NCBI GenBank assembly: GCA_963620785.1
Contig: CAVFAT010000051.1
Coordinates: 13,416 to 77,415 of the forward strand
Direction of reading: 5' to 3'
Length of the DNA stretch: 64,000 bases
Source of the DNA: Bacteroidaceae bacterium
Lineage (GTDB): Bacteria; Bacillota; Clostridia; Lachnospirales; Lachnospiraceae
Of the stretch, positions 1-64,000 are shown piece by piece; positions within the stretch are counted from its first letter, which is position 1, and the number at the start of each line of letters is the position of its first letter. Below the pieces are notes generated by a model. That model saw only the letters and a list, made by a program, of their open reading frames with translations, was not told the origin of the DNA and searched no databases. The translations under genes were made by a program, and so were the position numbers.

Positions 1-496
1 CTCCGGCCTTTGCCTCTTCCAGATTCTGACAGATCAAAACGCCCTTTCCAAGAGCCAGTCCGTCTGCTTTCAGAACGATCGGGAATTTTGCTCCTTCCAG
101 ATAAGCAACTGCCTTTTCATAATCATCAAAGGTCTCATAAGCAGCTGTCGGAATATTGTATTTTTTCATCAGTTCTTTTGAAAAAGCCTTTGATCCCTCA
201 ATAATCGCTGCATTCTTGCGGGGGCCAAATACTCGAAGGCCTTCTTTTTCAAATACATCCACGATACCGCCAACCAGAGGATCGTCCATTCCGATAACTG
301 TCAGATCAATCTCTTTTTCTTTTGCAAAGGCAAGCAGCTTATCAAACTCCATTGCCTTGATCGGTACCAGCTCAGCAAGAGCTGCAATTCCCGCATTTCC
401 GGGTGCACAGTAAATCTTATCTGCCTTCGGACTCTTTGCAAGCGCTGTTACAATTGCATGCTCACGTCCACCGCTTCCAACTACAAGAACTTTCAT
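1..496 (-). CDS. purD: Phosphoribosylamine--glycine ligase (GAR synthetase), N-terminal part; the gene runs off the left edge
   Basis: Absent from the ORF track because no stop lies in the window. Reverse complement from the ATG at 496-494 reads MKVLVVGSGGREHAIVTALAKSPKADKIYCAPGNAGIA..., the canonical PurD N-terminus. An AGGAG-like RBS lies upstream, and the gene follows purN as in pur operons. Confidence 0.9.
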   Translation of the reverse strand, partial: MKVLVVGSGGREHAIVTALAKSPKADKIYCAPGNAGIAALAELVPIKAMEFDKLLAFAKEKEIDLTVIGMDDPLVGGIVDVFEKEGLRVFGPRKNAAIIEGSKAFSKELMKKYNIPTAAYETFDDYEKAVAYLEGAKFPIVLKADGLALGKGVLICQNLEEAKAG

Positions 497-542
497 GGTT
501 CTCTCCTATCCGGCCTTTCAGCCAAGTACTCTATTTTTGGAA

Positions 543-1169
543 TTATTCTCTAATCTTTGCAATGCCGTCTTCAACATAAACCTTATCGTTTGCAATCAGA
601 TCAATTGCCTTGGGAAGCAGAATCCATTCTGCTTCTTCCATCACTCTCTGCTGAAGACTCTTTGCTGTATCATCCTGTCTGATTTCCACTGCCTTCTGCA
701 GAATAATGGGACCTGTATCGGTTCCTTCATCTACAAAATGCACCGTTGCTCCGGTTACCTTTACGCCTCTTGCCAAAGCACCCTCGTGCACCTTCAGACC
801 ATAATAGCCTGTACCGCAGAAAGAAGGAATCAGGGAAGGATGTACATTGATGATTCTGTTTTTGTATAAGCGGATCATCTCCTCCGGAATCACAACAAGG
901 AAGCCTGCCAGAACAACCAGATCGATTTCTGCCTCCTGCAGTTCAGAAATCAGAGCCTTATGAAAAAGCTCCCGATTCTCATAGGACTTGGGTGAAATCA
1001 CAAGATTCTTAATCCCTGCCTTTTCTGCCCGCTCCAGAGCATAAACGCCTGCATTGTTGGATATGACAAGAGAAATTCTTGCATTTGTAATCCTTCCGTC
1101 AGCAACCGAATCAATAATTGCCTGAAGATTTGTTCCTCCTCCGGAAACAAGGACTGCTACATTTAGCAT
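543..1169 (-). CDS. purN: Phosphoribosylglycinamide formyltransferase
   Basis: 208 aa. Contains [15 protein letters not shown] and [12 protein letters not shown] motifs typical of PurN. Overlaps purM by 7 nt. Confidence 0.93.
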
Positions 1170-2188
1170 AAAGTAACTCCTTTTTCTCCATCTTCGATCT
1201 TACCAACTACAAAGGCCTTTTCGCCTGCAGCTTCAATAGCGGAAATTGCAGCATCCACATCCTTGGGATCAAGCGCCAGCATCATGCCGATACCCATATT
1301 GTAGGTATTGTACATCATCTCTTCTGCCACATTTCCTTCCTTAGCCATAAGCTTGAAGATCGGCGGAACCTCATAAGAATCTTTCTCAACAATTGCTCTT
1401 TTTCCTTCCGGAAGCATACGCGGAATATTTTCATAGAAACCGCCGCCGGTAATGTGGCTGCAGCCCTTGATGGTTACGCCGCTTTCTCTCACACTGCGAA
1501 GAGCCTTTACATAAATCTTTGTCGGTGCAAGAAGAACCTCTCCTAAGCTTGCGCCCAGCTCTTCTCTATAGCTTGTAAGGGAAGCCTTTGTCATCGGGAA
1601 AATCTTTCTGACAAGGGAAAATCCATTGCTGTGTACACCTGAGGAAGCAATTCCGACAAGTACATCTCCGGCTGCAATATCCTTTCCTGTGATCAGATCT
1701 TTCTGATCAACTACACCTACTGCAAATCCTGCCAGATCATATTCGTCTTCCGGATAAAAGCCCGGCATTTCTGCAGTTTCACCGCCGATCAGGGCTGCAT
1801 CGGACTGTACACAGCCTTCTGCTACACCGCTAACGATGGTTGCAATCTTTTCCGGATCGTTCTTGCCGCAGGCAATATAATCCAGGAAGAAAAGCGGCTC
1901 ACCGCCGGCACAGGCAATGTCATTTACACACATGGCAACACAGTCAATACCGATTGTATCGTGCTTGTCCAGAAGAAAAGCCAGTTTCAGCTTTGTTCCG
2001 ACACCATCTGTTCCGGATACCAGAGTCGGATGCTCCATATCCTTGAATTTGTCAGCAGAAAATGCACCGGAAAATCCGCCAAGTCCGGTCAGAACTTCCT
2101 CACGCATGGTACGCTGAACATGTTTCTTCATCAGCTCAACTGACTTGTAGCCAGCCTCAATATCTACTCCAGCATTCTTGTAATCCAT
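1163..2188 (-). CDS. purM: Phosphoribosylformylglycinamidine cyclo-ligase (AIR synthetase)
   Basis: 341 aa. Contains DGVGTKL and GGETAEMPG motifs. Sits in a pur gene context. Confidence 0.95.
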
Positions 2189-2199
2189 AGTTTCCTCCC

Positions 2200-2706
2200 T
2201 TACTTTGCGTAGTCCTTACGTCCAACTTCTTTTAACTTTGCATCCTTTGCCACAACTTCATTTTTCATATTTTCTGTATAAGACTTAAGCTTGGCAAGCA
2301 GCTCCGGATCGGAAGCAGCCAGAATCTTTGCTGCGAGAATACCGGCATTTTTTCCACCGTTAATCGCAACAGTTGCTACCGGAATACCGGAAGGCATCTG
2401 CACGATGGAATAAAGAGAATCCACACCTCCAAGATCTGAGGTTTTCATCGGGATACCGATAACCGGCAGGGGAAAGAGTGCAGCGCACATTCCCGGAAGA
2501 TGAGCAGCTTTTCCTGCTCCGGCAATAATAACCTTCATGCCCTTCTCTTCTGCTGATTTTGCCCAGTCAAAAAAGATGTCCGGTTCTCTGTGTGCAGAAA
2601 TAATGGTCATCTCATAATCAATTCCAAACTGGTCAAGAATATCTGCTGCCTGATTCATGATCGGAAGATCAGAATCACTGCCCATAACAATACCAACTTC
2701 AGCCAT
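2200..2706 (-). CDS. purE: 5-(carboxyamino)imidazole ribonucleotide mutase
   Basis: Has the [15 protein letters not shown] start region (MGSxSD motif). I moved the start to the internal ATG at 2706 because AAAGGAG lies 8 nt upstream; the longest ORF begins at 2736. Confidence 0.93.
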
Positions 2707-2741
2707 GATTTTTTCTCCTTTTTGTCTATCTTTCATTTATC

Positions 2742-4829
2742 TTAAATTCCCTCAAGAGGGATATTTAATTCTTCTGTACCCGGCAAAACAAACCTGCCGT
2801 CCCGGATCAACTCAATCCTGCTTTCATCTTTCTTTAGAACTTCAATACATTCCAGTTCTTCAAAGGGAAGCGTAATATCCGTATGGCAATTGAAATATGC
2901 CTTGGAAGGATCTTCTTCCCTTAAATCTGCAAATTTGTTGGAACGGGCCACGATTTTTTTGCCATCCGGATTATAGGTAATCATATCCTCCTGATGAGAA
3001 TAACAGGTATCACCCAAAGCAAAATGGGGTCCGGTCTTTTCTGCAATCAGAATCGGCAGCTTGTCCGCAATTCCATAGTCCTTGCCCATCCGATAGGCTG
3101 TCGTATTGGTGCCAATCGCAAATTCACCCAAAGGAAGGAATTCATGATCATATAATACATTGGATCGGAAATATTTTTGATTTTCTTCCTCATCCTCAAA
3201 ATTAGAAAGGGAATATTCTGTGACGATACCGTCCCTGAACTGAATCTTTAAATTTCTGTATTCCAATCCGTTCAAATATACCTTAGATACATGAAGAATG
3301 CCATTTGTTCCTTCCAAAACAGGCGAAGTAAAAACCTCTCCTACCGGAATATTAACATCTGCCACACAATTTTCAAAGATGCTTTCCTTTGCAGGATCCT
3401 CCAGTTCCCAAAGCTGAACTGTGATATCGGTCTGATTGTCACCCTTTCCCTTTACATGAGCTGCATATCCCTGATCCAGGGCATCGATCAGCTTCTGCTG
3501 GATCTTCTGATATTTTTCATAATCAAGGGTATTGATCTCTGCCGTTTTCCGGAAAATCTCTTCAAAATTATCTCCAATCGACGGAACCGGATAAGAAATA
3601 ATGGTAAAACTTCTCTTATCTCCCGGAATGTACCGATTGGTAATCCGGCCGGATTCTGCTGTCTGATAAACACGGAGAGACTGCTGCTTCTCACTAAACT
3701 GAGCTCTGCTTTCCTTAATAACAGGAACAAAAGGAAACTCGCCAAAAACCTCTACCACTGCAGGACCGGCAAATGCCAGTGCTTCTTCTTTGTATTTTTC
3801 GTAAGCCACTGTAAGGGTTTCCAGCCTTCTCTTTACCAAGGCCTTATCCAGATAGATGCTCTGATCATTCGCATGATCAAAGTCATACTGGGGATTCGGC
3901 GACAGACTGCAAAAGCCGATCCGAAGGCTTCCATTTCTGCTGAAGGATGTAGCTGAAACTCGGTAAATCGTTGCTTCCAGACCCATTTTTTCAAAATTTC
4001 GGATTGCGGCCCGGATCATTCTTTCAAAACCGATATTATAACGGATATTGACCGTTTTCTTTTCGGAAAGATCGATTCCGGCAAGTTCAAATCCCTTGCG
4101 GTAGCCTTCTGTATAGGTATCGGCCATTTTTTGAATCATTTCATCTGAAAAGGTGTTCAAAAAACCTGCGACTTTTTCCTCTGTATCGGAAATATATTCT
4201 CCGAATTCATAGAGATAAGACAGATCGCTCAGATCCGCCTCCATGATAATATCCTTGGCAAAGGTCAGGGAAGGGTCTACGGTATTTCTTACACTCTGCT
4301 CACTGAAAAGCTCGCTGTAATCATGGTAAAACCAATAAATCGCATCCTTTATACTTTCCAAAGAAGGCATCCCTTCCTCAAAAAGGCAAGCAATCTGAAG
4401 AAAAAGCTCTGAAAAAATCAGAAGCTGCTCAAATCTGCCCTCAAAGGCATATACGATCGAACCTCTCAGCTCGCTGTAAAGAAAAGATAAAAGCGGACCA
4501 TATTCTCCCAATCTTTTCTTTGCATAATCCGGCTCAGCAAAGCTCTTGTCGTAACCTTCTTCACCGGGCAAAATATCCTGATAAAGGGCATGATTGAAGC
4601 TTTTTTTCTCCTCCAGACTCCATTTTTTCCAATTTCCGCTCAGCTTTTCATCGAAAATCCGATAGGTCTGCAGAAGAAAAGCAGCTGTTGAGGAAAAATA
4701 CTCCTGATAAGCCCCGGAGGAAATTCCTTCCTCCGCAAGCTGTGCGATTCTTCCTCTTGCCAGCTCAAAGCGTTCAATCAGATAATCATCTTCTTTTTCA
4801 AATAACTCTTGATAATCCATCTGTATCAT
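2742..4829 (-). CDS. Large aminopeptidase-like protein: C-terminal M29/aminopeptidase-T-like region plus an unassigned N-terminal extension of about 300 aa
   Basis: 695 aa. The C-terminal part (GTNTTAY..., GPHFALGD) resembles thermophilic metalloprotease M29 family members. I do not recognise the N-terminal half. Confidence 0.55.
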   Translation of the reverse strand: MIQMDYQELFEKEDDYLIERFELARGRIAQLAEEGISSGAYQEYFSSTAAFLLQTYRIFDEKLSGNWKKWSLEEKKSFNHALYQDILPGEEGYDKSFAEPDYAKKRLGEYGPLLSFLYSELRGSIVYAFEGRFEQLLIFSELFLQIACLFEEGMPSLESIKDAIYWFYHDYSELFSEQSVRNTVDPSLTFAKDIIMEADLSDLSYLYEFGEYISDTEEKVAGFLNTFSDEMIQKMADTYTEGYRKGFELAGIDLSEKKTVNIRYNIGFERMIRAAIRNFEKMGLEATIYRVSATSFSRNGSLRIGFCSLSPNPQYDFDHANDQSIYLDKALVKRRLETLTVAYEKYKEEALAFAGPAVVEVFGEFPFVPVIKESRAQFSEKQQSLRVYQTAESGRITNRYIPGDKRSFTIISYPVPSIGDNFEEIFRKTAEINTLDYEKYQKIQQKLIDALDQGYAAHVKGKGDNQTDITVQLWELEDPAKESIFENCVADVNIPVGEVFTSPVLEGTNGILHVSKVYLNGLEYRNLKIQFRDGIVTEYSLSNFEDEEENQKYFRSNVLYDHEFLPLGEFAIGTNTTAYRMGKDYGIADKLPILIAEKTGPHFALGDTCYSHQEDMITYNPDGKKIVARSNKFADLREEDPSKAYFNCHTDITLPFEELECIEVLKKDESRIELIRDGRFVLPGTEELNIPLEGI

Positions 4830-4836
4830 CCATTTC

Positions 4837-5202
4837 TTAGATAATGCCTATGACGAATACGATCAGCCAAAGCAAAACCGTAAAGGAACACAGCCAAAGA
4901 CCAACTCTTGGCAGTCTGAGATCAATATCTGCCACATTTCTCTCTCCTGCTGCCAGAATTGCACCAAAAAATGCAATCAATCCCGCGCTCATTCCTGCAC
5001 CGCCAGCCGTATAATCGGCAGAAGCTCCGCTCATTGCCGAATAATAGACCAAAAGAGGAAAAAAGGACAAAGAAACAAGTCCCAAAATCAAAGCAAGCAA
5101 ACCAAAAAAGGAAAACTTCTTCTTGCCGACCGCAAGTGAATATGCCGCCTTGTCTTTTTTTATATTATGTTTGAATTTTTTACTTTTTTTCTTTAGTGCC
5201 AT
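4837..5202 (-). CDS. Small integral membrane protein (basic N-terminus, about 3 TM segments), unknown function
   Basis: 121 aa. Lys-rich N-terminus followed by hydrophobic helices. Packed between vanZ and the aminopeptidase, and overlaps the vanZ 3' end by 23 nt. Confidence 0.5.
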   Translation of the reverse strand: MALKKKSKKFKHNIKKDKAAYSLAVGKKKFSFFGLLALILGLVSLSFFPLLVYYSAMSGASADYTAGGAGMSAGLIAFFGAILAAGERNVADIDLRLPRVGLWLCSFTVLLWLIVFVIGII

Positions 5203-5656
5203 TATAAATTAATCTGCCATAATAGAGTATTACAAAAATCCCATATCCGATCAGGCCGCCCAGCGTATTCATCATAATATCATCGATATCAAAAATGCCT
5301 ACCTTGAAGGTCAGCTGGATCAATTCTACGCAAAGGCTCACATCGAAGCTCAAAAAAGCAACTAATCCGGCTGAACGGAATCTTCTTGAAAAAGCCGGCA
5401 AAAGCATACCAAAGGGCAAAAATCCAACGATATTTCCGGCCAGATTGCTGATAACCTGATGAATTCCTATCTGTTTCCGGTATATCCAGAATCTTTTGAT
5501 CTCCGCAAAAGGAATCAGATTATAACGATAGCTGCGATTTGCCATGGTTCTGTCATATTCCTCATAAAAGATCAAGAGATAGATCAATATTAAAAGATAG
5601 ATCAGAAAACAGACCAGACAGAAAAATTTAATCAGCTTTTTTCTGTCTATTTTCAA
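5180..5656 (-). CDS. VanZ-family membrane protein
   Basis: 158 aa. Contains NLIPFAEI..., NIVGFLPFGMLLP and DIDDIMMNTLGGLIGY, which match the VanZ-like pattern. Confidence 0.75.
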   Translation of the reverse strand: MKIDRKKLIKFFCLVCFLIYLLILIYLLIFYEEYDRTMANRSYRYNLIPFAEIKRFWIYRKQIGIHQVISNLAGNIVGFLPFGMLLPAFSRRFRSAGLVAFLSFDVSLCVELIQLTFKVGIFDIDDIMMNTLGGLIGYGIFVILYYGRLIYNGTKEKK

Positions 5657-5659
5657 GAA

Positions 5660-6334
5660 TTATTTTACTCCGTACTCTTCATAATATGCATCAATTGCAG
5701 CCTTGATCTTATTATCGATCACGATCTTTCCCTTGTAGGGTTTGTTGTAGAGATGCTCTACTACTTCTGCCATTGTTACGATCGCTGTTGTCTTCAGACC
5801 GTAGTTCTCCTGAATCTCGCTCAGAGCTGACTTTTCACCCTGGCCTCTTTCCATTCGATCTACGGAAACAACCAATCCCAGTACATCCACATCACCCTGT
5901 GCCTTGATGATAGGCATCGTCTCTTTGATAGAGGTTCCTGCCGTTGTAACATCCTCAATGATTACGACCTTGTCTCCGTCTGCAATCGGAGAACCCAGGA
6001 GGATACCGGTATCTCCGTGATCCTTTACTTCCTTACGGTTTGAGCAATAACGAATATCTGCCTCATATTCCTCTTCCATAGCAATGCTTGCTGCAACGGA
6101 AAGCGGGATTCCCTTATAGGCCGGTCCGAAAAGAATATCAAAGTCCGTACCAAAAGCGTCCTTGATCGCACGTGCATAGTACTTTCCCAGTCTCTTCAGC
6201 TGTCCGCCGCTTCTGTAGAAGCCCGTATTAATGAAAAAGGGAGTTTTCCTTCCGCTCTTTGTTACAAAATCGCCAAATTTCAGCACGCCGCAATCTACCA
6301 TAAATTCGATAAATTCCTCTTTATATCTTTCCAT
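5660..6334 (-). CDS. pyrE: Orotate phosphoribosyltransferase
   Basis: 224 aa. Has the PRPP-binding motif VVIIEDVTTAGTS. Sits in a pyr gene context. Confidence 0.92.
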   Translation of the reverse strand: MERYKEEFIEFMVDCGVLKFGDFVTKSGRKTPFFINTGFYRSGGQLKRLGKYYARAIKDAFGTDFDILFGPAYKGIPLSVAASIAMEEEYEADIRYCSNRKEVKDHGDTGILLGSPIADGDKVVIIEDVTTAGTSIKETMPIIKAQGDVDVLGLVVSVDRMERGQGEKSALSEIQENYGLKTTAIVTMAEVVEHLYNKPYKGKIVIDNKIKAAIDAYYEEYGVK

Positions 6335-6409
6335 TTTGCTTTTCTCCTTTTTCTATTAATGAATTGCTTTTCGCTTTTTCTTGTTCGCTTTGTATGATTT
6401 GCTTTATCT

Positions 6410-7315
6410 TTATTCTGCAGCGCCGATCAATTCCCTGATATCCTCAATGTGATTATCCAGCAGGTACTGCTTTATTCCTTCTGCAACCTCCTGGGCAGCA
6501 AAAGGATTATGAAAGCTGGCTGTTCCGACCGCTACCATCGTTGCACCGGCTAATATCATTTCGATTGCATCTTCTGCATTTGAAATACCGCCCATTCCAA
6601 TGATCGGAAGCTTAATGGCATGAGAAACATCATAGCACATCCTGACGGCAATCGGGTGTACTGCCGGACCTGACATGCCTCCTGTTTTGTTTGCAAGAAG
6701 GATTCGTCTGCTTTTTGTATCGATTTTCATTCCGGTCAGCGTATTGATCAGAGATACACCATCTGCACCTCCTGCTTCTACCGCACGGGCAATCTCTGTG
6801 ATATCCGTAACATTCGGTGTCAGCTTCATAATAACCGGCTGAGCTGCTCTTTTCTTTACTTCCTTTGTAACAAGCTCCGCCATCTTCGGATCTGTACCAA
6901 AGGTAATGCCGCCTTCCTTTACATTCGGACAGGAAATGTTAATCTCCAGAAGATCCACGTCCTTTTCATCAGCAAGGCGTTCCACAACTTCCGTATATTC
7001 ATCAATAGAATGTCCACATACATTGACGATTACTCTTGTGTCATAATTTTTCAAAAAGGGAAGATCTCTTTTTAAAAAGACATCGATTCCGGGATTCTGC
7101 AGGCCGATTGCATTCAGCATGCCGCCATAGGTTTCTGCTACACGGGGAAGCTCATTCCCTGCCCAGGGCTTATTGGCAACACCCTTCGTTGTAACAGCTC
7201 CCAATTGATTCAAATCCACAAACTGGGAAAATTCCATTCCGGAGCCAAATGTGCCTGATGCAGTCGTAACCGGATTTTTCATTTTAACGCCGGCAAAGGT
7301 CACTTCTGTATTCAT
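6410..7315 (-). CDS. pyrD: Dihydroorotate dehydrogenase B (class 1B), catalytic subunit
   Basis: 301 aa. Has an active-site Cys motif NISCPNV. Immediately downstream of pyrK with a 1-nt overlap. Confidence 0.94.
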   Translation of the reverse strand: MNTEVTFAGVKMKNPVTTASGTFGSGMEFSQFVDLNQLGAVTTKGVANKPWAGNELPRVAETYGGMLNAIGLQNPGIDVFLKRDLPFLKNYDTRVIVNVCGHSIDEYTEVVERLADEKDVDLLEINISCPNVKEGGITFGTDPKMAELVTKEVKKRAAQPVIMKLTPNVTDITEIARAVEAGGADGVSLINTLTGMKIDTKSRRILLANKTGGMSGPAVHPIAVRMCYDVSHAIKLPIIGMGGISNAEDAIEMILAGATMVAVGTASFHNPFAAQEVAEGIKQYLLDNHIEDIRELIGAAE

Positions 7316-8100
7316 TACAATTCCACCTCTCTTGCTTCAAATACCGGTCCTTCTACACAAACACGGGCATTATTCACCTGTGAATGTTCATCCTTTTCCT
7401 TTGTCTTGCATACGCAGGCAAGACAGGCACCGATTCCGCAGGCCATTCTCTGCTCTAAGGAAAGATAAGCCGGCAGTTCCTGCTCAATCGCAAGTGCCTT
7501 TAATCCCTTCAGCATAGGCGTTGGTCCACAGGCAAAAAAGGCATCTCCCTCAAGCTCTCCAAGACGAATCGCGTCGACTACCGTTCCATGAATGCCAACA
7601 CTGCCATCATCTGTAGAAATGATCAGCTTTCCGTATTTCTGAAATTCATCCGCAAGGAAAAGATCCTGATCTCTATAGCCCAGAACAAACTGCACTTCTT
7701 TTCCCTGCTCAAAAAACTGCTTTCCAAGCTCCAGCATCGGCGGAACACCAATTCCACCGCCTACAAGGATCGGATGCTCTGCATTCAGCTCATAGCCATT
7801 GCCCAGCGGGCCCAGAACATCCAACTGATCTCCGCTTTTCAATTCTGAAAACTCTGCTGTTCCCGTATGCTCACCTGTCACACGATAGACCAGTCTGATC
7901 TGGCCCTTTTCTTTATCAATCCCACAAAGGGAAATCGGTCTGGGCAGAAGTTTTGAAGCATTTTTGCTGTATACATTTACAAACTGCCCTGCCTTTGCAG
8001 TCTCCGCAATCTCATCTGCCTGAAGGAGAAGATCAAAGATTCCGTCGGCCAGACATCCTTGACTGATTACTTCTGTGGTCATTTTTTTCATTTTTATCAC
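7315..8100 (-). CDS. pyrK: Dihydroorotate dehydrogenase B electron-transfer subunit (FAD/2Fe-2S)
   Basis: 261 aa. Has the C-terminal cluster motif CGIGACLACVC and a ferredoxin-reductase-like fold. The choice among several N-terminal Met codons is uncertain. Confidence 0.9.
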   Translation of the reverse strand: MIKMKKMTTEVISQGCLADGIFDLLLQADEIAETAKAGQFVNVYSKNASKLLPRPISLCGIDKEKGQIRLVYRVTGEHTGTAEFSELKSGDQLDVLGPLGNGYELNAEHPILVGGGIGVPPMLELGKQFFEQGKEVQFVLGYRDQDLFLADEFQKYGKLIISTDDGSVGIHGTVVDAIRLGELEGDAFFACGPTPMLKGLKALAIEQELPAYLSLEQRMACGIGACLACVCKTKEKDEHSQVNNARVCVEGPVFEAREVEL

Positions 8101-9014
8101 CTGTATTGATTAATATCTGCGATCATATCTTCTGTTGCCTTACGACTTGCCTCTGCAAAATGCTCTGCTCCATAGGAAGCATAAGCCTCTTTTGTATAAG
8201 CACAAATGATTCCTCTGGAGGAATTGATGATCGCACCCAGTCCATCTTTATTAAAGTAAGCAGCAAGATCCTCTGCCTTTCCGCCCTGTGCACCGTAACC
8301 CGGCACCAGAATGAAGGTCTTTGGCATAACCTTGCGCAGATAGGCACCCATTTCCGGATAGGTAGCGCCTACAACTGCACCAACCCTGCTGTAATCGGAA
8401 CCCATGCAGCTCTCGCCCCATTCATTTACCTTCTCCGCTACATGTTCGTAAAGCGGCTTTCCATCGATAAGACGATCCTGAAATTCTCCGCTTGAAGGAT
8501 TGGAAGTCTTCACGAGAACAAAGATTCCCTTGTTATTTTCTCTGCAAACCTTCATAAAAGGTTCAATTCCGTCTGTACCCAAATAAGGATTTACCGTAGC
8601 AAAGTCTTCTTTGAAAGGCTCATAGCTCTTGGAGCCAATCTGAATCTTTCCTAAATGTCCAACTGCATAAGCTGCAGAGGTTGATCCAATATCACCTCTC
8701 TTGATATCACCGATTACGACCAGACCTTTTTCCTTGCAATATGCTACTGTCTTCTCATAAGCAGCCATACCTGCTACACCAAACTGCTCATACATAGCAA
8801 CCTGTGGCTTTACAGCCGGAATCAGATCATATACGGCATCTACGATTCCTTTATTAAACTGCCAGATCGCCTCTGCTGCTCCTTCCAGAGTCTCTCCGTA
8901 TTGCTCAAAAGCTTCTTTTTGTATGTAATCCGGCACATAGGAAAGCATCGGATCCAAACCAACTACCACCGGTGCATTTTTCTTCTGAATCTGTTCAATA
9001 AGCTGATCAATCAT
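8097..9014 (-). CDS. pyrF: Orotidine 5'-phosphate decarboxylase (long, type 2)
   Basis: 305 aa. Has the DIKRGDIGST motif. Overlaps pyrK by 4 nt. Confidence 0.92.
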   Translation of the reverse strand: MIDQLIEQIQKKNAPVVVGLDPMLSYVPDYIQKEAFEQYGETLEGAAEAIWQFNKGIVDAVYDLIPAVKPQVAMYEQFGVAGMAAYEKTVAYCKEKGLVVIGDIKRGDIGSTSAAYAVGHLGKIQIGSKSYEPFKEDFATVNPYLGTDGIEPFMKVCRENNKGIFVLVKTSNPSSGEFQDRLIDGKPLYEHVAEKVNEWGESCMGSDYSRVGAVVGATYPEMGAYLRKVMPKTFILVPGYGAQGGKAEDLAAYFNKDGLGAIINSSRGIICAYTKEAYASYGAEHFAEASRKATEDMIADINQYR

Positions 9015-9057
9015 TGCTTTACCCTCTTTTGCTGTATTATTGTTTTTTCTTTTCTTA

Positions 9058-9150
9058 TCATGCTTTCATTGTTATAACTGTTATCGCTGTAACCGCTGTT
9101 ACAATAAATGCTATTGCTATAACCCTTATTACTATAACGGTTGCTGTCAT
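9058..9150 (-). CDS. Candidate 30-aa hydrophobic small protein or leader peptide (MTATVIVIRVIAIAFIVTAVTAITVITMKA)
   Basis: Hand-translated; it falls below the ORF-track length cutoff. ATG at 9150-9148, TGA at 9060-9058. AGGAAAGGA lies 7-8 nt upstream. It sits between a good promoter (9194-9223) and pyrF (43 nt downstream). Confidence 0.3.
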   Translation of the reverse strand: MTATVIVIRVIAIAFIVTAVTAITVITMKA

Positions 9151-9193
9151 AGAAAATCCTTTCCTAAGGAATCAGCCTTCTACTCAAGCAAAT

Positions 9194-9223
9194 ATTTTAT
9201 CACAGGCAATCAATCCCGCTCAA
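9194..9223 (-). promoter_or_regulatory. Sigma-A-type promoter (TTGAGC-N18-TAAAAT with a TGn extended -10) for the small ORF and pyrFKDE
   Basis: Minus-strand read: TTGAGCGGGATTGATTGCCTGTGATAAAAT. Located just downstream of the hflX stop. Confidence 0.45.
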
Positions 9224-9253
9224 CCGTTTCAGGACAACTTTTCATTTTCTTCT

Positions 9254-10510
9254 TCAAAGCCGTCCATAAAGCTCCAAGGGAACATAGGCTTTTATCTCTA
9301 TTCCCTCTGCCTTGTATTCTTCTGTCAGAAGATTTCCGTGTTCACGGATCTGGGCCAAAAGAGAACTCTTACTGTAGGGAATCAGTCTTTCAACCAGAAT
9401 CTGTTCCTCCATCAAAAGATCTTCCAGGGCACTCTTGATCTCCTCTGTTCCTATATTCTGCTTTACGGATGCATAAATCACCTTTTCTGCATGTGGATCA
9501 TGCAAATCCAAAGATTGTCTTTCTTCTTCATCCAAAAGATCCATCTTGTTAAATACGGTAATGCACTTTTTCTTATCTGCACCCAGCTCCTCTAAGGTCT
9601 CATAAACCACCCGTATTTCCTCTTCCATATTCGGATTGTGTGCATCCGCAACATGAATCAGATAATCTGCGTAGCTTGCTTCCTCCAGGGTACTCTTAAA
9701 GGCTTCGATCAAATGATGTGGAAGCTTATTGATAAATCCGACGGTATCTGTAAGCAAAAGCTTCTGCCCACTCGGCAGATCCAGGACTCTTGTCGTCGGA
9801 TCCAGGGTTGCAAAAAGCTTATCCTCCTCCAAAACCTCTGCATCTGTCAGGGTATTCAAAAGAGTGGATTTCCCTGCATTTGTATAGCCAACGATCGCTG
9901 CTGTTTTCAGAGAAGAGCTTCTTCTCTTCTCCCGGAGAAGATCTCTGTGTCTTTCAATTTCCTCCAGTTCCTTTTTCAGATTGCTAATCCTGCCGCGGAT
10001 CGCACGACGATCCATTTCCAGTTTTTTCTCACCCGGTCCTCTGGTTCCGATTCCACCGCCCAGTCTCGACAGGCTTGTTCCCAGCCCCGTAAGATGTGTT
10101 GCCAGATATTTCTGCTGGGCAAGTTCAACCTGCACCTTGCCTTCTGCAGAGCTAGCTCTTGCTGCAAAGATATCCAGGATCAAAAGGGTTCGATCCATCA
10201 CCTTTACATTTAACTCATCCCTCAGATTTCTGATCTGTGCCGGCGTCAGCTCATCATCGCAAATAATTCCATTTGCCTGCGTCATTTCGATCAGCTCCAG
10301 GATTTCCTTCACCTTTCCGCTTCCGACATAGGTCGCCGGATGAATTCTATCTCTTGCCTGAATGACATATCCAAGGGTATCTGCCCCCGCTGTCTTCGCC
10401 AATTCCTCCAGCTCAAATAAAGACTCCCTCGCTTCCTCGCTTTCTCCGAGCGCAACGCCAACAAGGATCACGCCTTCTTTCTCTTTTTCTGTAATAATCA
10501 GTTCTGCCAA
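9254..10510 (-). CDS. hflX: GTPase HflX
   Basis: 418 aa. Has G1 GYTNAGKSTLLN, G3 DTVGF and G4 NKMD motifs, plus an HflX N-terminal domain. Confidence 0.93.
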   Translation of the reverse strand: MAELIITEKEKEGVILVGVALGESEEARESLFELEELAKTAGADTLGYVIQARDRIHPATYVGSGKVKEILELIEMTQANGIICDDELTPAQIRNLRDELNVKVMDRTLLILDIFAARASSAEGKVQVELAQQKYLATHLTGLGTSLSRLGGGIGTRGPGEKKLEMDRRAIRGRISNLKKELEEIERHRDLLREKRRSSSLKTAAIVGYTNAGKSTLLNTLTDAEVLEEDKLFATLDPTTRVLDLPSGQKLLLTDTVGFINKLPHHLIEAFKSTLEEASYADYLIHVADAHNPNMEEEIRVVYETLEELGADKKKCITVFNKMDLLDEEERQSLDLHDPHAEKVIYASVKQNIGTEEIKSALEDLLMEEQILVERLIPYSKSSLLAQIREHGNLLTEEYKAEGIEIKAYVPLELYGRL

Positions 10511-10600
10511 ATTCTGCTCCTATACGATAAAAAGAAAGTCTGTATGGCACTCCTGCCAAGCTCCTTGTCAGCTTGTGCCGCATACAGACTCTGTTTCTTT

Positions 10601-11104
10601 CTAAAATTCAAACGCTTCTTTGATACTGTCATAATGAAGGAAAATTCCCTCTTCGGCAAATTTCTTAATTTCTTCTGCGGAAGCAATCATATATCCATCG
10701 ATTTCCTTTTCCTGAAATTGCAGATCTTCTTCTTTGAAATCAAGAATAAAGCGATAAACATCGACAAAATAATTATCGCCCTCGCCCGGATTTTCTCTAT
10801 GGTAAGTGAAAAGATATCCGCCTTCTGCCGAGGATACATCCAATCCTGTTTCCTCCAAAAGTTCTCGTTTTACAGCCTCATAGGAGCTTTCCCCGGCCAT
10901 GGCACCGCCGCCGGAAACCTCCCACCATCCTGCTGCCCAGGCCTTTGTCATTACACGTTTGGTAATGAGAAAAGTGTGATCCGGTCTGGCAATCACGCCA
11001 AGAACGGTCAGATGATACTCATCATCCGCAAGACACCAGTCATTCTTTTTCATGGTGCGGCCCGTAAGCTGCTTGTTCTTATCATAAATATCCCAATATT
11101 CCAT
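10601..11104 (-). CDS. Nudix hydrolase
   Basis: Nudix box GGGAMAGESSYEAVKRELLEETGL. Start moved to MEYWDIYD (ATG 11104) because a GAGG RBS precedes it; the longest ORF starts at 11131. Confidence 0.85.
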   Translation of the reverse strand: MEYWDIYDKNKQLTGRTMKKNDWCLADDEYHLTVLGVIARPDHTFLITKRVMTKAWAAGWWEVSGGGAMAGESSYEAVKRELLEETGLDVSSAEGGYLFTYHRENPGEGDNYFVDVYRFILDFKEEDLQFQEKEIDGYMIASAEEIKKFAEEGIFLHYDSIKEAFEF

Positions 11105-11108
11105 CTCT

Positions 11109-12008
11109 TTACCTCGTCTGCAGGAAGGCATTTTCCCTTACCGCTTCCTGGTCATTCGGATAAGACTCAATGTATGACGCCATTGCTGTCTTTGCCTTAT
11201 CCCATTCACCTTCCTTTTCATAAAGCACAATCTGAACACGACTCAGCTCCTGCTGGTAGCTGGTATCCTCAGCCTTCAGTCCTGCTTCGATCTGGGAAAG
11301 TGCCTTGTCATATTCTCCTTCTTCCTCATAAACGCTGATCAGTTCCAGTCTTGCCTTCTCTGATCCGGCATCAATCGCCTGCTGCAGATAGCTTAAAGCC
11401 TGATCTGTATCACCAAGATAATAGTAGATCTGTCCCTTCGCACAAAGTCCGGCTGCGCCATTTCCTGCCAGATCAAGAGCTGTATTCAGATACTGCTCTC
11501 CCTCATCTCCGTATCCTGCATTGTTCAGATTCTGATAAATCTGAATATAAAGATCGTAGTTCTTTTTGTCCTTTGCGATTGCCTCTGCATAGTCCGCGTC
11601 AGCAGATTCCTTGCTGCCCTCTGTGAGATAAACCGTACCGCGCAGATAATAAGGCTCCCAGGCCTTCGTATCATATTCGATCATTGCCGTATAGGCAGAC
11701 AATGCATCTCCTGTTTCTCCGGCATTATAAAGTGCCGCCGCACGATAATAAGCAATATCCAGATCCATATCATCCAGACTGCCATAAGATTGATTCAAAG
11801 CAATCTGAAACATTTCGGCAGCTTCCTTATATCTGCCCATTTCCATCAGATCAATTGCCTGCTGTCTGTAATCCGCTTCCGTTTCTTTATTTCCGGACGC
11901 TCCGCAGCCTGCAAGAACAAGTATCATGAAAAGAAACAGAAGGATCGAAAGTCCTTTTCGTTTCAATTTATGTAAACCTCCCTTTTTCTTACACTTGACC
12001 TGCCACAT
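11109..12008 (-). CDS. Tetratricopeptide-repeat lipoprotein
   Basis: 299 aa. Signal peptide with lipobox LAGC, then repeated TPR-like A/Y/L patterns. The start codon is uncertain. Confidence 0.7.
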   Translation of the reverse strand: MWQVKCKKKGGLHKLKRKGLSILLFLFMILVLAGCGASGNKETEADYRQQAIDLMEMGRYKEAAEMFQIALNQSYGSLDDMDLDIAYYRAAALYNAGETGDALSAYTAMIEYDTKAWEPYYLRGTVYLTEGSKESADADYAEAIAKDKKNYDLYIQIYQNLNNAGYGDEGEQYLNTALDLAGNGAAGLCAKGQIYYYLGDTDQALSYLQQAIDAGSEKARLELISVYEEEGEYDKALSQIEAGLKAEDTSYQQELSRVQIVLYEKEGEWDKAKTAMASYIESYPNDQEAVRENAFLQTR

Positions 12009-12091
12009 TAAGGCAAGCTATAGTTAAGTATAACGTCTTCTTGTTTTATTGACAAGAAAAACCAAATTCAAAAGTATGAGGTAAATAAGAC

Positions 12092-13336
12092 ATGAAAAGT
12101 GAAATCAAAGATATGAATCTGGCCGAATCCGGCAATCACAAAATCAGCTGGGTAAAAAAGAATTGTCCCCTTCTCCGCTCTCTTGAAGAGGATTTTTCCA
12201 GGGAAAAGCCCTTTGAAGGAATCCGTATCGCCCTTTCCATTCATTTGGAAGCAAAAACAGCTTATCTCTGCAAGGTGCTTGCAGCAGGCGGCGCTGATAT
12301 GTATATCACAGGCTCCAATCCCCTTTCTACTCAGGATGATGTGGCAGCTGCACTTGCTGCAGAAGGCATGAATGTATTTGCATGGTACGGCTCTACAGAG
12401 GAAGAATACAATCATCATATCAGCTGTGTTCTGGAAGCCGATCCCCAGATCATCATCGATGACGGCGGCGATCTTGTCCATATGATGCACAGCAAATATC
12501 CGGAAAAAATTGCAAATGTGATCGGTGGCTGTGAAGAAACCACAACCGGTGTCATTCGTTTGAAGGCTATGGATGCCGCAGGAGAACTCAAGTTCCCAAT
12601 GGTACTTGTTAACAATGCCGATTGTAAACATCTTTTTGACAACCGCTATGGTACCGGCCAGTCTGTTTGGGACGGCATTAACCGTACCACCAATCTGATC
12701 GTTGCCGGCAAAATGGTTGTCGTTGCCGGATATGGCTGGTGCGGCAAGGGTGTTGCCATGCGTGCAAAAGCACTGGGCGCCCGTGTCATCATCACAGAAA
12801 TCGATCCGATCAAGGCAATCGAAGCCGTTATGGATGGCTATGATGTTATGCCAATGCATGAAGCAGCTAAACTGGGAGATTTCTTCATCACTGTAACCGG
12901 CTGCAACAAGGTTATTTCTGAAGAAGATTTCCGGGTAATGAAAGACGGTGCTATCCTTTGTAATGCCGGCCATTTTGACTGTGAGGTAGATATGACCCGT
13001 CTTCGCGAAATCGCAACTGATATTTCCGAAGAGCGTCATAATATCATGGGCTATACCATTGAAGAAGGCAGAAGGATCTATGTTCTTGCAGAAGGCCGCC
13101 TGGTTAATCTTGCTGCCGGTGACGGACACCCTGCTGAGATTATGGATATGAGCTTTGCCATTCAGGCCCTCAGTGCCAAATATCTGGCTGAGCATGCAAA
13201 GGAATTGACCACTAAACTGATCGATGTTCCCAAGGAGGTTGATCAGGAGGTTGCTGTCAGAAAGCTGCGTTTCCTTGGAAAGGATCTGGATGTGCTGACT
13301 CCTGAGCAGGAAGCATATTTAAATCAGGGACTTTAA
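12092..13336 (+). CDS. ahcY: Adenosylhomocysteinase
   Basis: 414 aa. NAD-binding GYGWCGKG and CNAGHFDCEVD motifs, with full-length resemblance to SAH hydrolases. Confidence 0.95.
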   Translation: MKSEIKDMNLAESGNHKISWVKKNCPLLRSLEEDFSREKPFEGIRIALSIHLEAKTAYLCKVLAAGGADMYITGSNPLSTQDDVAAALAAEGMNVFAWYGSTEEEYNHHISCVLEADPQIIIDDGGDLVHMMHSKYPEKIANVIGGCEETTTGVIRLKAMDAAGELKFPMVLVNNADCKHLFDNRYGTGQSVWDGINRTTNLIVAGKMVVVAGYGWCGKGVAMRAKALGARVIITEIDPIKAIEAVMDGYDVMPMHEAAKLGDFFITVTGCNKVISEEDFRVMKDGAILCNAGHFDCEVDMTRLREIATDISEERHNIMGYTIEEGRRIYVLAEGRLVNLAAGDGHPAEIMDMSFAIQALSAKYLAEHAKELTTKLIDVPKEVDQEVAVRKLRFLGKDLDVLTPEQEAYLNQGL

Positions 13337-13434
13337 ATAAATCAGGAAGCTCAAAAAGAGCTTTCATTGATCTAAAAAAAATGAATTTTAATGCATTGAT
13401 CCTAATGCATTTATCTTAAAGATGCCTGGATTCC

Positions 13435-13515
13435 AAAAGAAAGACCTCAGTGATGAACTCGAACTGCATTTGCTATGCATCTCTTGTTCATCACTGAGGT
13501 CTTTCTGCTATTTTT
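13435..13515. terminator. Long-stem hairpin; bidirectional terminator between ahcY and the convergent DUF2442 gene
   Basis: AAGAAAGACCTCAGTGATGAAC ... GTTCATCACTGAGGTCTTTCT gives a stem of about 21 bp, followed by GCTATTTTTCTTTTTTTT on the plus strand. Confidence 0.7.
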
Positions 13516-14131
13516 CTTTTTTTTCGGCTTTCTCCTTTTCGTCTACAGGCTCTTTTGCATTCTTATCTGCATTGACAGCCTTTGCTTTTGTATCTTTGTC
13601 TGTCTCTTCTCTGCTTGTCTTCTTTTCTTCGAGACTTCCGTTTTTCCATACCTCTGTTGCTGCAATGCAGAGCTCTCCCGTCCAGGAAATCCGGTAGCCG
13701 CCAACGGTTATTCTTGCCTTCTGAAAAAGCTCCTGATCTGCCAGAAGGATCTTCAACTCCTCATGCTTGCGCATACTTGCGCGAAGATCATAAATCTTTG
13801 TCACACCATTTTCAAAAAGAACTCTAATCCGGCAATCCTCCAAGGGATATACCTTGTATGCAGGTGCAAATTTATCCTTTTTTTCTTCCGTAGCTTCATG
13901 AGCAAAATTTACAGTCGTTCCTTCAAGCTCCGTATCGCTATCTCTTTCTCTGTAGCTTTCCTTTTCTCCTATTTCATTTTCTCTTTTGATCAGAAGACAA
14001 AGATCAAAGAAAAATATCAGAAAGGAGATGGAAACATAGATTGCCCGGGTTTCCGTTTTGGAAATCAGGCCGAAAAAGAAAAGAAGCGCTGAAAGGATCG
14101 CACCTATTTCAAATACTGTTTTCCGATTCAT
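13508..14131 (-). CDS. Membrane-anchored DUF2442-like protein with a Lys/Glu-rich C-terminal tail
   Basis: 207 aa. Two N-terminal hydrophobic helices. The central part (YKVYPLEDCRIRVLFENGVTKIYDL...ITVGGYRISWTGELCIAATEVW) matches the DUF2442 pattern as I recall it. Confidence 0.55.
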   Translation of the reverse strand: MNRKTVFEIGAILSALLFFFGLISKTETRAIYVSISFLIFFFDLCLLIKRENEIGEKESYRERDSDTELEGTTVNFAHEATEEKKDKFAPAYKVYPLEDCRIRVLFENGVTKIYDLRASMRKHEELKILLADQELFQKARITVGGYRISWTGELCIAATEVWKNGSLEEKKTSREETDKDTKAKAVNADKNAKEPVDEKEKAEKKEK

Positions 14132-14150
14132 TATTTTCCCTCAGCTATAT

Positions 14151-14717
14151 CTAAAAGACCTTCAGCACCTTGAAATCCCGGCTTTCCATCGACAGCTGGT
14201 AAATCAGCTTTTTCATATGGGTATTGTTCATATCTCCCAAAATTTCCAGTTCAAAGGTAACCGATTTATCCGCATGATTCTCACTAATCAGAATCATACG
14301 TTCCATATTATAGCCATAATCTCCGACCATACTCAGAATAGAGGACATCGCATTCGGACGATCCGGTCTGGTCAGTCTCAGCTTCACAAGCTTTGCCGGA
14401 TTCGGAATCTCAAGGCCTTCCAGCAAGGGGTCAATCAGGCCCGGTACCCAATCATAGATCAGGCCATATTGATACATTCTGCTGGTCTCCATGATCTTGC
14501 GCACAAGAGCCAAATAGCCATCCCTACGATCTTCCGGAACTTCCTTTCCAAGACGGCTGAGGATTTCCTCCTCCCGGTCAGCCCGGTAAATCGTTAAATC
14601 TCCGCTCTCAGTCTTCGCCTTGGCAACCTCATAGGAGCAGTCAAGCCTTTCCATCAATAGCTCTCTGATCTGAGGATCAATTCGGTCAATTTCTTTTCTG
14701 GCCTCTTCTAATTTCAT
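14151..14717 (-). CDS. Chorismate mutase (AroQ type) fused to an ACT-like domain
   Basis: 188 aa. The N-terminus LEEARKEIDRIDPQIRELLMERLDCSYEVAKAK is a typical AroQ helix 1. The C-terminal ~90 aa looks ACT-like. Confidence 0.75.
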   Translation of the reverse strand: MKLEEARKEIDRIDPQIRELLMERLDCSYEVAKAKTESGDLTIYRADREEEILSRLGKEVPEDRRDGYLALVRKIMETSRMYQYGLIYDWVPGLIDPLLEGLEIPNPAKLVKLRLTRPDRPNAMSSILSMVGDYGYNMERMILISENHADKSVTFELEILGDMNNTHMKKLIYQLSMESRDFKVLKVF

Positions 14718-14765
14718 CGCATTTTCCTTTCATTCTGTCTTTTCAGAAGAAATGACAGGTATTCT

Positions 14766-16127
14766 CTACATGGAAATCCATCCAAACGCACTTGCAACCG
14801 AGGATCCTAAAATGATCAGAAGGAAGATAATGCAAAGGTAACGGATCATGAAATTAAAAGTTCTCCTTCTTCTGAAAGGATGACCATCCTTCACAATTTC
14901 CTCTTCCATCTTGTCCAATCCAATAATATAAGTGCAGAAAAGGCAGGTCGCAATCGCTGCAATCGGCATCATAATGGAGTTTGTGATGAAATCAAAGAAA
15001 TCCAAAAACTGCATGCCGATGATCTTTACTGTCGCAAGTGGTCCATATCCCAAAGAAGACAGGCTTCCAAGTCCGATGATAATGACACCGATTAATATCG
15101 TAGCCTTTCTTCTGCTCCAATGAAACTCGTCTTCTACTGTCGCAACTGCTGACTCTGCAAGAGCGATTGAAGAGGTCAATGCCGCAAACAGAACCAGAAC
15201 AAAGAAAAGAATTCCTGCCGGTGTTGCAAATCCCATGCTGGCAAAAACCTTGGGAATTGCAATAAACATCAAGGATGGGCCGGCAGTTAAGATATCCGGA
15301 TCTCCGCCTGAAAAGGCAAAAATCGCGGGGATAATCATCAAGCCTGCCATCATGGCAATGGCGGTATCAAAAATTTCTACATTTACCGTTGCACTATGGA
15401 TAGAAACGTCATCCTTCATATAAGAACCAAAGGTAATCAAAATACCCATAGCAATGGACAGGGAATAAAACATCTGTCCCATAGCACTGACTACCGTCAT
15501 CCAGGAAAAGTTCTTAAAGTTCGGGATCAAAAAGTATTTCACACCTTCCATTGCGCCGGGTCTGGTAACAGAGTAGAACATAATGATCACAGATAAAAGA
15601 ACCAGAACCGGCATCATCAGTTTGGATACTCTCTCGATTCCATTTCTGACACCCATAAAAATGACGATCAGGGTTACAAGCGCAAAGGCGAGAAAGCAGA
15701 GCTCTGTCTGCACTCCATTTGAAATAAAGCCTGAAAAATAATCATCTTCTGCAAGCTTCTGCGCATTGCCCCGGAAGTACTCAATCGTATATTTGATTAC
15801 CCATCCTCCGATTACAGAGTAATAGGGTACGATCAAAAGCGGTACGATTGAATTGATCCAGCCTCCGATTCGAAAGGGCAGCTTATCGGTATATTTCGCA
15901 AAAGCACCGACCGGACTTTTCTTGGACATACGTCCCAGGGCTGTCTCTGCCATGATCATGGTATAACCAAAGGTCAATGCCAGGAGGATATAAATGATAA
16001 GGAAAATTCCTCCGCCATATTTTGCAGCCAAATAAGGAAATCTCCATATATTTCCCAATCCGACAGAAGCGCCTGCTGCCGAAAGAACAAAGCCGATCTT
16101 GCCGGAAAAGCTATTTCTGTTTTGCAA
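14766..16127 (-). CDS. Sodium-dependent transporter, neurotransmitter:sodium symporter (NSS/SNF) family
   Basis: 453 aa. Has the GLGNIWRFPYLAAKYGGG signature and about 11-12 TM segments. Confidence 0.9.
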   Translation of the reverse strand: MQNRNSFSGKIGFVLSAAGASVGLGNIWRFPYLAAKYGGGIFLIIYILLALTFGYTMIMAETALGRMSKKSPVGAFAKYTDKLPFRIGGWINSIVPLLIVPYYSVIGGWVIKYTIEYFRGNAQKLAEDDYFSGFISNGVQTELCFLAFALVTLIVIFMGVRNGIERVSKLMMPVLVLLSVIIMFYSVTRPGAMEGVKYFLIPNFKNFSWMTVVSAMGQMFYSLSIAMGILITFGSYMKDDVSIHSATVNVEIFDTAIAMMAGLMIIPAIFAFSGGDPDILTAGPSLMFIAIPKVFASMGFATPAGILFFVLVLFAALTSSIALAESAVATVEDEFHWSRRKATILIGVIIIGLGSLSSLGYGPLATVKIIGMQFLDFFDFITNSIMMPIAAIATCLFCTYIIGLDKMEEEIVKDGHPFRRRRTFNFMIRYLCIIFLLIILGSSVASAFGWISM

Positions 16128-16160
16128 TTTATCTTAACCTCATACTTTCTTTATACTTTT

Positions 16161-17570
16161 TTATTTAATAAAAAGATTCAAAAGACCTGTTGACTGCAGG
16201 AAAAGGATCAGCATCAATACCGGTGCTATGTAGCGCACCATCACGGTATAGATCTTCTTTCTGCCAAATTTGTCTCCGGTTGATTCCATTTCATCCACGA
16301 TCCACTTGGGTCCTACGATCCAACCAATCAGGATGCAAGATAAAAGGGAAATAAAGGGCATCATAAAGCTATTGCTGATATAGTCCATAATATCCAAAAG
16401 CTGTCCTACCGATCCATTCGGAAGCGGAACTTCCAGGTAGAAAACACTGTAACCCAGAGCAATCACAACCGATGCGATACAATAAACCACCGTTAAAATA
16501 ATGGTCGTTTTCTTTCTGGATGCATGGAAAAGCTCCATACAGTTTGCTGTTACTGTCTCAAGCACAGATACACAGCTTGTGAGTGCCGCGAAGGCAGCCA
16601 TCACAAAGAAAACAAATCCAATCACCGGGCCTGCAGCTCCCATTGCCGCAAAAACCTTCGGCAAGGAAACAAACATCAAAGAAGGACCTGCTCCCATTCC
16701 CTCTGTTCCAGAAAAGACATAGATAGAAGGAATGATCATAAGACCTGCAAGAAAGGCAACCAAAGAGTCGAAAATCTCGATTTGATTTACTGCTTTATTC
16801 AGGTTAACATCCGGTTTTACATAGGAACCATAAGTGATCATAATTCCCATTGATACACTCAGGGAAAAGAAAAGCTGACTCATTGCATCCAGCAAGATCT
16901 GTAAAAAGCGGGACAAAGTCAGACCTTCCAGATTTGGCTTCAGATATACCAGCAAACCATCCAGTCCGGTTCTTGTTACACCGCTTTCATCGGTATGACT
17001 TAAGGTCAGTGAATAAATAGAAATTGCAACAATCATGACCAGAAGAAGGGGCATGATAAATTTGGAGCACTTCTCAATACCACCCTCTACACCATTATAA
17101 ACAATAAAGGCTGTGATCAGCATAAAGATCAAAGCATAAACTACTGATGCCACAGGAGAGGTAATAAAACCTGTAAAATAGCTGTCTCCTGCTGCCTCTG
17201 TCGCCTCGCCTGTCACATAGGTCACGATAAATCTGCTGATCCAACCGCCTATTACTGCATAATAGGTCATGATCAGAACCGGAACAAAAAATGTAATGAT
17301 ACCCAGGAATTTCCATTTCGGCCGCATCTGTGCATATGCATAAATCGAACTTTTCTTTGTTTTTCTTCCGATTGCGATATCTGACGTCAAAAGGGTAAAG
17401 CCAAAGGTAACTACCAGAATCAAATAAATGATCAGGAAAAGTCCGCCTCCATCCTTTGCCGCCAAATATGGAAATCGCCAAAGATTTCCGACGCCTACAG
17501 CGGATCCTGCCGCAGCCAGAACAAATCCAATCTGGCCGGAAAATCCGCCTCCGTCTTTTTTCTTACCCAT
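16161..17570 (-). CDS. Sodium-dependent transporter, NSS/SNF family (tandem paralogue)
   Basis: 469 aa. Has the GVGNLWRFPYLAAKDGGG signature. Confidence 0.9.
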   Translation of the reverse strand: MGKKKDGGGFSGQIGFVLAAAGSAVGVGNLWRFPYLAAKDGGGLFLIIYLILVVTFGFTLLTSDIAIGRKTKKSSIYAYAQMRPKWKFLGIITFFVPVLIMTYYAVIGGWISRFIVTYVTGEATEAAGDSYFTGFITSPVASVVYALIFMLITAFIVYNGVEGGIEKCSKFIMPLLLVMIVAISIYSLTLSHTDESGVTRTGLDGLLVYLKPNLEGLTLSRFLQILLDAMSQLFFSLSVSMGIMITYGSYVKPDVNLNKAVNQIEIFDSLVAFLAGLMIIPSIYVFSGTEGMGAGPSLMFVSLPKVFAAMGAAGPVIGFVFFVMAAFAALTSCVSVLETVTANCMELFHASRKKTTIILTVVYCIASVVIALGYSVFYLEVPLPNGSVGQLLDIMDYISNSFMMPFISLLSCILIGWIVGPKWIVDEMESTGDKFGRKKIYTVMVRYIAPVLMLILFLQSTGLLNLFIK

Positions 17571-17673
17571 ACTCTTTCTCCTCCGCCCGGGACTTTTCTT
17601 CCGTCTTCTATCCTTGCCCAGGCTCTTTCTCTAAATTTTTGTCAGCTCTTCTGACGAACACAAATGTAGTACC

Positions 17674-17703
17674 ATTCTAACACGATATTTCATACAAGTA
17701 CAA
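17674..17703 (-). promoter_or_regulatory. Sigma-A-type promoter (TTGTAC-N18-TAGAAT, TGn extended -10) for the NSS operon
   Basis: Minus-strand read: TTGTACTTGTATGAAATATCGTGTTAGAAT. A purine-rich leader of about 100 nt follows. Confidence 0.45.
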
Positions 17704-17725
17704 TTTAAAAAGAAAGTAGTTTCCT

Positions 17726-17767
17726 ATAAAAACAAGTCCGCGAACGGCAGCAGCCGCCCGCGGACTT
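17726..17767 (-). terminator. Intrinsic terminator of the ene-reductase operon
   Basis: Minus-strand read: AAGTCCGCGGGCGGCTGCTGCCGTTCGCGGACTT followed by GTTTTTAT. It lies 40 nt after the reductase stop. Confidence 0.8.
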
Positions 17768-17806
17768 TCTTTCTCATCTTTTCTTTTTTTCTTCATTCAA
17801 CAATCT

Positions 17807-19822
17807 TCAGATCATATTTGCTCTTGCAAAAGCCTGTCTTGTACATCTTTGAATATTTCCGGCACCGGGGAGACAATCTCCTATCGCATAAAACTGCAGG
17901 GCACAATTCTGATAAGCCAAAGCCTCCTCTGTTAATCGATCTGTACCGCCACAGATTACAATCGCATCCCCTGTCAGACTTTGCGCCTGCCCGTCTGCAT
18001 CCAGATAGAAAACGGTATTTTCTTTTATTACAGTTGTTTTTGCATTCACAATTGCAGTAAATTCTTCATATCGCTCCCATTCTGCGGCTTCATGTGCATG
18101 GGTCTCGTCATCCTGCTTTACAAAAGACATGGTAATGTAATGAAGCCTGGATGCATCATGTGCCACTTCTTTCTGACGGGTCAGCACACTCACCTTATGT
18201 CCTGCCCGAAGCAGATAAATTGCTGTCTCGATACCGGTCTCGGAACCTCCGACAATAATAACATGCTTGCCAAGTTCAGCCTCCTTGCCCCAGATTTCCC
18301 AGCTTGTCGGATAGAGTGCCTTTCCCTCTGAATCATATAGCCCATCTATACTCTTTGGCAAAACAGCTCTGGCTCCTGTTGCCGCAAGCACTGCATCATA
18401 GCCCTCCTGCTCAATTTCCTCCGGAAGAGGATTCTTTTCAAGCATAATATTTACATTCAATCTCTTCAGCTCTCTGATCAGCCATTCCTTATAATTTTTA
18501 ATTGGCCATTTAAAATCAAAATAATCTGCATGAAGGAGTTGTCCTCCCAGCTGATTGCTCTTTTCGTAAAGTGTTACGCAATGCCCTCTTTTGGCCGCCT
18601 CAAGAGCTGCTCTCATTCCGGCTGCACCGCCTCCGATTACTGCCACCTTTTTCGAAGTGGTCTCGCGGATCATACGGGGAAGTTCATGGCGAATCCCGTG
18701 CACCGGATTTACAGAGCACATGGTAATCCACGGTTCCGGCTCGGGAAGAATGGTTCCATGACATTTATTGCATTTGAGGCAAGGTGTAATCTCTCCGCTT
18801 TTTCCTTCTAAAAGCTTTTGACCATACTCATAATCTGCCATGAAGGCTCTGGCCATACCAAAGAGGTCACACTTTCCTTCTGCCAGGATTTCTTCCATTT
18901 CTTCCGGCTCCTGAAAACCTCCGATCGGAGCCAAAAGAGCAGTAATCCCCTCTTCCTTCAGTCGGGCTGCAAATGCTACGGCCGGATGGTCTCCCTGCTT
19001 AAAGTTAAAGCCCGTCGGATGAGATCTGGTTCCATCCTTCTCTCTGATCTGGAAAATATCAACATCCTTATCGATCAGATGACAAAATTCTGCCACATCA
19101 TCGGAATTTACGCCCGGTTCCTGCTTCCAGCCATAGCCCCAGGGCTGCTCCCAGGCAATAATTGCCTCTGTGATGAAATTATCTCCAAAGCGCTCCTTTA
19201 CCGCTGCATAAACCTGACGGATAAATCTTGATCTGTTCTCAATGGTATCGCTGTTATATTCATCCTCTCTGGTCTTCTGCTCCGGCAGAATTTCCATGTC
19301 GGTGCGCATACTAAGACCATCAAATCCCATAATTTTATACATATGCAGCTTTTCCACAAATGCATCAATCACCTCCGGCATCATTTCCTTCGGCAGCTGC
19401 TTGGTTTCCGGATGATCGTGAGGTGCCCCCATATCAAATACCTTGCCTCCGTAAAGGGAATAGCCTTCCGGCATATCCAAAGAAGCATGGATGAGAAGCT
19501 TCGATCCATAAAAATGAATCTCCTCCGCCAGAAGCGAAAAATAATTGTGAGTACTGGGATCACTTAGATCAAATGCCTGCATATGGGTAAAATCAAACTG
19601 ATAAGGTCCCTTATGCTGTTCCATATTGTTCCACTCTGCGATTGTTACAATTCCGGCACCATTTCTTGCAAGATTAACATGAAAATCCCGAAATCCCTCT
19701 GCCGGAAAAGTCTCCGGACCCATCAGGGTATGAGGAGAGGCGTTCGGATATTCCATTCGATTCTTCAGTAAGTGATTGCCCACCATAATTGGTGAAAGCA
19801 AGTGCGGATATGCTTTTTTCAT
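17807..19822 (-). CDS. Two-domain flavoenzyme of the 2,4-dienoyl-CoA reductase / 2-enoate reductase family (OYE-like TIM barrel + Cys cluster + FAD/NAD(P) domain); substrate unknown
   Basis: 671 aa from the ATG at 19822 (AAGGAG 9 nt upstream). N-terminus LLSPIMVGNHLLKNR is OYE-like. Cys motif CLKCNKCHG...C. Dinucleotide fold VAVIGGGAAGM. Confidence 0.85.
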   Translation of the reverse strand: MKKAYPHLLSPIMVGNHLLKNRMEYPNASPHTLMGPETFPAEGFRDFHVNLARNGAGIVTIAEWNNMEQHKGPYQFDFTHMQAFDLSDPSTHNYFSLLAEEIHFYGSKLLIHASLDMPEGYSLYGGKVFDMGAPHDHPETKQLPKEMMPEVIDAFVEKLHMYKIMGFDGLSMRTDMEILPEQKTREDEYNSDTIENRSRFIRQVYAAVKERFGDNFITEAIIAWEQPWGYGWKQEPGVNSDDVAEFCHLIDKDVDIFQIREKDGTRSHPTGFNFKQGDHPAVAFAARLKEEGITALLAPIGGFQEPEEMEEILAEGKCDLFGMARAFMADYEYGQKLLEGKSGEITPCLKCNKCHGTILPEPEPWITMCSVNPVHGIRHELPRMIRETTSKKVAVIGGGAAGMRAALEAAKRGHCVTLYEKSNQLGGQLLHADYFDFKWPIKNYKEWLIRELKRLNVNIMLEKNPLPEEIEQEGYDAVLAATGARAVLPKSIDGLYDSEGKALYPTSWEIWGKEAELGKHVIIVGGSETGIETAIYLLRAGHKVSVLTRQKEVAHDASRLHYITMSFVKQDDETHAHEAAEWERYEEFTAIVNAKTTVIKENTVFYLDADGQAQSLTGDAIVICGGTDRLTEEALAYQNCALQFYAIGDCLPGAGNIQRCTRQAFARANMI

Positions 19823-19839
19823 AATCTGATATCTCCTTT

Positions 19840-21261
19840 TCATTCTACGGGATGCTTATCATGACGCTCCCTTAAGTCGGCACGAATGCCTTCAATCTCT
19901 TCCTTCTTAATCGGATAGAAAAGAACTGCAATAAAGGAAATTGCAGCCAGAATACCCGGCAAAAGAAATCTGAGCACTGCAACGCCGCTGGCCATTGCCG
20001 GTGTAACATCAATCGTAACCGGCCCCATCCCCTGAAAACCGACAAATTGAAGACCGAAACCTGCAATGGTAGATGCAAAACCTGCAGCCAGCTTCATCAG
20101 AAAGGAAACGATGGCAAATACCGTCGCATCCTGACGAATACCGTTCTGCCATTCCAGTTTATCACATACCTCGAAGCAAAGGTTAATGACATTGATCTGC
20201 AAAGCTCCGACAAACATATTTGTGATCACCAAAACCACCAGATACAGAGGAATCGATACATTTCCAGCAAGATAACTCAATAGAAGCAAAACACAGTAAA
20301 TCGGAACTCCGATCAGCATAATCGTCTTGCAGCTTCCGACCCTTGTTGCAATATAGGGATAAAAGAATTGGCCAATGCAGGCACCTACTGCGACAAGCGC
20401 TACGCCAAGTCCCATAATCAAAGCCGGTGAACCAAGGGAATATGTCAGATAGTAGCTGTTAATCATATCAGATAAGATCTGATTAAAAGTGAAAAAGAGC
20501 TGCGCTGCCATAACAGCAAGCAAGGCCCAGTTTCCTCTTAATACATTCAGAAAGTCCTGGAGACCGGAATTTTTCTTTGCCGCCGGTTCTGCTGTTGCAA
20601 GAGCCTTTTCATGACATCCGAAAAAAGAAAAGCCGGATGAAATAATTGCTACGACACCTACTAAAATTGCAGTATAAAAAACACCATTTTGTCCGATTGT
20701 AAGACCGTTTCCATCAAATCTGGCAACAAAAGCCGCCAAAACCAAAGGCCATACAAAAGCCGGAATTCTGGAAACAATTCTGCTCCATGCTGTAATGGAA
20801 GCTCTCTCCTGCGGATCATTTGTCATTGCGCCGGTCAAGCCAAAATAAGGAATTTCCAGAACGGTATAGCACATACCAAAAAGCACATAAATGATCACAT
20901 AATAGACCATCTTTGCCTGATCGGATAGGGTCGGCACAAAGAAAAGTGCCGCAAAAATTGCTGCCATTGGAATTGACGATAGGATATAGGGTCTGAATTT
21001 GCCAAGCTTAGAATGGGTATGATCGGCAAGGGAACCCAGGATTGGATCATTGATTGCATCCCATATTCTAGCTCCCAGCATCATAGAACCGATAAAGGCT
21101 CCGGGCAATCCTGCTACCATCATCAAAAACATCATCAGATAATTATTTGCAATTGTCTGAAAACCATCCTTACCGGCAAAACCGATAGAATAACAAAGCT
21201 TTGCTCCCGGACTGACCCTGTCCTTGGGATTGATTGTATAAGCATCTTTCTTTTTATTCAT
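19840..21261 (-). CDS. Glycoside-pentoside-hexuronide (GPH):cation symporter family MFS transporter
   Basis: 473 aa from the ATG at 21261 (GGGGGA RBS). GPH signature DHTHSKLGKFRPY. About 12 TM segments. Confidence 0.85.
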   Translation of the reverse strand: MNKKKDAYTINPKDRVSPGAKLCYSIGFAGKDGFQTIANNYLMMFLMMVAGLPGAFIGSMMLGARIWDAINDPILGSLADHTHSKLGKFRPYILSSIPMAAIFAALFFVPTLSDQAKMVYYVIIYVLFGMCYTVLEIPYFGLTGAMTNDPQERASITAWSRIVSRIPAFVWPLVLAAFVARFDGNGLTIGQNGVFYTAILVGVVAIISSGFSFFGCHEKALATAEPAAKKNSGLQDFLNVLRGNWALLAVMAAQLFFTFNQILSDMINSYYLTYSLGSPALIMGLGVALVAVGACIGQFFYPYIATRVGSCKTIMLIGVPIYCVLLLLSYLAGNVSIPLYLVVLVITNMFVGALQINVINLCFEVCDKLEWQNGIRQDATVFAIVSFLMKLAAGFASTIAGFGLQFVGFQGMGPVTIDVTPAMASGVAVLRFLLPGILAAISFIAVLFYPIKKEEIEGIRADLRERHDKHPVE

Positions 21262-21335
21262 TTTATTTCCCCCTTGCATTCACCAACCTGTCTCTTCCCC
21301 CAAAGTTACAGGTCAGCAGACTACTTACCTTATTT

Positions 21336-22499
21336 TTATGAAATAGATATATATTCGGATTTTACCTGTGCTCTCTTGCCGTTATAAGTCATAAACATAT
21401 CCTCAACAAGATCACTTACCAGAATCCTTGCCTTAATTACATCCTTATCATTCGGATGGTTCCATGGCTGTCCGTGGAAAAAATAAGAAGCTGTAATCTT
21501 CTCTCCCTCTGCTGTCTCATAAATATAGGGATCCGGCATTTCTCCCGGTCTGATCAGCATCGGCTTTTCTCCTTCTTTCAAACCTGCCGGTCCAAATTCT
21601 TTTCCAACACAGGCAAACTGGCCGATTACATCTACATTTGCCAGCTCCAGGAAAAGCTTCAATGCTGCAAGCGTTGCCAAAGCCTCATTGGATCCGAAGA
21701 AGCCACCTCCGTAGGTGGTAAAAACAATCCCTATCGGTCTGTAATTGTCTGCTGACGGGCCTCCCGGGAAAGGACAGCTTCTCCGCCTCCACATGGCACC
21801 GATTCTCTTTTTGGGCGGCATGGCATCGGGTCCTCCCGGACCTCCTGCCTCTCCTGGAGGTGGCTTAATCGTATCGCTATTCGCCTGAAATCCATCGCCG
21901 GCATCAACCTGTTCCTGCACTTTGGATTCAAGCTCGCCGCCCGCTCCGAGAGAAAATACCTTATTGACAACAGTAAGCGGATATCCTGCTACAATCGGAG
22001 AGCCGAGTGCGATGACATCATAATCATCAAAATATAATTTTTCCTGCATGCCTTCCCAATCAGAGGCTTTCATGGTCATTCGGAAAAAAGTGACCTCCCA
22101 TTTGTAATGTAGAAAAGTTTCCTCCATGGCTCTGGCAATCTTCTCTGTATTTTTTGTCATGGTTGCATAGAGAATCAAAGCTCTCAGCTTCTTTGGCGAA
22201 AAAGAAAGATTCTTCAGCTCGTAGGACTCATTCTTCTTTCCTTCTTCCAAAATACAGCCCTCTCCCTTTACACTTCCTTCTTCATCAAAAGAAAAACTGA
22301 TCTGATGCAGTTTGTTATCCAATCCTGCTTCCACCGTGATTTCTTTCTCACGAACCACGATATTCCCCAACAGATCTGCTCCTCTGCTGCTGATAATCTC
22401 TCCTTCATATCCACGGTCTGTCTCTCTAAGCGCAATCACCATTTTTCTTTCCTTGCCTTCAAAACTGACCTGATAGGAATATTTACCGGCAAAATTCAT
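21336..22499 (-). CDS. Flavodoxin-like protein with an extra N-terminal domain and a Pro/Gly-rich insertion
   Basis: 387 aa from the ATG at 22499 (AAAGGAGG RBS). Flavodoxin-type segment ALILYATMTKNTEKIA. Insertion IKPPPGEAGGPGGPDAMPPKK. I do not recognise the first ~110 aa. Confidence 0.6.
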   Translation of the reverse strand: MNFAGKYSYQVSFEGKERKMVIALRETDRGYEGEIISSRGADLLGNIVVREKEITVEAGLDNKLHQISFSFDEEGSVKGEGCILEEGKKNESYELKNLSFSPKKLRALILYATMTKNTEKIARAMEETFLHYKWEVTFFRMTMKASDWEGMQEKLYFDDYDVIALGSPIVAGYPLTVVNKVFSLGAGGELESKVQEQVDAGDGFQANSDTIKPPPGEAGGPGGPDAMPPKKRIGAMWRRRSCPFPGGPSADNYRPIGIVFTTYGGGFFGSNEALATLAALKLFLELANVDVIGQFACVGKEFGPAGLKEGEKPMLIRPGEMPDPYIYETAEGEKITASYFFHGQPWNHPNDKDVIKARILVSDLVEDMFMTYNGKRAQVKSEYISIS

Positions 22500-22626
22500 T
22501 CTTTTCCTCCTTTCGCCTTGTCCTGCTTCTTTTTCTTTATCTTCAGTATAAAAGTCCAAAAAGCATCTGTATATTATCGTAAATGTTATTTTTTATTCAC
22601 ATTTTCTCCTATTGCATTTCTTTTTA

Positions 22627-22635
22627 TGCTATAAT
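22627..22635 (+). promoter_or_regulatory. Extended -10 element (TGCTATAAT), candidate promoter of the AraC gene
   Basis: A perfect TATAAT preceded by TGn. A TTGCAT sits upstream at sub-optimal spacing. Located about 140 nt upstream of the AraC start. Confidence 0.4.
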
Positions 22636-22773
22636 TTTTGGCATATTCTTTACTTTTTAACAAGTGATCCATGTTTGCAGACTTTTCCGCCTGCGGCAGG
22701 TCATTTCAGTCATTTCAGTAATACTATTTTTTCTGTACACAGGCCTTTAAACTTTGCAAAGGATTCGAAAATT

Positions 22774-24063
22774 ATGAACGAAAAAGCTCGTCTCCGTTTC
22801 GGAGAATTTGATGAAATGCGACCTTCGGCAAAAGAGCTCCGACAAAATATTTTAGAAAATAAAATGATGTCCCTTCTCTGCCATTGCTCTGCCGAAATTG
22901 ATCCCAGTACTGAATTATTCTATTCTGTTAATCATATGTTTCTTGGCAGTGGAAGCTATATGCTTCTGCTCTTTTCTGAAATCAGCCCCATTTCACAGGA
23001 GCAATCTCTCGGCCAGGATGTCTATAGCCGTTTTTATCTCTATACCTTAATTCAGGAAGAGCTTTTAAAACTTTTTGAAGGCCACTTTACGATCCATACC
23101 GCTGAACTTGACGGCAGACTGGTCGCCCTTCTTATCTTTCATTATGGGGCTGTTCCTGCCATTCAGGCAGATCTCATGCAGTTAATTGAAAAACGATGCA
23201 TCGATCTTTCAGAAAGCTTAAAAGAAAACTATGATCTGCATGTCATTTCTTATTTGGGACAGATCATGGATGAAATCCCACTGATTTCTTCTGTATATGA
23301 TAAATTACTGAGTGCTTCCACTTTTCATCGTTATGTAAACCATAAGTTTGATCGTCCGATTTTCTATTTACCGAAGCCAAAGTCTCCATTAGAAAAAGAA
23401 ACTACGCTTTCTGCTCATGATCATGCCAAGGCAATTGCAAATGCTATGCTTTCCCATGAAGATTATCGCCAGTATGCAATTTTAGCTTTGGATGCTCTGA
23501 TCAATGAACCTCTTTTATCGATTGAAGAGCTGAAAAAACACAGCGGTGATCTTTTTGAAGCTCTCTGTCAGGCTCTTTCCGAAAGGGGTTTTCGTTTTCA
23601 GCACAAAAAAGCCTCTGAGGACTTCCAAAGAGAAAACACCCAAACAACCAGTTGGGATTCCAGCAGAGCCTGGTTTTTAAACTTTCTGGATGAGGTCTAT
23701 GCAGAAAATGAAGTTGATGAGAATACCCAACGAGCTCTTCTCCTAGAAAAAGCAGAGGGCTATATCGAAGAAAGGATTCATGATCCGAGTCTAACCATCA
23801 CTGATATTTCTGATACTCTTTCTGTCAGTATTGCTACTCTGAATGCACTTTTTCGCCGGCAGCTAAACCTTACTCCGGCAAAATATATTCGGCAAAAGCG
23901 CTTAAATGAAGCCTTGCTTCTACTTCAAAAAAGTGACCTTTCCGTTAAAAAGGTCGCAGAAAGCTGCGGCTTCGGCTCCCTGGAAACCTTCCATCGTCTC
24001 TTTCGTCAGGAATACGGCATTTCTCCGGGAATTCTGAAAAATAAAAACAGCAGCAGGGATTGA
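22774..24063 (+). CDS. AraC/XylS-family transcriptional regulator with a long unassigned N-terminal sensor region
   Basis: 429 aa from the ATG at 22774 (AAGGA RBS). The C-terminal double HTH (…LNLTPAKYIRQKRLNEALLLL…GFGSLETFHRLFRQEYGISPG) is AraC-type. Divergent from the reductase operon. Confidence 0.85.
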   Translation: MNEKARLRFGEFDEMRPSAKELRQNILENKMMSLLCHCSAEIDPSTELFYSVNHMFLGSGSYMLLLFSEISPISQEQSLGQDVYSRFYLYTLIQEELLKLFEGHFTIHTAELDGRLVALLIFHYGAVPAIQADLMQLIEKRCIDLSESLKENYDLHVISYLGQIMDEIPLISSVYDKLLSASTFHRYVNHKFDRPIFYLPKPKSPLEKETTLSAHDHAKAIANAMLSHEDYRQYAILALDALINEPLLSIEELKKHSGDLFEALCQALSERGFRFQHKKASEDFQRENTQTTSWDSSRAWFLNFLDEVYAENEVDENTQRALLLEKAEGYIEERIHDPSLTITDISDTLSVSIATLNALFRRQLNLTPAKYIRQKRLNEALLLLQKSDLSVKKVAESCGFGSLETFHRLFRQEYGISPGILKNKNSSRD

Positions 24064-24076
24064 TTTCCTGCTGCTG
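24048..24076. terminator. Hairpin overlapping the AraC stop codon; good intrinsic terminator for the convergent amidohydrolase gene
   Basis: CAGCAGCAGG-N9-CCTGCTGCTG. The minus-strand reading is followed by TTTTTATTTTT. The plus-strand reading is followed by a weaker T-rich tract. Confidence 0.55.
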
Positions 24077-24131
24077 CGCTTCTATTTACTTCTATTTATT
24101 AAAATTTCTTTCTATATGCTTTTCCCGGCAC

Positions 24132-25301
24132 TTACTGATGCTTAATTACCTTTCCATAATGCATTACAAAATCTACCTGACGGAATACAGAAAGATCTTC
24201 CTTCAGTTCTCCTTTAATTGCAATAAGATTGGCCAGCTTTCCAGTCTCAATGCTGCCCTGCGAATCCTCCAGACCACAGACATGTGCACTGTTAATGGTC
24301 GCTGCCTCAATCAGCTGCTTCATGGAAAGTCCTGCCTCCTGCATCAGCTCAAGCTCATGCACCGGAATTCCCTGCACGCTGTCATTTTCTGTCATTCGCA
24401 TGGTATCTGTTCCAAGTGCAACCTTTCCACCCTTCTGAACAAAACGTCTGACATTATCCACTGCATTTCTTTCCTGCTGGTGGGTATCGATTGCTGCCAT
24501 CTTTTCCAGCATTTCCTTCATTGCCGGAGGAAGTTCTCCGGGCGGAAGTGGCGGTCTTGGTGCATCGATGACTGCAAGTGTGGGAGTTACATACATGTTT
24601 TTCTTTACCATTTCTTCCAGCATGTCATCCTCAATCGGATCCAGGGACATGTGAGCCAGCTCCGGAACCCCTGCATCAATCAAAGACTGAATATATTCTG
24701 TATGCTGGATATGTACACCAAACCACATATTATTTTCCCTTGCAGCATCTGCCAGTGCCTTAAATTCCTCCGTGGACAGAACCGGCGTATTCGGATCCAT
24801 TCTTTCCATATCCGCTGCCGATTTAATGCCTGAGCAGCCAAGCTTCTTCATTCTTTCAACGGCTGCTCTTGCCTCCTCGGCTCCCTTTACCGCAATTCCG
24901 TTTTCCTTTCCCATCATCATATGGCCATAGCCATTCTCACAGGTAATGAACCTTCCTGCACTGACAACCTGCGCCCTGTCCGGCTGTGTCAGAGAATGAA
25001 TCCAGGAAAGAAATTCCTCCAAACTCTGATTACCGCCAAATCCCATATCTCTGACGGTGAGGACTCCGCCCATGGCCCATTCCTTTAAGGAGGTATCATC
25101 CATCGGCTCCATACCACTCACCAAATGCATATGGGCATCAAAAAAGCCCGGCATCAAGGTATATCCCTCCAGATCAATACTCTCATCTCCCATAAGATTC
25201 GATCCAATCTCCTGAATCATGCCGTCTTCTATCTTGATATCCTTCTTTTCCTGCCAGATATTCGTATCACAAACGATGGCATTTCGAATCACAATACTCA
25301 T
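24132..25301 (-). CDS. Amidohydrolase-superfamily metal-dependent hydrolase, substrate unknown
   Basis: 389 aa. N-terminal composite domain, then PGFFDAHMHL (HxH metal motif). GGAAGGGGGA RBS. Confidence 0.8.
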   Translation of the reverse strand: MSIVIRNAIVCDTNIWQEKKDIKIEDGMIQEIGSNLMGDESIDLEGYTLMPGFFDAHMHLVSGMEPMDDTSLKEWAMGGVLTVRDMGFGGNQSLEEFLSWIHSLTQPDRAQVVSAGRFITCENGYGHMMMGKENGIAVKGAEEARAAVERMKKLGCSGIKSAADMERMDPNTPVLSTEEFKALADAARENNMWFGVHIQHTEYIQSLIDAGVPELAHMSLDPIEDDMLEEMVKKNMYVTPTLAVIDAPRPPLPPGELPPAMKEMLEKMAAIDTHQQERNAVDNVRRFVQKGGKVALGTDTMRMTENDSVQGIPVHELELMQEAGLSMKQLIEAATINSAHVCGLEDSQGSIETGKLANLIAIKGELKEDLSVFRQVDFVMHYGKVIKHQ

Positions 25302-25455
25302 AAAATCCCCCTTCCTATCATTTCAAGCCCTAAATCATTGATTTTTAGACCTTTTCTTTTCATTTTATCACGCCATACTGTCACTCTGCCTTCATTCTAG
25401 ACTTTATAATTCATAATTTCTAATAGTATTATATTATTTTTTCATAACCGATGAG

Positions 25456-25688
25456 TTATAATATATCGTATCGCAAAGCGATACGATGTACAGCGGCACA
25501 TCGCGCTTTAGCGCGATCTTTCATGTGCCGCGTGTCTTATAATCTATCGTGCCACGAAGTGGTACGATGTACGAAGGCGCATCCTGCGATAGCAGGATCT
25601 TTCATGCGCCGTGAGTCAATATATCGTATCGCAAAGCGATACGATATGCAGCGGCACATCGCGCTTTAGCGCGATCTTTCATGTGCCG
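25456..25688 (+). repeat. Three tandem 77-81-nt units, each a conserved two-hairpin module; candidate structured RNA or ssDNA element of unknown class
   Basis: Units at about 25456-25530, 25531-25611 and 25612-25688. Hairpin A lies at 25465-25487, 25546-25568 and 25623-25645. Hairpin B lies at 25494-25530, 25576-25610 and 25652-25688. Unit 2 keeps both stems through compensatory changes. Confidence 0.85.
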
Positions 25689-25702
25689 AGAAAGGAATCT
25701 CT

Positions 25703-26629
25703 ATGGAATTATCACATTTAAAATATTTTCAGCTAACAGCCAAACTTCAGCATATTACAAAAGCTGCCTCCCAGCTTTATATCTCACAGCCGGCCCTTAG
25801 CAAAACAATCTCCAAGCTGGAACATGAGCTTGGTGTGAAGCTTTTTGACAGGGAAGGAAAGGGACTTTACCTGAATGAGTACGGGAAAGCTGTATTAAAG
25901 CATACCGAGCGGATTTTCTCTGAACTGGATGAAATGAAGAGAGAAATATCTGATATGAAGGACGGAACCTCCGGATCTCTCCGTATTGCAACCGTCTGGT
26001 CCTCTTCTAATCCCCTATGGCTGACCAGCAGTATCGGCAAATTTATGCCCCTTTATCCAAATATCCATATCCAGTATTTTAAAACCGAATTGGAGCGATT
26101 GGAAAAGCAGCTGACAGACGGAGAAATCGATATTGCCTTCTCTTCTGCTCCCCTGGCTTCTCCAACAATTGAATGGACCCCGCTTTTCTCTGAAAAAATC
26201 GGCATTGTTCTCTCTGACCGCCATCATTTTGCGAAAAGATTCTCTCTTCATATGATTGACCTGAAGGATGAAAAATTCTGTATTATGGATGTCAATTCGG
26301 ATTCCTCCAGACTGACCCTAGAACTTTGTCAAAAAGCACATTTTACACCGAATATCTGCTATTCTCTGGACAATCCCCTTCTGATTGCCTATGCACTGAC
26401 CAATGCCGATTGTGTTTCCATTATTTCCGAAAATGGCTACATACAGTCCCATAGTCAGGATAAGAATCTGGGGATTCCGGATGATAAGGTCTTCATCCCC
26501 CTTGAGGATGACTTTGCAAAAAGAACCTGCTATATGGGAACCCTGACAAAACGCTATCAGACAAAAGCCCAGCTTGATTTTATTGCAACCCTGAGACAAG
26601 CCATCGACTCAGTTAACAATGCGGGCTAA
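25703..26629 (+). CDS. LysR-family transcriptional regulator
   Basis: 308 aa. N-terminal wHTH LKYFQLTAKLQHITKAASQLYISQPALSKTISKLEHELGVKLFDR. Divergent from the amidohydrolase. Confidence 0.92.
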   Translation: MELSHLKYFQLTAKLQHITKAASQLYISQPALSKTISKLEHELGVKLFDREGKGLYLNEYGKAVLKHTERIFSELDEMKREISDMKDGTSGSLRIATVWSSSNPLWLTSSIGKFMPLYPNIHIQYFKTELERLEKQLTDGEIDIAFSSAPLASPTIEWTPLFSEKIGIVLSDRHHFAKRFSLHMIDLKDEKFCIMDVNSDSSRLTLELCQKAHFTPNICYSLDNPLLIAYALTNADCVSIISENGYIQSHSQDKNLGIPDDKVFIPLEDDFAKRTCYMGTLTKRYQTKAQLDFIATLRQAIDSVNNAG

Positions 26630-26800
26630 CCATTCAAGCTAACTTCCGCCTTCATTCATATCTTTTGGGTTATGTATTGATATTCATTTATATATTGGAA
26701 TTTATTATTTTAAGTGAATAAGATTTATCCTATAAGGAAGCCTGCGTTTTCAAGGAAAACCTTCACAAAAAACACTTGATTCAATAAGGAGATTTTTGCT

Positions 26801-27529
26801 ATGAATGAAAAGGAATTACTGGAACGAATTGAAGCTTTGGAGAAAAAGGTGGAAAGGAATCAAAGAGCAGCCGATGCCGTTGAGATCCAAAACCTGATGA
26901 GTCGTTATATCTTTTATCTGGAAAATGGAAACATTGCCGGTGTATGGGATGATCTCTTTTCCCATGAAGATCCGGATGTCAGCATGGAAATCATGGATGC
27001 CGGCGGATATGTTGGAGCAGAACATGTAAAACGAGCCTACTATACCATGGCTCGAAAGGTTGATATGGATGGAAATCCAGTCGAAAAGACCTCTTCCGGT
27101 ATGTCCAATACCAACTCTGAAAGAGCCGGTCTTCTTCTCATGCTCACTGTCGAAACGCCTATGATCGAAGTATCCCAGGATGGCAAACATGCCTGGGGAC
27201 AGTGGCATTTATTCGGTCCTCATTCAAACCGCGTTTTTGACCATATCAGCGGCAACAAAAAGGATATTGCCTTTTGGATCGCCGGAAAATATGACAATGA
27301 ATTTGTCAGGGATTCCGATGGACAGTGGCGTTTCAAATCTCTTCATGCCATTAACTGGCTGAGAACGCCCTATGATAAGAGTTGGCTGGAATGCGCTGAC
27401 TGCAGGAGTACGCCTTCTCCCTATTATCCGACCGATATTCCAAGACGTATTACATCCTTTAATCCGGATCTCGGAAATGATCCGGATCGCTGGGGACCTC
27501 TGCCGCATGAGCACATCGTGCATGAATAG
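26801..27529 (+). CDS. NTF2-like / SnoaL-like fold protein with an N-terminal coiled-coil segment
   Basis: 242 aa. The EIQNLMSRYIFYLENGN... pattern is typical of SnoaL_4/NTF2-like proteins. AAGGAG RBS. Confidence 0.6.
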   Translation: MNEKELLERIEALEKKVERNQRAADAVEIQNLMSRYIFYLENGNIAGVWDDLFSHEDPDVSMEIMDAGGYVGAEHVKRAYYTMARKVDMDGNPVEKTSSGMSNTNSERAGLLLMLTVETPMIEVSQDGKHAWGQWHLFGPHSNRVFDHISGNKKDIAFWIAGKYDNEFVRDSDGQWRFKSLHAINWLRTPYDKSWLECADCRSTPSPYYPTDIPRRITSFNPDLGNDPDRWGPLPHEHIVHE

Positions 27530-27543
27530 GTTTCTTATTAATT

Positions 27544-27623
27544 AAAAAAACGAGATGCTCTGCCTGGGATCAAAAACCGCTGGAAAGCCTGTTTTTCATC
27601 CGGCAGAAGCATCTCGTTTTTTT
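27544..27623. terminator. Bidirectional terminator between the NTF2-like gene and the ECF-S gene
   Basis: AAAAAAACGAGATGCTCTGCC ... GGCAGAAGCATCTCGTTTTTTT, with A-run and T-run flanks and an inner hairpin in the loop. Confidence 0.8.
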
Positions 27624-27682
27624 CTTACCTATTCATATAAAACAAATCCATATAAAGGTAAGGATCTCATTTATCAATCAGA

Positions 27683-28285
27683 TTAATGATTCGTTCCTTT
27701 CAAGAAAGGAGCAATGTGCTTGTAAATAATAAAGGTTATCACAACGCTGATCATTTCCTTAATAAAGGTAAATGGTGCATTGAAAATAATCAAAGCCTCC
27801 AGGAGATTCTTCACACTCGGAAGAATTGCCTGATACATGGATACGATCGTTTCCATCGGCATAAAGGCTGTATATACCGGATATACAATAAAATAATTAG
27901 ACGGAATCGATACCAAGGCAGAAACAACTGCTCCTGTCAGAGCGCCGATCAAGGCTCTTGTTCTGGTCTTCTTATGCTTATAGATCAGTCCGGCCGGCAA
28001 TACGAACAGTGCACTCAGGATGAAGTTCGAGAGCTCGCCTACTCCGCCGGAAGATGTCATAAAAAGATGCAGAACATTTTTGATCAGGGCAATTACCACA
28101 CCACTGACCGGTCCCAAAGCAAAGGCGCCGATCAAAGCCGGCAGATCGGAAAAGTCCATCTTGATAAAAGCCGGCACGAAAGGAACATTAAACTCCAGGA
28201 ACTGAAGTACAAAAGAAACTGCAGCAAGCATCGCAGTCATTGTCATTCTGCGCACCTTACTGGTTTCATTTACTTGATTATTCAT
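27683..28285 (-). CDS. ECF-transporter substrate-binding S component (RibU-like sequence pattern; substrate not assigned)
   Basis: About 200 aa with 6 TM segments. FIKMDFSDLPALIGAFALGP resembles the RibU-type motif. Start set to the ATG at 28285 downstream of GGAGG. Lies 42 nt after the glyA stop. Confidence 0.75.
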   Translation of the reverse strand: MNNQVNETSKVRRMTMTAMLAAVSFVLQFLEFNVPFVPAFIKMDFSDLPALIGAFALGPVSGVVIALIKNVLHLFMTSSGGVGELSNFILSALFVLPAGLIYKHKKTRTRALIGALTGAVVSALVSIPSNYFIVYPVYTAFMPMETIVSMYQAILPSVKNLLEALIIFNAPFTFIKEMISVVITFIIYKHIAPFLKGTNH

Positions 28286-28327
28286 TATTCTCAAATCCTC
28301 CCCAGGATATTTGTTTTTTGGAAGTGC

Positions 28328-29569
28328 TTACTGAAGCGGATATTTATCTGTCAGTGTCTTGATGATTGCTTTCGCCGGCTCGATTCCTTCCTCGCCCTTC
28401 TTTACAACCATGGCGATTGCCTCTGCAACCTGATCAAAATCCTCTGCCTTCAGTCCTCTTGTTGTTGCAGACGGTGTTCCCAGACGGATACCGCTTGTTA
28501 CAAATGCAGACTTGGGATCATTCGGGATGGTATTCTTGTTGGCTGTAATATGAGCTGCATCCAGAAGCTTCTCTACATTCTTGCCTGTCAGCTCATAGGG
28601 TGTCAGATCCAGCAGCATAAGGTGATTGTCTGTTCCGCCTGAAACGATCTTCATATCTCTTGCGATCAGTCCTTTTGCCAGAGCCTGTGCATTATCAACG
28701 ATATTCTGTGCATATACCTTGAAATCATCACTCAAAGCTTCCTTAAAGCAAACAGCCTTTGCAGCGATCACATGCTCAAGCGGTCCTCCCTGAATGCCCG
28801 GGAATACAGCCTTGTTCAGCTTTACTTCATCTGCAAATTCCTGGCTGGAAAGAATGAGGCCACCACGCGGTCCTCTCAGGGTCTTATGTGTGGTAGTTGT
28901 GGTTACATGTGCATAGGGAATGGGGCTCTGATGAAGTCCTGTTGCTACAAGACCTGCAATATGTGCCATATCCACCATCAGATAAGCACCAACCTCATCT
29001 GCGATCTCACGGAAACGCTTAAAATCAATCGCTCTTGCGTAGGCACTTGCACCAGCAATGATCATCTTCGGCTTGCATTCCTTTGCAATACGAAGTACCT
29101 CATCATAGTCGATCAGTCCTTCCTCATTTACGCCATAAGGAACACAGTGGAAAAACATACCAGAGAAATTAACAGGGCTTCCATGAGACAGGTGTCCGCC
29201 ATGATCCAGGTTCATTCCCATATAGGTATCCCCCTGCTCCATCAAAGCAGTAAATACTGCCATGTTTGCCTGGGCACCGGAATGTGGCTGAACATTTGCA
29301 TAAGTGCAGCCAAAAAGTTCCTTGGCACGCTCAATTGCAAGTGTTTCGATCTCATCGATAACCTCACAGCCGCCATAGTAACGCTTTCCGGAATATCCTT
29401 CTGCATATTTATTGGTCAGAATGGTTCCCATTGCTCCCATCACACTGTGACTTACCCAGTTTTCAGAAGCAATCAGCTCAATATGGTCTGACTGTCTTTC
29501 AAACTCTTTGTCGATAAGATTGGCGATCTCAGGATCTGTAGCCTTTAATTCATCAAAATAGCTCATCAT
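28328..29569 (-). CDS. glyA: Serine hydroxymethyltransferase
   Basis: PLP-Lys motif [14 protein letters not shown]. Start moved to MMSYFDELK (ATG 29569) downstream of AGGAG; the longest ORF starts at 29635. Confidence 0.96.
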
Positions 29570-29655
29570 TTTCTCCTTATCTTTTTCATAACATAAATCT
29601 ATTTTCAATCCCAAAAGGGACGGAAAAACAAACACTCGCTCTATTTTTAGGCTGA

Positions 29656-31455
29656 TCAGTTTTCTTTTTCTTCTGCTTCCTCAACACTGATGTAAAGTTC
29701 ATTCAGCTGTTTCTCATCAACCGGTGCTGGTGCGCCGCTCATCAGATCAGATGCATCCTTTACCTTCGGGAAGGCAATTACATCACGAATAGAATCTGCA
29801 TGAACGATATGCATAACCAGTCTGTCCAGACCATAAGCCAGTCCTGCATGAGGCGGAACGCCATACTTAAAGGCATTCAAGAGGAAACCAAACTGCTCAT
29901 AGGCATTTTCCTTGGAGAAGCCAAGTACCTCAAGCATTTTTTCCTGAATATCATCCTGGTGAATTCTGACAGAACCACCGCCAAGCTCCGTACCGTTTAA
30001 TACGATATCATAAGCTCTCGCTCTTACGGCACCCGGATCGGAATCAATCTTGTCCCAGTCCTCTTCCATCGGCATGGTAAAGGGATGATGCATAGCCATA
30101 AAACGGTTTTCCTCATCCGACCACTCCAAAAGCGGGAATTCTGTTACCCAGAGGAAATTGTACTGATTCGGATCCAGCAGATCCATCTGCTTTGCCATTT
30201 CCAGGCGAAGGGCACCCAGAACATCCCAAACCATCTTGTTCTTTCCTGCAGCAAAGAGAAGCAGATCTCCTGCCTTACCTTCCATCTTTTCAATGATAGC
30301 AGCAAGCTCATCCTCTGTCATAAATTTGGAGAAGGAGCACTTCTGGCTTCCATCGCTCTTCAGCTGGATATAAGCCAGGCCGTTTGCTCCATATCCCTTT
30401 GCGAACTCAACCAGCTTGTCAATCTGCTTGCGGCCCATGTCGCCTTTGCCGGAAACATTAATACCACGAACACTGCCGCCTGCCTCAACAGCACCTGCAA
30501 ATACACCAAAGTCACTGTCTTTTACCAGGTCGGAAATGTTGACCAGCTCCATGCCAAATCTTGTATCCGGCTTATCGGAACCGTAACGATCCATTGCCTC
30601 CTGCCAGGTCAGACGGGGAAGGGGGAGGGAGATATCAACACCCAATGTCTCCTTAAAGACATGCTGCATCAGTCTCTCATTGATATCCATAACATCCTCT
30701 TCATCTACAAAGGAAAGTTCCATATCAATCTGTGTAAATTCAGGCTGTCTGTCTGCACGAAGGTCTTCATCACGGAAGCATCTTGCGATCTGAATATAGC
30801 GATCATATCCGGAGCACATCAGAAGCTGCTTATAAAGCTGCGGTGACTGGGGCAGAGCATAAAAGCTGCCCGGATGCACACGGCTGGGTACAAGATAATC
30901 TCTTGCTCCCTCCGGTGTTGACTTCATCAGCATCGGGGTTTCGATCTCAAGGAAGCCTTCCTTCTCCATAAAGCTGCGCACCAGGTTCATTACCTTGCTC
31001 TTCATGAAGATATTTCTCTGAATATCCGGTCTTCTCAGATCCAGATAACGGTATTTTAAGCGAAGTTCATCCTTGGTTGTAATATTCTCTTCAATCGGGA
31101 AGGGAGGAGTCTCAGATTCAGAAAGGATCCGCAGGCTTTCCGCTACAATTTCGATCTCTCCGGTTTTCAGATTTTCATTGACTGCTCCGGCTCTTTTTGT
31201 AACAGTACCGACAATGGCAACCACAAATTCGCTTCTCAGCTTTCCAGCCTTTTCAAAGCCCTCTGTTCCGACATTGTTCTCATCAAATACAATCTGCAGA
31301 ATACCGCTTCTGTCTCTCAGATCGATAAAAATCAAAGAGCCCAGATTTCTTCTCTTCTGCACCCAGCCCATGACCGTGACCTTAGATCCGATCTCGGCAG
31401 CTGTCACCTCTGTACATCTGTGTGTACGTTTTAATCCGCGCATGGATTCTGACAT
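29656..31455 (-). CDS. aspS: Aspartate--tRNA ligase, bacterial type (long, with GAD insertion)
   Basis: 599 aa. Class II motif [18 protein letters not shown] and C-terminal GLDRL. Follows hisS as in the Firmicute hisS-aspS operon. Confidence 0.96.
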
Positions 31456-31503
31456 GATTTTTCTCCTTCTTTGCTTCCTATTGCATGACTGCTTTCTATC
31501 TTA

Positions 31504-32769
31504 TCACTGTTTGTCAGGATAAAATTCAACAAATTCCTCATAACCCTGACTCTTCAGCTGTTCCTTCTGAAATTTTTTGTTTTTGTTCATTCTTGCAACC
31601 AATATCTGCTTACCAGCTGCTCTTTCCTCCTGTGCCTTGGCAAAAACCTCGCTCAGTCTCTCGGCCGGATACTTCTTGTCAATCAGATAAGCAGTCTTTT
31701 CCTTTTGACCCGGGATCTGGAAACCATTTTCCATGAGCAGAAGAATGATTCTCTCGAATCCAATGGAAAAGCCACAGGCCGGTACATTCTGTCCTGTGAA
31801 ATTGCCTACCATCTTGTCATAGCGTCCGCCGCCGCCACAGCTGCCGCCGAACTGAGGCATGGCAATCTCAAAGATGGTGCCGGTATAGTAGGACATACCT
31901 CTGACCAGAGTCGGATCAAAAACCAGCTCAAAGTCTGCTGCCTTTGTTGCATTTACACTATCCGCAATCTGTCTAAGGCTTTCCGCAACCTCTGCATCCA
32001 GATAATCCCCCAGCTTACCGGTCAGGAAATCAAGCCCCTCTCTGACTTCTTTGACATTTTCAAGACCTGTAAAGAGCTCCAGATATTTTTCTACGCCCTC
32101 TGCCTCATAACCGCTCTCCAGAAGTTCTTTTTTGACTCCGTCGAGACCGATCTTGTCCATCTTGTCCAGAATGATAAAGATGGCATCATAATCAGCTTCC
32201 GCAAATCCACTGTAGGCTGCCATAGCCTTCAGGATTCTTCTCTCATTGATTCGGATCTCAAATCCGGAAAAACCAAGCTTGCCAAGTGTTGTTGTTGTTG
32301 CCGTAATCAGCTCTATCTCAGCAAGATTGCTGGCATCTCCGATGATATCGATATCGCACTGCATGAACTGACGATATCTGCCTCTCTGGGGACGGTCAGC
32401 TCTCCAGACATTGCCCATCTGCAAAGCCTTAAAGGGAGATGGAAGCTCTGCTGAATGATTGGAATAATACCTTACCAGGGGTACTGTCAGGTCATAACGC
32501 ATACCGAAATCCACAACATCCGCTTCTTCCTTTGCCTCTGCTACATTCAGCTTCTCTCCTCTTTTCAGAACCTTGAAGATCAGCTTCTCATTTTCACCGC
32601 CCTGCTTATTGGAGAGATTTGCGATATTCTCCATACAAGGGGTTTCAATCGGTGTAAATCCGAAACTTCTGTAGGTTTCCTTAATCACAGACTGTACATA
32701 ATCACGCACTGCCATCTCCTCCGGCAGAATATCCTTCATACCGGTAACAGGCTTTTTATTTAATGCCAT
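31504..32769 (-). CDS. hisS: Histidine--tRNA ligase
   Basis: 421 aa. Contains RYDLTVPLVRY and GGGGRYD motifs. Confidence 0.95.
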   Translation of the reverse strand: MALNKKPVTGMKDILPEEMAVRDYVQSVIKETYRSFGFTPIETPCMENIANLSNKQGGENEKLIFKVLKRGEKLNVAEAKEEADVVDFGMRYDLTVPLVRYYSNHSAELPSPFKALQMGNVWRADRPQRGRYRQFMQCDIDIIGDASNLAEIELITATTTTLGKLGFSGFEIRINERRILKAMAAYSGFAEADYDAIFIILDKMDKIGLDGVKKELLESGYEAEGVEKYLELFTGLENVKEVREGLDFLTGKLGDYLDAEVAESLRQIADSVNATKAADFELVFDPTLVRGMSYYTGTIFEIAMPQFGGSCGGGGRYDKMVGNFTGQNVPACGFSIGFERIILLLMENGFQIPGQKEKTAYLIDKKYPAERLSEVFAKAQEERAAGKQILVARMNKNKKFQKEQLKSQGYEEFVEFYPDKQ

Positions 32770-34318
32770 TTAGAACCTCTTTCTTCCGTTCGATCATTTC
32801 ATCGACACGGCTTATATAATTTGCAACATCCTTCACATTTTCGATACGAAGTGGTTTTTTGTTCAGGATCAGCTTGGTCATTCCTCCCGCACCGAGCGAA
32901 AGGATGCTTTGCTTCTCTTCCATGATCAGGATGTTGTATATACCTTCTTTTCCCGGCCTTGCATATCCGACATTTTCAAGATTGCCGGCCATATTTTTCT
33001 GCCGGTACATATAGTAGGGAAACAGTCCCATCTCTTCTGCCGCGGCACGGGCCTTATCCATAAAGGCATCGGAATTATAGATTCCGAGCTCCTTATATCT
33101 GTCATATTCTCCGTTCAAACGGGCCGCCCGCTTCAGGGCAAGCGAATGCACCGTAAGCGAATCCGGTGCAAGTTTTTTGATCTCCTCCAGGGTATGAGAA
33201 AGCTCTTTTTCTCCCTCTCCCGGCAGTCCCAGGATAAGATCCATATTAATATTGTCGAAGCCGATCTCTCTTGCCTGCCAGAAAGCATTGATTGTCTCTT
33301 CTACGGTATGAGATCTTCCGATCAGATCCAGGGTCTTCTGATTCATGGTCTGCGGATTTACGGAAATCCTGCTGACAGGAGAATCATAGAGAACCTGCAG
33401 CTTTTCTTTGTTCAGAGAATCCGGTCTTCCGCCTTCTACCGTAAATTCAACCAGCTCCCTTAAATCAAACCTTGCTTCAATCATGTGAAGAAGGCTGCGC
33501 AGCTGGTCAGCATTCAAGCTGGTCGGCGTTCCTCCGCCTATATAAATTGTCTGCAGCTTTTTGCCTGCAAAAGCCTCAGCTACAAAATCCATTTCTTTGC
33601 GAAGGGCAAAGAGATAATTTTCTACCTCTGATTCCCACTTTGCAATCGGATAGGAAGTAAAGGAACAATAGAGACATTTGGTCGGACAGAAGGGAATCCC
33701 GATATAAAGGCTGTATCCATTCTCCACATCGAGGAGATCCATCAGACATTTTTCTTTTTCTGCAATGTCAATGCACATCCTGCCCTTTTCATCGGAAATA
33801 AGATAGGTCTCCTGCATTTCCTGAAGGATTTTCTCCTTGGAGTCTCCCTTTTCCAGAGCTGCCATGGGAATCTTTGTCGGACGAATTCCGTTTAAGGTTC
33901 CCCATAAAAGCTTCTTTCCGCTTTCTTCCGAAAGCAGCTGATAAATGAGACGCTTGAGGCAGTTCTTTTTATTTTTTCTCTTTTCTGCTTCATCCTGACC
34001 GGCATATGCAAGACTGCATTCTGCCTCTCTTTTTCTGCCTTCTTTTTTCAGACAGACCCGGATCTTATCTTCTGTATAGAAAAGCTCAATAAAAAATGAC
34101 GGTGCCTCCGGCTTAGTCAAAAGTCGTGCTTTCTCTTCTGCTTCAGATTTGGAAAAGCCCTCCTTGCGAAGCTCATGCCTTTTCTTCTCTTCCAGCCTTT
34201 TTTTCATTTTGGCTTCCGGATCCTGGTCAACGATTACCTCTTCTTCCGGATAAAAGGCCTTGATCAAAGAATGCAGATCATATTCAAAATCAGATTCATT
34301 TACTTTTACGAGAATCAT
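32756..34318 (-). CDS. Radical SAM protein, HemZ / oxygen-independent coproporphyrinogen-oxidase-like, with an N-terminal extension of about 170 aa
   Basis: 520 aa. CxxxCxxC motif CPTKCLYCSF. HemN-like core. Overlaps hisS by 14 nt. Confidence 0.8.
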   Translation of the reverse strand: MILVKVNESDFEYDLHSLIKAFYPEEEVIVDQDPEAKMKKRLEEKKRHELRKEGFSKSEAEEKARLLTKPEAPSFFIELFYTEDKIRVCLKKEGRKREAECSLAYAGQDEAEKRKNKKNCLKRLIYQLLSEESGKKLLWGTLNGIRPTKIPMAALEKGDSKEKILQEMQETYLISDEKGRMCIDIAEKEKCLMDLLDVENGYSLYIGIPFCPTKCLYCSFTSYPIAKWESEVENYLFALRKEMDFVAEAFAGKKLQTIYIGGGTPTSLNADQLRSLLHMIEARFDLRELVEFTVEGGRPDSLNKEKLQVLYDSPVSRISVNPQTMNQKTLDLIGRSHTVEETINAFWQAREIGFDNINMDLILGLPGEGEKELSHTLEEIKKLAPDSLTVHSLALKRAARLNGEYDRYKELGIYNSDAFMDKARAAAEEMGLFPYYMYRQKNMAGNLENVGYARPGKEGIYNILIMEEKQSILSLGAGGMTKLILNKKPLRIENVKDVANYISRVDEMIERKKEVLNGIK

Positions 34319-34335
34319 ATGTCATACCTGTACTC

Positions 34336-34965
34336 TTAAAAGAAAGGATTGTTCTGCTTTTCAAAGCCAATGGAAGTTGCATTGTTATGTCCCGGATAAA
34401 CAACCACATCCTCCGGGAGGGGGAAAAGCTTCGTCTCAACATTTCTGATCAGATCCTTATAGCTTCCGCCCGGGAAATCTGTTCTTCCGATCGATCCAAA
34501 GAAAAGGGTATCTCCGGAAAAGAGGAGACCTTCTTTTTCAAAATAATAACAAACACCGCCCGGCGTATGTCCAGCTGTCATAAAGACCTTGATTTCAAAG
34601 CCTGCCAGCTTCAGAACCGGTTCTCCGCTCATAAAATGATCAACCTTGACTTCTCCGCTTCGTCCCAGACGAGGGTAAAACTCTGCTGCTGTGCTATGCA
34701 GCTGTTTTTTCTCATTTTCATGAGCATATACCGGAATCTGGTACTTATCAGCAAGCTCATCTACTGCAAGGACATGATCAAAATGTCCATGTGTCAGAAG
34801 AATTGCTGCCGGCTTTGCTCCGGTCGCCTCAATCTGTCTTGCAAGCAGATCTGCCTGATCGCCCGGATCGATAATGAGAAGCTCCTTTGTATCTTCATTG
34901 CATACCAGATAGCAGTTTGTCATGATCTGTCCTACCTGATATCCTTCTACCTTATATGCTGCCAT
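34336..34965 (-). CDS. MBL-fold metallo-hydrolase (glyoxalase II-like)
   Basis: 209 aa. HxHxDH motif LTHGHFDH. Confidence 0.88.
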   Translation of the reverse strand: MAAYKVEGYQVGQIMTNCYLVCNEDTKELLIIDPGDQADLLARQIEATGAKPAAILLTHGHFDHVLAVDELADKYQIPVYAHENEKKQLHSTAAEFYPRLGRSGEVKVDHFMSGEPVLKLAGFEIKVFMTAGHTPGGVCYYFEKEGLLFSGDTLFFGSIGRTDFPGGSYKDLIRNVETKLFPLPEDVVVYPGHNNATSIGFEKQNNPFF

Positions 34966-37289
34966 CAGCCTGCCGTCCTTTCTATATCCATAACGCCTGC
35001 GATCTGCCGGATCTTTCCTGTCAGCTCAGCAAGCTCATCTTTATTTTTGATCTCAAAGCCAAGAGAAAGGGTCGCCACACCCTGCTTGCTGATGCGGGAT
35101 GACATATTGATGATATCGATATCCTTCTCTGTAAAAATACGGCTGATATCTGCGAGAAGTCCGGTTCTGTTATTGGCGAATACCTTGATCTCAACCAGAT
35201 ATTTCTCATCCTTGCTGCCAACGATACCGCCCTGCCATTCTGCCTCGATCAGCCTGTCTTTTTCAAAATCAGACAGATGAATGATGTTGGTACAGTCGGT
35301 TCTGTGAATGGAAACACCTCTTCCTCTGGTAACAAAGCCAACGATCTCGTCACCCGGAACCGGATTGCAGCATTTCGAAAAGCGAACTGCCATATCATCC
35401 ATGCCCTTGACAATAATACCGCTCTTGGACTTTCTGGCCGGCTTCTGCTGGGCTTTTTCTTTATTTTCTTCTACATTGCTAAGAACTTCCTCATCCGTAA
35501 TTTGCTTCGGATGATCTTTTTCGTAGCAATCCGCCAGTTTATTGACAACCTGGCCTTCCTTCAAGCCACCATGTCCGATCGATGCCAGAACCGCATCCCA
35601 GTTATGATAGCCGTACTTGCGAACCACCACCTTCTGGTATTCCGCTTTATTGATCTCTCCAAGGTCAAGTCCCTTTTGCTTGGCATTTGCTGCAAGCAGT
35701 TCCTTGCCCTTTTGGATATTTTCTTCCTTGAACTGGCTCTTGAACCAGGAATTAATCTTACTCTTGGCCTGAGCACTCTTGACAATACCAAGCCAGTCTC
35801 TGCTGGGTCCCTGGGCATTCTGAGAGGTTACGATCTCTACCCGGTCTCCATTCCTGAGCTGATAATCAATCGGAACCAGACGGTTATTGACCTTAGCGCC
35901 AACCATCCTGTTGCCGACTGCTGTATGGATCGCATAGGCAAAATCGATCGGCGTCGATCCAATCGGCAGACTCTTTACATCACCCGCCGGTGTAAAGCAA
36001 AATACAGAGTCGGAAAAGAGGTTCAGATCACTCTTCAGGATACTTAAGAATTCTCTGTTGTCAGACATATCCTGCTGCCATTCCAGAATCTGACGCAGCC
36101 AGGAAAGCTTCTCCTCTTCCTGCATGGAAGGCGTATTGCCATTGGACTCTTCCTTATATTTCCAGTGAGCAGCAATACCGAACTCTGCTGTCTTGTGCAT
36201 CTCAAAGGTACGGATCTGGATCTCAAAAGGCTGTCCGTTCTTCCCGATCAGAGTCGTATGCAGAGACTGATACATATTGGGTTTCGGCATGGCAATATAA
36301 TCCTTGAAGCGTCCCGGAATCGGATTATAAGCCTCATGGATAGCGCCCAGAGCCGCATAGCAGTCACGAACTGACTCTACAATAATACGAATTGCAAAAA
36401 GATCATAGATCTGATCCAGGGTCTTGTTTTGATTCACCATCTTCTTATAAATACTGAAGAAGTGCTTTACCCTGCCTTCAATTGCTGCCTCTATATCCGC
36501 ATCCTTAATGATCTGCTTTACCTCGCTGACCAGGTCTGCGATATATTCCTCTCTGGCTGACTTGCGCATGGCAATCTTTTCAACCAGATCATAATAAGCA
36601 TCCGGTTCCAAATACTTCAGGGAAAGATCATCCAGCTCGATCTTGATCTTGGAAATACCAAGCCTTTGTGCGATCGGAGAATAGATCTCCATGGTTTCCC
36701 TTGCCTTCTCCTTTTGCTTCTCCGGCTTCATATACTGAAGGGTTCGCATATTATGAAGTCTGTCGGCAAGCTTGATCACGATAACCCGGATATCCTTTGC
36801 CATAGCAAGAAACATCTTACGAAGATTCTCACCCTGAACCTCTACCTTATCCGCGTCATAAGAAAGCTGTCCTAACTTGGTTACTCCGTCAACCAGGTGC
36901 TCTACATCCTCACCAAATTCAGCCCGGATTTCTTCATTGGTCATCACGGTATCTTCTACTACATCATGCAGTAAGCCGGCGATGATCGTTTCTTTGTCCA
37001 GTTCCAGATCTGCAAGAATGATCGCAACACACAGGGGATGAATGATATAAGGCTCACCGGATTTTCTTTTCTGATCCTTGTGGGCCTCACTGGCAATCTT
37101 ATATGCCTTTTCTACCATCGTCGTATCTGCAGATGGATGATATTCCTTAATTCTTTTTACCAGAGCTGCATAAAGATCCTCTGGTTTTTCAAAATCATGT
37201 GTTGGCGTGACGGCTTCCCGATGGGTTGCATCCAGGATGTCTTCCTCGATCTTCTTCATTTTTTCATCTTTGGTGATCGTATCTGCCAT
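34965..37289 (-). CDS. relA: Bifunctional (p)ppGpp synthetase/hydrolase (RSH)
   Basis: Has an HD hydrolase domain (LLHDVVEDT), a synthetase domain (RFKDYIAMPKPNMYQSLHT), and TGS and ACT regions. Start set to the ATG at 37289, 8 nt after GGAGG; the track ORF begins at a GTG at 37298. Confidence 0.95.
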   Translation of the reverse strand: MADTITKDEKMKKIEEDILDATHREAVTPTHDFEKPEDLYAALVKRIKEYHPSADTTMVEKAYKIASEAHKDQKRKSGEPYIIHPLCVAIILADLELDKETIIAGLLHDVVEDTVMTNEEIRAEFGEDVEHLVDGVTKLGQLSYDADKVEVQGENLRKMFLAMAKDIRVIVIKLADRLHNMRTLQYMKPEKQKEKARETMEIYSPIAQRLGISKIKIELDDLSLKYLEPDAYYDLVEKIAMRKSAREEYIADLVSEVKQIIKDADIEAAIEGRVKHFFSIYKKMVNQNKTLDQIYDLFAIRIIVESVRDCYAALGAIHEAYNPIPGRFKDYIAMPKPNMYQSLHTTLIGKNGQPFEIQIRTFEMHKTAEFGIAAHWKYKEESNGNTPSMQEEEKLSWLRQILEWQQDMSDNREFLSILKSDLNLFSDSVFCFTPAGDVKSLPIGSTPIDFAYAIHTAVGNRMVGAKVNNRLVPIDYQLRNGDRVEIVTSQNAQGPSRDWLGIVKSAQAKSKINSWFKSQFKEENIQKGKELLAANAKQKGLDLGEINKAEYQKVVVRKYGYHNWDAVLASIGHGGLKEGQVVNKLADCYEKDHPKQITDEEVLSNVEENKEKAQQKPARKSKSGIIVKGMDDMAVRFSKCCNPVPGDEIVGFVTRGRGVSIHRTDCTNIIHLSDFEKDRLIEAEWQGGIVGSKDEKYLVEIKVFANNRTGLLADISRIFTEKDIDIINMSSRISKQGVATLSLGFEIKNKDELAELTGKIRQIAGVMDIERTAG

Positions 37290-37346
37290 GTCACGCACCT
37301 CCTTCTCTCTCTAAAAACCCCAAAATTAAGCCATTATTAAAACAAC

Positions 37347-37375
37347 ATTATAAGCGATATCTGTTAAGAAAGCAA
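37347..37375 (-). promoter_or_regulatory. Consensus-like sigma-A promoter (TTGCTT-N17-TATAAT) for the relA operon
   Basis: Minus-strand read: TTGCTTTCTTAACAGATATCGCTTATAAT. Located about 60 nt upstream of the relA start. Confidence 0.55.
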
Positions 37376-37414
37376 CGAATACAGCCTGCTTCCAAAAGAG
37401 ATTCTGACAAAAGT

Positions 37415-38275
37415 TTACAGTGACAGCAAATAGACTTCCTCTCCTTCTGCTTTTTGGAAGGCGAGACTTTTTGCAAGGGCTAAACTTGCCTTGTTTTCCT
37501 CACTGATTCTGCAGGAAATTCTCGGATAATCCGTATGCTCCCTCATCCAGTCAATCACTGCAAGACAGGCCTCTCTTGCATATCCTCTTCCGCGATACTC
37601 TGCGGCTATGGCATAGCCCAGATCAGGAAGGACCTCTCCCTCATATTCCTTCAGTTCAAAACCAAGCCTTCCGATTACGGTATTGCTTTCCCGAAGAAGC
37701 AAGGTCCATATGCCAAATTCCAGAAGACCATAGATATTTTTCTGATAAGCAAGCAGCTTTTGATACTCACTTTCGTAGTCCTCCATCGGCGGCAGAAAAC
37801 GGAGCAGCTCCTCATCCTTATAAATCTGAAGAAGCGCATCCAGATCCGCTTCACTTGTCTCCCGAATCAAAAGATGTTCTGTCTGCGCAATCTCCCAGGG
37901 AAGGGAGTGACATCTCCGGTAAACCCCTTCGATATAATCGCTGTTCAGACAAGAGACATCCTCTGCCACATAATCGGTAAATAAACGAATTTCCTTTTCC
38001 AAACCGAGAACGGCAATTCCTGCATAGTCTGCCAGTTCCAAATGCCCCATGTCAGAGCTGATCAGAATGGCATCCTCCTCAAAGCGGAGCATTTTCTTCA
38101 TTCTCTCCGGATCTCCCATCATGGAGATTCTGCTGTTTACGATCTTCCAGGAACGTTCTGTTCCGGGATCAAAGGGAAGAAGGGTGAAATTTTCTTTTAA
38201 TTCTTCGGAAGGCTCTTCTCCTTCCACATCCCAGAAAATCCGGCCGCATAACTTTTCTGTCTGATTTATTTCCAT
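37415..38275 (-). CDS. GNAT-family N-acetyltransferase (RimJ/RimL-like C-terminal domain) with an unassigned N-terminal domain
   Basis: 286 aa. The C-terminal half (…GYAIAAEYRGRGYAREA…) carries the GNAT acetyl-CoA motif. Confidence 0.75.
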   Translation of the reverse strand: MEINQTEKLCGRIFWDVEGEEPSEELKENFTLLPFDPGTERSWKIVNSRISMMGDPERMKKMLRFEEDAILISSDMGHLELADYAGIAVLGLEKEIRLFTDYVAEDVSCLNSDYIEGVYRRCHSLPWEIAQTEHLLIRETSEADLDALLQIYKDEELLRFLPPMEDYESEYQKLLAYQKNIYGLLEFGIWTLLLRESNTVIGRLGFELKEYEGEVLPDLGYAIAAEYRGRGYAREACLAVIDWMREHTDYPRISCRISEENKASLALAKSLAFQKAEGEEVYLLSL

Positions 38276-38380
38276 TTTCTACTTTCTAACCTCAAATTCA
38301 TTTTTCATTCATTTTTATTTTAGCTCTGCCCTCTTGCCTTTTTCTTCCATTCGGCTGCAAAGCCTTCCATTTTCGCCATT

Positions 38381-39337
38381 TTATTTTTCTTCCCGAAGCT
38401 CTGATGGGCCCCATTTTGCAATGGACCACTTAATCAGAAAAGGAGAAAGCAGATCTGTCAGCGCAACAGCCAGTCCGATCTGTGCGGCAGCTGAAGACGC
38501 ATATATGGCATATTCCGGAATTGCCGCCGCAACCGCTGCCGGCATGATAATTGAAACACCCGACATAGAGGTCATGGAAACTGCCGCATAGCCCGGCCTT
38601 TTCAAGAGTCTCTTATCCACCAAAAGCATAAGAGGAATAGAGACCAGAAAATAAAGAATCGTCAGAATGCATCCCGGAAGAAGCTGACCGATCAATTCTG
38701 TCCAATTCATGGTGGCTCCACAGGTGATTCCTAAAAAGATAATAAAGACCGGTGTTGCCATACCAAAGGTCTGACCCAGTTCATGATCCAGATTTCCGAA
38801 AAGCATTCCCAAAAGGAAGGGAATCAGGGTCGTCAGAAGACTCATTAAATCCGCACTTACCCCTGCCGCAAAGCCCAGCATCAGAATCGGAATCGCCGGA
38901 ACCGGTACCAGATTCATGATACCAAAGCCAGGAATATCGTACTTATCTCCGTATTCCTGACTAACTGCCAGATATACACCCGGATTACAGCTTACCAGAG
39001 TGATCACGATCGCAAGGGCTGAAATACCGAAGAAACCATCCATACCGAATATCTTCAGTACAAGAAATTCCGCCAAAAGCCCGATCAGAATTCTGGATAT
39101 GCTGAGTGCACCGCCCCTTTTCATTGCCGGGAAAAAATCGTGGATATCAAATGCAGCCCCTGCAATAAAGATCAATACCGCAATGATAAAATTCGTACTT
39201 TCTGAAGAAAAAAGAGCGCTTGTAAAACCGCCCAGCTTGACAAAGCCCGGAAAAAGGGTTGCCACAATCGACATCGCAATCATGGGAACCAAATATGCTC
39301 CACCCGGAATTTTGTTCATAAACTTCATTATTTTCAT
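38381..39337 (-). CDS. kdgT: 2-keto-3-deoxygluconate permease family transporter
   Basis: 318 aa. The N-terminus (…NKIPGGAYLVPMI…GGFTSALF…) and the length match the KdgT family. The choice of start Met is uncertain. Confidence 0.7.
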   Translation of the reverse strand: MKIMKFMNKIPGGAYLVPMIAMSIVATLFPGFVKLGGFTSALFSSESTNFIIAVLIFIAGAAFDIHDFFPAMKRGGALSISRILIGLLAEFLVLKIFGMDGFFGISALAIVITLVSCNPGVYLAVSQEYGDKYDIPGFGIMNLVPVPAIPILMLGFAAGVSADLMSLLTTLIPFLLGMLFGNLDHELGQTFGMATPVFIIFLGITCGATMNWTELIGQLLPGCILTILYFLVSIPLMLLVDKRLLKRPGYAAVSMTSMSGVSIIMPAAVAAAIPEYAIYASSAAAQIGLAVALTDLLSPFLIKWSIAKWGPSELREEK

Positions 39338-39479
39338 GCTTCTATTCCTGCCTTTTTCTTTACGAAAGCTGCATTTTCGATTAAAATAGGAAAGATCCTA
39401 ATGATGAATGCAACTTGCATTATTGTATAACATTTTTCGCGCATTCATCAATATTAATTACAGAATGGAGGTCATTTAA

Positions 39480-40001
39480 ATGGCACAGAATCCGATCGTT
39501 ACAATTGAAATGGAAAACGGCGATACAATTAAAGCAGAGCTGTATCCGGAGATTGCTCCCAACACAGTAAACAACTTCATCTCTCTGATTCAGGAAGGTT
39601 TCTATGACGGCGTTATCTTCCACAGAGTTATCCCAGGCTTTATGATCCAGGGAGGAGATCCTCAGGGAACCGGTATGGGCGGCCCCGGATATGAAATCGA
39701 TGGTGAATTTTCACAGAATGGTTTTGAGAACAATTTGAAGCATACTGAGGGTGTTCTTTCCATGGCAAGAACAATGGACCCGAATTCAGCCGGATCCCAG
39801 TTCTTTATCATGCATCAGACCTCTCCGCATCTGGATGGTGCTTATGCCGGATTCGGCAAGGTCATCGAAGGCCTTGAGGTTGTTGATAAAATTGCCACAG
39901 TTGACAGAGACTGGAGCGATAAGCCTACCACTCCCCAGGTTATGAAGAGTGTTACGGTTGAGACCTTCGGCGTAGAATACGACGAGCCTGTCACACACTA
40001 A
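39480..40001 (+). CDS. ppiB: Peptidyl-prolyl cis-trans isomerase, cyclophilin type
   Basis: 173 aa. Has the FHRVIPGFMIQGGDP motif. GGAGG RBS. Confidence 0.94.
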   Translation: MAQNPIVTIEMENGDTIKAELYPEIAPNTVNNFISLIQEGFYDGVIFHRVIPGFMIQGGDPQGTGMGGPGYEIDGEFSQNGFENNLKHTEGVLSMARTMDPNSAGSQFFIMHQTSPHLDGAYAGFGKVIEGLEVVDKIATVDRDWSDKPTTPQVMKSVTVETFGVEYDEPVTH

Positions 40002-40061
40002 GAAAATGCTGATTCTATCTGCCTTCTTCTAAGCAGGAGGCATTGTATCAGAAAACTTTAT

Positions 40062-40132
40062 GAAAGGAAGCCGATTCCTTAAGGGTTTTGTCTGCTTTGC
40101 AGGCCCCTTTCGGAATGGGCTTCCTTTTTATT
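40062..40132 (+). terminator. Intrinsic terminator after ppiB
   Basis: GAAAGGAAGCCGATTCC ... GGAATGGGCTTCCTTTTTATT, a long imperfect stem followed by a T-run. Confidence 0.6.
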
Positions 40133-40298
40133 ATTATGTTTTCTTTTATCTGCCCTCTTTTTATCCCACTTTTCACTGTACTTTTATTGTATAGGAGACG
40201 GCAGGAAACTCCCTTTCTATTCTGGCTTTCAATTCTTTATTTCTATTTTTTTGTTTAACATTTATTTAACAATCTGGTCTTATTAATTTGATTAGTTT

Positions 40299-40328
40299 TT
40301 AACAGAATCTGATATCCAGTTTTAAAAT
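40299..40328 (+). promoter_or_regulatory. Candidate sigma-A promoter (TTAACA-N18-TAAAAT) for the alcohol dehydrogenase gene
   Basis: Read directly from the sequence. About 95 nt upstream of the ATG, in an AT-rich region. Confidence 0.35.
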
Positions 40329-40422
40329 CGTTTTGGTTATTTTTTCATGAAAAAGAAGCTGATATGATAGGCGCAGATCCGGCAAGAGAAACGAAAAGAT
40401 ATAATGGAAAGGATGAAAAACT

Positions 40423-41574
40423 ATGTCAACAACTTATTACTTCTTACCAACAAGAAACCTGTTTGGAGAGGATTCCGTACAGGAAGCAGGAAGCTTAATG
40501 CAGAGTCTGGGTGGAAAAAAGGTAATGATCGTTACCGATTCCTTCCTTGCAACAAGCGGCATGGCAGAAGATATTCAGAAGATCTTAACCGCTGCCGATG
40601 TAGATAGCGTTGTATTTGGCGGCGCAGAACCCAACCCCAAGGATACCAATGTAGAAGAAGGCTTAAAGGTCTTCAATGAGAACGGCTGCGACTCCATCAT
40701 TTCACTGGGCGGCGGCTCCTCTCATGACTGTGCAAAGGCAATTGCCCTGGTTGCTTCCAACGGTGGAAATATTCGCGATTATGAAGGTGTTGATAAGGCA
40801 AGCAAGCCCTTATGCCCCATGATCGCAATCAATACAACGGCCGGTACCGCATCTGAGATTACCCGTTTCTGTATCATCACCGATACCAGCCGTCATGTAA
40901 AAATGGCAATTGTAGACTGGAGAGTTACACCCCAGATCGCTATCAATGATCCCAAGCTGATGGTAGGCATGCCGCCATCATTAACCGCAGCAACCGGAAT
41001 GGATGCTTTAACCCACGCAATCGAGGCTTACGTATCAACTGATGCCAATCCTCTGACAGACGCTGCTGCTCTCATGGCAATCACCATGATCACCCAGTAT
41101 CTGCCAAAGGCAGTTGCCAACGGTGTTTATATGAAAGCCCGTGACAAAATGGCATATGGCCAGTATCTTGCAGGAATTGCTTTCAACAATGCTTCCTTAG
41201 GCTATGTACATGCCATGGCTCATCAGTTAGGCGGTTTCTATAACCTGCCCCACGGTGTATGCAATGCAATACTCCTGCCTCATGTAGAAGAATTCAACCT
41301 GATCGGAAATGCAAACCGCTTCCGTGATATTGCTAAGGCAATGGGCGAAAACATTGACGGCCTTTCCACTATGGATGCCGCAAGAAAGGCAATCGCCGCA
41401 ATCCGCCAGCTTAGCAGTCAGGTTGGTATTCCTGAGAATTTAAGAGGCTTAGGTGTCAAAGAAGAAGACTTTGAGATCATGGCAGAGAATGCTATGAAGG
41501 ATGTCTGCCAGCTTACCAACCCGCGTAAGGCAACCAAAGAGCAGATCATCGGCATCTTCAAGGCAGCTTACTAA
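40423..41574 (+). CDS. Iron-containing (group III) alcohol dehydrogenase
   Basis: 383 aa. [11 protein letters not shown] motif and metal-binding His residues (…THAIEAY…, …HAMAHQLGG…, …LPHG…). Confidence 0.9.
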
Positions 41575-44500
41575 GAATTTCTTTTTTCAAATGGAAGGAA
41601 TAAAGAATTGCTTCTTCTACTCTTTTGCCCGATGCACGCAGGGCATGGGCATATAATTCCATTTGTCTGCAGTAACGGTCGGTCAGTTTCTTTTCGGAGC
41701 TGACCCGGTCGGTTTTATAATCCACCAGAACCGTTCTGCCATCTTCCTCAAAATAAGCATCCATTATTCCCTGGATCAGGATCGGTTCATCTGAATCAAG
41801 AGAAGGATCTGCCTCTCTTGCCTTCATGCTCATTACAAAAGGCTGCTCCTTTTTCAGGAATCCGGCTTCGTCCGCCTTTTTCATTCTTTTGAAAAGGGCA
41901 GAATCCAAAAAGCCCATCAGACTCTCCTGGCTGATCACAGACAGCTCCTCCTCACTGAGCTTGCCTGCAGCCAGGAGTTTTTCTATTTCTGCCTGCAGAT
42001 CTTCTTTTTTCTCAATCCGGGCGAAGGGCAGACACTCTAAAATTCGATGCATGGCAGTACCATAGGAGCTTCCCGCCCTTTTTTCTTTCTCTTCTCTTGC
42101 AAATTTCGGAATATAAAGTCCCTTCTTCTCACCGAAGCTTTCCCATATATCCTCGTTTTCTTCTCTGATCCGCTCCAGCTTTAACTCTGAAACTGAAAGC
42201 TTGGCCGGAATTACAGGCTTTTCCACCTGTTTTTCTTCTCTTGCAAAGCGCTCCCCTAAGACCTCATATTCTGCTTCCTGATAGAGCTTCTCCTCTGCAT
42301 TTGCTTTTTCACGCAAGAGATTTTTCTTAACTGCTTTCTGCGCTGCTTCTTCTACAATTTCCGAAGCATCGACCTTCCTGATCTCAAAAAGATCATCCTG
42401 CCATCCGATGCAGTCTGCAATCCAGTCCAGATAGGAAGAGGCATGAAATCTATTGTAAAAGCTGACATCAGAATTTTGTTTCTCCAGCTTCTCATAGATC
42501 TTGCCTAGATTTTTCTCATCTACAGAGGCTGTTATAATCAGCTTTTCTCTGGCTCTTGTCATCGCAACATAAAGGACACGAAGTTCCTCTGCCATCGTTT
42601 CCATCTCATTTTGAATTCGGATAGCCTTCTTTAAGGCTGTCTTATAACGGCTTCTCTTTTCTGTAGAAATATCATCCAGGCCGATACCAAATTTTCCATG
42701 CAGGAGGATCTTGTTATTCAGATCCATTTTATTAAAGTTTCGTCCGCAGCCACAAAGGAAAACAAGAGGAAACTCCAGTCCCTTGCTTTTATGAATGCTG
42801 TAAATCCGCACGGCATCTTCAGCCTGATCTGTATCCAGAGCTTCTCCATAGTCAATCTCGTAGCTCTGCAGCTGTTCAATATAACGGTTAAACTGAAAAA
42901 GTCCCCTATAGCTGCTTTTCTCAAAAGCAATTGCCTTTTCATAGAGCATACGGATATTGGCAAGTCTTTGGCTTCCTCCCGGCATTGCCGCTACAAGCTT
43001 ATCAAAAGAGGTCTCCTGTAAAAGGAGCTCCAAAAGCTCATGCATCTGCAGATAGCGGCTCTGCTCACGAAAGAAAGAAAGTTCCTGCAAAAAGTTCCGG
43101 CATTTTTCTTTCAGCTCAGAGTCTTCTCCCTTTTGGGCATAATTTCTGAAAGCATCATAATAATCCCCCTTCTTATAGTCAGCCCGGATCTTTGCCAGCA
43201 TTTCTCCTGTAAAAGAATAAATAGGACTCTTGAGAACAGATGCCAGAGGAATATCCTGTCTGGGATTATCAATGATCTGCAGATAGGCCAGAAGCTGACG
43301 GATCTCCCTTGCTGAAAAATAGCCTGTCTGGGACTGGCTGATTGCGGGAATACCGGCATCCTTCAGCACCTGTGTCATTCTTTCCGCCTTTCCCTTCAGA
43401 GATCGCATCAGGATAACAATGTCTCCATAGCGAATATCCCGCATCTGACCGCTTGCCTTATCAAAGACCTGATTTTTTGCGGAAGGATCCATCAGCTCAT
43501 GGATTCTCTTTGCTACAAGCGCCTCCTCTAATCCATCCTCCTTCTCAAAGAAAAGTACTTCCGTCTGATTGAAGCTGCTGTCTTCTGTCGGATAGAGATT
43601 TCCCGGGTAAAGCGCATTCTCCTCATTGTATTCGATTCCGCCCAGATCCTCCCTCATCAACTTGAAAAAGATCTGGTTGATGCTTTCCAGGACACAGCTT
43701 CTGCTTCGAAAGTTCTGGCTAAGCTCTATCTTGCAGTCCCTGTTTCCTCCTGTCTGATAGCTATGATACTTTTCCATAAACAGATCCGGTCTGGCAAGAC
43801 GAAAACCATAGATGGACTGCTTCACATCTCCTACCATAAACATATTCGGAATCTCTTCCCTGGATCTCGAAATCGTGGAAAGAATCAGTTCCTGCACATA
43901 GTTAGAATCCTGATACTCATCGATCATGATCTCTTCATAGAATCTGCGATATTCCTCTGCCGTATCAGTCGGCTCTCCTGTCTCTTCCTCTACTAGAATG
44001 CTTAAGGCCTTATGCTCCAGGTCCGAAAAATCGAGCAGATTCCGGTCTCTTTTTTCTGCCTCATACTGCTCTGCGAATTTTTGAACAAGACGAACCAGCT
44101 CCTCTGCAGATTCTGCCGCATTGTCCATATGCAAAAGCATCTCTTCCTCTGTCTGGCAAAACCATTTTGTCTGCAGGCTATTTATCTGATTTTTCAGTTC
44201 CTTCCGGATATCCTGCACTGCCTTTACCAGCTTTTCATCCATATCCTTCTTTTTAGAAGGCAGCCTGCCAAAGGAAAATTGATTAATCTCATCCCGGAGA
44301 ATAGAGAAATCCCGGCTTTTGGAAATATTGAAAAGGATCCTCTTCTCCTCCTCCAACACTTCTTCATAAACATAGGGTCCGCCTTCCATTCTGCATAATT
44401 CCAGCATTTCATCATAACGCAGCGCCAGGCCATAGAGTTCCGAAGCAAGAACCCTTCCCACCTCCTGCATCCATTCTGTCTGCAGGAGTTCCTCTTCGCT

Positions 44501-45100
44501 CTGCAGATGATAGGCCTTTGCTGCCTCCTCCAGCCACTGTTTTGGCCAGGGTGCACTCATGGCATATTCATAAACCCTCAATATGGCTTCTTTTAAAGGC
44601 TTGTCCTTCTTATCCGAGGAAAAGCGTTCTGCAAAGGTAAGAAAAGTATCTTTTCCCTCTTCATATTCATTCTCCAAAAGTCGATCAAGTACATCGCTCT
44701 TCAAAAGCTGGATTTCTCCATCATCTCCGATTCGGAAAGCCGGCTCCAGATTGATCTTATAAAAATAGTTCTGAATGACAGATTTACAAAAGCTGTGAAT
44801 CGTCGTAATTCTAGCATTATGAATCAGGGAGGACTGCCTCAGTAAATGTGCATTTCCCGGCTCCTCTTCCAGCTTCTTCTCGATGGCATCTGCAATTCTT
44901 TCTCTCATTTCAGATGCAGCCGCATTGGTAAAGGTAACAACCAGAATACGGTCGATATCGACCTTCTGCTCTTCGTCCAAAATCCGCTGAATGATCCTTT
45001 CCACCAGAACTGCAGTCTTACCTGATCCAGCTGCTGCCGATACCAGAATATTTCTCTTCCTGCGGGAGATGACTTCCTGCTGTTTTTTTGTCCATTTCAT
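41558..45100 (-). CDS. addA: ATP-dependent helicase/nuclease AddA
   Basis: 1180 aa. UvrD-like Walker [14 protein letters not shown] and a C-terminal PD-(D/E)xK nuclease region (…GIMDAYFEE…VDYKTD…). Overlaps addB by 4 nt. Confidence 0.93.
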
Positions 45101-48100
45101 TCGTCTTCTCCCTCCTTCTTTTCTTCGAAAGCCGCTTCTTCTCTCATTTTCTCAAGAACATCCTTCTTTTCCATGTTCTCCAGCTTTCTGTAATGAAAGC
45201 CCTCTATCTTTTCATCAAATCCGCAGAGACTTCGATAAGGGCAATAGGTGCAGCCATTTTTTTCTTTCTTCTCATAGGGTTCTGCTGCAATCCTTCCATC
45301 TGCAATCTCATTTCCCAGCTCAAGGACCTTTTTTTCAGCATGCCGGAGGATCCCTTTGAATTCTTCCTCAGAAATTACCGCTTGTGCGTTTCCGGAAACA
45401 GTTCCGTCCTTTTTCAGAGACAAACCGGATATCACATCAGAGCTGCCGCCTTCCTCCATGTAATGATCCATCGCTTCAATAACCGAAGCCTTATTGGACA
45501 GCAATCCCTTCATGGAAAGACTTTTTCGAATCTCCTTCTGCAGCTTCTCTTCATCCTCTTCCTCCAGCTCAATCATGGGATCTGTCATAGCATAATAGAA
45601 AATTCCGGCAGCAAGCAGACCTTCTCCCGGATTTCTTTTTTCTTCCATTTCCACTGCCGCATTCATATAAACCGGCAGCTGCATGGATAGACCATGATAA
45701 AAATCCTCCGGAATGAAATTTCTTTCTGAAGATTTATAATCCACAATACGAAGCAGCTTTTTTCCGTTCTCTTCTGCAAGATCCAAACGATCGATCACAC
45801 CGGTAAGAAGCATTCTTCTCTTCTTTTCCAAGAGCAGGGAAAGTTCAAAGCCCACTTCCTCCCTTTCCGGTTCGAAGCTGCCGGCCTTGATCTGCCTTGT
45901 TACGGTCAAAGCTGTTCTTCGAAAAACTCTCTTCAGCCTTTCTAAAAGTGCCTTCTCCGAAGCTTTGTCCAGATAAGTTCTTTCTGCCTGGGCATTCACT
46001 GCTGCTTCGATTGCAAAATCAGAAATTTCTACTGCCTCTTCCACTTTCAGCTCATGAAAGGAATGCCCCAGTTCCTTGACTCTGCCGGTATAGATCTGCA
46101 TTGCTGCATGCAAAAGGGTTCCGATTTCCATCGCCTCAAAGCCGGCAATCTCCCTTTCCTTTAACTGCAGGCCGTAGGCAGCAAAATGTGCAAAGGGACA
46201 GCTTGCATATTTTTCCAGCCTTGAAATACTGCCCTTCAGCATCTTTCCGTAGAGGCTTTCCGCCAGCTCCGAATCAATCATAAGATCTGCATTGCTGAGA
46301 AAAGCAGCATCCTCGATCTGTTCTGCCTTAGCTGACCATTCTTCCTTTTCTCCATACCACTTTTTCAGCATCTGAAGCCGGCCATCAATCTCTCCTCCTT
46401 CTGCCAGCTCCTTCCAGGCCTCCGCATAAGGAAGAAGGGATGATGCCGGTGTCAGATAAGAAGGACTTAATGTAATCTCCTTTATCTCCATGCCGGAAAA
46501 AAGCTTCAGAATCGCAGAGATCAGAAAAGATTTTCTCTGCGTCTTTCCGTCTGCACTCATACCGCTGTAGCTGATAGAGAGCATTTCCTCCGGTTTGGTC
46601 AGATTCAGATACAAATAGAAATTCTGCATCAGGGCCTGCTCTCTTGCACTATAGGCAAGCTCAAAGTCTGCATCCTTCAGACTCTTTCTCTCAAATTCGG
46701 ATAAAATGCCTCCTTCTGATGAAACAGCCGGCAGAACTCCGTCATTTGCACCCAGAAGGAAGAGCCCCTTGATATGGTTCAGCCTGGTTCGCTCAATATC
46801 GCCGATCAGAACCAAATCTCCCTGCTGGGGCGTCACCCTGAGACTGCTTGCTGCAAAGCCTGCTTCCAAAAGTTCCTTATATTCCTGGACATCAACGATC
46901 TGTTCCCCCAGCAGCTCTGTCAGTTTTTCAAGCACCTGCATCACCAGAGAATAGATCTGCTCCTCCTGACGGCTTCTGACAGGATCCTTTCTCTTCAAAA
47001 AGGCCTCCGCATTCTCCTGCAGTTTTTCCCCAGCCTGAATCTCAAGCAGGAAGTTGTAAAGACACAGGGTTTTGTCCTCTACCCTGCTGTCTTTTTTCAG
47101 CATTTCCTCCCGGAAAGGAGATAAATGATCCAGCACCCTCTTTCTGAGGGCATTGATCTCAGCTAGTTCCTCCTCTTCCAGTTTGAGCCGGTTTCTCTTC
47201 CAAGGCTTTTTCCACATAGAAAAGCCTCTGATCCCCGCAGAAAGCACATAGTTTTCCAGACGGTCTGTTTCGTCTTCCGAAAAAGGTGCATAACCGCATC
47301 GCAAATAGGCAAAAAGACTCCGATAAGAAAAATCATCCACAAGGATCTGCAGCAGACTGCGAATCAAATCCACAAAAGGATGAAAAAGGATCCTCTGGGT
47401 CTGATCCATAAAAACCGGAATGCCGAGCTCTGCAAACACCTCTCCCGCATATTCCTGATAAAGCTCCGGAGCGGCAGATACCACTGCAAAATCTCCATAG
47501 CTGTAGTCCCCGCTCAAGACCTTCTTCTTGATCTCTTCTGCTGCAAAACGAAGCTCCTCCAAAGGAGAAGAGAGACTGCAGATCCGGATCTGCCTGTCAA
47601 AAGGTGCCTGAGTCTCCGGCGTCTTTTTTATGTCAACTGTTCTCTGCCTTTTTCGGAAGAGATTCTGCTCCAGATGATATAAATACTCTGCCTTTCGAAA
47701 GCGAAACTGATTTCCCTTTCCGGGAAAAATCGGCTCATTAATCCGGGTACCGGTCTTCTCTGCCAGATCAGTCAGGCAGCGGATTGTATGCCTGCTCAGA
47801 TAGAAGAGATCCTCCATACTGCCTTCTCGCAGAAGATCCTCTCTCTCATCGATCGTAACTGTCACATAAAGTTCTGAAGAAACAGACATCAGCTCTTTCA
47901 GCAAAAGCAGCTGAATCGGCGTAAAGCCTGTAAATCCATCCAAAGCAATCACAGATCCTGCCAGCATCTCTGAATCTTTAGCAAGCTCTGCCACCTTTTC
48001 CAGCATTCCTTCCGAACTGGTATAATCCTCTCCAAGCAGATCCAGAAAATCCGTATAAAGTAAGCGGATATCCTCCAGCTTCATCTTCAGGCTCTGCTGT

Positions 48101-48540
48101 TCTGTCGCCTTGATCATCTCATCCAGATCCTCCGGCTTGAGATTGTACTGCATCAGCTCCGAAAGAAAGGATTTGATCTCATCGATAAAGCCCATTCTGG
48201 AAAGTCCGCCCTGCAGGCTTTTCAGCTCTGCCCGTCTCTTCTCGGCAATCCTTTTGAGCATAAAATTCTTGCCGGTATCATCCAGCACCTTTTTGATGCT
48301 GAGTCCGGCCTCTTCCATAAGGCGAATGGACAATCTCTGAAAACTGAGAATATCGATATTGCTCAGACTATGCCCCGGATGCAGTTCCACCAGATCCTTC
48401 TGTGTTTCCAGGGTAAACTGCTCCGGCACCAGAACCAGATACCTCTGATCCTGATGCCGGCCTGCTTCTTCAATCAAATGCTGATACAGATACTGTGTTT
48501 TTCCTCCGCCGGAATTGCCGGCAATCAATGTAAGTGACAT
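45097..48540 (-). CDS. addB: ATP-dependent helicase/deoxyribonuclease AddB
   Basis: 1147 aa. N-terminal GNSGGGKT and a C-terminal nuclease with Fe-S cysteines (…CTYCPYRSLCGF). Confidence 0.92.
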   Translation of the reverse strand: MSLTLIAGNSGGGKTQYLYQHLIEEAGRHQDQRYLVLVPEQFTLETQKDLVELHPGHSLSNIDILSFQRLSIRLMEEAGLSIKKVLDDTGKNFMLKRIAEKRRAELKSLQGGLSRMGFIDEIKSFLSELMQYNLKPEDLDEMIKATEQQSLKMKLEDIRLLYTDFLDLLGEDYTSSEGMLEKVAELAKDSEMLAGSVIALDGFTGFTPIQLLLLKELMSVSSELYVTVTIDEREDLLREGSMEDLFYLSRHTIRCLTDLAEKTGTRINEPIFPGKGNQFRFRKAEYLYHLEQNLFRKRQRTVDIKKTPETQAPFDRQIRICSLSSPLEELRFAAEEIKKKVLSGDYSYGDFAVVSAAPELYQEYAGEVFAELGIPVFMDQTQRILFHPFVDLIRSLLQILVDDFSYRSLFAYLRCGYAPFSEDETDRLENYVLSAGIRGFSMWKKPWKRNRLKLEEEELAEINALRKRVLDHLSPFREEMLKKDSRVEDKTLCLYNFLLEIQAGEKLQENAEAFLKRKDPVRSRQEEQIYSLVMQVLEKLTELLGEQIVDVQEYKELLEAGFAASSLRVTPQQGDLVLIGDIERTRLNHIKGLFLLGANDGVLPAVSSEGGILSEFERKSLKDADFELAYSAREQALMQNFYLYLNLTKPEEMLSISYSGMSADGKTQRKSFLISAILKLFSGMEIKEITLSPSYLTPASSLLPYAEAWKELAEGGEIDGRLQMLKKWYGEKEEWSAKAEQIEDAAFLSNADLMIDSELAESLYGKMLKGSISRLEKYASCPFAHFAAYGLQLKEREIAGFEAMEIGTLLHAAMQIYTGRVKELGHSFHELKVEEAVEISDFAIEAAVNAQAERTYLDKASEKALLERLKRVFRRTALTVTRQIKAGSFEPEREEVGFELSLLLEKKRRMLLTGVIDRLDLAEENGKKLLRIVDYKSSERNFIPEDFYHGLSMQLPVYMNAAVEMEEKRNPGEGLLAAGIFYYAMTDPMIELEEEDEEKLQKEIRKSLSMKGLLSNKASVIEAMDHYMEEGGSSDVISGLSLKKDGTVSGNAQAVISEEEFKGILRHAEKKVLELGNEIADGRIAAEPYEKKEKNGCTYCPYRSLCGFDEKIEGFHYRKLENMEKKDVLEKMREEAAFEEKKEGEDE

Positions 48541-48541
48541 C

Positions 48542-49468
48542 CTATATTCTTTCCTCTATCCAGGCAGCAATATCATTCCATACGACTTCCTTACCGATTT
48601 CATTATGAATCTCATGCCGCATATCCTTGTAGAGCTTAACGCTGCAGTCAGCCCGCTCCGTCTCCTTCAGCTTGCTGGCTACTTCCTGAATGCCTTCGCC
48701 CCAATTACCGACAGGATCCATATTTCCGCTTACCACATAAATCGGCAGATCTGCCTTTACCTTTTTGTACCAATCGTCCGAAGTAACAAATTCCAAAAGC
48801 TTCATCAGATCCAGATAAGCACTGGTTGTAAAGGAAAAGCCACAATATTCATCTGCATCATATTTTTCTACTACAGCTTCATCCCTGGTCAGCCAGGCAT
48901 TGGCTGACTTCACATTCTGATATCTTTTATTGTAGCTGCCAAACATCAGCATAGACAGGAGGGCGCTCTGGGATTTGCCTCCCCTCAGCCTTTTGACAAA
49001 TTTAGCCAGTTTCATTCCCATTCCAAGGGCACTGTTGGAGCCTGCCGTTCCACTTAAGATCAATCCCTGCAGCTCATCCGCATGGGAAGTTACATAAGCT
49101 CTTGAAATAAAGGAACCCATGCTGTGGCCATAGAGGAAAAGAGGAAGTTCCGGATAGGCTTCCTTCATGATCTTAGTCAGGCGGTACTCATCCTTCACCA
49201 GATCGATCCAGCCATCCTCCTCTGCAAAAAAGCCCAGATCCTGCGGTCCTCGGATAGAACCCTTGTGTCCCAGATGGTTATCTCCGTAAACCAAAAAACC
49301 CTTTTCTGTCAGGAATTCAATATAGGCTTCATATCGTTCAATATACTCGCACATACCGTGTACCAACTGGATCATGGCCTTTGGCTCCCCCTCCGGCTGA
49401 TAGACAAAATACTGAATCGTATTGACTCCGTTGCTGCTGGCAAAACTGCCTTCCTTCTTCTGATACAT
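48542..49468 (-). CDS. Alpha/beta hydrolase (lysophospholipase / monoacylglycerol-lipase-like)
   Basis: 308 aa. Nucleophile elbow GHSMGS. Confidence 0.8.
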   Translation of the reverse strand: MYQKKEGSFASSNGVNTIQYFVYQPEGEPKAMIQLVHGMCEYIERYEAYIEFLTEKGFLVYGDNHLGHKGSIRGPQDLGFFAEEDGWIDLVKDEYRLTKIMKEAYPELPLFLYGHSMGSFISRAYVTSHADELQGLILSGTAGSNSALGMGMKLAKFVKRLRGGKSQSALLSMLMFGSYNKRYQNVKSANAWLTRDEAVVEKYDADEYCGFSFTTSAYLDLMKLLEFVTSDDWYKKVKADLPIYVVSGNMDPVGNWGEGIQEVASKLKETERADCSVKLYKDMRHEIHNEIGKEVVWNDIAAWIEERI

Positions 49469-49490
49469 AAGTGTCCCCTTTCCTTACCCT

Positions 49491-50717
49491 TTAAAAATTG
49501 AAAATCAAAACATGACAGATTGGATCCTGAATGTATTTGATTGATGTAATTCCGGGACAGGGCCCGGTGATTTTTTGTTCCGTAATATAATACTGCAAAA
49601 CTTCCTGGAAGCTTTCTTCATTATTGAGCATAATCGAACAGCTGCTTTGATTCGAATAAGCCTGGGAAAGAATCTGGTCGATCGCTGCCGTATCCAGCTC
49701 CGTAAAATAGAGACCTTCATGCACATAATAACTGTCCTCATTCGAGAGGGTCTGCGGCAATTCAAAAGTCATATCCGCCTCATGGGTCTGATTCAGAAGT
49801 TCATTGCTGATACAAAAATATGCATAGTTTACATAATTTTGTTTTTCATTTTCCTCCTGTCCATCTAGAGAATAAGAGGCATTTCCCCAGGTCACATCTA
49901 CATTATACCAGTTTCCATCCAGATAAATCATATTCCAGGCATGAGATGATCCGGATGCATTTCCCGTTACAATAAAGGAAGGAATTCCAAGCAGCCTCAT
50001 CAGATACTGGTAGCCACTGGCATAGCCCTGACAAACGGTCTCTTCATAAAGAAAGGTGCTGATGATATTCTGGTTCTGCTCTGCCCCCTCCCGATAGGAA
50101 ACCTCTTCGATCATGGTCTCAAAAAGGGTAAGTGCTTTCTCATAATCTGTCATCTCATCCGTAATTTTTGACAGATATAGGGAGTTTACGATTTCATTAA
50201 TAGAAGCCTCATAAGCACTTCTCTCTTCTGAAGACATGGTATAGTTGGGCTTGAATTCCAGGGATAGAAGCTCTCCATCTGCATTCGTATATTCTACATA
50301 GGAATAGCCGCTCACATAAAAAAGATCTCCCCTGTCACTCGTAAGTGCCAAAAAGGCCTGCTCCATAATATCCTTGTCCAAGGTTGTCAGTGTCACGGAT
50401 TCCTGATTATTTTCGATACAGCCCAGAATCTGCCGATAAGCCAGCTGGGCCTCCTCAGAAATATGAGAATAGCCATAGGCAAGTGCATCCGCTTCACTAA
50501 GCTGTGCTTCTTCACTGTCTTCTTCCCTGCTTTCTCCGCTGTCCTTCGTCTCTTTGCTGCTCTCTTCTGTCTCACTTCCGCTTTTTTCTGCAATCTGCTC
50601 CGCAATCCTGTCCAAAAAAGAAATCTCAAAGCTGCAGCCGCTCAGAAAAAGACAAAAGAGCAGAGCCGGCAAAAGAAGCAGTCTCCGTCGGCTTTGCTTT
50701 TTATTCTTCAAAGGCAA
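49491..50717 (-). CDS. Transglutaminase-like domain lipoprotein
   Basis: 408 aa. Lipobox LSGC and an acidic linker. The core CQGYASGY…HAWNMIYLDGNWYNVDVTW carries a Cys-His-Asp triad pattern. Confidence 0.8.
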   Translation of the reverse strand: MPLKNKKQSRRRLLLLPALLFCLFLSGCSFEISFLDRIAEQIAEKSGSETEESSKETKDSGESREEDSEEAQLSEADALAYGYSHISEEAQLAYRQILGCIENNQESVTLTTLDKDIMEQAFLALTSDRGDLFYVSGYSYVEYTNADGELLSLEFKPNYTMSSEERSAYEASINEIVNSLYLSKITDEMTDYEKALTLFETMIEEVSYREGAEQNQNIISTFLYEETVCQGYASGYQYLMRLLGIPSFIVTGNASGSSHAWNMIYLDGNWYNVDVTWGNASYSLDGQEENEKQNYVNYAYFCISNELLNQTHEADMTFELPQTLSNEDSYYVHEGLYFTELDTAAIDQILSQAYSNQSSCSIMLNNEESFQEVLQYYITEQKITGPCPGITSIKYIQDPICHVLIFNF

Positions 50718-51210
50718 TCTCCTCTTTGATCAAAAATTTCTTCAGATACTGATCCCAAAGCTTTTCTGTATCCTTTTCCATACTGAAGCTTCGGTAGGAT
50801 ACCCCGGTGACCAGACTGAGTCCCTGACTGTCAAAACGGATATTCAAAAGAAAGCAGTCTATCTGTGACGCTTCTGCCGCAAAGCCATTCTCAGTCCTTT
50901 CTGCAAGCTTCTCTGCCGACAGGGAGAGGGTCATCCGGATCCTCTGCGGTGTTTCCTTTCCTCTGATATGCGTCAAAAGAAGAGGGCGCATCTCCCGATA
51001 GGAAAGATATTCTGATGAATCTCCTTCCCTCTTCTTTTCTTCCGCATCCTCCTCAGAATTTCTTTCCCTGGGATGATTTCTTTTTCCCTCGAGCGTAAGC
51101 GTATATTCCTTTACGATCACCGCCTCCACCAAATCCATCCAGTCAAAACTGCTTTTGATGAAAAGATGATTCATAAAGTCTTTGATATTTTTTATCTGCA
51201 GTCCGATCAA
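50701..51210 (-). CDS. Conserved hypothetical protein (169 aa)
   Basis: Tightly packed between the clpX-like and transglutaminase-like genes, with a 17-nt overlap downstream. No motif recognised. Confidence 0.5.
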   Translation of the reverse strand: MIGLQIKNIKDFMNHLFIKSSFDWMDLVEAVIVKEYTLTLEGKRNHPRERNSEEDAEEKKREGDSSEYLSYREMRPLLLTHIRGKETPQRIRMTLSLSAEKLAERTENGFAAEASQIDCFLLNIRFDSQGLSLVTGVSYRSFSMEKDTEKLWDQYLKKFLIKEEIAFEE

Positions 51211-51213
51211 TGC

Positions 51214-52623
51214 TTATTCTCCTGCCCGCTTATCTTCCAGTTTCGGTGCAGATCTCATGATAATCTGAGGTGCACCCTTTCCCTTGATATAGTCCTCCGT
51301 GATGATCACCTGACCGATATTGTCATCTTTTGGAATCTCATACATGATATCCAGCATAAACTCTTCAATGATGGCACGAAGTGCTCTGGCTCCGGTATCT
51401 TTCTCCTGCGCTCTCTCTGCAATCGCCCGAATTGCGCCTTCATCAAAATCCAGCTTCACCTCATCCAAAGCCAAAAGCTTCTGATACTGCTTCAAAATCG
51501 CATTTTTCGGATCTGTCAGAATATGCATCAGCATTTCCGTCGTCAGCTTTTCCATGGAGAATAGAATTGGCAATCTGCCCAAAAATTCCGGAATCATGCC
51601 GAATTTGCGCACATCCTCTACCTTTACCTTCTGCAGAAGATTCTCATCATCATCGTATTTATCCTTGAGATCTGCCTTAAAGCCAATAGAAGATTCCTTA
51701 TTCAGGCGCTCCTTGATAATTTCCTCAATATCCGGAAAGGCTCCGCCGCAGATAAAAAGAATATTTTTGGTATTAATGGTCGTCATCGGGACCATGGCAT
51801 TCTTACTGGTTGCGCCAACCGGAACCTCAATATCAGCTCCCTCCAAAAGCTTCAGCATACCCTGCTGCACGGATTCTCCGCTGACATCCCTCTGGTTGGT
51901 ATTTTTCTTCTTGGCAATCTTATCGATCTCATCGATGAAAACGATTCCGCACTCGGCCCGGTCAACATCATTATCTGCCGCAGACAGCAGCTTGGAGAGA
52001 ACTGACTCAATATCATCTCCGATATAGCCGGCCTCTGTAAGAGAGGTTGCATCCGCGATTGCAAGAGGAACATCCAGAAGTCTGGCCATGGTTTTGACCA
52101 GATAGGTCTTTCCGCAGCCGGTCGGTCCGATCATCAGCATATTGGATTTCTCGATCTCGATCTCATCCATGCTGCCGCTTGCCACTCTCTTATAATGATT
52201 GTAAACCGCAACTGACATGATTTTCTTTGCCTGATCCTGGCCGACAACATATTCATCCAGGTAGGCCTTAATCTTATGCGGTGCCGGAATCTTATTGATA
52301 TCGATAACCGGTTCCGGCGCCTCTCCTTCCTTTTGCGCCGCTCTCTTTTTGATCTTCTGCTCCTTCGGCATTTCCATGTGCATCAGATCCTCCGGATTCA
52401 TGAAATTCATATTCGGCATGGAACCGTCTCTCATGATCCGATCCAGGTCCAGTCCGGAATGATTCATCATATCAAAGGATTTCTGCATACAATCGGTACA
52501 GATATTGATCCCGTTTGTAAGGGTCATCATCTTTCCCGTAACGCTCTCCGGCCTGTGACACATGGAGCAAAAAAGTTCATATTCATCCTTATTATTGTTC
52601 TGATTATTATTTTCACTCATCAT
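51214..52623 (-). CDS. clpX: ClpX-type AAA+ unfoldase with a long N-terminal linker
   Basis: 469 aa. Zinc-binding CSMC…CTDC, Walker A GPTGCGKT, pore loop GYIG and an IGF loop (SSIGFKA). No clpP is adjacent. Confidence 0.85.
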   Translation of the reverse strand: MMSENNNQNNNKDEYELFCSMCHRPESVTGKMMTLTNGINICTDCMQKSFDMMNHSGLDLDRIMRDGSMPNMNFMNPEDLMHMEMPKEQKIKKRAAQKEGEAPEPVIDINKIPAPHKIKAYLDEYVVGQDQAKKIMSVAVYNHYKRVASGSMDEIEIEKSNMLMIGPTGCGKTYLVKTMARLLDVPLAIADATSLTEAGYIGDDIESVLSKLLSAADNDVDRAECGIVFIDEIDKIAKKKNTNQRDVSGESVQQGMLKLLEGADIEVPVGATSKNAMVPMTTINTKNILFICGGAFPDIEEIIKERLNKESSIGFKADLKDKYDDDENLLQKVKVEDVRKFGMIPEFLGRLPILFSMEKLTTEMLMHILTDPKNAILKQYQKLLALDEVKLDFDEGAIRAIAERAQEKDTGARALRAIIEEFMLDIMYEIPKDDNIGQVIITEDYIKGKGAPQIIMRSAPKLEDKRAGE

Positions 52624-52702
52624 ATATACCTATACCGGCATAGCTTATGCCATGCCGGTATTTCCTTTCAAACGAGCAGACAAGGACTGCTCTGCTTTTC
52701 TA

Positions 52703-54139
52703 TTATTCGCCCAGGATCTCCATCAGAATCTTATTCACTGTTCCCGGATTTGCCTTACCCTGGGTTGCCTTCATTGTCTGTCCGACAATGGCACCGAGTG
52801 CCTTCTTCTTGCCATTGTTATAATCCTCAATCGCCTTCGGATTCTTGGCAATCATTTCCTCTACAATTGCACGCAGCTCACCCTCATCGCTTACGCTCTT
52901 CAGGCCATGCTCCTCTACATACTGCTTCGGATCAATATCATTCTTAAAGATTTCTTCAAATACTTCCTTCGCAACCGTATTGTTGATGCTTCCATCCTCT
53001 GCAAGATCGATCAGATCTGCAAGATGAATCGGTGAGAAAGGAATCTGATCCTGCTCTAAGCTGTTTTCCTTCTGAAGACGAAGGGTCTCTCCCATAAGCC
53101 AGTTGGAAACCTTCTTAGGCTTGCCGCAGATTTTTGTGGTTGCCTCAAAGAAGTCTGCCATTTTCTTGGAAGAAGTGATAATCTGCGCATCATAAGCAGG
53201 AATATCATAATCCTTCTCGTATCTTGCCAGTTTCTCTTCCTGCAGCTCAGGCTGACGGGAACGGATTTCCTCCAGAAATTCGTCTGATACCACGATCGGA
53301 ACCAGATCCGGATCCGGGAAATAACGGTAATCCTGTGCATCCTCTTTGGAACGCATCGGACGGGAAGATTCTTTATTGTCATCCCAACGTCTGGTTTCCT
53401 GAATGACCTCTCTGCCCTCTTCCAAAAGCTCGATCTGTCTTTCTCTTTCTCCCTCAATGGCATGCTGAATTGCCTTAAAGGAGTTGATATTCTTCATCTC
53501 TGTTCTGGTACCGAACTTCTCTGATCCGACTTCTCTTACAGAAAGGTTTACATCCGCACGCATGGATCCTTCATTCAGCTTACAATCGGATGCTCCCAGA
53601 TACTGGATGGTCATTCTCAGCTTCTCAAGGTAGGCAATTACTTCCTCAGCAGAACGCATATCCGGCTCTGATACAATCTCGATCAAGGGCACGCCGGAAC
53701 GGTTGTAATCAACCAGTGAGGTATCATCCCAATCATCATGCACCAGCTTACCGGCATCCTCTTCCATGTGAATCTCATGAATACGAATGTCCTTCTTGCC
53801 GCCGGCTGTATCAATTGTTACATGACCGTTTCTGCAGATCGGCAGATAGAGCTGGGAAATCTGATAGTTCTGTGGGTTATCCGGATAGAAATAATTCTTT
53901 CTGTCAAATTTAGAAAATCTGGTGATCTCGCAGTTGGTTGCAAGTCCTACTGCAACAGCATATTCCAAAACCTTCTTATTCAGAACCGGAAGGGATCCCG
54001 GCATACCTGTACAAACGGGGCAGGTATGGGTATTGGGTGCTCCTCCGAATTCGGTAGAACAAGAGCAGAAAATCTTTGTTTTTGTTGCCAGTTCTACATG
54101 GACTTCCAGTCCAATGACTGTTTCGTACTGTTTACTCAT
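52703..54139 (-). CDS. gatB: Asp/Glu-tRNA(Asn/Gln) amidotransferase subunit B
   Basis: 478 aa. N-terminus YETVIGLEVHVEL…. Follows gatC and gatA. Confidence 0.96.
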   Translation of the reverse strand: MSKQYETVIGLEVHVELATKTKIFCSCSTEFGGAPNTHTCPVCTGMPGSLPVLNKKVLEYAVAVGLATNCEITRFSKFDRKNYFYPDNPQNYQISQLYLPICRNGHVTIDTAGGKKDIRIHEIHMEEDAGKLVHDDWDDTSLVDYNRSGVPLIEIVSEPDMRSAEEVIAYLEKLRMTIQYLGASDCKLNEGSMRADVNLSVREVGSEKFGTRTEMKNINSFKAIQHAIEGERERQIELLEEGREVIQETRRWDDNKESSRPMRSKEDAQDYRYFPDPDLVPIVVSDEFLEEIRSRQPELQEEKLARYEKDYDIPAYDAQIITSSKKMADFFEATTKICGKPKKVSNWLMGETLRLQKENSLEQDQIPFSPIHLADLIDLAEDGSINNTVAKEVFEEIFKNDIDPKQYVEEHGLKSVSDEGELRAIVEEMIAKNPKAIEDYNNGKKKALGAIVGQTMKATQGKANPGTVNKILMEILGE

Positions 54140-54157
54140 GATCTTTCTCCTCCCTTC

Positions 54158-55618
54158 CTACTTCAAAATCGGGCAAGCTGCAAGGCTTCTGCTCTGCTCA
54201 AAAGCATAACCAGCACGCAGAATATTGTTTTCTTTAAAGGTATCACCAATAAACTGAACACCAATCGGAAGTCCCTTGGAATCCAGTCCGCAGGGAACTG
54301 TAAGACCCGGAAGACCTGCCAGATTGATGGATACCGTATAAATATCACTCAGATACATCTGGATCGGATCGCTCAGGGATTCTCCCAGCTTGGGTGCTGT
54401 TGTCGGTGCAGCCGGAGCCAGAATGACATCATATTTTGCAAAAGCCTTATCAAACTCCTGCTTGATCAAAGCCTTGGTTCGAAGTGCCTTCAGATAATAA
54501 GCATCGTAGTAACCGGAGCTTAAAACAAAGGAACCCAGCATGATACGACGTTTTACTTCTGTACCGAAGCCCTCTGATCTGGTCTTCTTGTACATATTAT
54601 GTAAACCTTCATACTCTTCTGTCCGATAGCCGTATTTCACACCATCAAAACGCTCCAGGTTGGAACTTGCCTCAGCGCAGGCAATGACGTAATAAGCCGG
54701 GATCGCATATTCTACAAGTCCTAGATCAAATTCTTCTACAATGGCGCCCATAGACTTCAATGTCTCGGCAGCCTCGAAGATACTTGCCTTTACCTCAGGA
54801 TCCAGACCATCTCCAAAATAATCCTTGGGAAGTCCTACTTTCAGTCCCTTTACCTCTCCTGTCAGAGCAGCTGTAAAATTGTAGCTCTCTCTTGCGATAG
54901 AAGTAGAATCCTTCTGATCATAGCTTGCGATCGTCTCCAAAACAGCCGCACAGTCACGAACGTCCTTGGCAATCGGTCCGATCTGGTCAAGAGAAGAACC
55001 GTAAGCGATCAAACCATATCGAGATACGGTACCATAAGTCGGCTTAATACCGGTTACGCCGCAATAGGAACTTGGCTGACGGATGGATCCGCCTGTATCA
55101 GAACCCAGGGCATAGGGTACTTCCTCTGCTGCAACTGCCGCACAGGAACCGCCTGAAGAACCGCCCGGTACATGCTCTGTATTCCAGGGATTCTTTGTTT
55201 CGCCAAAATAGGAGGTCTCTGTTGTACTTCCCATGGCAAACTCGTCCATATTTGTTTTGCCCAGGATCACTGCTCCCGCATCGATCAGATTCTGAACTGC
55301 CGTTGCCGTAAAGGTAGGCTTAAAATTCTCCAGAATCTTAGAGCTGCAGGTAGTTTCTACGCCTGCGATACACATATTATCCTTGATTGCAACCGGAACA
55401 CCGGCCAAAGGACCACTGATCTCACCTGCATCCAGCTTTTTCTGTACTTCATCTGCATGTGCAAGCGCGCCTTCTGCATTGTAGCTTACAAAAGCATTGA
55501 TCTTTCCTTCTGTTTTTTCAATCTGATCTAAAGAAGCCTGTGTTGCTTCACGAACAGAAATTTCCTTCGCCTTAATTTTCTCTCCGAGAGAAACAGCTGT
55601 CATATTTAAAATATCCAT
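54158..55618 (-). CDS. gatA: Asp/Glu-tRNA(Asn/Gln) amidotransferase subunit A
   Basis: 486 aa. Amidase signature GGSSGGSCAAVA. Confidence 0.96.
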   Translation of the reverse strand: MDILNMTAVSLGEKIKAKEISVREATQASLDQIEKTEGKINAFVSYNAEGALAHADEVQKKLDAGEISGPLAGVPVAIKDNMCIAGVETTCSSKILENFKPTFTATAVQNLIDAGAVILGKTNMDEFAMGSTTETSYFGETKNPWNTEHVPGGSSGGSCAAVAAEEVPYALGSDTGGSIRQPSSYCGVTGIKPTYGTVSRYGLIAYGSSLDQIGPIAKDVRDCAAVLETIASYDQKDSTSIARESYNFTAALTGEVKGLKVGLPKDYFGDGLDPEVKASIFEAAETLKSMGAIVEEFDLGLVEYAIPAYYVIACAEASSNLERFDGVKYGYRTEEYEGLHNMYKKTRSEGFGTEVKRRIMLGSFVLSSGYYDAYYLKALRTKALIKQEFDKAFAKYDVILAPAAPTTAPKLGESLSDPIQMYLSDIYTVSINLAGLPGLTVPCGLDSKGLPIGVQFIGDTFKENNILRAGYAFEQSRSLAACPILK

Positions 55619-55629
55619 CCCATTCCTCC

Positions 55630-55923
55630 TTAGCCGATGGTCTTCGGCACAACAAACTGATGATCCTTTTCCTTCGGTGCATTGGCAAGAGTTGCCTCGC
55701 TTCCATCACCATTTGTCACCTCATCCTCACGGAATACATTATTTACCGGAAATACATGTGACATCGGCTCTACACCGCTTACGTCAAGCTCATTTAATTT
55801 ATCAATATGGTCCAGCATACGCCCCATATCCTGCTTTGCCTGCTCCTTTTCTTCCGGAGAAAGCTCCAGCTTTGCCAGAATGCCTACATATTCGATTGTT
55901 TCATCTGAAATGATGTTTGCCAT
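55630..55923 (-). CDS. gatC: Asp/Glu-tRNA(Asn/Gln) amidotransferase subunit C
   Basis: 97 aa. Position and size fit. The [10 protein letters not shown]… pattern is present. Confidence 0.92.
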
Positions 55924-55956
55924 TCTACTTTCTTCCTTTCTTTATGATTTTTCTCA

Positions 55957-57288
55957 TTAAGGTGTCAATCTGCTAAGGTCACGCGGGAAGAGAGATACCT
56001 CACGGACATTCTCTTCTCCAAGCAGCTCCATTGTAATTCTCTCAAGTCCAAGACCCAGTCCTCCGTGAGGCGGCATACCATGCTTGAACGCACTCAGATA
56101 CTGCTCCATACCTTCCTCTTCCATGCCACGTGCTTTGATCTTTTCGCTCATCATATTGTAGTCATGGATACGCTGACCACCTGTTGTGATCTCCACACCC
56201 TTGAAGAGAAGGTCAAAGCTCAGAGTATAGGTCGGATCTGTCGGATCATCCATTGCATAGAAGGGACGCTTCTTGGAAGGATAATGTGTTACAAATACAA
56301 AATCACTGCCGGTTTCTTCTTTATAATACTTACCGATCAAAAGCTCTTCCTCCGGCTCAAGATCATAAGGATTTCGGATCGCACGGTCATATTTCTCGGA
56401 AACATTCTTCTTTGCCTCATCGAAACGTACTGCCGGGATCTTTGATGCATCCGGGATCTCAATGCCCAGGATCTTAATCTCTCTTGCATAGTCTTTCTTC
56501 AGCAGTTCCATTGTATACTGAAGGAAGCCTGCCTCCATCGCCATAACATCCTCAAAGCTGTCAATGTATCCCATCTCAAAGTCAAGTGATACATATTCGT
56601 TCAAATGACGCTTTGTATTATGCTTCTCAGCACGGAATACCGGTGCAACCTCATATACTCTGTCAAAAACGCCAACCATCATCTGCTTGTAGAACTGCGG
56701 AGACTGCTGCAGGATTGCCGGCTTGTGGAAATATTCCAGCTTGAAAAGGTTTGCTCCGCCCTCTGCTGATTTGGCACCAAGCTTCGGAGAATGGATCTCT
56801 GTAAAGCCCTGCTCATGAAGGAAGTCACGGAAGCCTCTTACGATACCTTCCTGGATTCTGAATTTTGCACGCTCTCTGATATTACGAAGAGAAATCGGAC
56901 GATAGTTCAGCTTTGCCTCCAGAGAAGTTTTCATTTTCCATTTGCCGATCGGAAGAGGCATTGCCTCTGTCGGCTGGGAAAGAACCTTGATCTTAGTCAG
57001 TCTGATCTCGATACCGTTCGGCGCACGATCCTCTGCATGCAGGCTTCCCTCTGCCTCCAGAGTTGTTCCCTCATGAAGATCATGAAGATCAAAGTCAGTT
57101 ACACCCTCCTCAAAAACAGTCTGAATCAGGCCTTCTCTTTTTCTCAGTACAACAAAAGCCACATCTCCCATATTACGGATTGTGTGAACTGCTCCGTTTA
57201 CCTTAACGCTCTTTCCTTCAAAATCCCCTTCCAGGATCTGGGAAATCTCAAGGGTATCTTTTTCGTTTACACCTGTAATAAAATCCAT
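55957..57288 (-). CDS. aspS: Aspartate--tRNA ligase, archaeal/short type (probable non-discriminating AspRS feeding GatCAB)
   Basis: 443 aa. Lacks the GAD insertion. Class II motif FRAEKHNTKRHLNEY. It is the first gene of the T-box-controlled operon with gatCAB. A short asparaginyl-tRNA synthetase cannot be fully excluded by eye. Confidence 0.8.
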   Translation of the reverse strand: MDFITGVNEKDTLEISQILEGDFEGKSVKVNGAVHTIRNMGDVAFVVLRKREGLIQTVFEEGVTDFDLHDLHEGTTLEAEGSLHAEDRAPNGIEIRLTKIKVLSQPTEAMPLPIGKWKMKTSLEAKLNYRPISLRNIRERAKFRIQEGIVRGFRDFLHEQGFTEIHSPKLGAKSAEGGANLFKLEYFHKPAILQQSPQFYKQMMVGVFDRVYEVAPVFRAEKHNTKRHLNEYVSLDFEMGYIDSFEDVMAMEAGFLQYTMELLKKDYAREIKILGIEIPDASKIPAVRFDEAKKNVSEKYDRAIRNPYDLEPEEELLIGKYYKEETGSDFVFVTHYPSKKRPFYAMDDPTDPTYTLSFDLLFKGVEITTGGQRIHDYNMMSEKIKARGMEEEGMEQYLSAFKHGMPPHGGLGLGLERITMELLGEENVREVSLFPRDLSRLTP

Positions 57289-57365
57289 TTTCTTTCCTTT
57301 CTTAAATGAAGTTTTTCACTAATAAGAATGCATTTTATCTTATAGGAAGGAAGTTTCTTATAAGA

Positions 57366-57660
57366 TAAAAAAATCCCGGAGCATAACTATATGCTCCGGG
57401 ACGGAATTACTGACTCATTCCGCGGTACCACCCGCATTGGGAATTGCTTCCCCACTCTTTTTGCTTAACGCGCATCCTACGTATCATCCTAATAAATAGA
57501 TCCTATATTTGTGTTTGTTCTTTACGCATTTAACAAAACAGGATTACCGTTCAGATGATCTGCTCCGGAGTGTTGCTTCTCTGCGCTCTTCTGAAATGCA
57601 CTTCCAGCCGATGATGCATTTTCTCTGTCAGCCTCTGCGTAGAAAGGTCTCCTTCTCAGC
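57366..57660 (-). promoter_or_regulatory. T-box leader (tRNA-sensing riboswitch) with terminator/antiterminator
   Basis: The minus strand contains the T-box sequence AATGCGGGTGGTACCGCG (plus coordinates 57421-57438). It is followed by the terminator TCCCGGAGCAT-N6-ATGCTCCGGGA plus TTTTTTT (57366-57401). Confidence 0.85.
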
Positions 57661-57724
57661 ATTTATTTATACTTCGATTAGACTAACATATGTATCTCTT
57701 TTTTTCAAGATTTCTTTGTCCCTC

Positions 57725-58465
57725 TCAGGGCTCAAAATTTTCAAAAATAGGCCAGATTTTCTGTCTCCTGCAGTCATTCAGCTCTTTTTTGCTTCGAATC
57801 GTCCAAAAAGCTGCCCTTCTGCCCATCTTTTTAACCGCAAAGCGATTGCCAAAGTTCTGTCGGTCCTCGTACTTATAAGCCACAAAATCCGGCTTTGTAA
57901 TCAGATTTTCCAGCATATGTGTCGCTGCAAAGGCAAGAGGTAAGGACAGTCCCTCCCTGCTTTTTATAAAATCCTGGGACAGCTGTCCCCGAATGATCTG
58001 TGGCTTATGCTTTTTCAGCCAAAGGAGAACCTGGGGATGAAAGCTCTCGATACAATAAAGTCCCTGATAGCTTTCCAATAGGGCCGTGGCCTTTTCGCAT
58101 AGCTCCTTTGCATTATTCTGATAGACCTTCAGCTCAATGATCAGAGGAAAGGCACCGTCATAAAGCTTGAGAACCTCAGACAGAGTCGGAATCGTCTCCT
58201 CGCTTTCTCCCAGCCGGTATTCTTTCAACTCTCCTGCTGTAAGCGCTTCGACAGTTCCCTTCTGGCCGGTCATGCGTTCCAGCTCACTATCATGCAAAAC
58301 CGCAAGTTCCCCATCCTTCAGGAGATGAACATCCAATTCACTTCCAAAACCTGCATTCTTTGCTCTCGCAAAAGCAGCCAGGGAATTCTCCGGTATTTCT
58401 TTTCCCTGATGATATCCCCGATGTGCAAAAAGAACTTTGTCGAATTCCTCAATCTGCTTCTTCAT
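57725..58465 (-). CDS. Glycerophosphodiester phosphodiesterase family protein
   Basis: 246 aa. Contains FAHRGY and ELDVHL motifs. Confidence 0.85.
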   Translation of the reverse strand: MKKQIEEFDKVLFAHRGYHQGKEIPENSLAAFARAKNAGFGSELDVHLLKDGELAVLHDSELERMTGQKGTVEALTAGELKEYRLGESEETIPTLSEVLKLYDGAFPLIIELKVYQNNAKELCEKATALLESYQGLYCIESFHPQVLLWLKKHKPQIIRGQLSQDFIKSREGLSLPLAFAATHMLENLITKPDFVAYKYEDRQNFGNRFAVKKMGRRAAFWTIRSKKELNDCRRQKIWPIFENFEP

Positions 58466-58508
58466 TACATTTCCTTCATATCATTCCCTTATATAACTTC
58501 CTTATGGC

Positions 58509-58910
58509 CTATACAATATGATAGCCCTGATTCTCAAGACTGGAAGCCACCTCTGTCAGGCTGGGCACCTGAAGAACCATGATTGGCTTTGCATTTTCCC
58601 TGTTATAAGAAATATAAAGATATTCAACATTAATATTCATATGAAGAAGGGATTCCAGAAGCGCATTCAAAGCACCCGGCTCATCCTCAATCTCAACACC
58701 AAGTACATCGGAAACCTTATATAAATATCCTGTTTTTTCTAAAAGCTCTCCTGCTTTATCCACATCGGAGGTAACCATTCTGATAATACCGAATTCTGCA
58801 CTGTCATTTGTAACAAAGCCGGCAATATTAACACCCGCTTCGCTCAGCGCTGACAGAATCTTATGCAGGGCTCCCTTTTTGTTTTCTGCGAAAATTGAAA
58901 CCTGTTTCAC
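58509..58910 (-). CDS. ACT domain-containing protein (tandem ACT)
   Basis: 133 aa. Two beta-alpha-beta-beta-alpha-beta-like halves. The VSIFAENKKGAL pattern is present. Confidence 0.7.
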   Translation of the reverse strand: MKQVSIFAENKKGALHKILSALSEAGVNIAGFVTNDSAEFGIIRMVTSDVDKAGELLEKTGYLYKVSDVLGVEIEDEPGALNALLESLLHMNINVEYLYISYNRENAKPIMVLQVPSLTEVASSLENQGYHIV

Positions 58911-58930
58911 TTACTTTTCCCCGTTTATCT

Positions 58931-60130
58931 CTATTTTTCTTCTCTTGCTTTTTCTTCTTTTTTCTTTCTTGCAGCTTCCTGCAGCTTGAGCAGATCCTCC
59001 TGCTTGATCACCAGTCTCTGTCCTGACGGATTCAACATGATGCCCAGAGGCTTCTCCGCAAGATCTCCGCAGTTTGCAAGAAAGTTCGTTATGCTGTTTG
59101 CATCCAGAACCAGATTTGCATACTCCTTAACATTGAATTTCTTTGCAAATTCTACTCCATCGGTAAAGACAGCAAGGAAGCTCTCTCCTTTCTGTCCCGG
59201 CACAAACTGAACCTTTAAGTTCTTCAGTTCTGTCATACCCAGTCTCTGGCCCTGCTGAGGCATATTCTCTCCGATTGCAATTGCGATCATCAGCTTAGAA
59301 TCGATCAGTCTGCTCATCATGGCATTCTGCTTCAGCTTCATGACCTCCTGCTTCTTTTCATATTTGACCGGCCACTTTGCCTCATCAACAAAATCAATGA
59401 CAGAAAAGGACAACTGCGGATTACGCAGGTCATTTGCCCCTGCCGCATTCGGCAGCATAAAAGAGGGAACACCCATATCGATATTGCGGATCTTCATCCG
59501 GTAAAAACCATTTTCCAGCCAGATATTTGCTGTGCCGATATAATAGGTATATTCAAAGAAATCATGAGGAAGCGGATTGCCTTCTTCATCCTTCATTTTG
59601 AAGCTGCGAACCTTCACCTTTCGGAACTGCTTCCGGTAAAGCTCAGCTACTTCTTCCGCATGCGCCTGATCAATATAAACGCTGATCATACCGTTATCGA
59701 TCAAAGGATAGGGAATCTGTTCATCATAAATAACAAAGATTTCCTCTGCTGCACGCAGTCTGTTCATGACCTCTCCAACCGCAACGCTTCGATTGGTATT
59801 AAAATTTTCGAGCGGATAGGCATGGTTATAAACTTCCATTGCCGTAATCAAATAGATCAGCTGCTGCAAGCCCAGCTCTTTGATCTTGTCTGCACTAAGG
59901 TCCGGAAGAAATATAAGATTGCCAATTTCTTCTTTTTCCTCATCGGAAAGCTCATCTGTGGCGTGCAAGGTCTTGCCCTCGATCAGCATCGGGTTCAAGG
60001 GCGGAATCTCCGGCCAGGAGAGCTCTGCATGATCAGCCTTCTGCTGTTCGATCTTATGCTCCAGCTGGTTTTGTTCTTTTTCGAATTCTACCTCTTCCTT
60101 GCTCTTCTTTGAACGACTAAATAATCCCAT
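58931..60130 (-). CDS. Hypothetical protein, SseB-like C-terminal region
   Basis: About 399 aa from the ATG at 60130 (GAGGAAG RBS); the longest ORF starts at 60223. The segment FLAVFTDGVEFAKKF…GIMLNPSGQRLVI resembles SseB-family proteins (weak recall). Confidence 0.45.
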   Translation of the reverse strand: MGLFSRSKKSKEEVEFEKEQNQLEHKIEQQKADHAELSWPEIPPLNPMLIEGKTLHATDELSDEEKEEIGNLIFLPDLSADKIKELGLQQLIYLITAMEVYNHAYPLENFNTNRSVAVGEVMNRLRAAEEIFVIYDEQIPYPLIDNGMISVYIDQAHAEEVAELYRKQFRKVKVRSFKMKDEEGNPLPHDFFEYTYYIGTANIWLENGFYRMKIRNIDMGVPSFMLPNAAGANDLRNPQLSFSVIDFVDEAKWPVKYEKKQEVMKLKQNAMMSRLIDSKLMIAIAIGENMPQQGQRLGMTELKNLKVQFVPGQKGESFLAVFTDGVEFAKKFNVKEYANLVLDANSITNFLANCGDLAEKPLGIMLNPSGQRLVIKQEDLLKLQEAARKKKEEKAREEK

Positions 60131-60240
60131 CTTTCTTCCTCTTTTGTCTTTTTTATTAATACAACAAGGCATATTATAACGCTTTTTATTTACAGGGGCA
60201 ATGCAGCTGCTTCCTATCATCACATGGCCGCATTCCCTAA

Positions 60241-61731
60241 TCAGCCATGGAAAAGCTTCTTCGTCTGGTAAGCCGGCTCACAGGTGAGATTGATTCCCAG
60301 TTTTTTGAAGGTGCTCTCATCAACAGAAGACAGAATAACTGAAGAATGCACCTCACAGCCCCTGAGCTGATCCAATTGTTCCATCGCCAATCTGGTATTC
60401 TCATCTGTTCTGGCACAAATTGTCAGGGCAATCAGCATCTCATCAATATGCAGACGGGGATTATGACCTCCGAAGCAATTGATCTTGAGATTCTGAATCG
60501 GCTCAAGCACCTCCGGTGAGATCAGCTTTACGCTGTCTTCCAGGCCCGCCAGTGTCTTTAATGCATTCAGCAGCATGGCAGAGCCTGCTCCCAGCAATTC
60601 TGAGGTACGGCCGGTGATCACCCTTCCATCCCGTAGCTCAATTGCCGCTGCCGGTCCATCCGTAATCTGTGCCTTTGTATTTGCTGCTGAAACAACCTTT
60701 CTGTCACTGATGGAAATCCCACTGCTGTCCATAAGCAGCTGGATCTTATCTACAATATCCTGTCTGCCCTTTCCTTTTCTGACATCGCAGGCTGCCGTAT
60801 AATAACGGCGGATAATCTCCTGATTGGAAGCCTCTCTGCAGGCCTCATCATCGATAATGGCATTTCCTGCCATATTTACTCCCATATCTGTCGGAGACTG
60901 GTAGGGAGACTCTCCGTAAATTCTCTTGAACATACTGTTCAATACCGGGAAGACCTCGACATCACGGTTGTAATTAACCGTCGTCTTTCCATAAGCCTCA
61001 AGATGATAAGGATCGATCATATTGACATCATTCAGATCTGCAGTTGCTGCCTCATAGGCAAGATTCACAGGATGAGCCAATGGCAGATTCCAGATCGGGA
61101 AGGTTTCATATTTGGCATAACCTGCCTCGATCCCCCTCTTGTTCTCCTGATATAACTGAGACAGGCATACAGCCATCTTTCCACTGCCCGGTCCCGGTGC
61201 CGTGATCACAACCAGGGATTTCTGGGTTTCAATATATTCATTCTTTCCGAAGCCCTCATCACTCAGGATAAAGGGAATATTGGCAGGGTAACCCTGAATC
61301 GGATAATGTCTGTATACCTTAATTCCCAGTGCTTCCAATCTCTTCTGATAAGCCAGGGCACTTTCCTGACCGGCAAATCTTGTCAGAACAACGCTTCCCA
61401 CAAAAAGGCCATAATTTCGGAATTCATCGATCAGTCTGAGCACATCCATGTCATAGGTAATACCCAGGTCTCCCCTGACCTTATTCTTTTCGATGTCATT
61501 GGCATTGATGACTACAACAACCTCTACGTCATCCTTGATCTGCGTCAGCATTCTGATCTTCGAATCTGCCTGAAAGCCCGGAAGCACACGCATTGCATGA
61601 TAATCATCAAAAAGCTTTCCGCCGAATTCCAGATAAAGCTTTCCGCCGAACTGGCTGATTCTTTCCTTGATATGCTCCGACTGCATCTCAAGGTATTTGT
61701 CATTGTCAAATCCCTGTTTCCACATGTTCAA
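60241..61731 (-). CDS. DUF1846 / UPF0371 family protein
   Basis: 496 aa. The N-terminus GFDNDKYLEMQSEHIKERI…GGKLYLEFGGKLFDDYHA…RVLPGF matches my recollection of UPF0371. Confidence 0.7.
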   Translation of the reverse strand: MNMWKQGFDNDKYLEMQSEHIKERISQFGGKLYLEFGGKLFDDYHAMRVLPGFQADSKIRMLTQIKDDVEVVVVINANDIEKNKVRGDLGITYDMDVLRLIDEFRNYGLFVGSVVLTRFAGQESALAYQKRLEALGIKVYRHYPIQGYPANIPFILSDEGFGKNEYIETQKSLVVITAPGPGSGKMAVCLSQLYQENKRGIEAGYAKYETFPIWNLPLAHPVNLAYEAATADLNDVNMIDPYHLEAYGKTTVNYNRDVEVFPVLNSMFKRIYGESPYQSPTDMGVNMAGNAIIDDEACREASNQEIIRRYYTAACDVRKGKGRQDIVDKIQLLMDSSGISISDRKVVSAANTKAQITDGPAAAIELRDGRVITGRTSELLGAGSAMLLNALKTLAGLEDSVKLISPEVLEPIQNLKINCFGGHNPRLHIDEMLIALTICARTDENTRLAMEQLDQLRGCEVHSSVILSSVDESTFKKLGINLTCEPAYQTKKLFHG

Positions 61732-61802
61732 TCTCCTTTTTTATTACTTATCCCAGATAAACTCTGAAAAAGCTCTGGAAAAAAACACAGATACTCTCTT
61801 TT

Positions 61803-62282
61803 TTACAAAGAAATATAGTAAGGACAGATATCTTCATAGTGTCCATCCTTCATCCGGAAGCCCTTCGGAATCTGCCCCAGCTGCTGAAAGCCGATTTTCT
61901 CATAGAGATGTCTTGCAGAAGCATTGCTGGCTACCACTGCATTAAACTGCAGAATGCGAAAGCCTTTTTCTTTTCCCTTTTCCAGGCAGTCTCTGACCAA
62001 AGCTTCTCCAATGTGCTTCCCTCTGGATTCTCTTGAGACCGCATAGCTGGCATTACAGATATGACCACAGCGGCCAACATTATTGGGATGCAGAATATAG
62101 AGTCCGAATACGCTTCCTTCCTCCTCTGCAATACCGCAGTAACTTTGTCCTGCAAAAAAGACTTCTCCTGTCTCCTCAGATAAAATTTCTTCCTGAGGAA
62201 AAGCCACACCGTCTTCTACAACCTCATTCCAGATTCGAATCATCTCCGGCAGATCCTCTTTCCGGTATTCTCTAACGATCAT
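61803..62282 (-). CDS. GNAT-family N-acetyltransferase
   Basis: About 159 aa from MIVREYRKEDL (ATG 62282, AGGTGA RBS). Acetyl-CoA motif RGKHIGEAL. Confidence 0.85.
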   Translation of the reverse strand: MIVREYRKEDLPEMIRIWNEVVEDGVAFPQEEILSEETGEVFFAGQSYCGIAEEEGSVFGLYILHPNNVGRCGHICNASYAVSRESRGKHIGEALVRDCLEKGKEKGFRILQFNAVVASNASARHLYEKIGFQQLGQIPKGFRMKDGHYEDICPYYISL

Positions 62283-62286
62283 TCTT

Positions 62287-63078
62287 TCACCTGCTTCCTT
62301 CTGATTCGCCCACAAAATCGATTACCTTCTGATAGGAAAGACTTCCGCCAAAAAGATCCAGGCTGCTGCCAATCGTCACATTCACTCTGTTATGACCGGC
62401 TTCCTTCAACTGCCTGATATCCTGAAAGCTGTGAACGCCTCCTGCATAGGTTACAGGTAATCCCTCGTAGCTTCCCAATATGTCTGCCACCTGATTTTCA
62501 ATGCCCTTCTGCTTTCCTTCTACATCAGCAGCATGTATGAGATACTCATCCGCATAAGCTTCCAGCTCTTTCAAGAGCTCTGCTGTCAGCTTTTCTTCCG
62601 TCATCTTCTGCCAGCGGTCTGTAACAATAAAATAATCCTCTCCGCTCTTCTTGCAGCTAAGATCCAGAACAATATGCTCTCTCCCGACAGCAGCCTTCAA
62701 CTTTTCCAAATTGTCATATTCGATCCGTCCATCCCGAAATACATAGGAGGTAACAATGACATGACTCGCCCCAGCCCGCAAAAAGGACTCTGCATTCTCT
62801 GCATTGATTCCGCCGCCGATCTGCAGTCCATTCGGATACGCCGAAAGGGCTCCCAGAGCTTCTTTTTTTGTAGCCTCATAATACTCGCTTCCGGCCTTAT
62901 TCAGCAAAATCACATGACCGCCCTTCAAGCCGTCTCTTTTGTAAAGCTCTGCATAATAAGCGGCATTATGATCCGCAACAAAATTATCCTTTGCCCGATT
63001 TCCTTCATCTGCCAAAGAAGAACCCACAATCTGTTTTACTTTTCCATTGTGAATGTCAATACAGGGACGAAACTCCAT
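62287..63078 (-). CDS. HisA/HisF-fold (beta/alpha)8 isomerase, eukaryote-like His6-type ProFAR isomerase homologue
   Basis: 263 aa. N-terminus FRPCIDIHNGKVKQIVG and C-terminal GGV…GSSLD phosphate-binding pattern. No other his genes lie nearby. Confidence 0.65.
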   Translation of the reverse strand: MEFRPCIDIHNGKVKQIVGSSLADEGNRAKDNFVADHNAAYYAELYKRDGLKGGHVILLNKAGSEYYEATKKEALGALSAYPNGLQIGGGINAENAESFLRAGASHVIVTSYVFRDGRIEYDNLEKLKAAVGREHIVLDLSCKKSGEDYFIVTDRWQKMTEEKLTAELLKELEAYADEYLIHAADVEGKQKGIENQVADILGSYEGLPVTYAGGVHSFQDIRQLKEAGHNRVNVTIGSSLDLFGGSLSYQKVIDFVGESEGSR

Positions 63079-63315
63079 CGAACTCCTCCTTCCTATTTTT
63101 CAGGATTTTCAAGAAAAATCAACAAGAGCTATCATATCACAGCTACAGATTTCATTGGTTATTTTTTTTAAAAATAGAGGCAAAAGATTTCTCTTTTTTT
63201 ACAATCGTTACATTGACCTTTATTTTGCGATTCGCTATAATTATTTAAATGTTACGTAAGGACAAAAAATCTAAGCAGAATTTTTTGTCCTTATCTTTAA
63301 CTATGGTTTATTTAA

Positions 63316-64000
<685 letters not shown>

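Follow-up and report, generated by a model that had tools for sequence, protein, structure and literature searches.

The window analysed here (the whole stretch of 64,000 nucleotides) carries on its minus strand a compact operon, flv-gph-red, which codes for a flavodoxin-like protein (FLV), a symporter of the GPH family and a reductase of the Fe-S flavoenzyme type, and which diverges from the gene of an AraC-type regulator. On balance, we favour the view that this operon is a substrate-inducible Fe-S flavoenzyme module for the import and reduction of a compound. Judging from its sequence, the reductase belongs to a large unnamed subfamily with a remodelled barrel. An earlier note on the same DNA had proposed an inducible import-plus-reduction module, and this proposal is consistent with the Fe-S flavoenzyme gene clusters described in the literature, in which MFS transporters and flavodoxins are common (PMC7371122).

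ORF calls and a terminator scan reproduced the genes, motifs and terminator placed by the earlier note, as well as the gaps of 74 nt between flv and gph and of 17 nt between gph and red. The gene layout likewise bears out its compact operon with a divergent regulator, and its family assignments hold for all four proteins (Pfam, TIGR00792 and folds). Ribosome-binding sites precede the chosen starts of the FLV gene (GGAGG), the symporter gene (GGGGG) and the reductase gene (AGGAG, 9 nt upstream of the start codon), and the starts match the first residues of the homologues in alignments. No terminator was found between the three genes, which would be transcribed as a single, inducible mRNA. The positions of all features are listed in the table.

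Table. Features of the operon and of its surroundings in the window
Feature	Position	Strand	Details
Intrinsic terminator closing the operon	17734..17767	-	15-bp stem, 10 GC pairs, 4-nt loop, then GTTTTTAT
Reductase gene (red)	17807..19822	-	671 aa; ORF call
GPH symporter gene (gph)	19840..21261	-	473 aa; ORF call
Flavodoxin-like protein gene (flv)	21336..22499	-	387 aa; ORF call
-10 hexamer of the operon promoter	22545..22550	-	TATACT; invariant in five orthologous loci
Conserved AT-rich block over the -35 position, candidate AraC binding site	22568..22604	-	TGAATAAAAAATAACAATTATGATAATATACA
Second conserved block	22623..22660	.	plus strand TGcTATAAT, candidate extended -10 for the araC gene
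AraC regulator gene	22774..24063	+	429 aa; ORF call
Amidohydrolase gene, probably same pathway	24132..25301	-	389 aa; PF01979, 89.5 bits
LysR regulator gene, possibly same pathway	25703..26629	+	Pfam
SnoaL_4/NTF2-like protein gene, possibly same pathway	26801..27529	+	Pfam

The -10-like TATACT, for which the earlier note saw no convincing -35, could be located precisely, and its invariance extends to a locus (L019) whose FLV is merely 65% identical. A consensus scan paired the hexamer with TATACA at a spacing of 17 nt, in a scan that showed no enrichment (12 sites, against 13.8 expected from shuffled sequence). The AT-rich block TGAATAAAAAATAACAATTATGATAATATACA is almost invariant across five loci, and the DNA on either side of it is not conserved. 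The second block may represent the araC promoter. The regulator has the C-terminal double helix-turn-helix of AraC/XylS proteins (HTH_18, 76 bits, residues 346-420 in Pfam), and Foldseek aligned it to AraC-type DNA-binding domains with TMt values of 0.8-0.9. Its AF2 model (pLDDT 87) gave clear PDB matches for the DNA-binding domain only. Residues 1-329 matched no Pfam family, even at E=10, in agreement with the earlier note, which could not place the N-terminal ~320 residues. AraC-type regulators of the same kind adjoin FLV genes in 14/77 loci.

The reductase shows the three domains of FadH/BaiCD-type enzymes, namely a divergent OYE-type TIM barrel, a four-cysteine [4Fe-4S] motif and FAD/NAD(P)H domains. 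Its barrel (residues 8-340) scored 49.9 bits on Oxidored_FMN (PF00724; cut-off 27), which is weak compared to the 130-244 bits of canonical paralogues from the same genome, whereas Pyr_redox_2 (PF07992) matched with 70.3 bits. The cysteines of the CxxCxxC...C cluster (C348, C351, C354 and C369) and the GGGxxG at 397-402 are invariant in 27 homologues, and the GGSExG at 525-530 is conserved. FMN is predicted in the remodelled barrel, where the FMN-phosphate motifs are kept in the subfamily and H268, the equivalent of FadH H252, is invariant. PDB matches included NCR (6qkg, 2e-37) and FadH (1ps9, 3e-31) and, at weaker scores, trimethylamine dehydrogenase (TMADH, 1.8e-23) and histamine dehydrogenase (2e-20). 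The canonical ELxHxG, HxxHG[WY] (or FadH Y166) and RxSG motifs are absent, replaced or deleted in the subfamily, the HxxHG[WY] loop by a 7-residue deletion. The atypical OYE site suspected in the earlier note is real. The note had further read IHASLD in place of H-x-G-R; the canonical Q-x-x-H-x-G-R stretch is indeed absent from the reductase, but the letters IHASLD vary among homologues. Of its proposed C=C reduction, the reductive module fits the described clusters, whereas the enone step is less secure, because the carbonyl-activating residues of OYE/FadH enzymes are missing. Three known identities were examined and rejected: the enzyme stays below the curated NCBIfam cut-offs for long BilR (NF045599, 232.6 bits against 750) and BaiCD (NF041087, 201.7 bits against 825), and the AHAH motif expected for BilV near residue 170 is missing, the stretch reading GLSMRTDMEIL. 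A literature search found no characterisation of this reductase subfamily or of the FLV family.

FLV matched no Pfam domain, the Pfam flavodoxin models remaining below their cut-offs. In its AF2 model (pLDDT 83, pTM 0.81), an N-terminal beta domain (residues 5-102) is followed by a flavodoxin fold (106-387) that a disordered Gly/Pro insert interrupts. Foldseek matched this model to WrbA, PnpB, flavodoxins and FLR, with a probability of 1.0 to WrbA and flavodoxins and a TMt of 0.83 to 5wid. The phosphate loop YATMTKNTE is conserved, with T113, T115, N117, T118 and E119 invariant or nearly so, and fits the [ST]-x-[ST]-x-N-T-E pattern within an alpha/beta flavodoxin fold; FLV is predicted to bind FMN. 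Further conserved motifs are GSPIVAGYP, TTYGGGF and FACxGKEFGPAG, and a large conserved C-terminal extension carries the invariant residues C297, E301, H342, D363 and E366. The family is small, with about 200 clusters at 50% identity. Of 77 FLV loci in other genomes, 31 have Fe-S flavoenzymes, from several subfamilies, at a distance of 8 kb or less, compared to ~9 expected even at the high paralogue density of the present genome (binomial, 9e-11); the FLV gene immediately adjoins such an enzyme in L019, L020, L021, L023 and L056. Conversely, most loci that encode a reductase of the subfamily lack FLV: it is present in L007, a distant FLV occurs in L138 and L142, and none is found in the abundant P0039-type loci. 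FLV-family neighbourhoods often contain AraC or LysR regulators, SnoaL_4 triplets (co-operonic with FLV in 14 loci), a hot-dog protein of 468 aa (15 loci) and binding proteins.

The symporter scored 229.8 bits on PF13347 (GPH/MFS_2), passed TIGR00792 (271.8 bits against a cut-off of 231.35) and carries a GKFRPY signature fitting G-[KR]-[FWY]-[RK]-P-[WFY], but remained below the cut-offs of the specific models for MelB (196 against 456) and glucuronide transporters (153 against 528). GPH carriers usually transport sugars. The possibly glycosylated substrate of the earlier note finds support in this family membership and in nothing else. No glycosidase or sugar-catabolic gene was found adjacent to the operon among the ORFs and Pfam matches, nor did any sequence feature hint at a substrate. 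The co-conservation of the three genes, which the note had put forward as a check, is confined to close relatives at 84-93% identity (L007, L018 and partially L017); at 55-70% only the symporter-reductase pair persists (L004, L005, L008 and L105). Over these four loci and L007 the symporter orthologues are 36-90% identical, and in L007, L008 and L105 (67-90%) their genes immediately precede that of a reductase of this subfamily. In L100, L128 and two other contigs of the same genome (C40 and C27), subfamily reductases come with MFS_2 carriers that are more distantly related. In L019 the FLV gene directly precedes the reductase gene, with no transporter. The distribution includes rumen, deer and Hadza gut samples.

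The product of the amidohydrolase gene downstream of araC probably belongs to the same pathway as the operon: L007, L017 and L018 show the two in synteny, and a paralogous reductase-amidohydrolase pair, 56 nt apart, is present on contig C27. The SnoaL_4 protein is possibly part of this pathway as well. L113 has, among subfamily reductases, an amidohydrolase (44% identical to that of the window) overlapped by a SnoaL protein with 63% identity to the window's, and the LysR/SnoaL_4 synteny is the same in L017.

An electron-donating role of FLV towards the reductase, as suggested in the earlier note, is plausible: its family is linked to Fe-S flavoenzymes (31/77 loci), BilS, the flavodoxin-like partner of BilR (PMC10769871), sets a precedent, and OsrB works poorly with NAD(P)H. 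The joint redox module is weakened by the reductase itself, whose FAD and NAD(P)H motifs are complete, so that it may need no partner, and by the absence of FLV from most loci of the subfamily. FLV could instead be catalytic itself, as an FMN-dependent dehydrogenase or an ene-reductase of the WrbA/FLR type, with the reductase taking NAD(P)H directly through the domain it retains. It would then catalyse a separate step, for example within an oxidation-dehydration-reduction sequence like that of bile-acid dehydroxylation. WrbA, PnpB and FLR (7d38) are catalytic flavodoxin-fold enzymes, a simple carrier would need neither the conserved C-terminal extension nor the extra beta domain, and the co-operonic dehydratase-like SnoaL_4 and hot-dog proteins, together with the binding proteins, are company befitting a pathway enzyme. 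We nevertheless hold this alternative to be somewhat unlikely: the FLV profile has no sequence-level match to FLR or WrbA, the TM-score to FLR is just 0.35, and because FLV accompanies several different reductase subfamilies, the role of a generic redox partner suits it better than that of a substrate-specific enzyme.

That the reductase works in the oxidative direction, the imported compound being oxidised at the FMN and the electrons passed via the Fe-S cluster to FLV as acceptor, appears improbable. TMADH and histamine dehydrogenase share the three-domain plan but are weaker matches than FadH and NCR; TMADH retains only a vestigial ADP site, whereas both dinucleotide motifs are intact here. 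A strict anaerobe also benefits more from electron sinks, and every characterised gut member of the family is a reductase. The lack of the classical ene-reductase residues would suit an oxidative enzyme, as would a flavodoxin-like acceptor, given that the redox partner of TMADH is a separate flavoprotein, ETF. It is just as improbable that the genes adjoin each other yet serve no specific pathway in common, the reductase being a broad detoxifier of quinones, nitro compounds or enones and the symporter an ordinary glycoside carrier. Such an arrangement would agree with the 17 paralogous Fe-S flavoenzymes in this 2.4-Mb genome, with the many subfamily members that occur alone, and with the usual sugar substrates of GPH carriers. 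It is at odds with the short gaps free of internal terminators, with the dedicated divergent regulator and its conserved operator-like block, with the lack of adjacent sugar-related genes and with the symporter-reductase pair, which holds together to 55% identity and is found again with MFS_2 carriers of unrelated lineages.

The architecture class to which the operon belongs is already described (PMC7371122; BilRS). The clusters of Pascal Andreu et al. 2020 (PMC7371122) likewise bring together a BaiCD/FadH-type flavoenzyme and an MFS transporter, frequently alongside a protein of the flavodoxin type, in Clostridia rich in paralogues; that survey defined the cluster class without assigning functions, and it characterised neither the present reductase subfamily nor the FLV family. 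BilR/BilS (PMC10769871) and BilV (PMC13278186) similarly comprise an OYE-type reductase, a separate flavodoxin-like protein and a dedicated regulator, and the substrate-induced expression of BilR/BilS is shared with the view taken here of the operon. However, BilS has only 168-175 aa and partners a short BilR without FAD/NAD(P)H domains, whereas FLV has 387 aa and would partner a full-length enzyme; the regulators are of the MarR and AraC types, respectively. Between BilS (from L154 and L163) and FLV, hhalign gave a probability of 18.6%, covering the phosphate loop only, and BLASTP a local match (E=0.01) of VFTTYGGGFFG...FACVGK against VFATAGFG...FMCQGR. FLR (7D38, PMC7862272), also from gut Clostridia, has a flavodoxin-like fold and ~290 aa, like short-form FLV, but no detectable sequence relationship to FLV and a low structural score (TMt 0.35). 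FadH has in common with the reductase the three-domain plan, the four-cysteine cluster, the FMN-phosphate motifs and the histidine corresponding to His252 (H268); here the Tyr166 equivalent is absent, Q-x-x-H-x-G-R and R-x-S are lost and there is no CoA-pathway context. With the bai operon (the reductases BaiCD/BaiH, the MFS transporter BaiG and the SnoaL-like dehydratases BaiE/BaiI) and the steroid reductases OsrA/OsrB, the related loci share a toolkit of Fe-S flavoenzymes, transporter, SnoaL_4 proteins and KstD-like FAD_binding_2 flavoproteins. In contrast to the bai operon, genes for a CoA ligase, a CoA transferase or a hydroxysteroid dehydrogenase are absent here, the transporter is a GPH carrier rather than BaiG, and an amidohydrolase is found. 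OsrB, like the present reductase, is without a known electron donor and makes poor use of NAD(P)H (10.1101/2024.10.08.617280).

In the module that we favour, the AraC-type regulator would sense a small molecule through its N-terminal domain and activate the divergent promoter, with its invariant TATACT, weak -35 and conserved AT-rich block, in line with the literature, according to which such reductases are usually substrate-induced. A single flv-gph-red transcript would run to the terminator. The compound would be imported by the symporter and reduced in the cytoplasm, the electrons passing from FAD through the [4Fe-4S] cluster and FMN to the substrate. This chemistry is probably not textbook enone reduction, since the residues that usually bind the carbonyl and donate the proton are gone from the barrel subfamily. 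FLV would bind FMN and act as an accessory redox partner, most likely supplying the reductase with electrons of low potential, while the ligand may be bound by the N-terminal beta domain of FLV. The amidohydrolase, and perhaps the SnoaL_4 protein, would process the product further. The distribution over gut samples suggests a plant- or host-derived substrate with a hydrolysable C-N or ester bond.

The operon is one more uncharacterised reductase module among the many of gut anaerobes. Its dedicated regulator and conserved operator could serve as a reporter for the inducer and, through it, the substrate. The subfamily is strongly conserved although it has dropped residues of OYE catalysis supposed to be essential, which implies a different mode of substrate activation. 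We consider it unlikely, yet worth stating, that the FLV family is the physiological redox partner of gut Fe-S flavoenzymes such as OsrB and forms, with a remodelled-barrel reductase acting outside classical enone reduction, a new two-component system. More generally, the FLV family, which has no Pfam domain and travels with Fe-S flavoenzymes, is a candidate partner for them and could account for purified members such as OsrB working poorly with NAD(P)H. Gut Clostridia carry tens of unassigned Fe-S flavoenzymes, as the 17 of this genome illustrate, and such enzymes affect host chemistry, since those that have been characterised convert bile acids, steroids, bilirubin and flavonoids.

The four genes, and the gaps of 74 and 17 nt within the operon, that the earlier note had read from the sequence are borne out by the six-frame ORF list, the ribosome-binding sites and the starts of homologues. 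The ORFs of the operon can also be read in longer versions; GGAGG, GGGGG and AGGAG precede the starts proposed in that note, and homologues share their start residues. The strong terminator described there was likewise found; its stem of 15 bp includes 10 GC pairs and precedes a T-run. A terminator scan yielded no terminator-like site in either gap between the operon genes. We infer that the operon is co-transcribed and induced.

Intergenic DNA from five orthologous loci was aligned, and the conserved blocks are listed in the table with the genes; the DNA around them is not conserved. Judged from this alignment, the blocks would fit the pattern expected of a candidate activator site overlapping a weak -35 element, together with a divergent regulator promoter. 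A consensus promoter scan by itself was not above chance. The search for AraC half-site repeats returned a single result: within the araC leader, positions 22700-22717 are a perfect 9-nt tandem duplication, GTCATTTCA GTCATTTCA, and the orthologous loci do not conserve it.

Genes of the operon and its divergent regulator, and conserved intergenic elements (window coordinates)
Feature	Position	Strand	Description	Source
Reductase	17807-19822	-	671 aa	six-frame ORF list
GPH symporter	19840-21261	-	473 aa	six-frame ORF list
Flavodoxin-like protein (FLV)	21336-22499	-	387 aa	six-frame ORF list
AraC regulator	22774-24063	+	429 aa	six-frame ORF list
TATACTG	22545-22550 (hexamer)		invariant in five loci	intergenic alignment
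AT-rich block TGAATAAAAAATAACAATTATGATAATATACA	22568-22604		nearly invariant; ~17 nt upstream of TATACTG	intergenic alignment, five loci
Second conserved block	22623-22660		window plus strand TGcTATAAT	intergenic alignment, five loci

The AlphaFold2 model of the AraC regulator (pLDDT 87) has an alpha/beta sensor region, for which a Pfam search at E=10 gave nothing. In Foldseek against the PDB, convincing matches were obtained for the C-terminal DNA-binding domain only; GGDEF-like and PucR-like matches of the sensor were weak (E>0.01) and were not relied on.

The reductase matches Oxidored_FMN over residues 8-340 with only 49.9 bits and Pyr_redox_2 with 70.3 bits (Pfam), and its closest solved relatives are 2-naphthoyl-CoA reductase (2e-37), FadH (3e-31) and trimethylamine dehydrogenase (2e-23). 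At E<=1e-10 it has matches in over 1,200 database clusters, two of them near-orthologues at 93% and 85% identity and all others at 70% or less. No name more specific than 'FAD-dependent oxidoreductase' occurs among these matches, and no characterised orthologue was found in the literature. The NCBIfam scores lie far below the cut-offs for long BilR (232.6 vs 750), BaiCD (201.7 vs 825) and mycofactocin OYE-2 (198.4 vs 793), and the enzyme is without the AHAH motif near residue 170 that defines BilV (PMC13278186). The symporter exceeds the cut-off of the GPH model (271.8 vs 231.35 bits) and falls below those of the specific MelB and glucuronide-transporter models. As to the substrate, no specific sequence feature backs any of the candidates considered, namely steroids, bile acids, flavonoid or other glycosides and N-heterocycles.

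Across 27 aligned homologues, the reductase shows no variation in its four cysteines, its two dinucleotide motifs and its FMN-phosphate elements PIGGFQEP and GxARAFMAD, and equally invariant are many barrel residues (N27, H31, W64, Y94, H103, K108, Y230 and H268), H268 being the aligned partner of the FadH catalytic His252. The suspicion that the active site is atypical proved correct when the 17 paralogues of the organism's own genome were aligned, as the canonical motifs are replaced or deleted. Canonical paralogues carry ELxHxG, HAGHGWLLHQFLSP and [IV]R[ILM]SG, whereas the window's reductase and its two closest paralogues have LLIHA--SL in place of the first motif, a 7-residue deletion in place of the H-x-x-H-G-W loop and IIAWEQPWGYG at the position of the third. 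The letters IHASLD vary between the 27 homologues. The atypical site is a property of the whole conserved subfamily, beyond the window's enzyme, and the chemistry may be non-classical. Unlike the steroid 5-beta-reductase ci2350, which retains the equivalent of FadH Tyr166 (PMC12238238), the window's reductase is without this residue.

The own-genome assembly (2.38 Mb, 90 contigs) holds these 17 full-length OYE/4Fe-4S/FAD paralogues at about one per 140 kb, on contigs C4, C6, C7, C11, C14, C16, C27, C29, C40, C41, C42, C45, C51, C56 and C61, and their active-site motifs range by degrees between the canonical form and strong remodelling. The closest, at 65% identity, lies in C40:6628-13777, in the order Fer4-fused FAD_binding_2 flavoprotein, MFS_2 carrier, reductase and second Fer4-fused FAD_binding_2 flavoprotein, an arrangement that recurs in the metagenome locus L100. 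A third paralogue (42%, C27) adjoins another MFS_2 carrier. The genome also holds a second, short FLV, and a second full-length AraC regulator of the same type that is divergent from another paralogue.

At C27:8473-11714, a gap of 56 nt separates a paralogue of 51% identity from an amidohydrolase gene downstream, whose product is 32% identical to that of window 24132-25301; a divergent MFS_1 carrier lies upstream of this paralogue. At locus L113:12940-14858, the genes for a SnoaL_4 protein and an amidohydrolase, 63% and 44% identical to those of window 26801-27529 and 24132-25301, respectively, overlap by ~40 nt, which suggests translational coupling, and subfamily reductases surround the pair. 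The SnoaL_4 protein and the amidohydrolase of the window, where a LysR gene splits the pair, are therefore tied together and loosely linked to the reductase family.

Two loci (L007 and L018; reductase 84-85% identical) show the complete layout of AraC divergent from FLV-GPH-reductase, flanked on the AraC side by the amidohydrolase, and L017 shows it in part. The GPH-reductase pair alone is kept at L004, L005 and L008 (reductase 68-70% identical), and the pair is also present at L105 (reductase 55%, symporter 67% identical). L019 has AraC and FLV (65%) and, 114 nt further on, another member of this reductase subfamily (71%), with no transporter. The most abundant reductase clade (721 members, represented by P0039) stands alone. 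The distribution of the reductase is patchy, since a search of 150 genomes sampled from the same order recovered no orthologue at E<=1e-150.

FLV has no Pfam family match; its phosphate loop alone gives weak flavodoxin matches, and its N-terminal domain gave nothing in Pfam at E=10. The family is small: when 1.84 billion representatives were searched exhaustively with its profile, 215 matched at E<=0.001 and 39 reached E<=1e-30. Homologues occur in a long form (360-410 aa) and a short form (275-295 aa) without the first ~100 residues. In the AlphaFold2 model (33-sequence alignment; pLDDT 83, pTM 0.81), residues 5-102 form a beta domain of ten strands, and a disordered Gly/Pro-rich insert divides the accompanying flavodoxin fold into two halves. 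Foldseek matches include WrbA, PnpB and flavodoxins (TMt up to 0.83) and the flavone reductase FLR (TMt 0.35), which the FLV profile did not detect in the PDB as a sequence relative. FLV was also compared with BilS, the flavodoxin-like partner of short BilR (PMC10769871), from two Lachnospiraceae genomes; the two are possible homologues that have the phosphate loop and, locally, an F-x-C-x-G-K/R motif in common, the matches being local (hhalign probability 18.6%, BLASTP E=0.01).

FLV neighbourhoods were surveyed at 77 loci of species-representative genomes, most of them human-gut, rumen or deer MAGs assigned to Oscillospiraceae or Clostridiales. An Fe-S flavoenzyme lies within 8 kb of FLV at 31 loci, against ~9 expected at the own-genome paralogue density (binomial 9e-11), and the reductases found there represent six or more different paralogue types. 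FLV may plausibly be a redox partner of the reductase. An AraC or LysR regulator is present at 32/77 loci, SnoaL_4 genes at 14/77 (mostly tandem sets of two or three), an Opp-type ABC importer at 13-16/77, a ~590-aa lipoprotein without Pfam match at 27/77 (mostly 22-109 nt upstream of FLV) and a ~468-aa hot-dog (FAS1_DH-like) protein, so assigned from a weak FAS1_DH_region match, at 15/77 (mostly 12-116 nt downstream).

The lipoprotein (about 590-625 aa; L026, L028-L030, L032-L035, L045-L047, L050, L053, L082, L087, L089 and L094) has a signal peptide and a lipobox Cys, with FLV on the same strand, and looks like a solute-binding-type protein. The ~468-aa protein is immediately beside FLV at L022, L026, L030, L032, L051, L052, L055, L061, L076, L081 and L085. 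A recurrent cluster of LysR, short FLV, two or three tandem SnoaL_4 genes and one or two Fe-S flavoenzymes (L056, L062, L088, L090, L093, L095 and L048; Oscillospiraceae and other MAGs) resembles the bai operon in its toolkit; no described function was found for it. FLV loci up to 85% identical to the Lachnospiraceae locus of the window (L017, L037, L048, L080, L036, L093 and L088) come from records that bear the names Prevotella, Barnesiella, Flexilinea or Alloprevotella; these are probably mis-binned contigs, or else reflect recent transfer.

In gut anaerobes, an MFS transporter is part of most clusters that encode an Fe-S flavoenzyme, and flavodoxin or ETF proteins are part of many (Pascal Andreu et al., PMC7371122), so that the architecture class is already known; within it, the FLV-GPH-reductase module is a variant not described before. 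The observation made in the earlier note is confirmed and its interpretation partly supported. For purified OsrB, NADH and NADPH are poor donors and its own donor was called unidentified (Jacoby et al., 10.1101/2024.10.08.617280); the FLV family, being genomically linked, therefore merits testing.

Follow-up and report, generated by a model that had tools for sequence, protein, structure and literature searches.

Between a divergent amidohydrolase gene and a lysR gene lie three head-to-tail copies of a repeat in which each unit carries two hairpins. With about even confidence, we read this region as a strain-variable tandem array (a minisatellite) of a ~77-nt two-hairpin repeat that is restricted to a clade of uncultured Lachnospiraceae and has replaced the promoter and leader of lysR. 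On the best reading of the evidence the array is neither a riboswitch nor a small RNA nor an operator array, and the repeat looks like a new clade-restricted relative of the REP/BOX-like bacterial hairpin repeats. The window, as the term is used below, is the whole 64-kb stretch of DNA that was analysed.

Anatomy of the two-hairpin array

Tandem Repeats Finder identified a tandem array at 25459-25688 (period 81, 2.9 copies, score 272), by a wide margin the strongest tandem repeat of the window, and a repeat search resolved three 71-nt copies at 25460-25530, 25541-25611 and 25618-25688, with spacings of 81 and 77 and identities of 100, 75 and 97%. The two programs therefore agree with the earlier note, made from this DNA alone, on three head-to-tail units between the amidohydrolase and lysR genes, and the identities and strands of these two neighbors were confirmed. 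Other parts of that description also held: the two hairpins of each unit read as given there and fold strongly, the compensated changes and the single G·T pair assigned to unit 2 are present, the array stops 14 nt short of the lysR start (array end 25688, ATG 25703), and no unit is followed by a U-tract. The features of the locus are listed below.

24132-25301, minus strand: divergent amidohydrolase gene, context outside the repeat
25410-25437, plus strand: promoter-like site TTCATA-16-TATTAT, 9/12 consensus matches
25444-25459, no strand assigned: LysR-type dyad ATAACCGATGAGTTAT (ATAAC-N6-GTTAT), left boundary of the array
25460-25540, plus strand: unit 1, type alpha, 81 nt, 102.4 bits with covariance model R1
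25465-25487, plus strand: hairpin A of unit 1, ATCGTATCGC-AAA-GCGATACGAT
25495-25529, plus strand: hairpin B of unit 1, GGCAC-ATCGCGC-TTTA-GCGCGAT-[CTTTCAT]-GTGCC
25541-25617, plus strand: unit 2, type beta, 77 nt, 94.6 bits with covariance model R1
25546-25568, plus strand: hairpin A of unit 2, ATCGTGCCAC-GAA-GTGGTACGAT, one G·T pair
25576-25610, plus strand: hairpin B of unit 2, GGCGC-ATCCTGC-GATA-GCAGGAT-[CTTTCAT]-GCGCC
25618-25688, plus strand: unit 3, type alpha, terminal, 102.3 bits with covariance model R1
25623-25645, plus strand: hairpin A of unit 3, extendable to 12 bp (25621-25647)
25653-25687, plus strand: hairpin B of unit 3
25689-25702, plus strand: ribosome-binding region of lysR, AGAAAGGAATCTCT, with the Shine-Dalgarno AAAGGA at 25691-25696
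25703-26629, plus strand: lysR, 308 aa, HTH_1 and LysR_substrate domains

Each unit runs in the order hairpin A, linker, bulged hairpin B and A/T-rich tail, the tail being CGCGTGTCTTAT in unit 1, where it runs into the next A/T box, and GTGAGTC in unit 2. Hairpin A is a 23-nt palindrome of 10 bp. Hairpin B in the window has an outer stem GGCRC/GYGCC, a 7-bp inner stem (the inner stem-loop spans 18 nt) and a 3' bulge CTTTCAT. Units 1 and 3 differ by two substitutions, as had been reported, but not both fall in the linker as had been claimed, the G to A change at 25646 lengthening hairpin A.

Single units folded at -34 to -35 kcal/mol (z = -5.7 to -6.1 against shuffles), and the fold of the three-unit array reached z = -9.3. 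The degenerate hairpin-A pattern, for which shuffles gave an expectation of 0.00, occurs in the window at the array alone, and the array is not a product of chance. Elsewhere in the 64 kb there are only two perfect hairpins of at least 9 bp, and the covariance model run without filters returned no further units in the window.

Placement between the LysR dyad and the Shine-Dalgarno

The last bases of the LysR-type dyad overlap the first TTATAAT box (25456-25462). The dyad is kept upstream of every lysR orthologue examined, down to 70% LysR identity, and is probably the LysR operator; as with LysR-type regulators in general, LysR would be expected to bind ATAAC-N6-GTTAT. The divergent amidohydrolase gene is the probable LysR target, and the amidohydrolase/lysR/snoaL synteny is retained in the sister species.

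Upstream of lysR, plus-strand scoring gave a single promoter-like site, at 25410-25437, which L029 shares. The site is a match to the consensus, and if it is used the entire array would be transcribed. A promoter inside each unit is unsupported, as no -35 partner was found at a spacing of 16-18 nt from the TATAAT boxes. Because the element sits between the dyad and the Shine-Dalgarno, in place of the promoter and leader, it is most likely transcribed as the 5' leader of lysR. The 14-nt gap between the array and the ATG holds the Shine-Dalgarno. In the predicted minimum-free-energy fold of unit 3 and the start region, this motif occupies the loop of a weak stem of 4 bp, unpaired with the array. 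A search for terminators after the units gave just weak pattern matches inside hairpin B, and a tRNA/tmRNA scan of the region gave nothing.

Copy number and alleles among strains

The extended set comprised 17 units from ten related contigs; MAGs with this locus include GCA_963615425.1, GCA_963626635.1, GCA_963591215.1 and GCA_963618335.1. Unit number depends on the strain, ranging from 1 to at least 3, and differs between strains whose flanks are 98.4-99.5% identical. The arrays were distributed as follows.

Window and L025: three units
L026 and L027: two units
L009, L010 and L028: contig break inside the array
L029-L031: one degenerate unit
L032: two units, hairpin B of one being enlarged and three-way

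L029-L032 belong to a lineage at 86-90% DNA identity. The last unit is of the alpha type in every strain of the window lineage, and unit 2 of the window recurs as the first of the two units in strain L027. Unit 2 of L025 combines the hairpin A of its neighbor with the hairpin B of window unit 2, and such mixing of modules between units indicates concerted evolution or conversion. All units are direct, head-to-tail on one strand, in every allele.

Across alleles the hairpin loops are AAA, GAA, GTA, TTTA or GATA, the linker is variable as well, and the bulge of hairpin B, previously described as invariant, is constant as CTTTCAT only within the window, being TGTAAAT or CATAAT in other strains and ATA in a solitary unit of a sister species. 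Divergence was 5.8% in the array versus 4.8% in the nearby unconstrained lysR-snoaL intergenic region, and since the two values are about equal the array is not demonstrably hypervariable.

Array-free orthologous loci and a solitary unit in sister species

Orthologous lysR loci of sister species, with LysR 66-85% identical, are without the array (L001-L004 and L011 at 84-85% LysR identity, L005-L008 at 70%), and covariance model R1 detected no units at the orthologous lysR site of these lineages. There the dyad is followed by a promoter-like site (10-11/12 matches) and then by 45-80 nt of unrelated leader. In sister species B (ERZ27279214), a complete solitary unit occupies a different intergenic position (L001 1361-1438, 39.6 bits), directly 3' of an intrinsic terminator. 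It has hairpin A and the tail CCGTGAGTCAATA in common with the array units and carries GCCGC where these have GGCRC. A hairpin-A-like core lies within a long inverted repeat at L001 4906-4958 (28.3 bits). Both L001 sites, two in 7 kb of a single sister species, are at most 4 kb from the same gene cluster, so that dispersal of the element is indicated thinly, by one solitary unit and one partial match.

These loci bear directly on the proposal that the array is either a dedicated cis-regulatory RNA, acting as a tandem riboswitch or as a leader that binds a protein, or a tandem small RNA with transcription of its own. We hold this proposal to be very unlikely, the least probable of the explanations considered here. 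Strong folds, covariation on the sense strand and a position immediately 5' of the Shine-Dalgarno would suit such a role, and the CUUUC of the last-unit bulge is complementary to GAAAG of the Shine-Dalgarno region, making a competing pairing conceivable. However, the orthologous loci at 66-85% LysR identity are without the element, and the conserved multi-copy regulatory RNA suggested earlier is consequently unsupported. Loops, linker and bulge, where a pocket for a ligand or protein would have to lie, differ between strains, copy number varies freely from 1 to at least 3, and no Rfam family matches, the best being Gut-1 at 18.9 bits against a gathering threshold of 50 and on the wrong strand. 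Neither a terminator, by pattern scan, nor a helix sequestering the Shine-Dalgarno, in the predicted fold, was found that could serve as a riboswitch expression platform. A sequestering switch through CUUUC:GAAAG was rejected because the Shine-Dalgarno is free in the predicted fold and the L029/L032 lineage has no CUUUC motif in its terminal units. The tandem small RNA, another of the roles first put forward, is unsupported since the units have no terminator or U-tract.

Covariation of the stems and the folded strand

The claim that the stems are kept by compensatory change was borne out and is much strengthened by the alleles of other strains. Every stem cell pairs on the plus strand (220/220), and 8 of the 22 pairs have changed on both sides; none of 500 shuffles reached the observed pairing and covariation values, and slid controls gave 9-45% pairing. 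Double changes affect 5 of the 10 pairs of hairpin A over 11 units, the outer 5 bp being the most conserved part, and in L032 the half-sites have changed symmetrically (ATCAT...ATGAT). The constraint on the stems is not absolute, because the terminal units of the L029/L032 lineage contain true mismatches (C·A, G·G). In well-formed units there are four one-sided stem changes, all of them G·T on the plus (lysR-sense) strand, which lends some support to the earlier view that the plus strand is the one that folds, an assignment that we infer from these changes. The GC skew of -0.12 to -0.21 throughout the window places the array on the lagging strand, and the L001 solitary unit lies on the strand of rpsI/rplM, presumably the leading strand. 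The window array and the L001 unit thus lie on opposite replication strands, yet both are sense to the downstream gene, which likewise lends some support to plus-strand folding.

A selfish or neutral DNA palindromic repeat (REP-, MITE- or IS200/IS605-end-like) is a possible, if distinctly less favored, explanation. Its hairpins would act as single-stranded or cruciform DNA on which a transposase or recombinase works, or merely persist, its "compensatory" changes would come from replication template switching that copies one arm onto the other rather than from RNA-level selection, and the lysR leader would be a tolerated insertion site. Insertion, replacement and copy-number polymorphism, all of them observed, agree with this explanation, as do the conserved feet and variable upper stems, which resemble hairpins read by structure-specific DNA enzymes. 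Low transcription is to be expected at the L001 unit, right after an intrinsic terminator. Most loops are moreover C-GNA-G triloops (GAA, GTA, AAA), a motif well known from the exceptionally stable DNA mini-hairpin d(GCGAAGC). An established route by which mutation perfects inverted repeats is template switching at quasi-palindromes (PMC7202029).

Against a DNA-level origin, the one-sided changes give G·T pairs on the lysR-sense strand, here complementary to the lagging-strand template; on the strand with the greatest single-stranded exposure they would instead be A·C mismatches. The two known sites are oriented oppositely with respect to replication and alike with respect to transcription. 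The units are direct and never alternate, their density is low (one locus in 64 kb), the hairpins are without the flanking GTAG or CGTC tag used as a criterion for REP sequences (PMC3733652), and the window ORFs that were scanned include no transposase, RAYT, integrase or relaxase.

A double-stranded operator array was also considered, in which a dimeric protein (LysR or another) would recognize ATCGT-N13-ACGAT and/or GGCRC...GYGCC half-sites and be titrated or bound cooperatively by the repeats beside the lysR promoter. The strong conservation of the outer 5 bp of hairpin A, the centering of the first hairpin A ~22 bp from the LysR dyad and the symmetric half-site changes in L032, which keep a palindromic operator, fit this model. 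We nevertheless regard it as very unlikely: the 13-bp center, dispensable to an operator, stays perfectly self-complementary through at least five independent double changes, and the nested stems and asymmetric bulge of hairpin B and the three-way junction of L032 make no sense for duplex recognition. The hairpins are also unlike the conserved dyad, and orthologous LysR loci work without them. Hairpin A as a LysR activation-binding site was rejected, being on the lysR side of the dyad, unlike the dyad and absent in orthologues.

Searches outside the clade and comparison with known repeat systems

Among the Rfam, plasmid, phage, genome and metagenome sequences scanned, no matches were recognized outside a small Lachnospiraceae clade. 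Homologues of HisRS put the source of the window no more closely than among uncultured relatives in the Lachnospiraceae. An Rfam 15 gathering scan of the whole window gave 0 matches, and permissive Rfam scans of the array and variant units gave noise, with the Gut-1 match noted above falling on the minus strand. The array had no blastn match in PLSDB plasmids or INPHARED phages at E up to 1. A strict unit pattern found 0 matches in GTDB genomes, and a looser one (hairpin-A feet plus GGCRCAT) found 5 in GTDB genomes, 7 in JGI metagenomes and 0 in IMG/VR; none of these is palindromic, and they are accordingly taken as chance matches. On IMG/VR the hairpin-A pattern gave 0 matches and the linker pattern 30, all by chance. 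Since the GTDB/JGI pattern demanded that hairpin B start with GGCRCAT and would miss L001-like units (GCCGC), absence from these two capped collections is weak evidence.

The closest parallels are families of small intergenic repeats. Pneumococcal BOX elements, of the form boxA-boxB(n)-boxC, are a species-restricted family whose tandem boxB module varies in number between strains, and they are predicted to form stem-loops when transcribed and affect the expression of neighboring genes (PMC3049150). Like BOX, the array is limited to a few closely related Firmicutes, has a head-to-tail module (~45-80 nt across the two) of strain-variable number, is predicted to form stem-loops on co-transcription that are thought to alter the expression of neighbors, and has no coding capacity of its own. 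Unlike BOX, it has no boxA/boxC caps and no terminal inverted repeats and spans the interval from the LysR dyad to the Shine-Dalgarno; each unit combines two hairpins that are unrelated to each other, hairpin B being nested and bulged, with no known sequence similarity to BOX, and the element has 2-3 sites so far, whereas a pneumococcal genome holds over 100 BOX copies.

The REP/BIME-like repeat was the best fitting of the three roles suggested in the earlier note, with the reservations that follow. In common with REP, BIME and REPIN sequences (PMC2817692, PMC3733652, PMC3116915), the array has 20-40-nt imperfect palindromes with compensated stem changes, and both are extragenic, often clustered and able to be transcribed as RNA hairpins, for example as mRNA stabilizers; a solitary unit also occurs elsewhere. 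However, REP hairpins carry an unpaired GTAG or CGTC tag (PMC3733652), whereas the hairpin feet here are flanked by TAT/ATG, AGC/G and similar, and in array alleles GTAG is confined to certain loops (GCGTAGCG). The array units are all direct, unlike REP clusters, whose orientation alternates, and REP sequences lie mostly downstream of genes, whereas the array is in a 5' UTR. REP sequences also usually exceed 100 copies per genome and come with a RAYT gene; for the present element, the DNA covered gave one locus in the 64-kb window and two sites in 7 kb of a sister species, and no RAYT gene among the window ORFs scanned.

Neither hairpins nor covariation define the MIRU/VNTR minisatellites, which usually preserve a reading frame. 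They share with the array intergenic head-to-tail units of 40-100 nt, strain-polymorphic number and assembly breaks, but the array conserves base pairing and no frame. ToxI repeats, the antitoxin RNAs of type III toxin-antitoxin systems, are likewise tandem, direct and structured, lie immediately 5' of a gene and occur in Lachnospiraceae and other Firmicutes (PMC3401426); they are ~34-45 nt long and are followed by a terminator and then a ToxN/AbiQ-type endoribonuclease gene, in contrast to units of 77-81 nt, no terminator and a LysR regulator gene. A CRISPR array was rejected, as the segment between hairpin A copies is a conserved self-complementary hairpin, with no cas domains among the scanned window ORFs and no CRISPR-DR match on the array. 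Integron attC sites were rejected as well: the units abut without cassettes, the core-site consensus RYYYAAC...GTTRRRY is absent from them and the window ORFs scanned include no integrase gene.

Proposed origin and significance of the array

In the preferred reading, a strain-variable minisatellite of the lysR leader, the element would have displaced the ancestral promoter and leader of lysR and now fill the interval from the LysR operator dyad to the Shine-Dalgarno. Units would then be gained, lost and homogenized by unequal recombination or slippage together with gene conversion between units. Pairing on the sense strand may reflect selection on a folded transcript, with the stem feet ATCGU/ACGAU and GGCRC/GYGCC as candidate parts recognized by a partner, or the stems may have been paired by palindrome-perfecting template switching. 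The most likely consequence would be a cis effect on lysR expression, the leader acting as a stack of stable stem-loops on mRNA stability or processing, with the tails supplying TATAAT boxes and copy number altering leader length.

A stronger interpretation, which we think unlikely, is that the two-hairpin unit is an undescribed functional RNA module of Lachnospiraceae, mobile and tandemly amplifiable, folded in the sense direction by selection and recognized at its stem feet by a dedicated partner, with copy number tuning LysR and the amidohydrolase. If true, the range of 1 to at least 3 units would make the locus a structured-RNA "contingency locus" for both genes.

To our knowledge, descriptions of the REP, BOX, RUP and Correia hairpin families come mostly from Proteobacteria and a few pathogens, and we know of almost nothing on hairpin repeats in uncultured gut or rumen Lachnospiraceae. 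The locus offers a natural series, from an empty site to 1, 2, 3 or more units, which displays an element replacing the promoter and leader of a regulator and undergoing tandem amplification while its stems stay paired. It is a test case for whether compensatory evolution in palindromic repeats stems from RNA selection or from DNA-level palindrome correction, and for whether repeat copy number modulates the expression of an adjacent gene. It also calls for caution, as tight covariation within a species can mimic a riboswitch-like signal.

Finally, a coding role of the array was rejected because no reading frame is conserved among the alleles. For a 72-aa ORF that runs through the array, a word-index search returned no candidate, and an exhaustive HMMER search returned 6 matches, all treated as noise. 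The four inspected at sequence level were repeat-containing proteins, and two of those matches were cysteine-rich and judged Sushi/CCP-like.

Anatomy of the array

The strongest tandem repeat in the window was recovered by Tandem Repeats Finder at 25459-25688 (period 81, 2.9 copies, score 272) and is flanked by the following genes:

24132-25301, minus strand: amidohydrolase gene, divergent from lysR
25703-26629, plus strand: LysR-family gene, directly 3' of the array

A repeat search placed three in-register copies with starts at 25460, 25541 and 25618 (spacing 81 and 77). The sequence bears out the layout described in the earlier note: an A/T box opens each unit, a 7-nt linker separates hairpin A from hairpin B, and a short tail follows. 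In hairpin A, a 3-nt loop closes a stem of 10 bp. Hairpin B has GGCRC/GYGCC as its 5-bp outer stem and a further 7 bp of inner stem under a 4-nt loop; a 7-nt bulge interrupts its 3' side. Folded singly, the units reach -34 to -35 kcal/mol, and relative to dinucleotide-shuffled sequences z is about -6. A degenerate hairpin-A pattern, with 0.00 matches expected by chance, was found in the window at the array only, and just two perfect hairpins of at least 9 bp occur elsewhere in the 64 kb. One of these, the 12-bp hairpin TCCCGGAGCATA-ACTA-TATGCTCCGGGA at 57374-57401, falls in the 436-nt region upstream of a class II aminoacyl-tRNA synthetase gene (55957-57288, minus strand). The last position of the array is 25688, leaving the previously claimed 14 nt to the lysR ATG, and this gap holds the Shine-Dalgarno sequence AAAGGA.

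Alleles in related strains

Further alleles of the locus were recovered from other assemblies through the LysR, SnoaL and amidohydrolase proteins.

Alleles of the array in related contigs, with identity to the window
L025: 3 units; flanks 98.4-99.5% identical
L026: 2 units; flanks 98.4-99.5% identical
L027: 2 units; flanks 98.4-99.5% identical
L009, L010, L028: contig breaks within the array, as expected of a repeat; flanks 98.4-99.5% identical
L029-L031: 1 degenerate unit; sub-lineage 86-90% identical in DNA
L032: 2 units; sub-lineage 86-90% identical in DNA

In every strain of the window lineage the terminal unit is of the unit-1/3 type (alpha), and the penultimate one is either of the unit-2 type (beta) or of a third type, gamma. 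The gamma hairpin B reads GGCGC-ATTGCAC-GAA-GTGCAAT-[TGTAAAT]-GCGCC, so the bulge of hairpin B, earlier thought invariant, does vary. L032 unit 1 is predicted to fold into a three-way junction of -52.7 kcal/mol, in which the outer stem of hairpin B branches into two inner hairpins. Modules are also shuffled between units, as in L025 unit 2, which joins the common hairpin A to a beta hairpin B; inter-unit conversion and unit gain and loss are thus clearly at work.

Covariation and the folded strand

Ten distinct canonical units were aligned (alignment A2). On the plus strand, standard pairing holds in all 220 stem cells, and 8 of the 22 stem pairs have changed on both sides, which upholds the proposal that the stems are kept by compensatory change. 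None of 500 shuffles matched the observed pairing or covariation, and sliding the 3' partners by 1-3 columns lowered pairing to 9-45%. When hairpin A alone was compared across eleven units, including the divergent lineage and a sister-species copy, double changes were present at 5 of its 10 pairs. The stem feet ATCGT/ACGAT and GGC.C/G.GCC are almost fixed across units, with turnover seen in the upper stems, loops, linker and bulge. Divergence between the window and L025 is 5.8% in the array against 4.8% in the lysR-snoaL spacer, which does not mark the array as clearly hypervariable. What stands out is that stem changes in canonical units never break pairs; the frequency of change is unremarkable.

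The one-sided stem changes in well-formed units number four, and each gives a plus-strand G·T:

Window unit 2: hairpin A
L025 unit 3 and L026 unit 2, one shared allele: hairpin B
L029: hairpin A
L032 unit 1: inner hairpin

Their minus-strand counterparts would be A·C mismatches. A G·G mismatch is present in the degenerate terminal units of the L029/L032 lineage, with an additional C·A in L029. The bias agrees with the plus-sense fold put forward in the earlier note, and with four events it is suggestive, not decisive.

Orthologous lysR loci

Sister-species loci keep the order amidohydrolase, lysR and snoaL, or have lysR with other partners, with LysR identity of 84-85% (L001-L004, L011) or 70% (L005-L008). 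A dyad, ATAAC-N6-GTTAT (ATAACCGATGAGTTAT, window 25444-25459), is conserved ahead of lysR at all orthologous loci examined, including those with LysR at 70% identity, and is probably the autoregulatory and target operator of LysR. That the array itself is a set of double-stranded operators is very unlikely. Where the array is present, the right half of the dyad (CCGGTGAGTTATAAT) is similar to the tail between repeat units (CCGTGAGTCAATAT).

In array-free relatives a good sigma-70-like promoter (10-11 of 12 positions) comes next after the dyad, with an unrelated leader of 45-80 nt behind it:

L001 2923-2951 and L011 460-488: predicted promoter TTTACA-17-TATACT, just downstream of the dyad
L005 2938-2966: predicted promoter TAGACA-17-TATAAT, just downstream of the dyad

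A search of these array-free loci (L001-L008, L011) with R1, a covariance model made from the units, found no unit at the lysR upstream site, which speaks against the conserved regulatory-RNA role suggested before. In array-bearing lineages the sigma-70-like promoter downstream of the dyad is absent; the only scored plus-strand promoter-like site is upstream of the dyad (TTCATA-16-TATTAT, 25410-25437), and the units supply TATAAT boxes without a -35 partner. Because the promoter and leader of the relatives are missing where the array is present, the array appears to have taken the place of the ancestral lysR promoter and leader. The loss of the promoter implies that lysR transcription would have been rewired when the repeat arrived. 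Whichever start site serves, at least part of the array would lie within the lysR 5' leader.

A dedicated riboswitch or small RNA is very unlikely. A riboswitch or conserved leader RNA was rejected on the basis of its absence from orthologues, variable unpaired bases and the lack of an expression platform, and is also countered by a Shine-Dalgarno sequence left free in the predicted fold.

Copies at other sites

In sister species B, BLAST and R1 identified one solitary, complete unit (L001 1361-1438, minus strand, 39.6 bits), which L002 and L004 have too. It occupies the gap between the amidohydrolase terminator and the gene that follows, an ABC transporter. Its hairpin A is identical to that of the window, its tail CCGTGAGTCAATA agrees with the tail between the window units, its linker GAAACGAAG resembles that of L032 unit 2, and its hairpin B has the same architecture in other sequence (GCC-gc-ATCGTGTTA-CTGCA-TAACACGAT-ata-GGC). 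Downstream of snoaL, an inverted repeat of ~130 nt (L001 about 4875-5010; also L002, L003 and L004) is centred on a hairpin-A-like core, TATCGTGCCGC-GTA-GCGGTGCGGTATA (R1 28.3 bits). The units thus form a repeat family that occupies more than one genomic site, which goes beyond local duplication.

The solitary unit and the long inverted repeat bracket the amidohydrolase-lysR-snoaL module of L001 on the same strand. A relaxase/MobC (NikA-like) segment begins ~50 nt past the inverted repeat (breakpoint L001 5059) in some sister-species strains (L002 4472-5420, L003 3599-4547), where L001 has rpsI/rplM, and indicates insertion of a mobilisable element adjoining the locus in these strains.

Many units carry C-GNA-G triloops, such as characterise very stable DNA mini-hairpins, and the solitary unit sits right after a terminator; both would suit hairpins that matter as DNA only. 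In that case quasi-palindrome template switching, which is known to perfect inverted repeats (PMC7202029), would account for the compensatory pattern. We regard this explanation, the main rival to our own, as possible, if rather unlikely. However, the window array and the solitary unit are both sense to the downstream gene and on opposite replication strands, the array on the lagging strand, as assigned from GC skew that is negative throughout the window, and the L001 unit on the rpsI/rplM strand. This mildly favours an RNA-level reading over a replication-strand or single-stranded-DNA one.

In the mechanism that we prefer, and to which as a whole we give an even chance, the element would land between the LysR operator and the Shine-Dalgarno sequence and be amplified through slippage or unequal exchange. 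The array would now be transcribed as a leader of stable stem-loops, with pairing kept on the sense strand. This leader may affect the stability or processing of lysR mRNA, and copy number would alter the leader.

Relation to known repeats and distribution

The array fits a hairpin repeat element that is confined to one clade and can amplify in tandem. Among documented repeats its nearest analogue is pneumococcal BOX, whose internal boxB module forms tandem arrays varying in number by strain, which is predicted to fold into stem-loops upon transcription, alters expression of neighbouring genes and is limited to a few close species (PMC3049150). The REP/BIME-like role raised in the earlier note holds in part: the units share palindromes with compensated stems, but lack the GTAG/CGTC tag and alternating orientation (PMC2817692, PMC3733652). 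REP/BIME elements are further defined by a copy number above 100 in each genome and by the presence of a RAYT gene (PMC2817692, PMC3733652). A ToxI-type antitoxin array was rejected on its wrong unit size, missing terminator and downstream LysR gene, CRISPR arrays and integron attC sites on the tested features, and a coding reading on the lack of a conserved reading frame.

The element is not detectable outside its small clade. Rfam scans matched no family to the array or units, and blastn against plasmid and phage collections gave no match to the array. Pattern scans of GTDB genomes, JGI metagenomes and IMG/VR gave, among the matches listed, non-palindromic chance ones only, with a genome and metagenome pattern that required GGCRCAT after the linker and that L001-like units would escape. 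R1 without filters over the whole window returned the three array units and nothing else.

The array is real and neatly structured, a new sequence family within a known kind of bacterial repeat. The distribution of this family is very narrow and any function is putative. A new conserved regulatory RNA would have been the more remarkable find. The locus offers a useful natural series for hairpin-repeat evolution and possible tuning of adjacent genes.

The window is ordinary core chromosome (pur, pyr, addAB, clpX, gatAB and aminoacyl-tRNA synthetase genes), with no transposase, integrase, RAYT or cas gene among the ORFs scanned. By its HisRS homologues, the source organism falls among uncultured Lachnospiraceae. 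An Rfam gathering-threshold scan of the whole 64 kb gave no family, and no T-box leader despite three aminoacyl-tRNA synthetase genes (29656-31455, 31504-32769 and 55957-57288). Two ORFs near the locus lack a Pfam match:

21336-22559, minus strand: 407-aa ORF
27686-28642, plus strand: 318-aa ORF

The latter is probably not a real gene, since it overlaps on the opposite strand a 203-aa ORF (27683-28294) that occupies the place of the ECF-transporter gene called in related contigs.
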